Source: Squalus acanthias
Lineage: Eukaryota
NCBI GenBank assembly: GCA_030390025.1
Contig: CM059440.1
Location: 32,302,001 to 32,366,000 of the forward strand
Direction: 5' to 3'
DNA: 64,000 bases
Positions 1 through 64,000 of the stretch are shown here, in pieces. A program made the position numbers and the translations under genes. How positions within the stretch are numbered: the stretch's first letter is position 1; each line of letters begins with the position of its first letter. The notes under the pieces are model-generated. The model did no database searches. It worked only from the letters and a program-made list of their open reading frames with translations, and was not told the DNA's origin.

Positions 1-697
1 CGTCCATGGTGAAAAGGAGACGGTTGGGTCCAGGAAACTGGAAACTGTTAAAGTGGTGGAGGGCGTCGGAAGAGTTGCGAATGTAGGTGGAAGAGACTGG
101 ACAAGGGGAGAAAAAATAGAGTTGAGATAGGAAGAAATCAGTTCCGTGGGGCAAGAACAGGCTGAAACGATGTGTCTACCAGGGCAGCCCTGTTTGTGGA
201 TCTTGGGAAGAACATAAAAACGGGCTGTGTGGGTTTGGGGGACTGTGAGGTTGACAGCCATGGAGAGAAGATCTCCAGAGGAGATGAGGTCAGTGGCAGT
301 TTTGGAAACAATGGCTTGATGTTTGGTAGTGGAGTCATGGTCCAGGGGGAGGTAGGAAGAGAGGTTCAGCCTCCACACGGTAGAGGTCGGTTCGCCAAAC
401 AACAACACCACCCTTGTCAGCAGGTTTAATGACAATGTTAGGGTTGAATCGGAGAGAACGGAGTGCTGCAAGTTCAGAGGGAGGTAGGTTGGGGTGAGTG
501 AGTGAGGGGAGCAGAGAAATTGAGACGGCCGATGTCACGCCGGCAGTTAGCAATGAAAAGATCTAGAGAGGGTAAGAGGCCAGAGGAAGGGGTCCAGGTA
601 GAACCAGAATTCTGAAAGCACAAGAAATGGGAGGGGGAAGACTCCTGGTCAAAGAAATAGGCACGGAGAAGACGACGGAAAAAGAGCTTGGCATCGT
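1..697 (-). mobile_element. Degenerate Penelope-like retroelement RT fragment (continues off the left edge)
   Basis: Minus-strand translation gives NPNIVIKPADKGGVVVW (PLE 'DKG' motif) and PKIHKQGCPGRHIVSAC...LLFTMD. Frameshifted. Homologous to the element at 58.6-60.3 kb. Confidence 0.85.
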
Positions 698-1244
698 GCC
701 AGTACATTATGTTCCTCTTTTTTCTATAAATTTTAAAAGGAGGTGGCTGCTGTTGCAAAAGTAAGACGTTCATTTTGCAACTGTGTTTATCACCCTGGAT
801 TGCAACTGTATCCTTTGTCTTGCTTGTACATGGCATCAATATAATTAACATAAACTGCTTCCACGCTCTTCCCTCTGAATGACGATCATCCTGTTTCATT
901 TTTCTTCTTCAATTTTTTTGCTGTTGACCACAATTTTATATCGAAGTTTGCTTTTGTAACTTTTACTGATGTCAAAATGGGCATGGAGGAGGGTACAGTG
1001 GCTCAGTACCATGAGTTGTTGCCGTTCAATCAAACTGAGCTAACTTGTGTGTCTGAAAGCATTTGCTGGAATGGTCAGCGCAGCATAATATTTATTTGTT
1101 TATGTAAGCTATGATAATTGGATGCAAAAAATAAGTTTACAAAACAATGCAAGGTACAGCCTTGTAACAAAGACTTGTAGTAAGATGAGCAAGATTAAAT
1201 TAACCCTAAATTTTGGAGATTTACATTCATTTGAGTAGGTTATC

Positions 1245-1450
1245 CCTGGTTACTCATTGGATGAGTACACCACCTTTTTTAAATCAGGAAGCTTCCAGGT
1301 TTGATACGCAGTCTGTGTAGAGTTAGTTGTATGGACTTGGGTGAGGATAGGCTAGGATGCAATACCTCTTAACATTCAAATAGCACATGAAGACCTTTTG
1401 AGCAAAATCTGCTGGTGCCTGTGGAACTGCCCTCCAGCATGAATCACCAC
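1245..1450 (+). mobile_element. Old tRNA-type SINE-like repeat, family A copy (partial)
   Basis: Shares ccaggtttgat..cagtctgtgtagagttagttg with the copies at 1.9-2.3 kb (inverted), 11.4, 12.7 and 63.5 kb. Confidence 0.5.
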
Positions 1451-1944
1451 TTTTAAGAGAGAAGGGGAGGAAAAGGGGCAAGGAGATCTATTGTTTCAGT
1501 GGGTAGTGCTTGGCACACACCAAGCCAAGGCATTATTACCCGCCATTTCACTCTGATCAGTCGATGGCACGTGTTCTTGAAATTGCGCAGTTCCTGATGG
1601 TGCCCCTTGTAATGTTGCCTCTTAAGGATTAAATGTTGCGTTTGGATTAATGACAATGTGCACGCATGCTTGAAAATGTTAAAGATTTACATAAAATGCT
1701 GCCAGTGCCACTCAATCCATTATATTGTAAAATTCACGAAGGCAGAAATACAAATACAATTGTTTACAGCATAATGTGCATCAGCCACTGCTTTATAACT
1801 TCTCTTGCACGTTGCGAGCTAGGGATATTATTAAAGGCGAGATATGTATTTAAAAAAAAATCTAAATCTAAGCTTTATTTAATGCAGTCATTTACTTAAA
1901 TCAGTTTTAAACTTTACTTTAAAACTATTTTCACGACAATTTTC

Positions 1945-2315
1945 TTCGCCTAAAGCTGTTGTCTCCTCTTGTGGGTCCTGTTCTAAGCTGGTCACCTGCC
2001 TGTACCTCGCCTAGGTGGTCATTATTCCAGGTATAAGCCTTGGCATTGTGTGTCGGCTGGCATTTGGACCATAGAGGACATCACACCTGAGCCATATCCA
2101 TGCACAGCTGGAGACGTTGGATAGTGATGCAGCAGGAACCCTGGCTGATTTTCTCCCATCTGGGGCAATAAGGCCAAGTGTAGTCGCCCAAATGCTATGC
2201 CAGTTGAGATCAGCTAGCTCAGCACAGGCCAGAAATTAAATCTGGGACTTTCTGGCTTCCATTGCTAAGTACTTTACTACTAGGTGGGCCCTTCACCCAC
2301 TTAGCCATCTGGAGG
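1945..2315 (-). mobile_element. Old SINE-like repeat, family A copy
   Basis: Reverse complement contains ctgtgctgagctagctgatctc, aaaatcagccagggttcc and aggcgaggtac, matching 11360-11675. Confidence 0.55.
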
Positions 2316-5300
2316 GTTAGATCTTTTCTAAATTGATTGTGCAAAGTCACTTATGTTCATAGAGAGAAGATCAATTAGCGAATAGTTAATATTTACCAAT
2401 GGTCACCATCTTTGTGATCATGCAACAAATTGTAAATGCTACGTATTGAAAATGCTGGTTTCAAATGGGTTGGTTTTTCTAATTGACCTTCCTGTCTCCT
2501 TGGTGAATTCTGTTCTTTACCTCCGGGCTATCCAACACTCGTGTACAGAAAGCCAGTGTCCTTTCTCGAATTAATTTGACCATGAAATGTTTCAAGTTTT
2601 ATTGAAAACTGCAAAGTCACATTAAACACGGTGTTATGTACCCTAGGTTCTTGGTTAGCAGGAACAAAAATGCTATTCTGTGAAGCATGATGTATCTATA
2701 AGGAGCACCTTGTTCTAAGTCAAAGGTAGACATGTACAATAAAATGAAGTTTAATATTACTGCATTAGTAACGGGAAATGATTTTGCCATTGCACACTGT
2801 ACATATTTTACACATTGCACAATAAGCTGTATACAGCCCCAGATGGATTCCTATTCACTTTAAACAGGAAGTGCTGTATACAAATTGGCATCTGGTTTTC
2901 ACTAATAACTTTTCTTTCTTGAAAGCACATAAGAAAGAGTACATAGTCACAAAATGATGAGTATTTAAGAAATTGAATCCTTACAAATTGACCAATATTG
3001 ATAGTTTAGTCTGATGGAAAAGTGCAATCAGTTTCCAGTAAGTTGCAAGTAAATACCCTTATGCAAGAAATAAATTGCAAAGCATGAATTGCTTTATCAA
3101 AATGTGCAGCAAACCAAGCTGAAGAATGAAGATTCTCTGTAGACATTTTTCCCACAGAATCTAAGAATTGTGCATTTGCAATCAAACTACTTCTTTGCAT
3201 TTACAGCCATTCATAATTTTTGCGTAATTAGTAAAAAAGAAACTGAGGATGTTTTATAAGTATCACAGTGATTATATTTTCCTTGACCCAAGTAATACAT
3301 CAGTTGTCTGTATAAATCACATACACAGTAGTCTGATGTCAGATCTTAAAAATTGTCATAACTGTTTCACTGCTCCATTCTTTGGTGAATTAATAATATC
3401 CATTTAATTTTGTGACATGACAGAAAAATCTGCTAATGTGTTTGTTATGTTATATACTGTGGATAATGTGTACCAAAAAAGGTTTCTTTTTTTTAAAAAA
3501 ATCTGCAATCGACAGATGCACCACATGCTGCCTGAAACTACCCCAGCCCCCAAAGAACATTTAATTAAGTGAGTTTTATTTTTGGGAAGGGGAAAATTGT
3601 TCAAGACATAGGGTTTAGTAGTTGTCAACATTGTTATATTGCCGGATGAACTACCTTTGAGATGTTGTTTTGGATTTTGTGTAAATAATGGAGAAAAAAA
3701 TAGCCAACTTCACTTTACTGCTTAACTCTCACAGTCGGTGCTGTAAACCTGTGCGTGCCATTTAATTTACCTGTGACTCTTGCCTGTCTTCAGACAGCTT
3801 GTTATTCCTTCTCCCTCCAACACCTCTGGTTTAGGGATTTGTTGTGGAATTTTTGAAGACTTCTTGACAATGAAAAAAAAACATGGCTACTTCTGACAAT
3901 GCACATTGGCAGGATGAACAAACGCGCCGGGTCTCAATAACATTGCATTAGTGTAATTTAAATGTCTGCAGTAAAGTTGAGCATGTTCCAGGACCTAGTC
4001 TCTAATTAGAGTTTTTGAAATGTGTAGAAATAGTTTGTCGACATTCCAACCTCCATTATGTCTGAGGGAATATGATACAATTAACTGGTAAACTCATTTA
4101 ATAGGATATTACTTTCAGTAACGGATTTCTGTTATTTCCCCTTTTTAAAGAAATGCATGTTTTTCCAACTGTCCTTTGTTTTTATAAAGCTTGCTATATA
4201 AGCATAAAGTAAGAATACAATAAGTAGAGTGCCCCACTGTAGTGTGGCAGCATTGCTGGAATTCAACAGATCGTACAAGTTCAAGATAATTTATGGTTAC
4301 AGGCACAATGGGACTAAGAGGTTTGGTACAGGTTTAATACAAGCAATCACAACATATAATTACGAAGCAAACTTGTATGAAGTTTTCTTTTGATAAGTGC
4401 TTAGTCTCCATTGTGGCATTATACTTCCATCAAGTTTACAGAATGATTTCCATTTTGACTCTACTGGGTATTTTTTTCTTGCTAAATATTAATGTTAAAA
4501 ATTCATAAATATATTTGTTTGAAATTATGTCCACAAGGAATGTAGAACATTTTTTAAACAAACAAAATATACACTAATAGAAATCAGCCAGTGTTGTAGG
4601 CAGCTTTAGCCACTTGCTTTGATAGAGCAGAGTTGCAGATTTAAGTTCCATCTCTGGCTTACACGTAAACCTGTCAGCCACAAGTGAATACCAGGTCCGA
4701 GGCAAGATGCCTTGCAATGGGTAGAGCAATTCCTATCTTGCAAGGGGAACGAAACTTGACAGTAATTCTCAGCTTGTGGCATTGAGCTTTTGGCAACTGA
4801 GCACGAATAGGCATTGGCATCACAAAAGCCCAGTGGAGTGTGTGACCTGTTTGCCTGGACTGCAAGCTGAAGAGGGTTGCTGTAATGGGATTGGGTGCGG
4901 GGAGAGAGGAAAAGCAAAGGCAAGAAGAGGGTCATTGAGTTTCTAAATTAGAAATGTCAAGGTTTTTAAAATCATATATATGAACCAAGTGTCCTTGAGG
5001 GATTAACACTTACAGATGTGTTACTGCATAATACATGTGATGTGGTTATGTGACTTAAAAGAACATTACTTTGGTTATAGTTTCACAAAAACTGACTTTT
5101 TTTTGTTAAGTATGTTTTAATATATGTTTATAATGTCATATCCAATATTAGAAAAGGAATTTAAATAATGCAGAACTATATTATTTAATTGTGTATTCTT
5201 ATTTAAAAGTACAAACAAAGAGTTAACCTGTTGAGTATTGCTCACATTTTGCCAATAAAGCACAATAAATCCTTCTTAAGTTCTATTAAACTGTAATTTA

Positions 5301-5907
5301 AAAAAAATCAACTGAGAGCATCTTTAATAACAGTATAAAATAAATTATTTCTTTCTGCAGCCTTTACATACACTCTGTTGACAACCAGCTCATTGAATCC
5401 TCTCTTAAACTAATAATGAATACTGGTCCCAGTTAAGAGCTAGATTATCTTCTGATGTCGAGCATAAATGACCATTTCCTAATTTGGGTGCACTTTGTGT
5501 ACCACCTAATGGTCCAGCTTTATCAAAGTGTTGCAGAAGATACACGTTCACTCAGCTGTAAATGCTAATCTTTCTGTGCTTGTGCATACACACCAACCTA
5601 GAAGACCAACAAAAGTTGGCCACCAGCTTCAATAAAGCCGACACAGCCCCAGAAAAGCTGACCGCTCAAAAACAGTTCTGATTATAGACCTAGACACATG
5701 AAAACAAGGAGTTCAACTGAGTGTGTGGTGGGACATGGGCTTGCAGGTGTACCCAAATTCCATCACTTTTATTTCAGTACACAAAAGGACAGATAGCAGT
5801 ATGGCAATTTAGAAGTTACTGAAAGATACGCGAGTGCTGAAGTCGTGTGGATTATTTTCTATGGGGGCATTACCCCCCCCCCCAAAGAGTAGTTTGATTT
5901 TTGACAT

Positions 5908-6492
5908 GGGCCTGATTTTCCTAACATCTGCTCCCTAGAAAATACCTACTCTCTGGGTGCAACGGTCAGGAATAAGAAGTGTAAACCCATTAGCTGGGTA
6001 ATGAGATGAGAGGGAACGTTCCCAACCCTCCTGCCTCAGTTTCCTTTGGTTACATCCAAGGCATACCCATTTCCAGTGGCGCCCTAAGAAGCTGGGTTTG
6101 AGCCTTGTGCCTGGATCATGTTCAGATGGGTTGGTTTGAGTGGGCCAGGCAGGATAAAGGTGGCTAACCGAGTAAGTGGTCTATTCTTGTTTTTGGAACT
6201 CTAGATTTTTGGGCTTGTCTGCCTTCTGGATGCTGTTGTCCAACAGCAGCCAGAAGACCTGAAGGCTGGTAGCTAGTTCCAGGGCTGCAGACCTGCAGTT
6301 GTGCTCACGGTTCCAACCCAATTTCCTGCCGTGAGATCCTGCCAGGGGATGGACCTACACTGGGGGTGCAACTGGGCTATGTTAATGACCTGACCGACCA
6401 AATTTGGCCATCCCTTGGTCTCTGCGGGCGCACTTTGGGTGAGTTGCACCTGTCCAGTGCCCAGACACTGGACCCCCAGGAAAATCGCTCCC
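5908..6492. mobile_element. Non-autonomous TIR DNA transposon (PIF/Harbinger-like MITE)
   Basis: Imperfect terminal inverted repeats gggcctgattttcct / aggaaaatcgctccc around a GC-richer interior. Termini resemble the elements at 22.1, 44.2 and 62.6 kb. Confidence 0.55.
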
Positions 6493-7637
6493 TTGGTGAA
6501 TTTACTGGCATTTTGGTGCTACTATGATTCTGAGTGTGAATCTCAATCATTTTTTTAATTAAATAAAACGCATCATCAGTCTAACCCTATTTTGGTTCCA
6601 AATCTTGGCAATTCGAGAAGTATAGTGACAGGAATTGTCAAGCAAAGCCAGCAAATACGTTCACGGCAGGTTATATCCACCTTGTCTCTCAGAAGCAGCT
6701 GCAACCTGGACTGAAGAAAATAAACCACCACATAAGACAACAGCCAGGCTTTCCACCCCAAAGTTCCTTTGAAGGAAAATAAAACATTTTTAGAAACTGC
6801 ATTTTATTTTATGTAACTTCTTTAGGGAAAACACTAAATAAACACACCTGTAACTGGGACTCTCCGAACACAACAGCTCTCTGCCACAAGCTTGGTGCAA
6901 CAAACAATGCAAGAAAATAATGTCTGATTGGTTCGAATCCCACCAAACAACAATAACCACTTGCATTTATAAAGCGCTTTTAACATGTTAAACATCCCAT
7001 CTAGTCCCGTCACTCCAGTCTCGCTTTCCAAATGATCTGATTGACGATATTAAAGATCGACAGTTCTAGTTAAAAAATATTTTTCTTATTAAACACTGAT
7101 GCATGACTTAAAAAGCTGACAGTTGACATGTATGCGTATGCTTTGGGGTTGGGGGAGAGGCAGGGACATATTGTTGCACTTTATGTTGGTATGTATTATG
7201 GGCAAAGTACTAAAATAATTTTGAAGTTTTCTCAAATCTCTTTGGAGTAGCATGCTCTCTAATTCTTAAAGCTGCTGTTTTTTCCAGATTGTGAAATTAA
7301 TTTTCACATCATTCAATTCCATTGAAGACCGCAGTGACATTTCTGCAGTACAATTTCAAAAAACATGTACTTATTCATTTCTTTATATGTACATTTTAAA
7401 GACCTGTTATGGGGACTAGTACTTTTCACTTAATTTTGCAATGTTTAACATCATTTGTCTTCGGGCATGTAATTGTGTGTGAGTGAGTAGCAGAGGGAGG
7501 AATGGAGAAGAAAGAAATGTCTGGGAAGCTTCTCAAAATTTTGCTTAGAAAAGTCCTTCAATCCACAATTCTGTTGTAAGAAAATGCAATAATAACTGTT
7601 AGGTTTCTCATTTATGAAGTCCCAAATTGTGTAGTGC

Positions 7638-7807
7638 TCAAGGCCTGAAGCTTTGTGGACGAATCTTCATTTCGACTTGTTTCAGTGAGTAACTTGAACC
7701 ATGCCAGCCGTACCATGTGATGCCATCAGAGTTTTGGGCGTGCTGCCCTTGACGATAATAAACTCCATTCAGATTGGAATCTGTGCAGCAGTTGTACCAG
7801 TAGCCAC
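7638..7807 (-). CDS. ANGPTL7: Angiopoietin-like 7, coding exon 5 (C-terminus of fibrinogen-like domain, stop TGA)
   Basis: Acceptor ctgcAG. 170 nt. Translates (G)GYWYNCCTDSNLNGVYYRQGQHAQNSDGITWYGWHGSSYSLKQVEMKIRPQSFRP*. Confidence 0.97.
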
Positions 7808-8303
7808 CTGCAGTCAAAAGGACAGTGAGTTATTGTATATATTGTGAATATCCTTTCTTGGGAGTTAAAGATTGGAGAGGCAATAGAGGTGGATAGTGCT
7901 GGTAAATTCAAGAGAGAAAGTGAGAGAGAGAGGGGTATGGTATTTTTAAACTTTGGGACCAGCCAGGTGCTTCAGTGATTTTTTCCAGTCCTGTGCATTT
8001 TTATGTAACATAATTTTTTCTTTGTAATGTATTCATAGAACCTATCAAATATAGCTAAATTCTGCAGTATATTGTCACAGTTCTTATCAAACATTGGTAT
8101 TAGAAGGCTGTTCTATTCTTGGTCACATTTTCCCAGTGTATTGAATTGTCTGCAGACTTTGTGAAAACTTGTTGTTTGCCTTCTGTAACATTAACAGGGC
8201 TTTAGTACAGCATTACAAAAAAACAAATGCTAGCTGAAAATGCCATGACCCATCCAGTGCCTGAAAACATCTTGTTTTCTTTTGTTTACTGATCGGCACT
8301 TAC

Positions 8304-8502
8304 CTTTGCGGAATTGTACGCAGTCGTCCACACACTTGTCGTTGTCTTTGTCCTTTGTGCTGAAGGCAGTGTTGTTGTGGTACCTGAGTGAGTCCCGTCC
8401 AGCTGTCCCGTTGTAATTTCCAATTATTAATCTGTAGCTATTTAATTCATTGCTTATCGAAAAGTAGTTGTATTCTGCATAACAAGTGCGTCCTTCCCAG
8501 TC
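8304..8502 (-). CDS. ANGPTL7: Angiopoietin-like 7, coding exon 4
   Basis: ctacAG acceptor, GTAAGT donor. 199 nt. DWEGRTCYAEYNYFSISNELNSYRLIIGNYNGTAGRDSLRYHNNTAFSTKDKDNDKCVDDCVQFRK. Confidence 0.97.
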
Positions 8503-8740
8503 CTGTAGTTATATAGGCCAAGTCATTAAACAGTTTACTTACACCAATATAAATTGGTACTAGCATGCTGTAGAATGTCAATGAGTATATTAATTCACAT
8601 TTATAAATCCTTTTATGGTAGAAATTTAAATATTAAACTTCCTACTGTTTCCAATTCTGTCCATTGAATATTTCATCTGAAATAAAATTAATCAGTCATA
8701 ATTTTGGAAAAATATATAAATGAAAATTCTAATGAGTTAC

Positions 8741-8935
8741 CTCCATGTCTATCCTGAGTATACTTGGCTGCCTAGTTAATCGAAAAATGTGTTCGTTTCC
8801 CAACCAGAAGTCTCCACGGATGTTGCCAAACCCTCGCTTGTACTGTTTCCAGTCACGATTGAAAGAGGTTAGGCCAGCTTTGCGACGTTGTATAACAGTC
8901 CAGCCACCACCTTCAGTTTTCATGTCGCAGTACAC
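8741..8935 (-). CDS. ANGPTL7: Angiopoietin-like 7, coding exon 3
   Basis: cttAG acceptor, GTAACT donor. 195 nt. [65 protein letters not shown] (fibrinogen-related domain signature). Confidence 0.97.
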
Positions 8936-9289
8936 CTAAGGCAGTCCAAATGATTATTTAACTAGACATGGAGAATATTATTGAACACTGTGAAATATTT
9001 AGTTGGACTTTCATTCTATTATAATAAGAAATTGAGCAGATTCAAAGCCTCATTTACTAGTCTAAGTTTGGGTCAGTGTACTTGCAACCTCAAATCATTT
9101 TGATTTGAATTTTCTATTGGGTAAATCCTATTGAAAATACCATGTACTACAATTGTATCTTGGAAGTTGAGGAATAAAGTAGCTTGTGTTATTTAACCGT
9201 TTTCACTCTCCATTTTTCAATTAATTCTTTAGCTCCATCAGAACACATTTTCATCAAAAATTTAAATTAAAAACAACTGCAAATGCTAG

Positions 9290-9461
9290 AACATACATAC
9301 GAATTAGGAGCAGGAGTAGGCCACTCGGCCCCTCGAGGCTGCTCCGCCATTCAATAAGATCATGGCTGATCCGATTACTCCACATTCCCGCCTACCCCCG
9401 ATAACTTTTCACCCCCTTGCTTACCAAGAATCTATCTACCTCTGCCTTAAAAATATTCAAA
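9290..9461 (-). mobile_element. CR1-type LINE 3' tail fragment inserted in a palindromic repeat
   Basis: ggagcaggagtaggccactcggcccctcgaggctgctccgccattcaataagatcatggctgat is the reverse complement of the CR1 tail seen at 31990-32070. Confidence 0.75.
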
Positions 9462-9464
9462 ATA

Positions 9465-9635
9465 TAGAAACAAAAACACAAAATGCTGGAGAAACTCAGC
9501 AAATCTGTCAGCAATTGTAAAGAAAGATGACAAGGAAATGTTTCAAGTGTAACCCTAACCTCAAACATTAACTTGTCTGTTCTCTTTACAGATTCTGACT
9601 GACTGTATATTTCCAGCATTTTTTATTTTTTGTTC
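9465..9635. repeat. Palindromic Penelope-terminus-derived repeat (degenerate copy)
   Basis: aaaatgctggagaaactcagc...tttccagcatttt inverted arms. Same family as 14425-14621 and 45990-46132. Confidence 0.65.
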
Positions 9636-9652
9636 ATTAAAAATACATTCAT

Positions 9653-9996
9653 TTCATGGATTCCTAGTTATAAATCAATTAGAAAGGTTTAATAAGCACC
9701 ATGGTCATTCTTAACTCGCTTCAATGCTATCTTCCTGGTGTAGAGTACAGTAGCAATTTGGTCTGGTTTCACACAGTGGCAGAGAAAAGAATTAATGAAA
9801 GTTTCCTGCTTGGCAGTGAGTATCATACATTAACATAGATTTTGATCACTGATACAGGCTCTGTTCTAACTTGGAAAAGGACCTCACAAAGTGGAAAAAA
9901 ATATGAATTACTAAAGAACAGGCCACTCTTTTCGTTGTTGCTCATATGCAGCTGCAGTAATGGTTGAATTTAAAACTTGGGGTTTCTTCAGCAATA
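9653..9996. repeat. Inverted repeat arm A (pairs with 10421-10764)
   Basis: Colinear reverse-complement match, including perfect blocks 9861-9890/10536-10565 (30 nt) and 9935-9958/10464-10487 (24 nt). Confidence 0.92.
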
Positions 9997-10292
9997 GGAA
10001 GATATATTCCATACTCGGGTAAAATCCTAGGCCAAATTCACTGTTTGAAAAAATCACAGTAAAATGAAGAATGAGGTGATATTTTAGTATTCACTGAACA
10101 ATTCTCACAATGGAGTAAAAAATTCACAAATGATAAGTAACGAGTGTCCTGTGTATTGCAGTTATCACAACGACAGTGTTCAACAGATGGCTCTGTATGT
10201 GCAGTCCACCAGTTTGAAACTCCGCTGGAGTAAATCACGTCCGAAAGATAATATGAATAAAAATAAAGGAAGTTTATTTTAAAAAGCATCAC

Positions 10293-10393
10293 CTCTAGTT
10301 CTGGAGTTCCCAGGAAATCATCTGCAGGTAGCTTGTACACACCAGATATTCGATAATTCTTCTGGTACAGCGATGTACAGTCGTACGTAGCAT
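10293..10393 (-). CDS. ANGPTL7: Angiopoietin-like 7, coding exon 2
   Basis: tttgcAG acceptor, GTGATG donor. 101 nt. (D)ATYDCTSLYQKNYRISGVYKLPADDFLGTPELE. Phases fit exons 1 and 3. Confidence 0.97.
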
Positions 10394-10420
10394 CTGCAAA
10401 CAAAAGATTAAAGACTGCAT

Positions 10421-10764
10421 TACTGCTCCAGAATGCCCGAGTATTAAATCGAACCATTACCGCACTGCAGCTGCATATGAGCAACAATGAAAAGAGTGGC
10501 CTTTTTACTAATATCTTTAAAAAAAAAAATCAATTTTTGTGAGGTCCTTTTCCAAGTTAGAACAGTGATCAAAATCTATATCCATGCATGGTACTCACTC
10601 AAGCAGGAAACTTGCATTCATTCTCTTCTCATCCACTGTCTATGAAACCAGACTAAATGGCTACCATACTCCACACCAGTAAGAAAGCATTGAAGCGAGT
10701 TAAGAATTATCATGGTGGTTTTTATATCTTTCTAATTGATTTATTAGCTGTGGGAATCCATGAA
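10421..10764. repeat. Inverted repeat arm B (pairs with 9653-9996)
   Basis: See arm A. The arm ends about 27 nt from the exon 2 acceptor. Confidence 0.92.
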
Positions 10765-11359
10765 TCTTTGCAAATGCACCACATATACTAGTCACTTTGA
10801 AATATTCCGTTTAGACTGTTGCATCATATTGTTCCCATCTAAATTCTCTACCCAGTAAGTTAGCATTGTTAACCTGAAATTGCAGACTTGTGTTTTGTTT
10901 TGACCTTTCTGAATTAAGCTGCCCATTTATCCTGGTCTAAGCTTTGTTTTTACTTTTTCTTGTTTAACCCTCCTCCCCTTCCCCTTTCGTCAGAATGTAC
11001 AGGACTCGCCAAAAACATTTGTGGACCATCTTGAGAGTCCCAAAGCTTAAAAAGTATTGCACACTACTCTGTCTCTCATACCTCTTGATCCCTTTCTTGG
11101 AAAAATATCCATCTACAGTAGTTTGCTCTTGAATTTGTTGACACAAGCGGCCTTCACAGTCCCACCCGCTCCAGGCAATTTGTTCCATATATACAGACCC
11201 AGTTAAGCCAAAAGAAAGGTTGAACATCTGTTAATATCCCAGAAAGAAAAAAATGCAGCAAGGTAGGCTTTTAAATGTTTGAATAACCAAAATAATAACC
11301 TGACTTTGGTCCTAAAGGTATGTAATACTATTTATAACAAACTTTTTTTTTTACGATTA

Positions 11360-11675
11360 CTGCCTGTGCTGAGTTAACTGATTTGAACTGGGGCACCAAT
11401 TGGTGTGCTACAGTTAGCACCAGGACTCCTGGGCGAGGGAGGACAAACAGCAATTAAGATTCCAGCTTCTGATCACTATCCTGCTGGCAGAGCTTCCATG
11501 GGGGGATGCTGGTTGAGGACAGGATCAGGCTCAATTGTGATGCCTTCCATGGTCAACTAGGCTACCGATATTAATTGTCAGGGCTCTCGCATGAAGTATG
11601 GGTGCTTGGGCAAGGTACTGAAGGTTTACCACTGAAAGTGGAGCCATATCCTAATAAAGGACAGTGCCTTCAGCA
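11360..11675 (+). mobile_element. Old SINE-like repeat, family A copy
   Basis: ctgtgctgagttaactgattt...ctgatcactatcc...gaggacaggatcaggctc...gggcaaggtac shared with other copies. Confidence 0.55.
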
Positions 11676-12699
11676 AAGAAAATTAAAAATCATTTCAAGT
11701 CATTGAAACTTTTTAGGAGGGATTTTCAGCTTGACTGAGTGTGGCAACACATTGGAGATAATTGTATTTTTTTCCCATTGATGTATTGGTTTCTGTTGTC
11801 AGTGCCACGGAGATGGATTTTGATTTGCACAGATCGCAGCATAATCAAAATCTGCCCTTTTTGCTTTAAGTTCAAGCAGCCTCTTATATTTTCATGATAT
11901 CATATGTAGGTTAAAAGGAGCTGAAGTGACTGTCTTATGGGAGATGGTGATAGTTAGGTGGCAACTAAATTGTGCTCCATGTGTGTACATAACTGATGTT
12001 CTTCTGCCTGCTCAGTAACTGTATGGTATACTCTGCGCACATTTCTTTGGTCCCCAGAAAATGCAGCATCAGTTCTAATTTGACTCTGATGTATTTCAGT
12101 AAGGATGTGGAATTTGTGCTCTACATTTTATGCCGTCTTTGTAAATGTCTTGGGTTTTATCTTGGAAAATAAAGGTCTAGTTTGCTTGTTTTTTTTTAAA
12201 GTTTTAGCGTTTTCAATGTAAGGTAATGAAAGATCCTCTGAGAACTTGATGAGTGTAATCCGGCAGCCTGCATGAATTATTAGATAATATAGTCAGTCTG
12301 GAGTCATATAGTTTAGCAACTGTTGCAGTGATGCATTTAGGCAACTTGATTGCATCTTAATGAAAACAGTGTATAGCTCTTGTGGATAGATGGGTCTTTC
12401 TGCCTTTCCAAATATCCACACTTTCTTCAATGTGGCATCTGCATAAATAATTTCCTTTATAATTATAAGTAGAGTTTGAGATGTGTGAATCAAATAACAT
12501 ACAACACTTTTTATTCATGTGCATATTGACCAGGCGATGTATTTGTTTTACTGTAAACCTACCTTGAATACTGAAACTGGGTGACAGCAATTCAGAATCC
12601 TATTGCCTCTAAAAGTTAGTGTGCCTTGGTCATTATGAGAGTGACCTGACAATGCAGTAAATCAGCTCTTCCTATCCTTAAATAATTGTCTTTTAGTGC

Positions 12700-12890
12700 A
12701 TTTTTTCTTGCCTCCTGTTTTTCTCATCTGCTACTAAAGCCGTAGACTCCTGCTGATTATGAATCCACAGATGATGGGCACCCTTCCCTGCTTCAACCAA
12801 GTGACCATTCTTCATGAGTGAGCCGAGACAGTAAGGTCTGTTGGCAGGCTCTTCAATCACAGCTGAGCCTGACCCTGTCTTCAGCCAAAT
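12700..12890 (-). mobile_element. Old SINE-like repeat, family A 3' part
   Basis: gagcctgaccctgtcttcagcc and ccaagtgaccattcttcatgagtgagcc are reverse complements of segments in 11500-11620. Confidence 0.5.
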
Positions 12891-13674
12891 AGTTTTCTTT
12901 TATCAAACTTTAATTGCATTATTTTGTAACTGCAGGCTTCTGCCATCCACAGCCCCAGAGTGCGGACCATCAGATGGGATGTTACAATTTGTAGAATTTC
13001 ATGTATAAATGAAAATGGTTACACTATTTTAAATGCCTTCACTTTTTAAAATCTAGTAGCATTCTTGGTCTGTTAAACATATCTCTACACCGTTACATTA
13101 TAAATCACTGTGTGACCTGTCAACTGTTAAAGTCAGCATTAGTGTTTCACCCTGATGCCACTGGAATACTTGAATGTCTCGGATGTTAAAAAGTCACTTC
13201 TGACAGATAGGTTTACAAGAACTGGACAAGCTATTTAACACTTCATTTCCTTGGTATAACATAATGCCTAGTAGGTTTACTTACTTCCCCTGGGGCATCT
13301 TTACTCTGGGCAAGAGATATTGTATATTTATGAAACTGGCAAACTGATTTCCAAATTTCAGCCAGATTCTGCTCAGTGTAACATACTGTGGTCTAATGGT
13401 GATATCTCACTTCTGTAAATATCAGAACAACCAGAAAAAAATCCAAGATAGATGTCTGTTTTCAATACATTTTGATGGCAGAGGGGTGCTGGTTAAAAAT
13501 GACATGGGTGTCGAGCAATATTGTCTTATCCAATTATTTATGTCACTTAAAAAAACAAACTTAAGCAAACTTAACCAAGTGGATAAGTAACTTCAACAAT
13601 AAAATAGGATTGTGTGTTCGATTGGTGAAATTATTTTAAGAATGGATTTGATTTTGTTACTTTGCTTAGTTACT

Positions 13675-14105
13675 TTGAAGTTCAGTCACTGTTATTTAGG
13701 GAAACGCAGCAGCCAATCTGCGTACAGTAGGTACCACCAGCACCTTTTCAAGGACAATTAGGGATGGGCAATAAATGCTGGCCTTGCCAGCGGCACCCAC
13801 ATCCCATAAACAAATTTTAAAAAAACAATGAGATGAATGGCCATTTAATCCATTTTGGTGATATTGGTTGAAGGAGCAATGTTGGCCAGGACACTGGATA
13901 AACTTTGGAAAAAGTGCCATGGGATCTTTTGCATCCGCCTGAACTGGCAGATGGGACCTCGCTTTAACATCTCACTCGAAAGGTGACACCCCTGACAATG
14001 CAGCAGTCGCTCAGTACTGCACTGATATCAGCCTAGCCTTGGAGTTGGGTTTGGATCTACAACTTTCTGACTGAGGCAAGAGTACTACCATTGACCCAAG
14101 CTGCC
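13675..14105 (-). mobile_element. Deu-domain SINE (SacSINE1/AmnSINE1-like), interrupted by a LINE 3' tail at ~13746-13826
   Basis: aagtgccatgggatcttttgcatccgcctga..gcagatgggacctcgctttaacatctc..gaaaggtgacacc is the DeuSINE core, followed by a tRNA-like head in reverse. The inserted piece matches the LINE end at 54670-54740. Confidence 0.75.
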
Positions 14106-14424
14106 ACTTTTATACTACTGTATTGGAGTCACTGCAGACGACTGGGTCTTCATCCATGGCAGCACTCCACAGTGTAAACAACCTGGAACTTAGCATCGTA
14201 GATTCATGAAAATGTGGATCTATGAATGTACTGTTGGGGTAAGGCCACCAGTTTCAGTGTACTAAATGTATGGGCACCATTCTTGCACTCTGGGTCTCCA
14301 TATTGAACAGCAGAGCCCAGCATATCGACAGAAATTCCCAGTGTTGAATGTAAAAAGGGGGAGAGCGGCACACTGGATTTGCTTTCCCAAAACCGGATCA
14401 AAAATCCAATAAATACTAAGAGCA

Positions 14425-14621
14425 TTAGCAAAATACTGCAGATGCTGAAATTCTGGAACAACAACAGAAAATGCTGGAAACACTCAGCAGGTCAGGCAGC
14501 ATCGTGGAGAGAGAAACCGAGTTAACGTTTCGTCATCGACCTGAAACGTTAACTCTGTTTTTCTCTCTCTACGATGTTGCCTGACCTGTTGAGTGTTTCC
14601 AGCATTTTCTGTCGTTGTTTC
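14425..14621. mobile_element. Palindromic Penelope-terminus-derived element with 14-bp target-site duplication
   Basis: Near-perfect ~75-bp inverted arms centred on gttaacgtttc-gtcatcgacct-gaaacgttaac. Flanked by the direct repeat aaatactaagagca at 14411-14424 and 14622-14635. Confidence 0.85.
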
Positions 14622-16560
14622 AAATACTAAGAGCACCTCACTCTGATTTCCAGACACTTTCTGACTGCTGTTGTGTTTAGGTAAAGTGCAAAGTGGGAGT
14701 CTCTCGTGCATTGTTTTCAGATTGTGACTGAGTAGCTAAGGTATGCCGTGTGGTCTGCTTCACCAGCAGGTGAGAATTTAAGACTGCTGATGTTTCTTGA
14801 CTAGGTGTCTGATGGAATCAGGTGAAACACAGACTCAGGGCTTTGAATGGAATGTGTGAGTGTTCTGTCCGTGGGCTCCAGCTACAGGATGCAAGTGTGA
14901 GCTGCAAGTAATCTGTTAAACCTGGAGCTATAGAGGGCAGGAGCTGGTAGGCACGGATTTGTACTTTGAGACCGGAGGTAGAGAGAGCACCTCTGCTACT
15001 AGATAGCTTTCAAATTCACAATAGTTTGTAGCTTCACAATAATCCGTCAAAGCTAAAAGCTTTAGAGTATATTCTGCTTTGGTACATCCCTAGTGAGTGA
15101 ACAGAAAAGAGAGATCCTGACCATTACCCGCAGTACAATGCTGGTTCAGAAATTACAATATTTATATTGTTAAACGCATTCTATAATCCCAGCATTATCT
15201 CTTTCCCCTCTCCCCCTTTCAAGAGTACCAAGGCTTGCAGTCTAATTTTAGATTGCAAATAAATTCAGTCACTACATTAAAATGTGATGGAAATGGCATA
15301 GTAAATTTTTTTTTAGTACAATTTCATATCAGGGGACTGTTTCTGCTGCAACAATGCAGTTCTACCTTCTAAAAGAAAGGGAACACTAACTAAACTGCCG
15401 GTATTTCCTTCTATCTTGTAGCATGACTATTGTAGTTGGTCAGAAAGATCTTGTAGTTTAGAAATAAAAATAAATGTGATTACTGCAACATTTAAGTACA
15501 TTATGTGGAGAGAATTTTTTGAGGAATTCTGATGTGTTGCAGTCTGTTCAGATTGGTGCAGGTGCTGAATCAGAATGTAGTTTGAACATAATTAATAGCG
15601 CTCAGAGGCAAAATCAACTTAAATCAACCTACTGTATCAGTTCTACAGTTACCTTGAGTAGTTCCACTTCATGTACTGGTAGAGTTAAATATATTGTGCT
15701 TTCATAAACAAAGTGTTTTAAGAAACTAGTAGATTTTGTTTTATACACTAACCTATGAAAGTTAATTTATTGTTGGTTCATTTAACAAATTATAAAAATC
15801 GGGGGGAAAAACATTAAACTCTGCTCCAGTTTAGTAGGCTCTTGTAGGAAAAATACATACTGTAGTTAAATGGAATCAGATAACGTACAGTAATTAAAAG
15901 TAAAAACTGGTTCGTAGCCTTATTAACAACAAACGGATTTTAGAGGCTTTGTCAAACTTAATTGGGGTGAGTGGGTTCAGAGGCACTTGCATTCTTTTAG
16001 AAAAGGGCGATCGTGATTTTCTGTTCCATGTTGATGCCTGATTTATTCTTTTTCAACTGTAGTCGACATAACTGAGAGCTTTCCAAATTATTTATGAGTT
16101 TGAACGGGATCTCGCTCAAGAAAATTGGGAATGCCCAGACCACATTATACAGCTGTGTTTTATTAAGTGGGAATGTGACTTTCATTTGTCAAATTTTGTT
16201 TGATAACGCTCCTATGAAACGCATTGGGACATTTTACTACGTTAAAGGCGCTATATAAATGCAAGTTGTTGTTCATATTTAATCAATGTGAGCTGCTATG
16301 AATTGCTTAATCATAATACTGAAATACTAATGTGAAGTTTTAACTTTCTGCTTAATTTTAACTACAAAGAAATAAAAGTAACTTATCAAGCAGAGTAGCT
16401 TTTAATAGTTCTGAAAACGTCAAATCACCTTTTAAAACTTAAATTTACAGGCTCATAATTGCCTGTGTTTATTCATACTATGCCTAACCTTATGAGCAAT
16501 AAATGCATTCAATAACGTCTCCATTCCCATCCCTTGCTTCCCAGAATAGTCTGCCCTTAC

Positions 16561-16942
16561 CTGCAGATGTCTGCGTAACTGTTTGGGCTGCCTGAAGCTG
16601 AATAATGTCTATCCGATTGTTCACTTCAGAGTATTTTCCTTCGGCTTCTGTAATGCGAGATTCAATCTGCCGATAGCCGTTTTCCACTTCCATCATCTGC
16701 ATGACAACGTTTATCCAGTCGGTCTCCTGTTTCCTACTGAGCTCAGTAAGAATGCTGGTCAGGTTGGCCACCTGGATCTTCAGCTCTTTCAGATCATCAC
16801 AGCAGGTGATGAGCTTCATAATGTTCACTCCTCCTGCAGCCCCCCTTCTCCGAGGTGCTTTCTGAACCCGGCTATAACCCGAAGGAAAATTGCAAAGCAG
16901 AAAAATGAACGACAAAAGCCAGAGGAAAATCTTGACTGGCAT
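16561..16942 (-). CDS. ANGPTL7: Angiopoietin-like 7, coding exon 1 (signal peptide + coiled coil)
   Basis: ATG at 16942. Hydrophobic leader MPVKIFLWLLSFIFLLC, then CCDDLKELKIQVANL...IDIIQLQAAQTVTQTSA. Donor G|GTAAGG at 16560. 382 nt. The five exons sum to 1047 nt in frame. Confidence 0.96.
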
Positions 16943-17249
16943 CTTTTGAAATTAATGAATCTAAGAAACTACTGTCTTTGGGTTTGAAACACTTGCCACT
17001 GTTGGATTACTTTTGCAAAAACCTTATAACAGATTATTGGAGGCACTAGTGTTCTGTCAGCTACCTTGTCGGAGTGCTTTAAAGTTTTTCTTAAGAAGTG
17101 CAGAATAGTTACAAGTATGTTGTTAAAAATGTTCCTCTTGTGCACCCTTTATCCAGTGAACGTTGAAGCTTGCTGCAGTTAACTTGAAGTATTCCTGCAG
17201 TGTCCTTTTCAGAAAAATATAAGCAGTCTTGAGAACAGCTTAGACGCAG

Positions 17250-17430
17250 CATCTTAAATATCTAATGCATGTGTAGTCGGTGCCCCTCCCACTCACTGCA
17301 CACATGGCAAGTTCCTCCCCATCCATCAATTAAGCTCAGGTGCTGACAGGAATGTGGGCTGGAGCTTTTTTTGGGAGAAGGATGCCTTTTGTTTGAGGTT
17401 TGGCCAGCAAAGGACCTCCCAGTCCTGTCA
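17250..17430 (-). promoter_or_regulatory. Candidate ANGPTL7 proximal promoter (TATA-like TATTTAA, PBX-HOX and MEIS/PREP motifs)
   Basis: TATTTAA on the - strand at 17254-17260, ~310 bp upstream of the ATG. TGATGGATGG (-) at 17319-17328. TGACAG at 17344-17349 (+) and 17425-17430 (-). TSS not determined. Confidence 0.35.
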
Positions 17431-17453
17431 ACTTTTCCTGATGTCAGATTACC

Positions 17454-17492
17454 GGGGTGGGGGGGGGGGGTTGGTTGGGGTGGGGTGGGGGT
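17454..17492 (+). other. G-tract cluster with G-quadruplex potential
   Basis: ggggt-G12-ttggtt-ggggtggggtggggg: at least four G>=4 runs with short loops. Confidence 0.55.
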
Positions 17493-18389
17493 GCGGCGGA
17501 GACAACACCAAGTTTGTGCATCATTTTCCCTTTTCCTACAGATGCATGCTGTGGTGAGTTAAAAATATTAATCAAACGTATTAGTACAGTTGAGGAAAAC
17601 TTGCAATAGTATAATACTCACAAATGTTCACATTTATCGTGGCTGGGTTTCAATGAGTTTTTAACGATAATTGCATTTTATCTAAATTTAGTGTTAGAAT
17701 AAAGATTTTTTTTTAAAGTACCCCCACAAAATGAAAGTCAGCAATGCATCCTTTTTGTGCAGACAATGTGCTATAAGATGATTACTTTAAACTGGATTAA
17801 AATATATGAACCCAACATATTGTTTTACTTATCTCTGCTTGTGCAACTGATCTACATTTCATTGCGTTTAGCCACAATATGTGACTCATGTGCTGCAGAT
17901 GTATGCTGCAGTCTTCATTTGTAATCACTTTTAAGTAGATTTGATTCTATATTTTGTGGTATATTTTACATTATGTTTAGATAAAATTAAGATAAACTAC
18001 TTTAAAGTAACATATAAGCATTAAATTGAAGCCAGCCTTTTTAGAACCTAGGATACCCAAGCAGCAATTCAACAACTGACATATGGATCTAGCTGAGTAT
18101 TTGATGCCCTAAACACTGAGCTTTCATTCTACCCTTTCAAAACGTAACTAATAATCCTCCAGACACACACACTCCCTCCCCCACTGCATGGGCAACATCA
18201 ATAGTTCTTTTCATGAAGACAAAGTATACTTGGGGAGGTAATTTACAGTGTAATTTACAGTGTAATTTATCTCTGTGGCCGTATGGTATAGATGCAAGAG
18301 GGGGAAGGAAAAAGTACTGTTACAAAACGTTTTCATTGATTTCATAACAGTACATTTTCCTTACCCCTCTTGCATGCGTACCATAACCA

Positions 18390-18920
18390 AAAACCTTTCT
18401 TCATCTCTTAATATTGTCTGTCTGCATCTTTCCCGCCACCTCCAAAGCCCAAGTTAATGCATTTCAAATCCTAGGTGCTCAACTTCTCTCTATTGCTCTC
18501 TTACTTACCCAGCCTCCTCCCTCTGCAAACTGCAACTCATTTAGAATGCCTGCATTCTTCATCTTCACAAAGACCGACAGTCCCCACCCTTACTAAGCCG
18601 CCCTGTTTCTCATTGCCCCAGCGAATTTACTTCAGGATCCTCGTTGTCACTTTTGTATCCCTTCATGCCTTTACCCTACCGTACCTCAGTGATCTCCAGC
18701 CATCTGCTCCTCTGACACCAGGTTACTCCTGGTTATCAACCATAAGTGGCCACTCTTTCAGTCACTACACCTCTGTTCTCTACACCTACCTGTTTTCCTC
18801 ATTACTCTTCTCTTGGCCTGTGCCTTTACTCTTCCCCCAAGCTTTTTCTCATTTTCCCTCATGCTCATCGTCCACCGTTTTTCCTCCTCAATGTAAACTG
18901 CTCTGAGAATTAGTCCTGTA
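18390..18920 (+). mobile_element. Highly decayed L2-like LINE 3' fragment
   Basis: C/T-rich segment colinear with the L2 copies at 20.5 and 27.3 kb (catctttcccgccacctcc, ttcaggatcctcgttgtcacttt, tgtaaactgctctgaga). Confidence 0.45.
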
Positions 18921-19974
18921 TGGGAGGAGTGCTACTGGAAGTAAATCTTCCCCTGATGTGATCTTGGAAGTTAATGTTTAGTTTTTTGAACACTGTTGGA
19001 ACGTCTAGAAGTACATTTCTTATCACATCTCCAATTCACAAACTATCTCCATGAATGAAAAAATTAAAATCAATGCGTTTGAAGCAAACAAGGCATTTAG
19101 TCATTTTTTTAAAAAAGTCCTGTTAATATCAACCATGTTCTAACTGGAGTCTTTGAATATGTAGAACTTGTTTATGATTTCCTGCACCCCCCCCCCCCCC
19201 CCCCACCCCATGTGTGCATTTTTTGAAATTAACACCAAATTGTGGCAGTTTCTGTTGCAGCGTTTAAATTGAACTGTTTAAAAATCTTTTTGATTGGTTA
19301 CTTGTTAACAAGTCATGAAAAACATTAGCATTTTCCAAACATTGTAGGAATTTTATGACTGAACAGAACATTCTATCAGACAAAATGCTAGTGTTCTTTC
19401 CATTTCCCTCAGTGCTGATTAGTTGCACGCAACATCCTGTCTCCTAACATTTACTACCCGTCAATCACTAGTGCCACTCGCCATTATTTTTTATTTATAT
19501 CCTTAAAGTCGCTTCTCTCCTTCCCCAGACTGCTAAATCATACACCATTTCCCCAAAAGAGAGCACAGCCAAGTCATTTCCTCCCATGCATCTCCACAGA
19601 ACCCCATTTAGCCAGTCACTAGATGCAGACTGGTTCATCTTCCGTTGTAAACATTTTCCCCTTTTTACAACCCTCTTGAAGTGCCTCCTACCACAAAGCA
19701 AGAAGCAGTTGTTCATTTCGAGCAATAACGTATATTTTTAAATAAAAATCCGTTAGTGGGCTGAAGAAATAAGAAATACATGATCTGCATCCCCCAAAAT
19801 GGCAGTAGTTCTAATTCTTATTATTTTCCTGCAGCAATAAGGGCATCAAGATCTATGCATAATGAGTACCGATGACTGAAAAGAAAAATTGAGAGCCAGA
19901 ATCACTCCTAGGGCGGGCATGAGTTTGATGAAAGTTCAATATTGTGGCTTTTTCATAGCAGCGGAATAGTAACC

Positions 19975-20730
19975 TTGACATGTTCAATCATCTCTCCTCA
20001 ACCTTCTCTGCAGCCTTGGACATGCTTGGCCACACCGTCCTCCTCCAATGCCTCTCCTCTGTTGTCTAGTTCCGTGGGACTGCCCTCGCTTGGTTCCACT
20101 CCTATCTATCCAACCACAGCCAGAACATCTCCAGCAATGGCTTCTCTTCTCGCCCTTGCGCCATTATCTCTGCAGTCTCCCAAGGATCTATCCTTGGCCC
20201 CGTCCTCTTCCTCAACTACATGCTGCTCCTTAGTGACAATATCCGAGGACATGGGGTCAGCTTCCACATGTACATTGATGACACACAGCTCTACCTCACC
20301 CCCACCTACCTCTGCGTTGTTATATTGTTGTCCAACTTCCTGTCTTGGATGAGCTGCAATTTTCTCCAGTTAAACATTAGGAAAGCTGAAGCCATTGGCC
20401 ACAATCTTCATACCCTTGTTATTGATGCCAGCCTCCTCCCCAGCCACGGTCTGAGGTTTGCAGCCTTGGCATCTTACTTGACCCTGAGCTCACTTCAAAC
20501 CCCTTATCCAGCCTATCACAAAACCCACCTGCTTCCATAACATTGCCCACCTCTGCACCTGCCTCAACCCATCTGCTGCTGAAGCCCTTATCCATGCCTT
20601 TGTCATCTCCAGACTCAACTGTTCAAATGCTCTCTGAGCTGGCCTCCCATTTTCATTGCTCCATAAACTTCCGGTCATCCAAACTCTGCTGCCCCTATCC
20701 TATCCTGCACTAAGTCCTGCTCATCCTGGT
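19975..20730 (+). mobile_element. L2-type LINE RT fragment
   Basis: Translates to QGSILGPVLFLNYMLLLSDNIRGHGVSFHMYIDDTQLY and AEALIHAFVISRLNCSNALL. Frameshifted. Confidence 0.85.
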
Positions 20731-22088
20731 GTTTATCTCCAGTTATTTACTTATTTGTACATTATCCATTAATTTTCAACTAAACCTGTGCCGCAATGTC
20801 CATTGTTGTGACTGTCACAGTGAGTGAGCAGTTATGCAACTTGAAATTAAAATGCTTATCAATGTAACATAATATCTGCTTTAAATGGGGAGTATTTTGA
20901 CTCTTCCACTCCACATATCCTGTAAACCTTAAGCGGCTATCTATTCCCCTTATTATGCACATACTGCTGCCTTTTATTGCTCTATTCAGTTTAGATTCAA
21001 CATCTGAACCAACATTCCTTTCCTATTCCTTTTGTTTTCTTTCCTTGGAGCCTGATGGTCAAAGACCATGACGTAGTTTAATCCCCTTAAGCGCTTTGAT
21101 CACTTTTTTCCATCAAAGTTGAACTGACCGTGAATCTCATCATTTCTTTATAGGAAGTTTAGCATACCCGTCAGCACTCCAGACTCCACTGTAGTTTAAG
21201 AAAAACTGCTGAAACAACAAGTATGCAACACGACAGGTAGAAGAGTGACATTTGCTTTCCTTTACCTCTTTTTCCCCCCACTTGCAATGATTGGAACCTT
21301 TCATTTTACCTTCAATTTGACTCGCATTAATTCTTGATTTTCCTCGCTCTTGCCCGTCCTGTACATTTATCAGCAGGTATGTGGCTATTTGCAACTGGTA
21401 CTCAAATTTCTCCAAGTGATTAGTTGCACAAGTAGTGACTTCCCTCAGCTGTGCTTGGAATAGAACCAGCAGTTAGAAATGTATCTGGGTGAGTTGGACA
21501 AGGTGCTTTACATAAGAGATCTCTGAGGTTATCACAATTAATAGTCAGCAGGTGGACAATTATTTTCATCTAAAACTAAAAACTTGCATCCATGAAATGA
21601 ATGTCCGGATTTGTGCTTTTGGGTAGGCTGTGTTGTATGTTTAGGCGAGGTCAACCTCTTGTGAAAGTATATTTTGTGTTTTTAAAAGTTTGGACCTGTC
21701 ATTGATTGTATAATTATGGATAATTGGGAGTCAAGTACTAAAGCTGTCGTTTACTCTAGGGGTTTAGATGGCATAAATTTAAGTGAATTTGGTGTCATTT
21801 CAGCAGCTAGACTAAATTAGAACACTATTACGTCCTCTATACCATATATATACTGTAATCTTTGCAAATACAAGTTAGTGGTGCTAAAATTATACTGATA
21901 GAAGACTATGAGGAACTAATGTGATATTGTCACTCAAAAATGGTGTAATGTGGCTCACAGGAGGATATAATAAGGAATTTAAATTGCAGGTTTAAAGCAT
22001 AATTGTAGGGCATTTAACTTGATGTACAATATATAGTGAGTTTTCATTCCATCTACGGTTTTTAATGTTTCTACACGGTGAAAACAAT

Positions 22089-22900
22089 AGCCCGGATTTT
22101 GCGGTTAAAAATAATGGTGAGGCTATCAGCGTTCACCACCGTTATTAAACAGTAAATCAAAGAGCAACTTCCGGTAACCACACATGCACAGTTAAACGCG
22201 GAAATCGGGAAGTTGCTGTCCAAGTTGCCCTGCTCCTCCAGAAGCTTCGTGATAACAGTATCTCGCCGAGAGACTCAGCATTGAAATACATGGAAGGGCA
22301 AGAAGTAGGGGTATTTGAGAAAGATGCCCACTAAACACACCAGAAAAAGTCAGGGCTTGTCCATTCAAGTCTACGTAAATTTTTATTGGCGTGATGAGTC
22401 CTAATTCCTTCCAAACAACCTCTCTGGCATTGAAAATTAACTTTTACAAGTGTGGAGTCTCATTCATTCAAATTTTAATTATTGTTGGAGATTATAAAAA
22501 CATAAATTAAATAATTTTCTTTTAACTTTTTCTTTGTCTTTTATCTCTCTCTCTCTCTCTCAATCCCATCTTTCTTTCCCTCTCTTTCGCTTTCTGTCCA
22601 TGATTTGGCATTGAATTAACTATTCTAACTTACACTTTCCGGTTCAGACTTTGCGCGTCTTACTAAGGATTCTTAAATCTGATTGGTTAAAGAGATACAC
22701 AGTTGCTTGACCTGTTCACACAGGTCCTAGATCCCCTGTAGAGGGCGCCGCACTATTTTGGACTTCTAATCATCGAACATTCCAGTGCAAAAGCCCATAG
22801 AAAGTTTGTGGGCAAGTGTTAGTGTAATGAGCGGCTGGCAAGTGTTAGTATAATGAACGGCTAGCACCGTTCGTTCGCCGCTGACCGCAAAATCCAGGCC
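22089..22900. mobile_element. Non-autonomous TIR DNA transposon (PIF/Harbinger superfamily-like) with AAT TSD
   Basis: TIRs agcccggattttgcggtta / tgaccgcaaaatccaggcc. AAT on both flanks. CpG-rich subterminal regions and an AT-rich centre. Confidence 0.8.
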
Positions 22901-25174
22901 AATGAGATAATCCACTTCCCCAATCTTTTTCTTTGAGACTGATATGCACACAGTTCTCCAGTTGAGATGGATGGCAACCGACCCCTTCCAGGCCCCTCTA
23001 TCTCTGCACATTCTGTAGCTAGGAGGCAGAGCTGCCTCTTCTAATGACCTTTCTACCTATCCCCAATGTGGGAAAGCCATCCTTCCACTTTGCACTTCCC
23101 ATTGGTTGCTGAACCAAGATGGGGAGTTTCCACTTGAAAAATCGCGAATGCAGAGGTTTAGTCCTACCACAGCCATGGTGTACCATGTGTCGCAATACTA
23201 GCTTGCACTAAGTTGTCTGGTCCTTGTATCATTGTTCTTGGACTACCATGCAGATAAATTGTATTGATTGCACAATAAAAATAGTAAGAGTCCTTGGGCT
23301 TCAATATGTGTTAAATAGACAGTGAAATAGATATATGTCCTGCAAATGACTGGCTGACAGTCCTTGAGTGGGTTAATTTAGCAATAAAATAGGCAAGTAG
23401 CTGTTGTGGATTGTGGCTAGTCTATCCTATAGCCTGTTATACACTGTAAATGGGCACTTTAAATAGCTGCCAGTCAGGGTTGCTGGAGTTTTCTCGTCGC
23501 TGAAGTCCTAGATAACATTGATGAGCTTTCAGCAGGGATTAGGAAACTCTCCTGTTTTATCTGTGCCTTGACCTTGTAGTGCCACGGTCCAGGCTCTAAA
23601 TAAAGAGCAGTCCAGGCAGTTCTAGAGTGGAGGGAACTATTTTTGAATGAAAGACCAAATGTTCCTTTAGCCTGTGTATTGTTGCACTCCTACTGAAGAA
23701 TATATCACACCTTGCATTTGGTGATTTATTAAAAATTATACAATTCCAATGCTGAAGAGAGAAATATGAATTCTGTAGAAATGTGAGGAACGACAAAAGA
23801 TGGTAATCAGCTATATAATTTTGTATTTAATATTTACTATTGTATCAGGATAAATTAAAAGGGATTTGTGATGCTAATGAAGTTTCTCCTGAATTCCTTA
23901 TTGGATTTATTTAGTTCAAAATGAATAATGCCAGATGTCTTGTCTTGCTGAACAAGTGATTACTATTCAAGTACAGTGTTTAAAAAAAGGTATCTCGTTG
24001 CGGTGGCTACTGCATCTATTTAGTCAGAGGGAGGAATGCTCTACAGTCATCAAAATGGGTCAGTTTGAAACGGTCCTTTTGCCAGTTGAATTAAGATAAT
24101 CTTGAAGATAGATGGCCAATGATGTTTTCTTCATTATTACAGATTTCAGTGTGCATTTTCTGCATTGCTGCTTCAGTGATGACATTCAGAAATTCACTTG
24201 GCGTTTCTGCTTCAGTGTGCTATCTTAAGAGTATATTTCTGTGCCTGTGTTTCTTTCCTTTTCCCCACATGTAGATCTGCAAATGCGCAAGAGTATTACA
24301 TTTCTGAATTCGAAGAAGCTGGCTTGGCTAATGCAGGCCAATGTGGCTCTGAGTATTTAGCAGCAGAGTAAAGGAAACAAGTTCCTACCTCTCAGGTCAA
24401 AATGCATCAAGCTAATGTGAATTTCCTGTTGATTTCTGTGTTATAGGGGTACCTAAACCATTCACTGTACTGGCAGTTTAATACTGCTTGGTGTGAAAAC
24501 TAAATTGGGCCAGTGGCGAATGTAAGCACTGTTGGGATTATCTGGAATGACGTGTGTTTTTAGTAGAAAAAATTACATGAGACGAGTTTTAAAACAGACT
24601 GTGGATTGATTTTTGTTCCTGAATCCTGCTTTTAATTGATACATAATTGTTTTGATGGTTGGCCTATTTGCCCCTCTTGATACTTCCAGTCTTTCAGGTC
24701 TAAGATTGGTACCCTGCAGCTCTGGAGTGCGACTACTGTTGAAGATTTGCGTCAGTGATTTCTACACAAGTTGCAGACTGGTGAAGCGCGAGACAGTGTA
24801 TAGATTGAAAACATTAGCTTTGTCTGAAGTTCCTTTCAACATTCTGTGTAGTTTCTCCAACAATATTAGCCACTGTTGGCCTGTATTTCAAAAGTACTCC
24901 CTATTGAGAGATACTTTGCACATCGACTTCTCTTGAATAGTTGGATTTAAGTAAGCAGAAGTCTCATGCTGCAAGTGTCTGATGTTTTATAGGTTGCACA
25001 GATGTTTGAGGTTGTCCCATTTTAACTTGATGACAATTAGAGACCAACCTACCAAGGGACCACGGATCAGAAGAGTATTGTTTGGTCTAATGCAATTAGA
25101 GAAAATTAAGTAACTGTGTAATTGGTAACATTGTTCTTCTAAGCGTAAATATGATGTGTGCATTGGTAAAATAT

Positions 25175-25475
25175 AGGCTTGGATTTTGCCTTTGAAATCC
25201 ACCGCAAGTTCGGGATTTCCGCATGCGTGCGGAAATCTGGAACTTGCGGTCTGTCAACGTACGCGTTGACAAGCCATCTGCACTGCCCACGAGAAAGCAA
25301 TTGCTGCCGCAGTATTTGCCCACTGACTGGCCAACAATTGAGCACGGACATGTTACGGGTGATGCAAAGCCTGTTTGCATCAGCATAAGGGGATACCTCG
25401 GGCATGATTGAAACATTTTCTATCGCAAATTATACACATACGCTGTTTCAAATGAGTTTCTGCAAATATTGGCCC
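25175..25475. mobile_element. Short TIR element, same terminal type
   Basis: aggcttggattttgc...gcaaatattggccc. CpG-rich interior (cgcatgcgtgcggaaatc) resembles 22180-22230. Confidence 0.5.
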
Positions 25476-25659
25476 GGATTAGAGTTTTAATATTGAAAAT
25501 TATCAAAAAATTCAATTTTTAGTGAAGTTGGTGGAATGAAGCTAATTACGAATTAAATTCCAATTCTGTAAATTGTAATTATATCAGATTTCGGAATTCC
25601 ATTACATCTCATTATGGGATTCCCTTCGGAAATGATTAAAATCAAAGTCTGCTTTGTGA

Positions 25660-25857
25660 TTGGAGGGCCAGACCCACGTGATCCCAGGTAGGCTACCGCC
25701 TGCGTCCCTGGGATCCGTGGGCCATTACGCTGCCCTCCACCTCACAGCGTCAGACCGCAAGTTTCCGCAGCCTCGCCGCCATCAGGTAGGTGCGTAATTC
25801 TTTTGTGGGTCAGAGGCATACTCCGGAGGTACGCCTCCGACCGCAATTTTTGGCCCA
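25660..25857. mobile_element. Terminal fragment related to the 44.2-kb TIR element
   Basis: Ends caatttttggccc. Contains tgcgtccctgggatccgtgggccat, similar to 44386-44413. Confidence 0.5.
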
Positions 25858-25864
25858 TAATTTA

Positions 25865-26110
25865 TGGCTGTATGAACTGTTAAAGGTGGGTAGATTTTGG
25901 GAATGGATAAGAAATTGGCTGAAGAGTAGGAAACAATGGGTACTTGTTGGAGGAATCATGTCCGAGTTGGGGGATAGTACTGAGTGGGTGGCCCCAGGGC
26001 TCAGTGTTGGGACCACTACTGTTCCTAATTTACATCTGTCTTGAACTCAAGAACTCATTTGCAAATTTGACCAATTTGCATTGATGCCAAACTAAGAGGT
26101 GCAGTGGAAA
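25865..26110 (+). mobile_element. Decayed CR1-type RT fragment
   Basis: WIRNWLKSRKQWV and (PQ)GSVLGPLLFLIYI-like motifs. Confidence 0.65.
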
Positions 26111-27289
26111 CAATGCAGCACTCCACAGCACTGCACTGAATTGTCAGCCTAGACTATGGCTGTATATAGTGACACCACTATTCCTGGCCTGGCACTGCTA
26201 TAAGTAACTGGGATTAATTTTATGCACATAATTTATATTGTATAACTATCCTCCACTCACTGCATTTTTCTCGAGAAATCATCCTGCTTTTATCGGGAGA
26301 AATTACTGTAGTTTCGGACATGAGTTGTGTTTTGCAGTAATTCATAGAGACTCATAGTAAGTCCCGCCCCACCTCCAACTCATTGGCTGACACAGTGCAA
26401 CTCATTGGCTGACATTAGATTATGTTCAAGACCTGGAGTGGGGCTTGAATCCACAACCTTTTTGACTGCGGTGAGAGTGCAATAAGTGGATTGTGTTACA
26501 GATTGATGCATCTTCATTTTGCTTAAATGTCAAACGATATGCAAGTAAAAGCAAGAAATTCACAATTGGCTTACATTGCTATTGAGAGCAAGGTAACAAT
26601 ATATGTTGTATTATCTAGCAGACTTAATCCAAGTTCTCTGAACATTGTCCACCTCCTCAGATGAGAGACTTTCCTTTAACAGCGTGATAACTAATAAAAT
26701 GCATATTTTCTGATTTACAAATGTTTGCTACTTTGCAGTTAAAAATGCAAATTAATGAACACATTATGTTTTTTGTTGTGGTGTGCACTGCATACTTAGT
26801 CTCTCCAATGGTTGTGGACATCGTTTTTGCATTTCTTTGAGAATCTAAGTTCAGATGCAATTATACAGCTAAATTCAAATTGAGCATATTGGGATAAAGT
26901 TTAGAGATCCCACCTGATTTGGAAACTTTTTGGTTTTTAAGATGGGCATTTTATTTGTGGTCCTATGGGCAATTAAACTTCGTGCATTAAATTACAAGAT
27001 CATTTTGTTCAAAATGGAAAACTAATTTCATACAGCTGTCAGATTTCAAAAAGTATATGAAAAATGAAAGTGTAACAATCTGTTTATAATTTAAAATAAA
27101 TTTACTTTGGGATTACCAAAATAGTGCTAAAGCATGCAAATGGCAATTTTCAGATTGGTGGCTTCACTATCCTGTGGTAATATACTGCAGTAAACCACCT
27201 TAGAAGCTCTGGGGCAGACATCGCCATTTACATTGTAAGTTATGGAAAACTACAAAATCCCAAAATAGTTTATTAGAGCATAAGGCTGT

Positions 27290-27780
27290 TCTATCCCGAG
27301 CTGAGCTTCCGACCCTATTTTGTCTCTATCACAAAGACTGTCTACTTCCACCTCGTAACATCATCCACCTCCACCCCTATCTCAGCCTCTCTGCCGCTGA
27401 AACCCTCATTCACACTTTTATTGCCTCCAGACTCAACTATTCCAGCGCTCTTCTGACCGATCTTTCATCCACCACCCTCTAAACTTCAGCCCATCCAAAA
27501 CTTTACTGCACATATGCCACCCTGCCGAGTCTTGCATGTACATCACCGCTGTCCTCACTGACCTACTTTGGTTCTTGGCTCCCCAATTTAAAATTTTTAT
27601 TCTCATGTTTAAATCCTTCATGGCCTCACTCCTCATTATTTCTGTAACCTCCTCCAGCCCTACAAACCGCCTCTCTCCAGAGCGCTCTATTCCTCTGTAT
27701 CTGTCCCCTTGTGCATCCCCCTCCTTCCCTTTGTTCCACCATTGGTGGCTGTGTCTTTAGCTACCTCTCCCTACCCTCTA
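27290..27780 (+). mobile_element. L2-type LINE 3' fragment
   Basis: AAETLIHTFIASRLNYSSAL-like coding, and tttaaaatttttattctcatgtttaaatcc shared with the L2 at 53.0-53.4 kb. Confidence 0.75.
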
Positions 27781-30744
27781 CCCCTTTCCCCAATTAGGTC
27801 ATCAGCATTCACTGTTTAAACAAATTATTCAAAGTTATCGTCCGAAATAAATGGGGAAATAAACAAAAGGATCTTAAAATTTGACCATGATTCATGTAAT
27901 TATTTTAATTTAAAACCCTTTGCAGATGGTAAGACAGTCTCTTTAAAGTGGACCCATTCCTATGGCCCTTGAAATGCTGTTGTATGTCTTCGTAACAGCT
28001 GCAATTTGTATTTGGTTATCACTGCAAAGAACATTTTGAATTGAGTGGGTAGAATAAAGTATAGTATATACAGCTCAGTAATGCTTTATTCATGTCAGAC
28101 AGCACTATGTTACACAATAATGTCCAATCCAAATTCCATCGAGGTGATGTAGAGAATGGCAGGACCAGGCATTCAAAAATAAATGGCTCTGTCGCAACGT
28201 TTAACTTCAACTATAAAATGGTGTCATTTTGAAGGGTTGAGTGAAAGTAACCATTTTGTAATTTAGTCAGAATTTTGTTTAATTATATAACTAAAACCAG
28301 AGATAAGCAACTGGAAGCTAAAATGGAGCCTTTCATTGTAGAACAAAGCTGATTCAGTTCACTGTACATCTACAGGGATCTGTCTTTCTCATCTTGAGAT
28401 TTTCTACTGTTCAAATCTTGTTCTCATTCCTTTGATCCTTTAATATAATCAAAATGTCCAGGTCTAGGCTGCCATTGAAGATGATGCAAGCACAGTGTGC
28501 TAAGCAATGCATTTTGGATTTACACATTTATCGTACCTCTTGGTGCGAATGATCAGAGATGACTGCGATTTTATCCCACTCTTGCCTGTTTACTTGTAAA
28601 AATGATCAACAATGGCAGAAGTAGCAGAAATAACGGCAAGAAGAATCCACGAGGTTCATCAAATTGTTTGCAAAGTAGATTTTATCAGAAACAAGAAATA
28701 GTTTCCAAATAAAGGTATAAAGTGAGGCATTGAAATGATTAAATTATGAGCTTGTAAAAATGCAGAAACAGTCTGATTAGCCAGTGTCCTGTTCCAGTGT
28801 TCCCATAATTACGTCTTGTGAAGGTCATATTTATTCCTGCTAATCCCTACTATTTTCTTAATATGCCCTAGTTTATTTTGTTTAGTTCCAGTGTCTATAT
28901 TAGGCACTTTTCTGAAAACATTGTATTAACATGAGCAGAATTTACAGTAGTTGAAGATGTGAAAGTTTAAAACCAGTTATTTCCCATTTTCTTCTGTGTA
29001 TATTTTTACTTTTATCCTGAATTTAGTGGAATTTTTGAAAATGATAAATTTATAAAAGTACTAATTGTTTCCACTTTGACCTTTCTCTCATTTGTGCTCT
29101 AACCTTTTCTGTCTTGCTCTTTCTTCTAAATTGAGGTGCTGAATTTAGGCCATGTGTCACTCATTAGCAGTGATGGGCACTCGTTTTGATTTAAAATGTG
29201 CCATATTTTAATGTATGCAACTCTTAGAAATAAATAGCTCCATATGTTCAAATGGAAGCTGCGTCACCCTTAGGCTGCAATTATACTGCAGTTATAGACC
29301 TGACACACGTATCCACTGATGCAGTTGGCAGACCTGTTTATCGTGTAGAATAACCTCAGGCTAACTGGCACCCAGGTGCAGCGAGAATGGATTTCATTGC
29401 ATGTGCACCGCTCAGCTTGCCCAGAAGATCATTTTTAATTTTAGAGAGCAGTGAGGCTGTCTGCTTTCTAGGAATTTCAGAAACGCTCTAGTCAAAGTTT
29501 TGAAAGTTGCCGTGAGGTTCAGTGTACTGCCCGAGCTTTTGAAATGTGGTTGTGCACGAGACTGGAGTTGTAGCACAGTTGGTGTGAACTCAATGGAAGA
29601 GGTTTCTCTACTTGGATTTAATGCGCTCTGTTGTCAGATAGGGCCTGCTGCCTGAGTTAAGCTGCTACCAGAACCACTTCACATCAACATGAAAATGGCA
29701 GTGTAACTGCGCCCTTTCTGATCATAAAACATCACTGCTAACATTTTCTTACTATTGATAGCTCTGTCTAAAACAAAGATGTGAGATAGTAAAATGTAAG
29801 TAAACTACTTACTTTTTTTAATTAATTAGAATCATGAATTTGGTTCCTACTTGTCCTGCAGTATACAGCTCTTGTACTACTACTCTGTTGTTGAGGGAGG
29901 GGTGTTGGGCTTACTGCCTGTGATCGCTAATGACCAGTCATTTATATCTCAGTTTGAACTCTTTGGGAACTGGATTATATATTTCTGTACCACACAGCTA
30001 CAAAAAAAGTTTGAATTTTACAATAAAAATATGGACATAGATCTTATCTTATGCCTCATATGTTGTTCCCTCTGTGTTCCATGCTACTTAGCATTAGGAT
30101 TTTGTGCACTGTTGAGTCATAAAAAATTGAAATTGTTTTAATGGCCCACATTTCAATATTTATACAGATTGAGATCATTGGGAGATGTTCAGTGTAATTA
30201 CAATTTTAAGAGTTTTATTTTTTATATGAATTTCAAACTATTGACATTTTGAAGTAATTTTTTGGTCATGTTTACGTTATTTATTTTAAAGAAAAATATG
30301 ACTGATTTTACTATAAAATATGTTCATCATTTAGACTAGGCTTTGGTTTACCTTCCTTTGAATGGTATGAAAGTGAACCTCAGACTTGCACTTGTTTCCC
30401 TCATGGTTAAGTAGCATTGTACGAAATGGATATAAATCAGATGGTTTTGGTCAAGGAAATACAGTGCATGAATAAAGATTTGATCCAGAAGCAGAAAGTT
30501 AGTCATTCAAATTCTGTTTTTTTAACTGCTGAATCTATTGGCCGATGCTTATTTGTGTCAGAAAATTATTTTACTGATAAAATTATTTCCATCTGAAGAT
30601 ATTTTATAAAAAGTTATGCTCCTGTCAGAATTCTGAAGTCATATTGCATTAAATGGAAATGTACAGATTTATCAGACATTTTCCTCATATTAAGCTTAAA
30701 CTTGTATTGAATTTAAAATTTTAGCAACTCACCGAAAGTAAAGA

Positions 30745-31150
30745 AAGAGCTTGTATTGATTTTGCATTTTTCATTTTTCATGTCCTCAAGCGCTTCACAG
30801 CCGAAGAAGAATTTTTGAAGTGCAGCCACTATTGTAATGTTGTCAAACATGGCAGCCAAGTTGCTCAGCAACAAGAAAAATGACCATAAAATCTGTTTTA
30901 ATGGTTGAGGAACAAGGGTTGGCCAGGATGCTGGGAGAATTCCCCTGCTTTTCTTTGAATAGTGCCATAGGATCTTTTATGTCCACCTGAGCAGGCAAAC
31001 CAGGCCTTGTTTTAACATATGGTCCAAAAGACGGCACCTCTGACAGTGCAGCATTCCCTCAGTACTGCATTGCAGTGTCAGCCTGGGTTATGTGCTTAAT
31101 GTCTGGAGCAGGGCTTTCAGACAGGTGATACTGCTATCAATAAGCCAAGT
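30745..31150 (-). mobile_element. Deu-domain SINE copy
   Basis: agtgccataggatcttttatgtccacctgagcaggcaaac...aaagacggcacctctgacagtgcagcattccctcagtactgca. Same family as 13.7 kb. Confidence 0.8.
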
Positions 31151-31282
31151 AGTTCAGCATCTCCCCTTCTTGAAATGCCCGAACTAATGCACAAGTCACA
31201 AATTTGAGTAATTAAGTCCCTTTTTTGTGCAAGATAAATCTCTAACAGGTATGTAGGTATAGTGATGTGCCAGAAAAAAGTG

Positions 31283-32075
31283 AAGTTATTCACTTTGGTA
31301 GGAAGAATAAAAAAACAATATTTTTTAAATGGTGAGAAACTATTAAATGTTGGTGTTCAGAGGGATTTGGGTGCCCTTGTACACAAAACACTGAAAGTTA
31401 ACATGCAGGTACAGCAAGCAATTAGGAAGGCAAATGGTATGTTGGTCTTTATTGCAAGGGGGTTGGAGTACAAGAGTAAGGAACTTTTGCTGCAATTGTA
31501 CAGGGCTTTGGTGAGATTAAACCTGGAGCACTGTGTACAGTTTTGGTTTCTGTACCTAAGGAAGGATATACTTGCCTTAGAGGAGGTGCTTTGAAGGTTC
31601 ACTAGATTGATTCCTGGGATGAGAGGATTGTCGTATGAGGAGAGATTGAGTAGAATGGGTCTATACTCTGAAGGTTAGAAGAATGAGAGGTGATCTCATT
31701 GAAACATACAAGATTCTGAGAGGGCTTGATTGGGTAGATGCGGAGAGGCTGTTTCCCCTGGCTGGAGAATCTAGAACTCGGGGGCATAGTCTTAGAATAA
31801 GGGATCGGCCATTTAGGACTGAGATGATGAGAAATTTCTTCACTCAGAAGGTTGCGAATCTTTGGAATTCCCTACTCCAGATGCTCAGTCATTGAGTATA
31901 TTCAGGGCTGAGATCGATAGATTTTTGGACTCTTAAGAGAATTGAGGACAAGGGGATAGGACAAGAAAGTGGAGTTGAGGTTTAAGATCAGTTGTGATCT
32001 TATTGAATGGCGGAGCAGGCTCGAAGGATCGTATGGTCTCCGCCTGCTCCAATTTCTTATGTTCTTTTGTTCTTA
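31283..32075 (+). mobile_element. CR1 LINE 3' end (ORF2 C-terminus + 3' UTR)
   Basis: QRDLGALVH...ANGML...LYRALVRLNLEHCVQFW, RGDLIETYKIL and RTRGHSLRI. Ends in (gttctt)n-like tail. Confidence 0.92.
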
Positions 32076-32290
32076 AACTAATGCAGACAAGATTGCGACA
32101 AAAATAGATTGTCCTTGATCACCCAAAATGAAGATCTCACTGCCAAAAGTCTGCATTAGTTTTGCTTCCCATTCACCTTTGCCTTCACGTGTAGAAAGAT
32201 GTTTTTGCACATTTATGTTTTGTGCTATTATTTAAGCAGAAAATAGAGGAGAGTACCAGCTTCATTCAAAAAGGCAATAATCTTTAATTT

Positions 32291-32435
32291 GTGACCACTT
32301 AATTCAGTTAGCAACACTCTTGTCTCTGGATCAGATGGTTGCGAGTTCAAGACCCATTCTGGGACTTGAGCATGGAATCTAGGTTAACGTTCCCACACGA
32401 TACTGAGGGAATGTTGTATTGTCAAAAGTGCCCAT
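32291..32435 (+). mobile_element. tRNA-derived SINE head (Deu-SINE 5' part)
   Basis: A-box/B-box-like ttcagttagc...gagttcaagacc followed by tactgagggaatgttgtattgtca, the complement of the SINE at 31040-31140. Confidence 0.55.
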
Positions 32436-33509
32436 TGCACTTGGGCATTTCCCCAACACCTTTTTCCTGTGCAAATGTGTTGACAACAGTTTCCATAAGC
32501 AAACTGACTGAATCAAAACATGCATCTTTCTTCCCTGCTGTACTTAATTCTAATCACAATAAATTATAGAAAGATACGTAGAATGACTGACTAATTCATC
32601 CCTTATTGCTTCCAATGATAGAATATACTATAATATGAGACTTTATGCCCTCTAAAACTGCTAGTCAAATTTTTTTACAAGTTAATATAATGCACAGAAA
32701 CAAAAAGTTGTGGGCGTTATGCTATATGTTACAAACATCAAATCTGCAATAAATCAAAATGGAGTCTGAACTCATCCGGCTTTTCTTGGAAAGCTCTTCG
32801 AAAGGCCCAATATCTGACGGTACCTATTTAAGGTCACTGCTTACAGACCTTTCTCCATCCCTTTTCTGGTGTAGAATCATAATGAACAGAAAAAGAGCAG
32901 CTACAAAGCCTGATATTTATATGTTGGAGCCCTTTTATGTACAAATAGCATCTTTGAAAATTGTCTGTAACAAATAGAAACTCAACAAACTGATATCATA
33001 GCATCATAAAATGATACAGCACATTCGGCCCATCGTGCCTGTGCTTATCTCCGTAAGCAATGAGGTTGATAGCCTAGGGATCATGGCTTCTTACTGGTGT
33101 TTACACGTTTCAACTAGATTGCCTTTAACAGCTTGCAACAGTTGGAAATTACATTTTTAGACTTGCCACCAAAATTAATTCTCACAAAATAAACAAACAG
33201 TGGGCTGCCTTTTGGGTAGCGAGACATGGTTATTAAAAAGCAAAAGTACATTAACATTGAATAATTTGATGAGAGCTATTTGCATTGCAGCAAGCCCATG
33301 TGTATTGTCTAACCACAGACTACCTTTGTTACAGACCAAAGGAAATTATGCGAAGATACCCTGGAGATGCAGTTGGCTGATGTCTTTAATAAGAATGCAC
33401 CATAACTATGTAAAAGTGTACAGAACCAAAGTAACAAACATCCTGCTTTTGTCCCTGTGCCGACCTTTGGGTGAGCCATTAGATCAAAGGCTGCCCTGAC
33501 TGTTCCAGT

Positions 33510-33765
33510 AGTTGAGGTGGATTTTTAAAGAACCCTGTAGCATTTTTTTTGAAAGGAACAAGGAGTTCTCCCAGTGTTCTGACTGAGATTTCTTCCTCGG
33601 GCATTACCACCAAAAAACAATTAACCGATCATTCATCTCCTTGCTGATTGTGAGGTTTTGTGTGCAAAACGGCTGCCATGTTTGTGCAAATTAAAAGTAA
33701 TTCATTATATGTGAAGTGATTAGCAACATTTCTATGAGCTATCATTACATGCTATATAAATGGAG
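33510..33765 (+). mobile_element. Deu-SINE 3' half
   Basis: ggagttctcccagtgttctgactgag...aaacggctgccatgtttg...gctatataaatg. Complement of 30750-30970. Confidence 0.6.
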
Positions 33766-34706
33766 TCTATCTTTTTAATTTATATATTTCCAGAGTGTTT
33801 AACTCTTCAGGTTTTAGTTTGCGTAAGATCTGCCACATTCCCCAGTCATACCTGCAATATGAGGCCAGCTGTGAGTCCAACTCCCAAAATAAAAGGAATG
33901 AGTGAAGTTTGCATAGTGTGGCCTTTTCCATAACCCTTTGCTTCATGGAACATCTATCAATCTTTTTCCAAAGGATGAGTGAAAATATCACATTTCACTA
34001 CAATTTAAAAAAAATGAATATCTAACCTTTAAAGAAAAAAATTGCAGTATAATTTGGGAACCAATGTGAAGAATGTGGTAAATTGTAAGTATGCTGCAAA
34101 TTAGTGTGTGGAGCTGTGTTGCAGCATGCTGTGCAGTGATTCCAGACCACAGCCGCTCTGTAGCTGATAAAACCAGGGGCACGACACAGACATCTGGTTT
34201 CCTCTTTGGAACATGGATAAAACATTGATCTTTTACCAACGAGAGACAAGACCTGGTCTGTTCTGTCAAGAGTTCTGACCAGACTTGAGGTTTTTTATCC
34301 CAGTCTCTGCTTATTGTTTTAACCGTTAGCTTGCATTAAATGTTATTATAACACCAGCTTCATCATCTGCAGTAAGTACAGAACAGATACAACCTGGTGT
34401 AAAGAGACTGTTTTACTCTATATTAATTTGTTTCACTGTTTAAAGCAATGGTGTTAATGATGCATTGAACTGAAATGCAAGCTTTTACTAATGGCTGACT
34501 TTCTCTTTACATTAAGTGTTTCATCTATGTACAGTACATGACATCTTTAATGTATTACTGTACAGACCAGCTACACAACTCCATTGTTGGTTAGAAATAT
34601 AATACAAAATAGTAGTTGGGGTTCATGCTGACTGAAAATTCAAATGCCGTTGCATGCTATCACCTACAGAGTTAAGAATGTCTACCAACAGATGTAACCT
34701 ACACTA

Positions 34707-35112
34707 CAGGAAACTCTTTATTAACCGGCACCGACGGGACCGGCGTGGTGCCGGTTGATCGAAAGTTCCGGATAACGGAGAGTTATATCTACCGAGGCTA
34801 TTTTTAACAAAGAAAAATAAATAAATCAAGAAATGTGCAGTATACTTCCGACAGCGCCAGGAGGCCGAGTAGTGGCACTTTTGAAAACTACCCCTACTGA
34901 CTAAATCGGCGTTCGCGGACTCTGACTCGGACTCGGGATCGGCAACATTGCCGGTTATTTGAGAGGAGTTTTCGGAGTACTCTGCGTTCGCGGAGACTCG
35001 ACTGCGACTCGGCAACATTGCCGGTTATTTGAGAGGAGTTTTCGGAGGATGATTTTTGCCGGTTAAGCGAGAATTCCGGATATTTGGGTGCCGGATAAAC
35101 AAGAGTTTCCTG
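34707..35112. mobile_element. Tc1/mariner-pogo (Tigger-like) MITE with TA TSD
   Basis: TA|caggaaactctttattaaccggcacc ... ggtgccggataaacaagagtttcctg|TA. Internal ~70-bp tandem duplication. Confidence 0.88.
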
Positions 35113-36509
35113 TACATATTTTGATTTAGCTTGTCATTTATCCCTATGCACGCACCTTCTTGACACATGGGAGAGTGACAATAGTAAAATGGCGACTCTC
35201 CTTGCAAGGTATTTTTTCTTCTTGCTCCCTTTTTGGTCACCCATGTTATTCACCCTCTGTGGATGAGGGTATGTGATCTGCTCCCAGGCTTCCCCCACCC
35301 CCGCTTCCTGCTCTGGAATTGGCTGGTCAAGGATGTGTGGAAAGGGTTCTTCCATCTGTTCCTCGTCCTGTTTGTTCAGTCAGGGGTGGGAACCTCTTGT
35401 GTAGTAAATTATAGGCTTGAATCTGTGTTGTTTGTGGTAGGGAGTCAGCACACTAACATGTTGTACTACTGAACTGCCCTTTTGTTAAACACTTTAGTTA
35501 TAATACTTTCTTTAAAAATCACTGATGTGTAGCTGTACTATTGCCAATATTTTCCCCTCTGCAATAGTTTCATTGAATTATATAAACGCGTTCATGAATT
35601 TGTTAAGAAGGGACAATAGGCTGAATCCTTTAATAAAATGAGGGGGGAAACTGAAAAGTATATACTGTACGTGTCCATTTTATTGCCAGTTCTGGCCATA
35701 ATAGAAATATGAAACACAATGCTTCTTGCCCCAGGCTATCTGCTGTTGTACTTGATTTCAGTGTGAAAATGAAGCATAAACACAAGTTGCCTACACAACC
35801 GAAGCTTGCAGCTAACAAGTTTCCCTTTATTTGATAGATTTTGTTTTTACATGCACACAGAAACATTGACAAATGACTTGCTTGTAGAAAACATTCCAGG
35901 AGATAAATTATAAAAAGCATTATCCATATGAGAATTTAATGTGTTGGGCAAATCGCAGAAGGTACTTGCAGGTCACCTGCTTCAAAATTGTATTTTGGTC
36001 AGTGTTTTGTAGAGAACAGGCTTGACTGAAGTTGGGATGGAAGAGGACTTTACTTATTTGAAACTTTTTTCAGTGACCGTTTAACTTCTGTGGCAGTAAG
36101 GCGCTGATTAGATTAACTGGCATTTGTACAAATTATCGGTTGTTTAAATACTACAGCCGCACGGATTTCTCCAGGGTTACATCAGTGTAAGGTTTCAAAG
36201 AGGGCTATCTTTTTAAAAAAAAAATAAAACTGGCCACAATTCAACATCTCCTGTGCTGGAGGAAAAGTTGAGCTACATTGTACTAGATTTGCTTCATGTT
36301 CAGTATATATTATAATCTATCTGTAATTTTCCCTTTTTTAGTTTTCGAGGAGAACAGCTGAGATGTTTTGAGCAATTCTTAGAACCAAACTTAGAGGTGC
36401 ACCATCATTGTAAAAATTATCTGTCAAGCTATCTTTCTTCTTTCTCAGAAGCATAACACAGTGTAGAACATGTAATTGGGCAGCTTGTCCCAGGATGTAA
36501 TTGCAACAA

Positions 36510-37050
36510 AAATGACAGAACTTGATTTGTGGAACATCTTATCACATCATCAAATCTAAAAACACTTCACTCAATTAAATACTTTGGTGTGCGGTGAATG
36601 TTGCACAGTCCAGTCAGTTGTTATTTTGCGTTAAACCAATTTCACCTATCCAATAATTTGAATTAAGCAACATAATTAACACAGCACTAAACAAAAAAAT
36701 CCATTATCAGATCATTTGAAATAGGTAACGTTGAATTAAGAGGAATGAACTGTACAAGCAAATGTGGCAGCCACAACTACCCACAAACGGTTGATCCATT
36801 TTGTTTTTATAGTGTTGATTGAGAGAGCAATGTTGACCAGGACACCAGGAGAGCTACCTGCTCTTCTTTAAAGAACACTATGATCTTAAAATCCACCGGA
36901 AGCACTGGAGCCAGGCAAATGGGACCTCTGTTTAATGTTTCAGCCTCCAACAATTCCTCCCTGAAGTGTCAACCTAGATTGTGGCTCAAGGCTGGTGTGT
37001 GGTTTGATCTCCAAGCCTTCTGACCCAGAAATGGGTGTCTTCCCAACCGA
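36510..37050 (-). mobile_element. Decayed Deu-domain SINE copy
   Basis: gttgaccaggacaccaggagagc..., ggcaaatgggacctctgtttaatgt and gtgtcaacctagatt match the other copies. Confidence 0.6.
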
Positions 37051-40000
37051 TGGCACACACGATGGGGCTCTTCTTGCTTACCAATGGAGACCAATCCCTT
37101 CAATTACAGAAAAGTAGCACATTATTTAATGTCAATTTTGTCTGGCGCTGCATTTGAGATTTTTTTTTTAAACTCAGCTTCTTTTGGAATTTTGTGAGGT
37201 ACTTTAAATCAGCCACAACAAGTAAGGAGTAAAAAATCTGACTTACATGTAGGTTTGAAGGTTATGCCAGCAAAGGCAACAGCAACTTATAATAGTTTTC
37301 CTACTAAACCACTCAACATTGTTTTCAAATTCTTTAGCTGAGAATTGAGGTTTACTCCCACAATTCTTAACTGTCATGATGGCATTGCAGGAGCTGCAAT
37401 TATCTTGTCAGTGCTCTGACTTTTGGTTTGAAGCAAGAGGCTACAGTTACAAGTTACATAATTATCCTCCTTGTATCTGTGAGTGTATATTTGTGACGGA
37501 GAGGATCTGGGGAGAGTTGATGGCCTTATTACCTGCATTTATATGGATAAATAAATACTGGTTGCATTATACCTTTGTCATCTGGACTGTGCTGGAGCTT
37601 TATTTTTCCAGAATGGATTTCAGTGACATTGAACTTACCTTTTACTGTCATTGAATTTAATTTTTCACCATCATGTTCCCAACTGGTAATGTCAAGTTTG
37701 TTGCCTCTAGATTCTTGGTCTACTTTGGGCCTTCTGTCATGATAAAATGAGAATCTTTGTATGTAACTGCAAGTGTGGTGATTTCCAGGGCAACCTTGGG
37801 GAATTATGTAAAACCTATTGCATTTGCTGGAACCACAAAGTGCCCTAATTAAAATTTAATGTTGGTGTTATATTTTATTGTATAAAACAGGATATTGACT
37901 ATTTTAGAGGTTCAATTCCTATTTGTTTTGTGAAAGTAAGAGAGAAGTTCCAAAGCGCATCACAGCCTTTTACTTTTAAAGTGTAGTCACTGTTATGTAG
38001 CACTGCAAATGCGTCAGATAATTTGTGCATGGCAAGATCCCGATAATGCATTTTAATTGCAACACTAACCATTCTCTGGGTCCAACGATTTAAAACCAAT
38101 AGAGCACAGATCAAATGGTTTATTATGATCATCTGAACTGTTAAGTTACATTAAATTATGCAGTGTGGTCTTAATAACATCTGAATATCTCAAGTGTATG
38201 TAGAGATTTTGTTGGTTTGCTTCTACCACTACAAAAATTAACAAACCGCACAAACTTCAATTCTGTCTGTATTATATGGAATAAAGGGCAGGAATGGGCC
38301 TCAAAGATGTATCTCTAGGTTTAGATATTGGCGATCAATCACTTGTTCACTGTTTGGTTTATGAGAATGCCTGAACCCTGCCTCTTTCTACCTCTCTACA
38401 TCATGACTTAACTCCCTTGTAAAATACTGCGGCCTATATGTAGTACACTCCCAGCCATTGTTCATTCAGTATGTAACCCAAACCCTGCTGTTTGTTCTAA
38501 TTGATAGTGTGTTCAGAATTTCCTTATACTGTAATCTTTTGTGAATATCATTTGGTACTGTAATGGAATGATGGTTAACTTCTTTAAAATTATCTGTTGT
38601 ATGAAATGAGCACAAGGGAGTAAGGAATCCAAGAATTTTTTTGGTACTTTCACATTCAAGAACACAAATTCTGGAACAAGAAAAGGCCATTTGGCTCTTC
38701 CAGCCAGCTCGATCGACACTCAATGTATGATTGTTAAGACCGCTGATTTGTGATTTTTATGGCGAAAGAAATCACACATACAATCCCCAAAACACTGATG
38801 CAAATCCATTGTAATAATCATGGAATTTGACTTATTCAGTCAGTGTAAGATGGTGCCCCGTTCTATCATGGACTCCAACCACCACCACCTGTTGATAGCA
38901 ACAGAAGTAGGCCATTTGACCCGTGAAGCCTGCAGCACAAGGATTGCTCTTTCTGAAGGTAGAGATTTAAGGCACTTCAGCCATCGTAGGGACACTTGGA
39001 TTCCAGCTAAACCATGCTGTTCCTCAGCTTGTGCAAGTAATGCTACCCCAGGGGACAGTGAAAAAAACTGTGTAATATTTCACTTTCTCTTCACAGAAAA
39101 GTTTAGAAATCTTTAAAATCTTTAAACCTTTTGTAATGCAAGATGACAGTAGGTAGAAACAATAAGCATTTTAAAAGATCTGGTGCTACTGTAGTGTTTT
39201 GTGTACTTCTCACTTGGAGTCTTGTTCAACAGGGTAAGGAATGAAAAAATTCACATGCTTTAACAATTTCAACATTTAATTGTGGACTTTTTCCCAGAAA
39301 CTGAAACTGTTAGCTGAAACAAGATGTATCAGAAAAGATCTTGCTGTTTATTTAAATGCCTGTTATTGATGTTCTGTTTTTGCATTTTTTTCTTTGTTTC
39401 TTTGTTTTCCCATTTAAAGGATTGGAAAATGAGATTCCAGTAAATGTATATTGATTCACCTTATAATAATGAAATAATTGGGTTATTTGCTAAAGGACTA
39501 TCCTGCAAAGGCAACAAAAGGTCCCGTTTGGTCTGCTCAACATTGGTAGTTGACTGAGAATGCTTTCAAGTTGACATCAAATGTAATATACTTCAGTAGA
39601 AGTCATTATTCCTCCTCGTGGGCATATTTGAAGGATTTCTTGACAAACAACGTGTTCATTTGGTATAATGCTTCACTGATCTTGTTTAAGTAAGAAATGT
39701 GGTTGACCAGAACATTCAAAGAAGTTGACAAGCAAATGTTTTGTTGTGGTTTTTTAGTGACACATTTTCATATCTTTTTCCATCTGGAGGGACTTGGAGA
39801 CGACAACAGTGGTCAGGTGGAATCCAGATGTACCCATCAGCAAAACTGTAGGTGAAGCCTCCATTTTTGTTTTCAATGTTCACTGAATTAAATCGAGAAC
39901 ACTAGATGATGAAGGATGATAAGACAGTAATTTCCTCAAGCAGTTCATATGATCCTTCTACATGCTTGAGAGCAAAGTTCAAGCAGTTTATAATTTGTCA

Positions 40001-41539
40001 TTTGAAGCCCAAGAATCTTTTTTATATTTCTTCTCTGGATATGGGCAATGCTGGCAAGGTTGCAATTATTGCCCATCCCTAGTTACCCTAAGAAGGTAGT
40101 ACAGGACCTTCTCTTTGAACTGCTGCAGCCCTAGTGATGATGCTGTCACAATGGTGTTAGGTAGGGAATTCTTAGATAAGATTCTTCGTCACATTTATCT
40201 GCTATTTTTCTAATGTATACTGTGGTGTTAATGAGGGTAGTTTTATCTTGAATATTTGCAATGGAGTTTGACTGGCAGCAGGTGTCATGGAGGATTTTAG
40301 CTGACTGGTGAATTCCATGTGCTTAACACTTTTGGGGCTGGATTTTCCACACGTTCATTAAGGTCGATGTAAAAGCTGAATATTTAGTAACTATAATTCA
40401 CAACTGATTGCTGGAGGAATAATATAGTTAGTACATATTATAGAAAATCAATCATAGTTAAATGCTTGATAAGTATTTGATAAAGTGATCAAAACCATTT
40501 CCATCATTGCTTTTCAAAGTGCCTTTAGTTTCACTGTTTTCATGGCCCTGTTTACACACACTAAAATATAAGTAGGAATGTGGCAGCAAAGTGTAGTTTC
40601 AATGTATTGTGCCACAAAATGATGGGATATTGGTTCATGTCTGCAATCCCCCCACTCAGAGCCTATGAACTTAGCTGTGCTGCTACAGGGTGATATTACA
40701 CAAGGAATAGAAGGTCTGAAGAAGATTTGTCCCCAGAATGCTCGAGTACATCATGGTAGCCTGTGCAGCGTGGTATTCGTGGGAACATGAGAGCATGACA
40801 CCTGTCTGCTCATCTGACTTCACCTGATGCATGAAGATTTGGGTGAACAGAAGAGAGGGCAAGTGTTATCCTCACACAAATTAGATATTCTGATTTTCCT
40901 ACAATAAAATATCTATCTTTCTGTGTGAAATCCTATTAACTGAAAGTTTCTAAACAAAAAAGTAAATGCTTGTAATAACATTTCTCACCTATTCGTAGCA
41001 CTCGTAGTGAAATGCCACAGACGTCTCTAACTTACTAAACACAGCTGAAGAAATGTTTTTTCCTACATATAATTTATGAAACTGCCTTGAAACTCTTGGT
41101 TCAAGGACTGGCTCTAATTTACTGTTTTAAGGTTGACTGGACTGCTGTAAATTGTCACCAGTTGTTGCTGGATCTGAAGAAGGAAGCAGGGTAACAAGTT
41201 ATTAACTTGACAGGAATGGATTGTGTCAGCAGTATGTTATTCTTCAGGATTGGTCTAAGTGTGGTGGCTTTCTCCAGTGTATCCAGAAAAAAAGTGAAGA
41301 GAGACAATGTTGGCGAACAAAGTTTGTTCATAGAGCAGCCCATTCACTCTGTGCAAAGCTCTGTTGAATAGCGATTCCCAAGGCAATACTCTCATGTTTG
41401 CAAAGATAATAAAAGAACCTTCTAATCGCGTTGCCAGACGCACGGGTATTGAAGAAATTAGGCTGCAAAAGGTCATAAAACCTGTATTAATAAAATGATG
41501 GAGATTGTGGTGTCTGCTATAAATTGTCTAATTTTGTGT

Positions 41540-41975
41540 CTATTTTGTGTGTATTTCACGTAATGAAAACATCCCAGGACATTGCCCAAGGAGATTAGTG
41601 GACAGTTAGGGAGAGTGACTGACTGCATAGTCAAAAAAGTAAATCTTGAGGTTTTTTTAAGCAGGGTTTTAGGAAGAGAATAGCAGAGTGCAGGGGCATA
41701 ATAACTCAGGGATCTGCAATCAATGCTGGAGAAGAGGGAGGGGAGACAAGTCCAGAAGGGTGAAGGTGTGTTCTGGGACATAGGAATGGAAAAGATTTAG
41801 GGTTGAGTGACATTGTAGAGGAAATTGAGGCGATTTGAATGAGGATTTCAGAGTTGATGCGCTGGGGATAGGGGAAGTCGGCGATTGGGTGTACAGGATA
41901 GGATATGGAGTTCTAGATGAGTTGTAACTTGTATAGGTAGAGCTGGTGAAGAGGGTGTTTGAGAAATTAAGCCTA
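41540..41975 (-). mobile_element. Decayed L2-like 3' fragment
   Basis: Purine-rich. cacgtaatgaaaacatcccagg and gatttgaatgaggattt resemble the L2 end at 53.0-53.4 kb. Confidence 0.45.
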
Positions 41976-43797
41976 TTAAATTTGGGGTAAAGATGATATG
42001 TCCCATGAATCTATTTGTGGAGGTTATGGGAATCCTAAATTGTCAAATTGTGGCTGTATATTTAAGAAAAAAGAAATCCATTATCTTTATTGTTTTCTCT
42101 CGTTAGCCATCTGCATTCACATTGGCAATAGTGAACAGGATGAGGATGCCTAGTCTAGTGGGGTTTAGGAACACCAAGATTTTGAGGGCTATTCTGCAGT
42201 GAATTCCCCAATACAATCGCTATCCCATAGATATGTGGCAGAGACTTGAAGGTAGGCAAGGGAAAATGTCAGTGCATGTATTCCTACATGGTTGTTATGT
42301 TGTTGAGTCTTTTGAAATCTGCTTACCCTAGGTTATTTTGATTCTTGTATCTTACATCACACTAATGGGTGGGTCCCAAGGCCCTATGCCTCTGAGAGCG
42401 TGCATCCTTTTCTTGAGATCTTGGTCAGAATAATGAATAGCAAATCCTAGTAATGGCTAGAAGATACTGCACTACTTATGCCTCCATAACAATTCACATC
42501 ACTGGTAAAGTATCACATCGGACCTTGCTTTCAAGTTGAAGATATCAAGTCAGTTTGTAAAATAAATAATTTACAGATGAACAGTCTAACAGCAATAGTT
42601 ACATGTTTACTGTAGATTACTTACAGCATGCACTTTTATAGATAACTTGTATGAACATAGTCCTCTTTCTTAACCTCTTCTGACTAGTCTATGTATTTTT
42701 ATCTTGTGAAGCTTATAATCGGTTTGACGACATTCTGATAATTTAACTCTATTCAGTTTATTGATCGGGTCCAGCTGTTTAAATAACTTTTCACTTGTTG
42801 TAGCATGTTTGAATTTTTCATAGCTCATAATTGTATTCAGAATAATTGGCTGTTATGCATTAAACTGAGCAAATCACACCATCTGTATCTGTTCAAAGTT
42901 AACCTGGTTCCTTCCCTCAAACTTTGCAGCATATGTATCAAAAACTTTGATGATTTGTAAAAACTACTTATGTACAATGACTGGATGTAAAGAAATTGCT
43001 ACTAACTAAAACCAGATAAAAATCTTATCTTTTTGTCACAATGGCAAAGTGGTGCCCTTTGTGTTCTGAGTGTAGTTGCGTCAGCCTAGGTACAGGTTAC
43101 CATTGATGCTCTCAAGATCTGTTTTATTTTAATGGGCCTTTGCATAAAATTGTGACAATGGTATTTCAAATACAGTAAAATTCTGGCAATATTCTTAACA
43201 TTTCTTTCTAGACCCTGTGGAGAAACTGTTGTGAAACTTAATACATGTGGTTTTCTAAACTAGGCAAATAATATATTTATTTTAAGTGCTTTCTATATGT
43301 ATTCATAACTATATCTGAATATTTATGGGATATAAATATCTCACGAGCATTGATAGATCTTGGTGCAATATTAATGAGTCGTAATCGCGAAGTTGATTTT
43401 GACTCTGAGCCAATAAAGGTTGTGTTCTCACTTCTGTCTCTCATATTATGTAACATTCCTTCTGTATTTCTGTCTGCCTGCCTGATTTTCTTTTACCTAC
43501 CTTGGACCCTCATCCTTTCTCCCACTAATCTCTTAAATTCATGTGTCTGAATAGCAGCAAATGAAAGGCACTACAAATGAACTGGACGCTGTGTGACTAT
43601 TCTGCATCAAGTGTTAATGAAATTCTGGCTTCCATATTTGCTCACGAGTAACAATGATTGCACTTCAGAAGTAATTCTTTAGATGCGAAACACTTTGGGA
43701 CACCCTGAGGACATGATAAATACACTTTTTAGATTAGTGTACTTTCTCTGATGCTACTTGATTGGAATTGTACTAAATGTTCTCATTTCATTGACAG

Positions 43798-43873
43798 CAT
43801 AAACAACAAACTGCAGCAGCCTGAGGCAGCCGCTGGGGTCCTGGAATATGCCATGAAACACTATGGGGAGCTG
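43798..43873 (+). CDS. MTOR: Serine/threonine kinase mTOR internal exon (FAT domain; about human exon 29)
   Basis: ttgacAG acceptor, GTAGGT donor. 76 nt. (S)INNKLQQPEAAAGVLEYAMKHYGEL. Confidence 0.97.
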
Positions 43874-44220
43874 GTAGGTACTCTCAATACCTTGCTCTGA
43901 TAAGAATGTCAAAACTATTTAAGTTTATCCTTAAAAACAAAAATGTTTTCTTCCTGTGAGGAAGTGCCAGGTCTTCACTTGGCAACATGCCCACAGTGGT
44001 ATGATTGGAATCAGGGGCTCACTGTATGGGGAGTTGCAGGCGTAGGCTCTCCATGCTCATGTCTCCCATGTTCCAGCACTTCTGAGAGCACCTCTTGAGC
44101 AAGGGATTGCAGCCCTCTACAAGAAGTTAGTGAGCAACTACATTAGTAATGCACTGTTTGACCTGAGACCTCGTTTTGTAATGCAAACTCTTCAATGCAT
44201 AGAGCGCCCCTGTAAATAAT

Positions 44221-44975
44221 GGCCCAGAAATTCGCCCCTCAGGCTTGCCGCGGGGGTAAGGATCGCGCGCGCACTTACCTACCGCGTCTGCCGTTCTGCT
44301 TCTGGCCCACGGGGACTTCAGCTCCTGGGCCTGCCCCAACTGCCGGCGCGCAGTGCTTGCGTGTCCCAGGGGCGCAGTTAGTGCGATGCGTCCCCTGGGA
44401 TCACGTGGGCCATGGAGAGCCAATGGCAGCAGACCATCTTTCATTCATAGATTTGACAGGAAGACCTGTCAAATCTATGAATTGAAATCGGCCCCAAAAC
44501 AACAGCTAAACTTCAAATAATTTTTTTTTAAAAACCATCACATTTATAAAATAACTAAGTTAAATAAATTAACTACTTTAAACAAAAATTTAAATTTTTG
44601 AAAAAATTAAAATACATTTTAACAGTGCTAAAAATAAACTTATCTTTCTTTAAAGTATCTAAAAAAGATAAACCTGTTGAAAAAAATTTTAAATTATAAT
44701 TAATTAACCACTTACCTTGTTGAAAACGGGTCCTGCGCCTCCTTTTTAAAAGCACAGGTTCTTCAATACTTACCCTCCCGGAGAAACCTGGAAAAAAAAC
44801 CTAAGTTTGCTGCGTGCGCGCAGCCTCTACCGCACACGCGGTTCACCTCTGAACCGCTCCCTTCACGAGACCGGAAGTTCCGGTTTCCCGCGCATGCAGG
44901 AAACCAGCACTTCAGGAGGCCTTACGGGTGAGTACACAGTGCGTCCTCACCCGGCAAGTGTCGAATTTTTGGCCC
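44221..44975. mobile_element. Non-autonomous TIR DNA transposon (PIF/Harbinger superfamily-like) with AAT TSD
   Basis: AAT|ggcccagaaattcg ... cgaatttttggccc|AAT. CpG-rich ends, very AT-rich centre, internal 18-bp perfect hairpin. Confidence 0.82.
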
Positions 44976-45989
44976 AATATGCACAAATCTGTGTTGGTAC
45001 AGTAGCAACCTGCCAGAGTCCTCGAACGGGAAAATATGACTAATGGACTTTTGGCAGTACTTGAGTAGAATTGTTGGCACTTATCTGTCAGCAGCAATTC
45101 TCCACTACTGCTAAATCTCCTCATCTACTGACAGTGCAGTACTTTGTTTCCCTGACCATATGAAGCAGTGTTGGCTCATTTTTCATTTGTCTGTAATGAA
45201 AATAATTTTAGGATTAATATAATCTGGAATGAAACTCAACAGCCATGTTTTTATCAGCCGTTCTATTTTGTTCCGGCTGCTGCAGGTCACGAAGGAGTTT
45301 TCTTAAACTTGTAAAACACGGCTTGATGCAATTATGTGCGGTAACATTGTTCCAGATTTAAGACTATTTAACGATTACTAGTCAATCGCTGTGGTCTTGC
45401 TCACCGTTAGTCAGAGGAAGCGGTATGGCTTTTTAGCTGTCTTTGTTGTAACAGGTTGAGAGAAGTTATAGAGCCACTTCTGGAGCAAACAAGAATAACA
45501 GGCATTCTGACAATTAGAGGTAATAGTGCCATCCTCTAGAGCAAGTAAGAATATCACACGTTACCATTGAAAGATTACCCATTGATTTCAATGAACTGGT
45601 GGCACAATGACAAATGAGAAAAATTCAAGGGTGTTATTATTATTGATTATATTATAGAAATATCCATTTTTTAGCTAAAGCAGCAAAACTTTTTTTTTTA
45701 AATCATCTCCATCCTATTCAGAAAAGTTCCACTGATCTGCCATAGTGCAGATTTCTGCTATTTGTTCTGCAATGGTGAAATTCTTCATCGCAAATTCTGC
45801 AATTAACAATTTGAAGAAGCATTCCATAAAATTCCATTGTTGCTAAACGGAATGGAACCCTGTATTTTCAAGTAAACGCCGTCTCCTCTCGCTTCCCACC
45901 CCCCCTAAAAAAAAAAATTTTTTTTTAAAAATGTCAAACCCTGAATAGAGACAATGTCCAATGTGTTACATACTAGGTTGCGGCATCTT

Positions 45990-46132
45990 AAATAAAAACA
46001 GAAAATACTGGAAATACACCACAGACCTGTCGGCATCTGAAAACACTAGAAACCTTAATCTGTTTTTTTTTTCTCGTTTTAGATGCTGATAAACATGCTG
46101 TGTGTTTCCAGCATTTTTTGTTTATATTTCAG
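45990..46132. repeat. Palindromic Penelope-terminus-derived repeat (degenerate copy)
   Basis: aaacagaaaatactggaaatacac...gtgtgtttccagcattttttgttt inverted arms. Confidence 0.65.
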
Positions 46133-47539
46133 ATTTTTTTTTATCTATTCAGCATTACTTTCAGTGACATTAAAAAAAAAGTGACTCAATCCATCCTACC
46201 ATTTAAGAGTTCCAGCAAACAGGTCTGGTTCTAGAATGATCCAAGTAATGAACTTAACTCCTCATAGAACCATAGTCCAATATAATTGTACCAAGGGACA
46301 GGTTAAAATATGAAGAACAGTTGGTGAATGTTTCTGCAGCCTTCCCAGCGTGTTGCAGACACTCCAGAGTTACACCTGTGCAACTGGACCATTCCTCATC
46401 TGAATGCCCTTACCTATATCTGTCCCTAACTCTTCCTTTAACGTGGCTAGAGTCCAGTATTGTGTAACAGAATATTCATTTTTTTAAAAAAGGAAGTCAA
46501 TTAAAGGAGAATTTGCCCTGAGCGATTGTGTTGACATTTTTGCACTGTTGGAATGGTGCATTTTCTATGTGGCAGAAAAGTAATGTGTTATCTCCTGGTT
46601 ACTTAACTGGTTCCAATTGTATTCTGTGGAACCTGCCACTCCATATTGCAGTATATCATTACAGAATATGATGGGAGAGCCATCTGTTTCTTAGAGCATG
46701 GAAATGTCTTCAGGCCTCGGATATTTAAGTCAATTCTTACAAAAATAAATCCCCATTATAATTTTACAAAGTGCCATTCTTACAGAAGGATGGTAAAGCA
46801 AATTCAGTACCGGAAAAGTGACAGAATAAATCAGGAAACATGAAGTCTTTTGCAGGAAAATTTACAGTAACTAAATAAACAAGTTTTATTAACAGAGGTG
46901 TGTATTCTCCAGCAAATTAGGGTATCTGGAATTTAGAAAAATAATACTATGTGATATTTTTTTTACCGCTTTCCAAAAGGAGTTGGGAAAAGTTCCCATC
47001 ATCCGCCCTGTGGCCATTGGCTGCAGTCTAGTACTAGTTACAGAGCAGACAGGCTGCACAAAGATGGGCTGTGTCTGTTTTTTTATAAGGATCAGGTTTC
47101 TCATTTGAGGATATCTGTGTGCTGAGGTCATGTATAAGTAAGCACCCATGCGGTGTCAACAAATTACCACGCACTTAAAAATTTGAAGGCGCTGGAGTAC
47201 TTTGCTAGTAAATAATAAAGGTAGGAAAGTTAATTCATTCAATTTAGTTTGAGGTTTGCAGATTATATACATATAATGATTCTCTAGGTTCTATGATCCA
47301 TGCTTTGCCAGTAATAAGACCCTTCAACTGTCCGTAAGGGCTATTGGGCTTCACTCTTCGATACTTTTGTTGCTGTCGCGCAACCATGTCAAATGCATAG
47401 TTTTGTAAACCAACTTAGGAACTTTAGTGTAGGACCCGGCACAGTGAATGATGTATACTTCTTGTTACATAAGCCTTATGTTTTGTTTTGTTTTGTTCCC
47501 CTCTATTACCATGAAGAGTAGCATTCTCTGTGTTTTGCG

Positions 47540-47865
47540 TGAGGCGGTGGGGACCCGGACCCAGTGTAAGTCAGCGAGGACAGGAGTGTAATGGGGCTTG
47601 GAGCGGGCTAGGACACAACTGAGGTTTATGGAAAATGAAAGATGGGTGGCTGGCCCCAAAAGCATAGGAGCAAACGAGTCTGGGGGTGACAGAGGCATGG
47701 ATGTGGGTTTCAGCAGCAGATTGGCTAAGATGGGGTAGAGGCAGGCAATGTTACAAATGTGGATGTAGGCAGTCTTTGTGATGGAGAGTATTTGAATTCG
47801 GAAGCTCGTCTCGAGGTCAAATAGGAGGGGAAGGTTGCAAACAGTCTGGTTCAGCCTGAGACAAT
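47540..47865 (-). mobile_element. L2-type LINE fragment
   Basis: Minus ORF includes LNQTVCNL...FDLETSFRIQILSITKTAY and TPVLADLHW. Confidence 0.75.
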
Positions 47866-50332
47866 CTGCATATTGCATTATACTTCCTCTACACTGCTAC
47901 TCTTTTTAAAGCATTATTCCATCTTCTGTTGTTTGGTATACAGGTGCTGATGTATGGTGGTTTGAATGTTATGGCCATCTGTTCTTTTTGCAGCACGCAG
48001 TTGCTGTCCTTTTTGCAGACCTGCAGAACTTGGGGCTATATATAACTTTTGTGCAAATGTAATTATTAAAATTACTACCTGAGACAGGTGAATAAATCAG
48101 CATTCACCATTCATAGTACTTCACTGTAGAGACATCTTGTCCTTTATATTGTTCTGTAAAGTTGTCACAACCTAAAATCAAATAGTAATTGGTGTGGGTT
48201 AAAGACTATGGTAATAACAAACTCTCCTCCCCCAGGCATCAGATTCCAGTGGAGCTGTAACATTCAACACAGAAATCAAAACCATTTTGGCAAGCACAAC
48301 CTCACCACCTATTGTATTCTTTTACACAGAAAGTCACGCTAGATTGACCTGCAGTTAGGTCATTTAACTTCTTCACTCAGTGAATGGGGTAGAGCAGGTG
48401 TGAGGTCATCGTAGGGTAGTGTCAGATGATCTTTAAACGTTCGCTTGTCAGTTCTGCAAAGTTTTAAAAAAAAACTCATCATCCTTAAATGAATTTAATA
48501 GAAGAGAAAAGGGTTACCTTTATGCCACAATTCTGCAAGTCATCAGTCAGCAATTGTAACAAAAATGTTTCTGCTGTCAGATTAATAAATGAAAGAGGCC
48601 GTGACTGAAAGGTACTTTGGCCACATTATATTGTTGAATTGCCTCACATCCCGCTCTGGAGCTTGTTAAAAGTGCTATAGCTCTTGGAAGGGCTCCAAAA
48701 CCCAAAGGCAAACTGCATGAATCTAATGTGGTGGTTTTTTTTTTCATTCTGTGTCATTCCCTAAACAACTGGCAATCTTGAAGGGCTGAATGGTCCTTTT
48801 CTCATTCCTATCATGTCCCCTTATAGAAATGATGCATTATACACTACCACATTGCCAGTATTGTATTGATGTGAAACCCATAGTCAGAGTGGCCAATCTG
48901 CTTAGCAGCTGTGCTGTCAAGTTTACTATGGAGGAATTATTAGATTCACACCTCCACAGCCCTGTCGGTGTTGTTGGGGTATTATCAGAATCTGCTTTTT
49001 TTATTGGTTCTAATGCCATAGAAGTGCTGCTGGCTCCCATCGCATCGGTCTCACGCCACCAGAAGCAGCACTGAAGTAAACCAGCTGAATTTGGTCAAGT
49101 ATCAGGAATCTCACCTTTTTTTGATTTGACAAAGTCTGAGCTTGTGGAGCCCTGTGCGCTTCACTCTAGGAACGCCCCATCAACACTGTCCAGTTTGTGC
49201 AGGTTGCAGAGAAACTTGTATATTTATTGCACCTTATCATGTGCTCAAGACATCCCAAAACACTTTACAACCAAAGAATTACATTTGAAGTACAGTCAGT
49301 GATGTGGGCAAATGGTCACTATTAAATCTATAGGGAATGCGTTGTGTAATTAAATATACTCTTTTGAAGTTGAAGGGAAATTTTGCACACAATTGGTGAG
49401 CCAAATCTTTTTGAACATGCATTACATCATTGGGTATGATAACACATGACATCATTGCAAATGAGCTGCGAACAGCTAATGGCCCCTGTGCTGGGAAAGA
49501 CAATATGTGCAGCCCATGTTCTCACAGTAGGAGGCACTTCAGATAAACTATTTTTGTATAAACAAGCAGGAAGATGTGTAAAAACATTCAAATGTTTTTA
49601 TAGTTTACAGTTAATGAAATGGGAGTTCTAACACCTCTCTCTCATCATCTTGTGCTGGAACGAGAGAGGCTTGTTTCAGACATCCTGTAAACAGAACATG
49701 AAGGGTATGTGATGGGCGATCCAGTTTAACTAAATACTTATTAAAACTTACTGGCTTCTGTTTGGACTTTCAAGTGTGTTTTATAAATAAAAGATAAACT
49801 ACTATAGCAGTGTGAGAAAGGTGAAAATTCAACTTTTAAATTAGTTTTGCAAGCATCCTAGTTTAAGTTGTTTATTCAGGAATTACAATATGGTGATAAA
49901 CTCTGTGTATGTGTGAGGGGCTAGGGGTTTAATTGACACAAACGTTACTCGTTTGTCCAGCGGTTTTTGTGATCTATTAGTGGTATACAACACCTTTCCC
50001 TGGCATTCTGATATCTGTACAAGTTTGTGCTCTGAGATAGTACAATCCTTGGCTTATACACAAGTCTGATATCAGAGCTAAGCTTAGGATTTTATCAAAG
50101 CATAAATTTTACGATCATTGAAATCCATGAGAAAAACAAATCGGTCCTAAATGAGGCTTGTACTCATTTAAAATGTATTTCCCCATCTAAGGGAATGCCA
50201 AAGTTGCAATGCATAATAGGTAATATGTGACCATATTAACACGCACATGTTTTGGAGGATAACCATCTGCAGATATCAGGAATGTACTGTAAGCTACACT
50301 TTTTTAACTATATTTTGGGGCATGTTTTATAG

Positions 50333-50472
50333 GAGATCCAAGCAACATGGTATGAGAAACTTCACGAATGGGAAGATGCTTTGGTTGCATATGACAAGAA
50401 GATGGACATGAACAAGGATGATCCAGAGCTCGTCCTTGGACGAATGCGCTGCTTGGAGGCACTTGGCGAATG
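50333..50472 (+). CDS. MTOR: mTOR internal exon (FAT domain; about human exon 30)
   Basis: ttttatAG acceptor, GTGAGT donor. 140 nt. [46 protein letters not shown](W). In phase with the previous exon. Confidence 0.98.
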
Positions 50473-52989
50473 GTGAGTTTCAACATAAGAATTCTTCGGA
50501 ACAAGAAAAGCTCAGTAGATTCAAAACATTGGTCCCTTTTTGATTGATGCCTACTCCACCTATCTGTTTTCCTCATCGTGCCACTCAATCCAATGTCTCT
50601 TGAACCTAAATGCCTGCTTAAGTGCCCTTTCTTGCTAACTTGTTTCACAAAACTATTAACCTTTGTTTAACAAAAAGTTCCTCCTGGCTTTCCTTGTTAG
50701 TCCTAAGTTACTAATTTTCAACTTCTGTCACCTTGTAGTTGAGCCTTTTGTCACAGAGAATCCTTTTTCTAAATTAGTTTTGTCAATTCCTTTCATAGTT
50801 TTGAAAACATTGCATTGAAGTTTCCACTTTTTTCAAAAGAGAACAGGCCCAACTTCCTTACATTGCTTCTTAACTTCAGATTCCTGAGCCTAGAGTTTCC
50901 AATCGCCATCATTTTAGCATCTGATTAACCCATTTGAAATAAAAGGGAATATGGTGATTGGAAAATAAAGACCCTGATATGCTTGATCATCTTGGTTGCT
51001 CACTTCTATATTTACTAAAAGGGCAATAATAGCCTTTTGTTACAAATTCGGGTCTGCCACAGATCCCTTCTCTGGTTCAATGATATCACTCACTTTCATA
51101 AGCAGTCTGAGTGACTTTTTATGGGAGTCGACTCAGACTGATATATATCTACTTATATGGTAGCGCGGCCCGGAGGCATAACAATGGAACCTCCTTGTGA
51201 CCGGCAATGGATATTTGTGCGTAAATCTTCAATCTCTCCAAAGGTGGATCGAGTTAGCACGAGGTGAGATGAGGTTTGGTTCAAATCATTAAGCTGCTTT
51301 ATTCCACAGTAACGTGAACGTACAAAGCAATGCTTCTAAGCATATTCACTTTGTTCAATTGATGTACTCTATTTCTGCATCATAACAAGAAAAAGCAATA
51401 TTACCCGTACTCCCATGCTTCACTTAAACCAGCAAGTCTGCATCCTGATTTTTTGAGCCTGCCTTTCCTTGGCCCTCTTTGCCTCAACTGTCCCTTCTGT
51501 TGTGAAAGCTAGACGGCTATTTAGGTGTCTGACATTCTACTTTATTGCTGACTGTTCATAGACTGAAAAAAGATTAAAGCTGTCCAACACAATGTGTGTG
51601 AGGTGTTTATCAGTTACAGAGACAAGCCATTAAATTGCTTATTATTTACAGTCTGAGGCAACAACATCAAGGATAGCCCATGAGCATCTTAACTACATTT
51701 AAAGTAACTCTTTTTCGAAATCCGTTGTGGAAAAATAGTCCAAAAAAATCCTGAAATATGACACTTTCCTATGGTTAGTTTGGCCAGACAATGTAGCTGT
51801 TAAGATACTAACACACACTGAAATTCAATATGTGTAAAAGGAAAGACACTAGCCAGCTTTGAGATTGAACACTCTGCTATTTGATTCAGCATAAGACTGA
51901 CTATGTTTACAGTACTCGGGCAACTGAATCGAGAGCAATGTCTATGTCGAGAACTGCAGAGTACTCTGTGTATTATTCGTCTACCCTCCCAGATAAAGGG
52001 TATTATTGACTGAAGCCCGAAAATAGAAACGCAGGCAGATGTAGCTTTTGATTATTGTTGTGGGGGGCTGTGAAGGGAGAAGAGGAACAAATGGACTTTG
52101 GATCCTGCAATTCATAGGCAGCATGAGGAAACACTATAGCTATTTATGTTGTATTAATATTTAATAAAACTGTTCTGGGGCAGCACAGTGATGCAGTGTT
52201 TGTATTTCCAGCCTCCTGTGCTATAAGGTTGTCGGATGCTCCTGTGCACTAAGATTGTCCTCGCAATGAGTTTCTTTCTTAGATGTGCCATTGTGAAGGA
52301 AGTGTTTCTCCCGGACAGGCAAAGCTGCTCTGGCGTGCTTTTGTACAGTTCCTAGTGGCCAGTTATGGAGCAGCATAGGCAGAGGCTTGGAACCAGGTCA
52401 CCTGCTGACCTTTCAGCCAGGGACAATGCATGGTGCAGGGAGATTAGAGAGCAGGAGCAAGGTGGGGGAAGCTTTCAATTTTTATATATGTAAAGTAGGC
52501 CTCATTTATTGTATGAGAAATCGACAAGTAATCAAAATGAGCTTAATGTGCATGAGTACAAACTATATTGGGTAATGCTGTAAAAATGAGTGAGATTTTG
52601 TACGTTCAACTTCAATTCATGTGACCACATTAGACTCCAAACCTATGGGTAAGCAAAGATCTTGGACATTGACGGGTACTCTACAAATTATTCCATGTTT
52701 TTTTGGCACTGTTCTCTTGTCTTGAAGTAATAATGTTTAAGTATACAGTATATTCCATAGGTTTTTGGCTTCTTATAAGAGTGAAACTGCTTTAAATTTA
52801 ATTGTCATTGTGCTGCTTCTGGGTCTGAGTTTTTATGGGAAACTGCCAAAGCCCTTCCTATCATACAGACCCTCCATCTGTTTCCATACATGTAATGAGT
52901 TGCCTCTCTCAACTAGGCCACAAGTGCCATCACTTGACCCAGTAGAAAAATGATTGGTTTTAACTTGCCCACATTTATCTCAAGTAACC

Positions 52990-53430
52990 ACAACAACAAT
53001 AACATGTATTTATATAGCGCCTTCAATGTAGTAAAATGTCCCAAGGTGCTTCACAGGAACATGATCAAACAAAATTTGACACCGAGCCATATGAGATATT
53101 AGGGCAGCTTGGTCAAAGAGGTTGGATTTAAGGTGCATCTTAAAGGAGGATAGAGAGGCAGAGTGGTTTAGGGAGGGAATACCAGAGCCTTAGGGCCTTT
53201 GCAGCTGAAGGCATGGCCGCCAATGGTGGTGCAATTAAAATCGGGGATGCTCACAAGGGCAGTACTGGAGTAACGCAGATATCTCGGAGGGTGTAGGGCT
53301 GGAGGAGATTAGAGATAGGGAGGGGTGAGGCCATGGAGGGATTTGAAAACAAGGATGAGAATTTTAAAATTGAGGCGTTGCTTAACCGGGAGCCAATGTA
53401 GGTCTGTGAGCACAGGGGAGATGGGTGAAT
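52990..53430 (-). mobile_element. L2 LINE 3' end
   Basis: (caa)n then tatttatatagcgcc...cccaaggtgcttcac. Complement of 55477-55750. Confidence 0.85.
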
Positions 53431-53837
53431 GGGATTTTTGGGGGAACCACCATTTCTGTGCCTTCTCTTCCCCCTCCCGCTAAGAGCATGAGAACTCGGA
53501 ATGAATTTCAGTTCCACCTACGTGGTCATCCAGTTCAGACTTCCAAAAATAGAACTGTTATGAAAAAGGATCTGAAAGGGGAGAATTTACTTTTAAATAG
53601 TGACAAACAAAGTTAGCATTTATGTTTCTCACAGCTGAATATACGAAAGCCCAGATATGCAAACCTTGCAGAACTACCCAATTGGTAGACCAGAGGTTAA
53701 GATATGAAACAATCTTGTAGTTTCTTCCTCTACTAGACTCAGTCTGCAGCTACAATACATAATAGCAATTCCAAAAGTCTGGGTCAGCAGGATGTTGTTG
53801 CTAATGATTAGAGTTATATTTCTGCCTGCCTGTTCGT

Positions 53838-53850
53838 GTTGCCTAGCAAC
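53838..53850. promoter_or_regulatory. RFX X-box motif
   Basis: GTTGCCTAGCAAC matches GTNRCC(N0-3)RGYAAC in sequence not recognised as repeat. Confidence 0.35.
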
Positions 53851-54204
53851 AGAACAGATGCTGAAAATGTGTCCTTTGCAGCTGTTTAATATTTAGACAT
53901 TGGCAAAGAATACAAATGGTTACCATATTTACTAGTCAACAAACATGGACCTCTTCAAAAATGACTTTTGTTCTATATTGGGTTATGTTTCGATTTAGTT
54001 TAATTATACTGGTGTGCATCCAGAATATATGCAATAACACGATGATGGAAAGTTTTCTTAACATTATCTTGCTATACTTTTATTACCATCTTTAAGAAAA
54101 GTGTTTATTGTTGCATTCTGTATTTAGTGTAGATAAAATGAGCAAGCTATCCCTTTTTACAGAATCTCTAGTATTTTACCGTATAATTTGGAACATAAAT
54201 TCTT

Positions 54205-54665
54205 GCTTTAATCTAATCTCATGACTTTATGTTTATCTATGTTAAATTGTATCTGCTATTTCTCTGCCCATTGACCTAGTCTGTCCAGATCCATTTGGAG
54301 TATTACACATTAATTAGCATTGTTGGCCAGTGCACACAATTTGGTGTCATCAGAAAACTTTAACATCTGGGACAATATTTTGTTCTCCAAGTCATTTATA
54401 AAAATGATAAACAACAGCACCCCCAACACTGATCCTGTGGGACTTGTCTGACAAATAGTTTCCACTCTTCACACATGCCGATACAACACCACCCTTTGCT
54501 GTTTATCTTCGATAATCAATGCATCAATCCAGGTTAATACTTTGCCATCGGTCCATGGACATGTGGTTTGTGAATCATTCTGTTACATCAGACAGTATTA
54601 AATGCCTTACTGAAATTCAGTTGACAACGTCTACTGCCTCAATCCTTATCCACCAGTTTGGTAAC
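54205..54665 (-). mobile_element. Old CR1-group RT fragment
   Basis: Reverse strand encodes GSVLG(V)LLFIIFINDL and FSDDTKL motifs. Confidence 0.7.
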
Positions 54666-54667
54666 TT

Positions 54668-55345
54668 ATTTTATTCGTTCATGTGGGTGTCGCTGGCAAA
54701 GCCAGCATTTATTGCAGATCCCTAATTGCCCTTGAGAAGGTGTTGGTGAGCTGCCTTCTTGACCTGCTGCAGTCCGTGTGGTGAAGGTACTCCCACAGTG
54801 CTGTTAGGTAGGGAGTTCCAGGATTTTGATCCAGTGACGATGAAGGATCGGTGATATATTTCTAAGTCAGGATGGTGTGTGACTTGGAGGGGAACTTAGA
54901 GATGATGGTGTTCCCATGCGCCTACTGCCCTTGTCCTTCTAGGTGAAAGAGATTGCGGGTTTGGGAGGTGCTGCCGAAGAAGCCTTGGCGAGTTTCTGCA
55001 GTGCATCTTGTAGATGGTACACACTGCAGCCACGGTACGCCGGTGGTGGAGGGAGTGAATGTTTAAGGTGGTAGATGGGGTGCCAATCAAGCGGGCTGCT
55101 ATGTCCTGGATGGTGTCGAGCTTCTTGAGTGTTGTTGGAGCTGCGCTCATCCAAGCAAGTGGAGAGTATTCCATCATACTCCTTACTTGTGCCTTGTAGA
55201 TGGTAGAAAAGCTTTGGGGAGTCAGGAGGTGAGACACTTGCCGCAGAATACCTAGCCTCTGCCCTGCTCTATTTATGTGGCTGGTCCCGTTAAGTTTCCG
55301 GTCAATGGTGACCCCCAGGATGTTGATGGTGGGAGATTCGGCGAT
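54668..55345 (-). mobile_element. Non-LTR retrotransposon 3' end (CR1/L2/Jockey-group ORF2 C-terminus + tail)
   Basis: ORF 54896-55237 TIYKAQVRSMMEYSPLAW...SLHHRRTVAA. The 3' tail also occurs at ~13750 and ~40030. Confidence 0.85.
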
Positions 55346-55355
55346 TTTTTTTTTT

Positions 55356-56070
55356 CACCAGTATAATACCGGGGATAAAAGGGTTAAATTATGAAGACAG
55401 GTTGCATAGACAAGGCTTGTATCCCTTGAATATAGAAGATTAAGGGGTGATCTAATTGAGGTGTTTAAGATGATTCTGGCCTCTTGCACATCCACGATTT
55501 TAATCGCTCCACCATTGGCGATCGTGCCTTCAGCTGCCAAGGCCCTAAGCTCTGGAATTCCCTCCCTAAACCTCTCCGCCTCTCCACCTCCCTTTCCTCC
55601 TTTAAGACGCTCCTTAAAACCTACCTCTTTGACCATCTGCCCATATATATCCTTATGTGATTCGGTGTCAAATTTTGTTTGATTACGCTCGTGTTAAGTG
55701 CCTTGGATGTTTTATTACGTTAATGGCGCTATATAAATACATGATGTTGTAGATATAAGTAGTTTCCTCTGATGGGAGAGTCCAGAACAAACGGGCATAA
55801 TCTTAAAATTAGAGCTAGTCCATTCAGCGATGATGTCAGAAAGCACTTCTTCACACAAAGGGTAGTGAAAATCTGGACCTCCCTCCCCAAAAAGCTGTTG
55901 AGGCTAGGTCAATTGAAAATTTCAAAACTGAGATTGATAATTTTTTGTTGGGCAAGAGTATTGAAGGTTACGGAACCAAGACGGGTAGATGGAGTTAAGA
56001 TGGAGATCAGCTGTGATCTAATTGAATGGCAGAACCGGCTCGAAGGGTTGAATGGTCCTGTTCCTATGAT
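55356..56070 (+). mobile_element. CR1 3' end split by a nested L2 3' fragment (55477-55750)
   Basis: RRLRGDLIEVFKMI, then an L2 tail, then GESRTNGHNLKI...FFTQRVVKIW and the CR1 tail. Confidence 0.8.
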
Positions 56071-57657
56071 TTTCAAGCTACTGGTTTAGGCAACCTAGGA
56101 TTAGGTATTTTGTGTAGCACTTTAACACATACAAAGTTATTTGGGAATCGCAAGGTGGGCCCATCATGTCCGCTTTCCTTCCAGTGTGGTAATGTCTCAT
56201 TACCAACCAGTCACAGTAATGTTTGGCCTCTCCCCAGATCGAAACTTATGATCATGGGAGTGAGAGTTTAAGTGGGTTGATCCTTGCTCAGATGTTTTTG
56301 GAATTATGGACAAATTTTCCAGAAGGCTGCATTTTGTAATACATCTGATACTCATTTATGTGCTAGTTTGTAGAGCTGTTGAGCTCAAAATGCTCAAGGG
56401 GCCAAATGTGTGGTGACATGTCAGATTATCCAAACTGAATACGTGGGTGAGTTCACAGAGTTGTGATAGACTGGCTCTTTTGTATAACCCATGTGTCTTG
56501 TCTATTTACACAATTGCTTACAGAGCTCATATTTTTTGCATTAGGTTCGTTTGAAAGGTTACATAATGGTGTCATTGATCAAAATTTCCTGAAATTGCAG
56601 CTGTCCTTGATACTAAATTTTAAGGAGCTGACCCTTTGGGGACTTCAATGCCTCGAGTTCGAAAAGGTCTTATTTGGTCTGGCTGACATCCAAGAGGCAG
56701 TTATTAACTCTTAAACACAAGCCATAGCTGTGCCAAGTGTAAGGAGTTCCTGTTTTTTCAGCAGGGTGAGGGTTACGAGATCAATTAGGCCCAGAATTCT
56801 GAATGAGATTATCTTGATTAATATAAACATTGAATTTATTCAGTGTAACTTTATCCAGTATTACTGTTGAAGGGGCCCGACATCATATGGGGTGTAAATG
56901 TATTTGTGTAGTTTGAATGCATAGTGATCCCCTTTGTTTATTATATAAGAGCAGAATCTGCATATTGTTCAAAATGGGTAGGTAAAAAAAAACTCTTGTT
57001 AATACTGCAGTGAATCATTGCTAAAGCACTTGATATCTTGCATATTTTGTTTGATTTTTGGAATATCAGTTAATTTCTTAACTGTTTTCCCTCCATTTTA
57101 CCTCTCATCATAACGACCAAGAAGAGGACTTCTGACTAACGCCTGAAAATGTTTAAATCTTTGTATTTTTAAATATCACTGCTGCTCTCTTTTATCAATA
57201 CTACTTGGTTACCATTCCTTTGATCCCTCTTCAAGTTGCAAATATGCTGTCCTACATGTTTTTCCTCATCCGTGCATCCTAGCTGGCTTGAAATCATGAC
57301 TTGATGAGCTGTCAGTTACTCCAATTCATTCTTTCTTTCCCAGGACCTCAAAATTGTGGAACTCCTTGCCTCCCCACAGCCTTCCCTTCTTCCTACAATT
57401 TACAGGTTTTTAAAACTAACCTTGCGGTCACCTAATCTCTGCTCTCTGATTTAACCATTCTCTTCTTTTTTGAACAGTGATGGTGTTGTGCACTTTGGCC
57501 CTTGGCTCTTCACTTGGTTATCTCAGTGGTTTAAAAATAACTACTTGGTATCAAACATGTGTTTACTCTGTCACGTTACAGTAACTCTAGACCAACTATA
57601 AAATAAATGTGAGAAGTCGCACAACACCAGATTATAGTCCAACAGCTTTATTTGAAA

Positions 57658-57694
57658 TCACAAACTTTCGGAGCGCTGCTCCTTCGTCAGGTGA
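57658..57694 (-). ncRNA. Minimal type I hammerhead ribozyme motif in the Penelope pLTR
   Basis: Minus strand: UCAC-CUGACGA-A-GGAGC(AGC)GCUCC-GAAA-GU-UU-GUGA. Has both conserved core boxes, a 5-bp stem II and a 4-bp stem I. PLE-associated minimal hammerheads are an established class. Confidence 0.7.
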
Positions 57695-58001
57695 AGTGAA
57701 GCGATGCATATAGGCACAGCATATATAGTCAGAGAACACTGCCAGATGATTACAGTTAATCTTTCCAACTGCCCTTTATCACACCTTGGCAGAGAGATAA
57801 TCACGGCAATCAAAGGTGTGGATGGTGTCCAAACAGGTCAGTCAGGAAAACATTACATCAAAGACAATGTGGCAGATGCTGGGGTCTGTATGGAAAACAA
57901 AAAACTTTTTTTGCTGGAAATCACAGCAGGTCCGGTCGCATCTGTGTAGAGAGAACAAGCCAACGATGACTCGAGTCTGGATGACGCTACGTCAGGTGGG
58001 G

Positions 58002-58299
58002 TTACATGTAGCGTGACATGAACCCAAGATCCCGGTTGAGGCCGTCCTCATGGGTGCGGAACTTGGCTATCAGTTTCTGCTCGACGATTTTGCGTTGTCG
58101 TGTGTCTCGAAGGCCGCCTTGGAGAACGCTTACCCGAAGATCGGAGGCTGAATGTCCTTGACTGCTGAAGTGTTCCCCGACTGGGAGGGAACACTCCTGC
58201 CTGGCGATTGTTGCGCGGTGTCCGTTCATACGTTGTCTCAGTGTCTGCATGGTCTCGCCGATGTACCATGCTCCGGGGCATCCTTTCCTGCAACGTATG
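58002..58299 (-). pseudogene. Penelope GIY-YIG endonuclease C-terminal part
   Basis: IRCRKGCPGAWYIGETMQTLRQRMNGH...VGEHF...EQKLI...GLNRDLGFMSRYM*. Confidence 0.85.
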
Positions 58300-58647
58300 T
58301 TAGGTTGATTTGGCTGTGATAAATTGACCCTTAGTGTTAGGGAGGGATTAAATATGTGGGGTTATGGGGATAGAATGGGATATGTTAGGGGGAATTAAAT
58401 ACGTGGGGTTACGGGGGTAGGGTGGGATATGTGTACTGTGGGGATTAAAGCAGGGACAGGGTACTGGATTTGGATGATCAGCCATGATCGTATTGAATGG
58501 TGGAGCAGGCTCGAATGGCCTACTCCTGCTCCTAGATTCTATGTTTCTAGTACGCCAGAGGGAGTGTGATAGCTTGATCTTGGTCTCGGACAATGCTCGG
58601 CACAACATCGAGGGCCGAAGGGCCTGTACTGTGCTGTACTGTTCTAT
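58300..58647 (+). mobile_element. Composite SINE/CR1-tail insertion (HE1-like) inside the Penelope endonuclease
   Basis: Flanked by duplicated gtatg (58295-58299, 58648-58652). Contains two successive CR1-type tails (ggagcaggctcgaatggcctactcctgctcc; gggccgaagggcctgtactgtgctgtactgttctat). Confidence 0.75.
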
Positions 58648-58652
58648 GTATG

Positions 58653-60256
58653 AGGTAGACAACGTTGGCCGAGTCACATGAGTATGTACCATGTACCTGG
58701 TGGGTGGTGTCCTCACGTGTGATGATGGTATCTGTGTTGATGATCTGACATGTCTTGCAGAGGTTGCTATGGCAGGGTTGTGTGGTGTCGTGGTCACTGT
58801 TCTCCTGAAAGCTGGGTAATTTGCTGCGAACGATGGTCTGTTTGAGGTTAGGCGGCTGTTTGAAGGCGAGTAGTGGGGGCGTGGTGATGGCCTTAGCGAG
58901 GTGTTCGTCGTCATCGATGACATGTTGAAGGCTGCGAAGAACATGGCGTAGTTTCTCCGCTCCGGGGAAGTACTGGACGACGTAGGGTACTCTGTTGGTT
59001 GTGTCCAGTGTTTGTCGTCTTAGGAGGTCTATGCGATTTTTCGCTGTGGCCCATCGGAACTGTCGATCGACGAGTCGAGCGTCATATCCCGTTCTTACGA
59101 GGGCGTCTTTCAGCGTCTGTAGGTGTCCATCGCGTTCCTCCTCGTCTGAGCAGATCCTGTGTATTCGCAGGGCTTGTCCATAGGGGATGGCTTCTTTAAC
59201 GTGGTTAGGGTGGAAGCTGGAGAAGTGGAGCATCGTGAGGTTGTCCGTAGGCTTGCGGTAGAGTGAAGTGCTGAGGTGTCCGTCTTTGATGGAGATTAGT
59301 GTGTCCAAGAATGAAACCGATTCTGAGGAGTAGTCCATGGTGAGTTTGATGGTGGGATGGAACTTGTTGATGTTATCGTGTAGTCTTTTCAGTGATTCTT
59401 CGCCGTGGGTCCATCGGAAGAAAATGTCGTCTATGTATCTGGTGTATAGCGTTGGTTGGAGGTCCTGTGCAGCGAAGAAGTCTTGCTCGAACTTGTGCAT
59501 GAAGATGTTGGCGTATTGGAGTGCGAATTTGGTCCCCATGGCTGTTCCGTGTGTTTGGGTAAAAAACTGGTTGTCGAAGGTGAAAACATTGTGGTCAAGG
59601 ATGAAGCGGATGAGTTGTAGGATGGCGTCTGGAGATTGGCTGCAGTTGGTGTTGAGTACTGAGGCTGTCGCAGCGATGCAGTCATCGTGGGGGATACTGG
59701 TGTAGAGTGCCGAGATGTCCATCGTGGCGAGGAGTGTTCCTGGTTCAACTGGTCCGTGGGTGCTGAGTTTCTGTAAGAAGTCTGTAGTGTTGCGACAGAA
59801 GCTGGGGGTTCCCTGTACGATGGGTTTCAGGATGCCCTCGATGTATCCAGAGAGGTTCTCACACAGGGTTCCGTTGCCTGATACGATAGGACATCCGGGT
59901 GTGTTGGCTTTGTGTATCTTTGGGAGGCAGTAGAAGTCTCCCACGCGGGGAGTACATGGGATGAGAGCGCGTAGGATGCTTTGAAGGTCTGGATCGAAGA
60001 ACTTGATCAGTCTATTGAGTTGGCGGGTGTGTTCTTTGGTCGGATCTGCAGGTAGCTGTCTGTAGTGTTCCTGGTTGTCCAGTTGTCGGTATGCTTCTTT
60101 GCAATAGTCCATTCTGTTCTGTATGACGATGGCTCCTCCTTTGTCCGCTGGTTTGATGACGATGTTGCGGTTGGTCTTGAGAGCGTGGATGGCGTTACGT
60201 TGTGCTCGGGTGACATTCTGGACTGTCTTGTGAGTGCGGCTGATAAATCTGGCGTT
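58653..60256 (-). pseudogene. Penelope RT coding region, uninterrupted but 5'-truncated and separated from the endonuclease C-terminus
   Basis: The ORF track's 58547..60112 (521 aa) extends upstream in frame (NARFISRTHK...DKGGAIVIQNR). Its last ~35 aa read into the inserted SINE. Confidence 0.85.
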
Positions 60257-61599
60257 GATGTCACCACAAGCTATAAAATAGTTAGCATGACCATAAACCC
60301 TTTTATAATGACTGATGCTGGTTCTGTCTCTTGCATCTCCACATGCTCAGTATTTTTATGCTGTGCCAATACCTACCAGGTTAGTTCAAACCATTGTGCT
60401 CAACTTTTTTGACTTATTGATAGATACAAAAGACGTTTGATTGAACAAACTGCAGCACAGTGATGTTATATAAGTTACAGAACATCCGCTGTTGATGCAC
60501 AATGATTTTTAAAGCATCATTTTACTGATATAAAATCTCTAAAGTGCTTTGTATGCACATATAGCACATGATTATTATTCAATTTTGTGCAGTGTGCTCC
60601 ATTTGTGTCAATTTTCCACACAGTTTGTGTGAACATTGAAGTGATAAGGCTTTATAACACTGCAAGTAATATTGAAGCACATTGTAGTGCAAGTAGTACT
60701 TTTTGTACTGTTGGGACAGTTTAGAACTTTCTCCCCTACATTTTTCCCTCGCCATGGAGCCAACATGAAAGAATTCATCTGTGTCTCTGGGTACAAACAG
60801 ATGAGCCTCTCGCACAGAAAATCTGCATGCAAATATAAGATTCCTACTTGAATGATCTGAGACTGAGCTTAAGTACTTGGGTGCAATAGTGATAACAAGC
60901 AATCCCATTATTAACAGACTTCAGTGGATGCTGGCTTACAAAGTGGCTAAATTATAGTATTTTGCTCTTAGTTGTAAGGATGCGGGACTGAGAGGCAAAA
61001 CGTTTCTCCACAAGTGGCGAATGTTTAAAGAACAAATCAATCTATCCACTCGAGGTATCTCCTGGTGGCCTTAATGGTGACACTGCCAGAGGCCCAGAAG
61101 CAGGTTACTGGCTGTCCCATCAAGCTAATAGGGGGTGAATCATTTTAAAATGAGAGTCGGGGAAATTTCAATAATGTACTTTATGCACTTAATGAAAATT
61201 GCATGTACTTATACACCCTTAACAGAACAACCTTGTATAGTAATGGCATGAAGGTGATTCTGGTTTAAGTATACCCATATTAGAATAAACTTCAGTAAGG
61301 GTTGGGGGTGGGGGGGGAATCTTGAATGAACTGTAAGTGCCATTTTTTTTTAACTTAAACATTTTTAATTCTTCAGGTTTTTTTTTGAAAAGGTTTGCAT
61401 TTTTGTGGTGCTTAAGGGGGATGTCTGTGCTGGCAAATGGTACATTTTTCTGTTCTTTGTTACTCAGTGTTGGCATCATTCCCAAATCAAATATAGCACA
61501 GCCAGATTCAGAGCAAAGTCTCTATATTTACATCCCAACCTGAGAATAGCACTCCCTACTGAACAAGCTTGAATAATTCCATTATGGCTTCTTTGAGTG

Positions 61600-61795
61600 A
61601 AACTGAATAAGGGCATTTTTACACTGTGGGCCTGCACCCACTGGAACTGGATTAAAACTGCCCAAGATTCATTTTTACATAGGACCCTTGAACCCCCAGA
61701 GGAAGAAGACTTTAATCCCATCAGTCTGGGCTGGATTTAAGCCCAGGTCCCACAGATGAAAGGACAGAGTGTTAAGCCACTGTGCTACCTGATCC
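61600..61795 (-). mobile_element. LF-SINE-like tRNA-derived SINE 5' part
   Basis: Minus strand cctttcatctgtgggacctgggcttaaatccagcccag...cctatgtaaaaatga...atccagttccagtggg resembles the LF-SINE head and body as recalled. Confidence 0.5.
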
Positions 61796-62630
61796 TGATG
61801 CGGGGAGGGATTCCAGCAAGTATTTGCTGAAAAAGAGCTCTTTGTGCTCTGAAGCAAAGGGAAATGTATACGGGAGAGTTTAAGGCAGACATTTGCAGGT
61901 GGCCTGCAATGTGAGTCTAATTAGCGCAGGCAGCATGTGTTTGGATGCACACAGGTACCAGAGATGTTTCGTTACTTCACTTTGCTGATTCTTCTTGGCA
62001 GAAAGTCAGTTATTCATACTTTGCTGCCTTGATGCATCAGTGGAATTTGACTTCCTATAGTTTGATTGTACAATGAAAAAATTCCTTTTCCCTGAGTTAA
62101 TGCATTATCTAACACTTGGCTTGGCCTTGGCATAGGAGGTCCACTTTAAAAAAAAAAAAAGATCTTCTTGGCTTCGTTATATCATTGATCTAAATATAGG
62201 TTTGAGCTTGGTACTGTGCACTCCTATTAAGCGTATAACTGATTCTTCACAGTATGTGGCTATCTGGGGCAAACACCCAAGAGGAACCCATCTCAAAATA
62301 CACTGTCGTACAAAGACTGACTTATTTGTAGGAGGGGGAAAGAATTTAGTTTCAAGTTTTTAATAATAGGTCTTTTTAGACTTGGTTAGAATGTTCACTG
62401 AAGCCTGCCGATAATAACCAGTTTGGGATCTGGCCTCGTATGTTTCTAATGGACAGGTTCCAACTTGAATTCCTGTGAAACACAGGATGCTTTACGGATT
62501 TAGCTCAAAAACCTACACTATTTAATTCTTTCCCCTCACGGTTTCATTTGCGTCAAGTATCATACTAGATGAATTCTGCCCTCCCCTTAGAATGAAAAGG
62601 CTTTCTTGATGCCTTGGAGGTAAAGTCATT

Positions 62631-63478
62631 GGGCTGGATTTTACCAGCCCTGAGGAGGCGGGGTTGGAGGCGGGACTGCTGGAAAAATCAAAGAATGGGA
62701 GCGGGCTCCCAACCCGCCTCGAACCAAGCTTCCCGGGAGTCGGGTCCCCGATTTGCACAAGGACCCGACTCCTAACGGCGGGAAGAGGATTATAGCCACT
62801 TTAACTGCCTGTTATCAGTTATCAGGCAGTTAAGAGGCTTTTTCCAATTTTTAGACTTCTGCTGCGGGCTTCCCGACGTTGGGAAACCCCGCCAGGGTAA
62901 GTGAGGCGTGCTATGGGTCTGTTGTACTGTTGGTGAACAGATGAGAGCTGCAGGAGTGGTGTGAAGGATGCAGTGGGACATTGGTGAGTATCAGAGGTAA
63001 GGAAATGTTGGGAAAGTCATTTTTAATGTGTTTAGATTTTTCTGTAGGTGACAAGCTTTGAAGTGTTTGTGTGGCCTCACCTCATTGGGAGAAGTGACAG
63101 ATCGCTTCTGTACCCTCACCTGCAGCTGCCATCTGTTTCATGCTGAGGAGAGAGTCATTGGAGAGCCTGGGTTCAAGGGCTCACCTTTGTACAGTGATTG
63201 TCAGTGTTTGACAGCACCCCAATGCTGTCAAACACTGTCAGATCATCTGTCAAAAATTCATGGTTCATGTGCCTTTAAGAAAACTGGCAGATGAAGCGTC
63301 ATCAACTGACGCCATCTGACACTGGCTTTCCCTTAATTGCCAGCAAGCCCGCAGGGCGAGCTTAACAAGGCCAATCGGGAAAATAGCGTCTGTGCGTCGG
63401 ACGTCGCTGGGGGCGGGACTAGAACCCGGAAGGCAGCAGTCCCACCCCCAACTCGTCTCGGTGAGTAAAATCCAGCCC
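62631..63478. mobile_element. Non-autonomous TIR DNA transposon (PIF/Harbinger superfamily-like)
   Basis: Perfect 14-bp TIR gggctggattttac / gtaaaatccagccc. Flanks ATT / AGT. CpG-rich subtermini. Confidence 0.82.
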
Positions 63479-63479
63479 A

Positions 63480-63775
63480 GTGTCTGTGAGCCGTACAGAC
63501 CAGAAATATCCCCGGTTCACTCCCTGACCTGTCCTCGGCCACGGTAATGGCAGGGGTACTTCAACTGGCAGGTTCGCCAGAGGAAATATCAGCCACTCTT
63601 GATTGTTCATTGACCCCAGCTGGAAACAGGCTTGTGTGCAGAATGGTGAAGAAAGAATCAGGCTGGGCTGTAAGGACCTCCGTGCTTAAATAGCCTAGCA
63701 GCACACATTGTCTAGGCTTGCATTCCAGGGAGCCAGCGTACCACAGGAAGAATGGGTGCCTTCAGGACAAAGAGA
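63480..63775 (+). mobile_element. Old SINE-like repeat, family A copy
   Basis: gagccgtacagaccagaaat..ccggttc..., aatcaggctgggctgt and gtctaggct match the 11.4-kb and 2-kb copies. Confidence 0.5.
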
Positions 63776-64000
63776 GATTAAAAATGAGCAACTCAGTGTT
63801 GCCTCCACATTATGCAATGTTCAGTTAGATTTTTTTTAAGCAATGGAACAGTGTGGTAATCAGTGTACTGCTGTTCCAACAACCTCGTCAAGTAACAATA
63901 TGATTTGGCTTCATGATTGTAGTTTTGCTGTATATCAAATCTCCAATCTCAGCTTATCCATGTGTACAATTATTTTCGTTACAGTAAAAATATTTTTAAG

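What the first reader, a model, noticed from the sequence alone, without database searches (positions are those of the whole stretch)
9653..10764. ~340-bp inverted repeat brackets ANGPTL7 exon 2: candidate RNA-structure splicing switch acting on two opposite-strand transcripts
Seen: 9653-9996 and 10421-10764 are colinear reverse complements (roughly 80% by eye, with perfect 30-, 24- and 22-nt blocks). They enclose a ~424-nt loop containing the whole 101-nt exon 2. The inner end of arm B lies about 27 nt from the acceptor, next to the likely branch point. I see no third copy in the window and do not recognise it as a TE, so it may be a local inverted duplication. Known: inverted repeats flanking an exon can promote exon skipping, back-splicing to circRNA and ADAR editing. 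Inference: the stem could form in both the ANGPTL7 pre-mRNA and the antisense MTOR pre-mRNA.
Basis: partly seen in the sequence, partly recalled or inferred. Interest (0 to 1): 0.75.

Follow-up and report, generated by a model that had tools for sequence, protein, structure and literature searches.

The report
Old inverted duplication around shark exon
A 344-base piece of intron DNA is present twice, in mirror image, on either side of exon 2 of a shark's ANGPTL7 gene; it is likely an old local duplication that is predicted to fold into a long RNA stem and may cause some wasteful exon skipping, but overall it changes as fast as ordinary intron DNA, so it is more likely a tolerated accident than a splicing switch.

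Summary
The inverted pair is real: 9653-9996 / 10421-10764, 77% identical with gaps (E 5e-74). It surrounds the 101-nt exon 2 of a shark ANGPTL7 nested antisense in MTOR. In contigs of two relatives the arms sit at single-contig depth, while neighbouring repeats reach 10^3 to 10^6, so this is probably a local duplication, not two transposon copies. It predates both relatives.

Against a switch: arm B diverges like non-arm intron (25/344 vs 49/634). One relative lacks about 20 nt of arm A, and another has replaced the inner 66 nt, beside the proposed branch point. Within the window, G·U-compatible mismatches favour neither strand (8 vs 10). The splice sites lie in the loop. Skipping frameshifts the gene, and 101 nt is short for a circRNA.

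Two post-hoc hints point the other way: the longest helices are spared (1/88 vs 19/192), and transitions are G·U-compatible on the MTOR strand (12 vs 1). Compensatory change could not be seen. No usable RNA data were found.

Verdict: a natural, non-transposon analogue of the TBXT loop-out pair, probably near-neutral. The scan had not noted this element before.

The parts
9653..9996 (.). Arm A (ANGPTL7 intron 2), 344 nt, 36.6% GC, non-coding
   Evidence: single-contig depth in organisms C and G; about 20 nt missing in C; 9931-10019 unaligned in G
10421..10764 (.). Arm B (3' end of ANGPTL7 intron 1), 344 nt, inverted copy of arm A
   Evidence: 25 listed substitutions and 5 listed indels in organism G
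9997..10420 (.). 424-nt loop holding exon 2, both splice sites and the pyrimidine tract
10293..10393 (-). ANGPTL7 exon 2, 101 nt, aa 128-161; acceptor TTTTGTTTGCAG, donor GAG|GTGATG (no G at +5); skipping frameshifts
   Evidence: three differences in G, two silent and one D to E
10418..10424 (-). Candidate branch-point motif (A at -27, position 10420), straddling the inner end of arm B
   Evidence: motif scan (recalled consensus, untested); folding: the A is 0.89 unpaired, the four bases before it pair with arm A
16561..16942 (-). ANGPTL7 exon 1, coding part (382 nt)
8741..8935 (-). ANGPTL7 exon 3 (195 nt), fibrinogen domain
8304..8502 (-). ANGPTL7 exon 4 (199 nt)
7638..7807 (-). ANGPTL7 exon 5, coding part (170 nt)
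9467..9635 (.). Palindromic multicopy element (MITE-like), ending 17 nt from the outer end of arm A; covered by the orthologous contigs of C and G and, in part, of D
9293..9463 (.). Very high-copy repeat fragment (recalled as a shark LINE 3' tail) present only in the window's lineage; served as positive control for multicopy detection
   Evidence: depth about 4e6; skipped in contigs of C, D and G
50333..50473 (+). MTOR exon (human aa 1444-1490); host gene on the + strand

Best explanation
The two arms are likely an old, single-locus inverted duplication of about 340 nt of ANGPTL7 intron DNA that is predicted to fold into a long stem in both the ANGPTL7 and the MTOR pre-mRNA, where it would probably be edited by ADAR and would cause at most a minor, unproductive skipping of exon 2, tolerated rather than selected. 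Shown: the pair, its geometry, single-contig depth in two relatives, presence in those relatives, and background-level divergence of arm B. Inferred: origin by a template-switch-type copy event, with the parent arm undetermined (arm B is slightly favoured because it abuts the acceptor region). Also inferred: arm A is transcribed last, 296 nt after the exon 2 donor, so exon definition can start before the stem closes. Predicted: any exon 1-3 product stops after 134 aa, 371 nt upstream of the last junction, and would be an NMD target.
For: Arms lie at single-contig baseline in C (5.9) and G (about 9-10) at 80% likeness, against about 4e6 for the LINE-like tail and 1e3 for the MITE-like element. 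Arm B differs from G at 25/344 sites (7.3%) and non-arm intron pieces at 49/634 (7.7%), Fisher p = 0.90. The piece holding the MITE and most of arm A differs at 38/465 (8.2%). G's differences are not depleted at paired sites: 20/280 vs 5/64, p = 0.79. About 20 nt of arm A are missing in C by depth arithmetic, 9931-10019 is replaced by 98 other letters in G, and G has 6 extra nt in inner arm B. Within the window, mismatches are 8 G·U-compatible on +, 10 on -, and 25 transversions, with 9 indels. A transposon pair in the same window looks alike (12/11/19). Perfect blocks match chance. 38 of 43 arm mismatches carry the same arm-B base in G, so most decay is older than that split. Exon 2, its donor, acceptor and pyrimidine tract have zero predicted pairing to arm A. 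None of the 44 ANGPTL7 proteins compared has a deletion matching exon 2, aa 128-161; this is weak, because a frameshifted form would rarely be annotated.
Against: Post-hoc signals in G's arm B: helices of 17 bp or more carry 1 difference in 88 sites against 19 in 192 elsewhere (p = 0.006 at that cut-off, 0.24-0.36 at cut-offs 10-14, permutation p = 0.038). Transitions at paired sites are 12 G·U-compatible on + against 1 on - (p = 0.004). Differences cluster, 17 of 25 in 112 nt (p = 0.005). Arm B is more conserved than the adjacent 10758-11187 (7.3% vs 12.3%, p = 0.02) if the list is complete. The stem is very strong (-395 kcal/mol) and closer to the exon than the TBXT AluY (>500 bp), so skipping could be large. 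Stable conserved pairings that loop out exons are depleted in human (PMC8052449), so long persistence is itself somewhat surprising. G's arm A alleles were not shown (40 of 240 rows), so compensation is untested.
Confidence: 0.62

Rival explanations
1. Selected loop-out switch on the ANGPTL7 strand: the stem promotes exon 2 skipping, partly by covering the bases before the branch A, and sends the mRNA to NMD to tune ANGPTL7 level.
For: Geometry and stability. The donor lacks G at +5. The four bases before the candidate branch A pair with arm A. An engineered non-transposon 297-bp inverted copy causes Tbxt exon 6 skipping (PMC10901737). Deleting an Alu reduced skipping in 7 of 8 reporters, by about 1 to more than 40 PSI points (PMC13019944). 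Long helices are spared in G.
Against: The inner helix beside the branch point is not kept in G. Arm B diverges at background rate. No G·U bias on the minus strand within the window (10 vs 8), and the bias in G points to the other strand. The branch motif is about as paired without arm A (0.25 vs 0.29 unpaired).
Confidence: 0.15
2. Partial constraint for another reason: a few long helices are kept as a dsRNA in the MTOR intron (+ strand), or parts of the duplicated segment act as a cis-element.
For: 12 vs 1 G·U-compatible transitions on + (p = 0.004). Against the rest of the run's spectrum it is 13:2 vs 45:47, p = 0.01. 1/88 vs 19/192 differences in long helices. Outside the variable tract, 8/232 vs 49/634 background, p = 0.03.
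Against: All are post-hoc, among about ten statistics looked at, from one contig of one relative and a truncated table. 7 of the 20 changes at paired sites are transversion mismatches, which pairing selection should remove as readily as A·C. The window's own arms show no + bias. Mutational strand asymmetry in a transcribed gene could mimic it (established knowledge, recalled).
Confidence: 0.13
3. Two independent insertions of an old dispersed transposon in opposite orientation.
For: Transposon-derived inverted pairs exist in the window (52996-53262 / 55476-55750, third copy at 16187). The arms have the same length and sharp borders.
Against: No extra contigs over the arms in C or G at 80% likeness, although the arms match each other at 87% ungapped and the adjacent MITE-like element was detected. 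No third copy in 64 kb. No long ORF. No target-site duplication seen at the borders.
Confidence: 0.05
4. DNA-level concerted evolution: gene conversion between the arms keeps them similar.
For: 20 of G's 25 arm-B differences fall at sites paired in the window and only 3 restore pairing, as conversion in the window's lineage could give.
Against: The ratio fits a short branch to the window's species: 9 of 99 differences to G are shared by C, and 3/23 against that share gives p = 0.46. That share counts only changes since the split from C. The arms still differ by 13% plus 9 indels, and the variable tract is the least similar part between arms.
Confidence: 0.03
5. The pair drives back-splicing of exon 2 into a 101-nt circRNA.
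For: Short intronic inverted repeats suffice for circularisation (PMC4201285).
Against: In the same paper a 51-nt exon gave no circle, and ZKSCAN1 exons of 400 nt or less circularised poorly or not at all. The smallest that worked were 336-360 nt.
Confidence: 0.02

Closest known systems
TBXT exon 6 loop-out by the AluSx1-AluY pair, and the engineered Tbxt-insRCS/insRCS2 alleles (Xia et al. 2024, PMC10901737; passages read)
   Same: About 300-nt inverted pair in the two introns flanking one exon, with the exon in the loop. The insRCS alleles, like this pair, are an inverted copy of the gene's own intron sequence.
   Different: Here the pair is natural, old and decayed (77% with gaps), much nearer the exon (27 and 296 nt), and skipping would frameshift. 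No skipping isoform or arm dependence is shown.
Exon-straddling inverted repeats of primate transcriptomes (Lee et al. 2026, PMC13019944; abstract and Results read)
   Same: Fits their minor class of generally unique complementary elements (4.69% of inverted alignments).
   Different: Their association with skipping was shown for Alu pairs in primates and was lost for mouse B elements. Nothing was tested in sharks.
PCCRs, pairs of conserved complementary regions (Kalmykova et al. 2021, PMC8052449; passages read); BRD2/BRD3 loop-outs (PMC10789245; search listing and start of abstract only)
   Same: Intronic complementary pair near splice sites that loops out an exon.
   Different: PCCRs lie in conserved intronic regions and are supported by compensatory change. 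Here arm B evolves at the background rate, and the looped-out exon is an essential coding exon, not a poison exon.
circRNA-promoting flanking repeats (Liang and Wilusz 2014, PMC4201285; passages and one Results section read)
   Same: Inverted repeats bracket both splice sites of an exon.
   Different: The exon is 101 nt, well below the lengths that circularised.

Membership tests
TBXT-type loop-out exon-skipping pair | Inverted repeats in the two introns flanking one exon | tested here: met
TBXT-type loop-out exon-skipping pair | Predicted stable stem with the exon in the loop | tested here: met
   arm B 0.79 paired to arm A, exon 0.00; -395 kcal/mol
TBXT-type loop-out exon-skipping pair | Exon-skipped transcript exists | tested here: inconclusive
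   the one guessed-RNA run gave no listed spliced ANGPTL7 contig in the stretch; joints table truncated
TBXT-type loop-out exon-skipping pair | Skipping depends on both arms | not testable with these tools
   needs minigene or deletion
Inverted pair of dispersed transposon copies (Alu-like) | Arms belong to a multicopy family | tested here: not met
   single-contig depth in C and G at 80% likeness; no third copy. A family decayed below 80% would be missed.
PCCR (conserved complementary regions) | Arms more conserved than surrounding intron | tested here: not met
   25/344 vs 49/634, p = 0.90 (one relative; 12.3% in the adjacent flank if the list is complete; block-level hints)
PCCR (conserved complementary regions) | Compensatory substitutions on independent branches | tested here: inconclusive
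   one search showed 40 of 240 difference rows, none for arm A of any relative
ADAR substrate | Long intramolecular dsRNA | tested here: met
   prediction only
ADAR substrate | A>G clusters in RNA against matched DNA | tested here: inconclusive
   the X14 contig overlaps only 45 nt of arm B; no raw reads and no matched DNA
circRNA-flanking complementary pair | Back-splice junction | tested here: inconclusive
   none listed, RNA cover inadequate; exon length unfavourable
Known structured RNA family (Rfam) | Match at gathering score | tested here: not met
   0 in the window; one chance-level hit (E 0.3, 29 vs 60 bits)

The most novel reading that the evidence does not exclude
A natural, non-transposon inverted duplication, kept across several shark lineages, whose longest helices are under selection as one symmetric element. 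It forms dsRNA in the MTOR intron and loops ANGPTL7 exon 2 out to NMD, tuning the nested gene. It would be the natural counterpart of the engineered Tbxt-insRCS allele.
Probability: 0.12. Interest if true: 0.6.

Novelty: new member of a known kind. Interest (0 to 1): 0.27.

Why it matters
If near-neutral, it shows that an essential, frameshifting 101-nt exon can sit in the loop of a predicted -395 kcal/mol stem, 27 nt from its acceptor, across several shark lineages. That is a useful natural negative control for loop-out models built on primate Alus. If skipping is real and regulated, it would be a non-transposon, non-mammalian case of loop-out control in a nested gene pair, and a one-amplicon RT-PCR would test it. 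I did not find it described: searches for ANGPTL7+shark+exon (0 papers), ANGPTL7+exon skipping (3, unrelated by title and abstract start), ANGPTL7+MTOR+intron+nested (2) and shark+A-to-I+inverted repeats+ADAR (4, none on this). The library lacks most subscription journals.

Tried and rejected
No whole genome is held, so genome-wide copy number could not be run directly; contigs of relatives stood in for it.

Sequencing-run search: no RNA holder listed on record. Run X14 (organism F, guessed RNA) gave one unspliced 373-nt contig, 10093-10465, with 3 differences, and no cover of exon 3. It says nothing on splicing or editing. Run X10 (organism D) has a hole over both arms and exon 2, which proves nothing. 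I laid 4 of the 21 listed runs, none from the window's own species.

I considered that G's 98 unaligned letters were laid on arm B instead. Depth at 10454, 10455, 10493 and 10495 equals one contig, so I rejected this.

An 11-bp helix between 10765-10777 and the exon 2 acceptor was seen by eye. It relies on T10769, which differs in C and G, so I rejected it as unconserved.

Other blanks: a metagenome scan with a 30-nt arm block gave 0 matches. Rfam gave nothing. The protein atlas was uninformative for exon 1. Tandem Repeats Finder found nothing in the arms. Six-frame translation of the arms shows frequent stops. Shark and ray X2 protein isoforms differ at the N-terminus, not at exon 2. Look-ups of earlier scan notes by sequence and by relatives found no look-alike of the element.

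Absolute dating was not attempted: the 7e-10 per generation rate (PMC10587355, passages) only supports a slow shark clock.

In one search the exon 1 end was taken 6 nt short; one search corrects it (348 aa; skip product 134 aa).

Full report
OBSERVATION. Self-blastn finds 9653-9996 and 10421-10764 as an inverted pair, 76.6% over 363 columns, E 5e-74, the best of 30 non-self hits in 64 kb, and neither arm has a third copy in the window. A global alignment gives 280 matches in 323 aligned pairs and nine gaps. The perfect 30-, 24- and 22-nt blocks exist, but shuffling the same mismatches gives runs as long in 39% of trials, so they are not a sign of selection.

GENE CONTEXT. Five minus-strand exons (382, 101, 195, 199 and 170 coding nt) give a 348-aa protein. 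Its exon 1 hits proteins named angiopoietin-related protein 7, and the closest is Pristiophorus japonicus at 97.1%. The window is therefore a shark, probably squalomorph (inference). An mTOR exon for human aa 1444-1490 lies at 50333-50473 on +. An ORF at 43733-43897 is recalled as the preceding mTOR exon and was not tested. ANGPTL7 nested in an MTOR intron is known in human (PMC4394429, one passage). Exon 2 (10293-10393) lies in the 424-nt loop, 27 nt from arm B and 296 nt from arm A. Skipping it shifts the frame and stops at 134 aa, 371 nt before the last junction, a likely NMD target (established rule).

COPY NUMBER AND ORIGIN. No genome is held, so I laid contigs of 4 of 21 listed runs on 8700-11400 at 80% likeness. 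In organisms C and G the arms sit at the depth of one contig (5.9; about 9-10), apart from a poly-A stretch. The LINE-like tail at 9293-9463 reaches about 4e6 and the MITE-like element about 1e3. The tool warns that depth is not copy number. Still, the listed arm-B positions show one covering contig (10509-10511, beside the poly-A, excepted), and the contrast is several orders of magnitude. Both arms are present in C and G. Arm-to-arm distance is 0.147 (JC) against 0.082 for window-to-G intron, and 38 of 43 arm mismatches have the same arm-B base in G, so the event predates these splits. The borders show no target-site duplication, only a 5-nt TTCAT repeat at arm A's outer edge. A template-switch copy is my inference. 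A palindromic element ends 17 nt from arm A, which is suggestive only.

CONSERVATION: THE CASE AGAINST SELECTION. Its order suggests G's list is complete from 10250 to 10757, which is an assumption. On it, arm B differs at 25/344 sites (7.3%). Three non-arm intron pieces differ at 49/634 (7.7%, p = 0.90), and the piece with the MITE and most of arm A at 38/465. Differences are not depleted at paired sites (20/280 vs 5/64). C lacks about 20 nt of arm A by depth arithmetic. In G, 9931-10019 (the inner 66 nt of arm A plus 23 loop nt) is replaced by 98 letters that do not align, and inner arm B has 6 extra nt.

CONSERVATION: THE HINTS FOR IT. Helices of 17 bp or more carry 1 of G's differences in 88 sites against 19 in 192 (p = 0.006; not significant at cut-offs 10-14; permutation p = 0.038). 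Transitions at paired sites are G·U-compatible on the + (MTOR) strand 12 times against once on - (p = 0.004). Seventeen of 25 differences fall in 112 nt. The flank next to arm B, 10758-11187, differs at 12.3% under the same assumption (p = 0.02). These tests are post-hoc, rest on one contig, point to the host strand rather than ANGPTL7, and sit badly with 7 tolerated transversions. They cannot be dismissed, because G's arm A alleles were hidden and compensation is untested. The 20:3 excess of breaking over restoring changes fits a short branch to the window's species (p = 0.46).

STRUCTURE. The 1.2-kb minus-strand RNA folds into the long stem (-505 kcal/mol). Arm-to-arm energies are -395.3 (+) and -395.5 (-), so acting on two transcripts is a consequence of symmetry. 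Exon 2, both splice sites and the pyrimidine tract have no predicted pairing to arm A. The candidate branch A at 10420 is mostly unpaired while the four bases before it pair, and the motif is about as paired when arm A is removed. The donor GAG|GTGATG lacks G at +5.

RNA EVIDENCE. None usable; see Tried and rejected.

MECHANISM. Most likely (0.62) an old accidental duplication whose stem probably forms and is probably edited, with at most minor unproductive skipping. Arm A is made last, which would give exon definition a head start (inference). A selected ANGPTL7 loop-out switch gets 0.15, partial constraint on the MTOR strand or a cis-element 0.13, a transposon pair 0.05, gene conversion 0.03 and circRNA 0.02.

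COMPARISON. It works like, if anything, the TBXT AluSx1-AluY pair and especially the engineered Tbxt-insRCS allele, where a 297-bp inverted copy of intron sequence caused exon skipping (PMC10901737, passages). Alu deletion reduced skipping in 7 of 8 reporters with effects from about 1 to over 40 points, and unique complementary elements are 4.69% of human exon-straddling inverted alignments (PMC13019944, Results read). So some skipping is plausible, but its size is unpredictable. It fails the overall conservation test for a PCCR (PMC8052449, passages) and the multicopy test for an Alu-like pair. Exons of 400 nt or less from ZKSCAN1 circularised poorly (PMC4201285). A preprint links loop-out skipping mainly to weak acceptors with strong donors (10.1101/2025.03.07.642063, passages), which by eye is the reverse of this exon; splice-site strength was not scored here.

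VERDICT. A real and tidy feature, a new member of a known kind, probably near-neutral, with an open minority case for function. Interest 0.27.

Noticed in passing
window 9293-9463: A 171-nt very high-copy repeat fragment (recalled as a LINE tail) is absent from the contigs of organisms C, D and G: an insertion specific to the window's lineage, usable as a phylogenetic marker.
   Followed up: partly
window 9467-9635, 14454-14622, 46082-46137: Family of about 165-nt palindromic MITE-like elements; the copy at 14454 in ANGPTL7 intron 1 is 87% self-complementary and would form a hairpin on both strands.
   Followed up: no
window 52996-53262 and 55476-55750: Second long inverted pair (80%, 2.2 kb apart, partial third copy at 16187-16278), transposon-derived, inside MTOR. 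Predicted duplex about -360 kcal/mol; no mTOR exon noticed between the arms (short-motif look only).
   Followed up: partly
window 10571-10682 (arm B) in organism G: 17 of 25 substitutions and 2 deletions cluster in 112 nt; across arm B, A>G plus C>T outnumber T>C plus G>A by 13 to 2, and four of the A>G changes give CpG in G. Unexplained.
   Followed up: partly
window 10758-11187 in organism G: Apparent 12% divergence, above the other intron pieces, and a 999-letter insertion at 11187-11194.
   Followed up: no
proteins P0025, P0032: Heterodontus and Mobula ANGPTL7 isoform X2 models replace the signal-peptide N-terminus (about 20 aa), which suggests an alternative upstream first exon in elasmobranchs.
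   Followed up: no
proteins P0008, P0016: Coelacanth and gecko ANGPTL7 X2 models lack exon 3 in frame (65 aa): the annotated skipped exon in other vertebrates is exon 3, not exon 2.
   Followed up: no
window 10287-10295: The exon 2 donor is predicted to be locked in a local helix (0.02 unpaired) with or without arm A.
   Followed up: no
window 1-43700: The MTOR intron that hosts ANGPTL7 appears to exceed 36 kb; no upstream mTOR exon was recognised in the window.
   Followed up: partly
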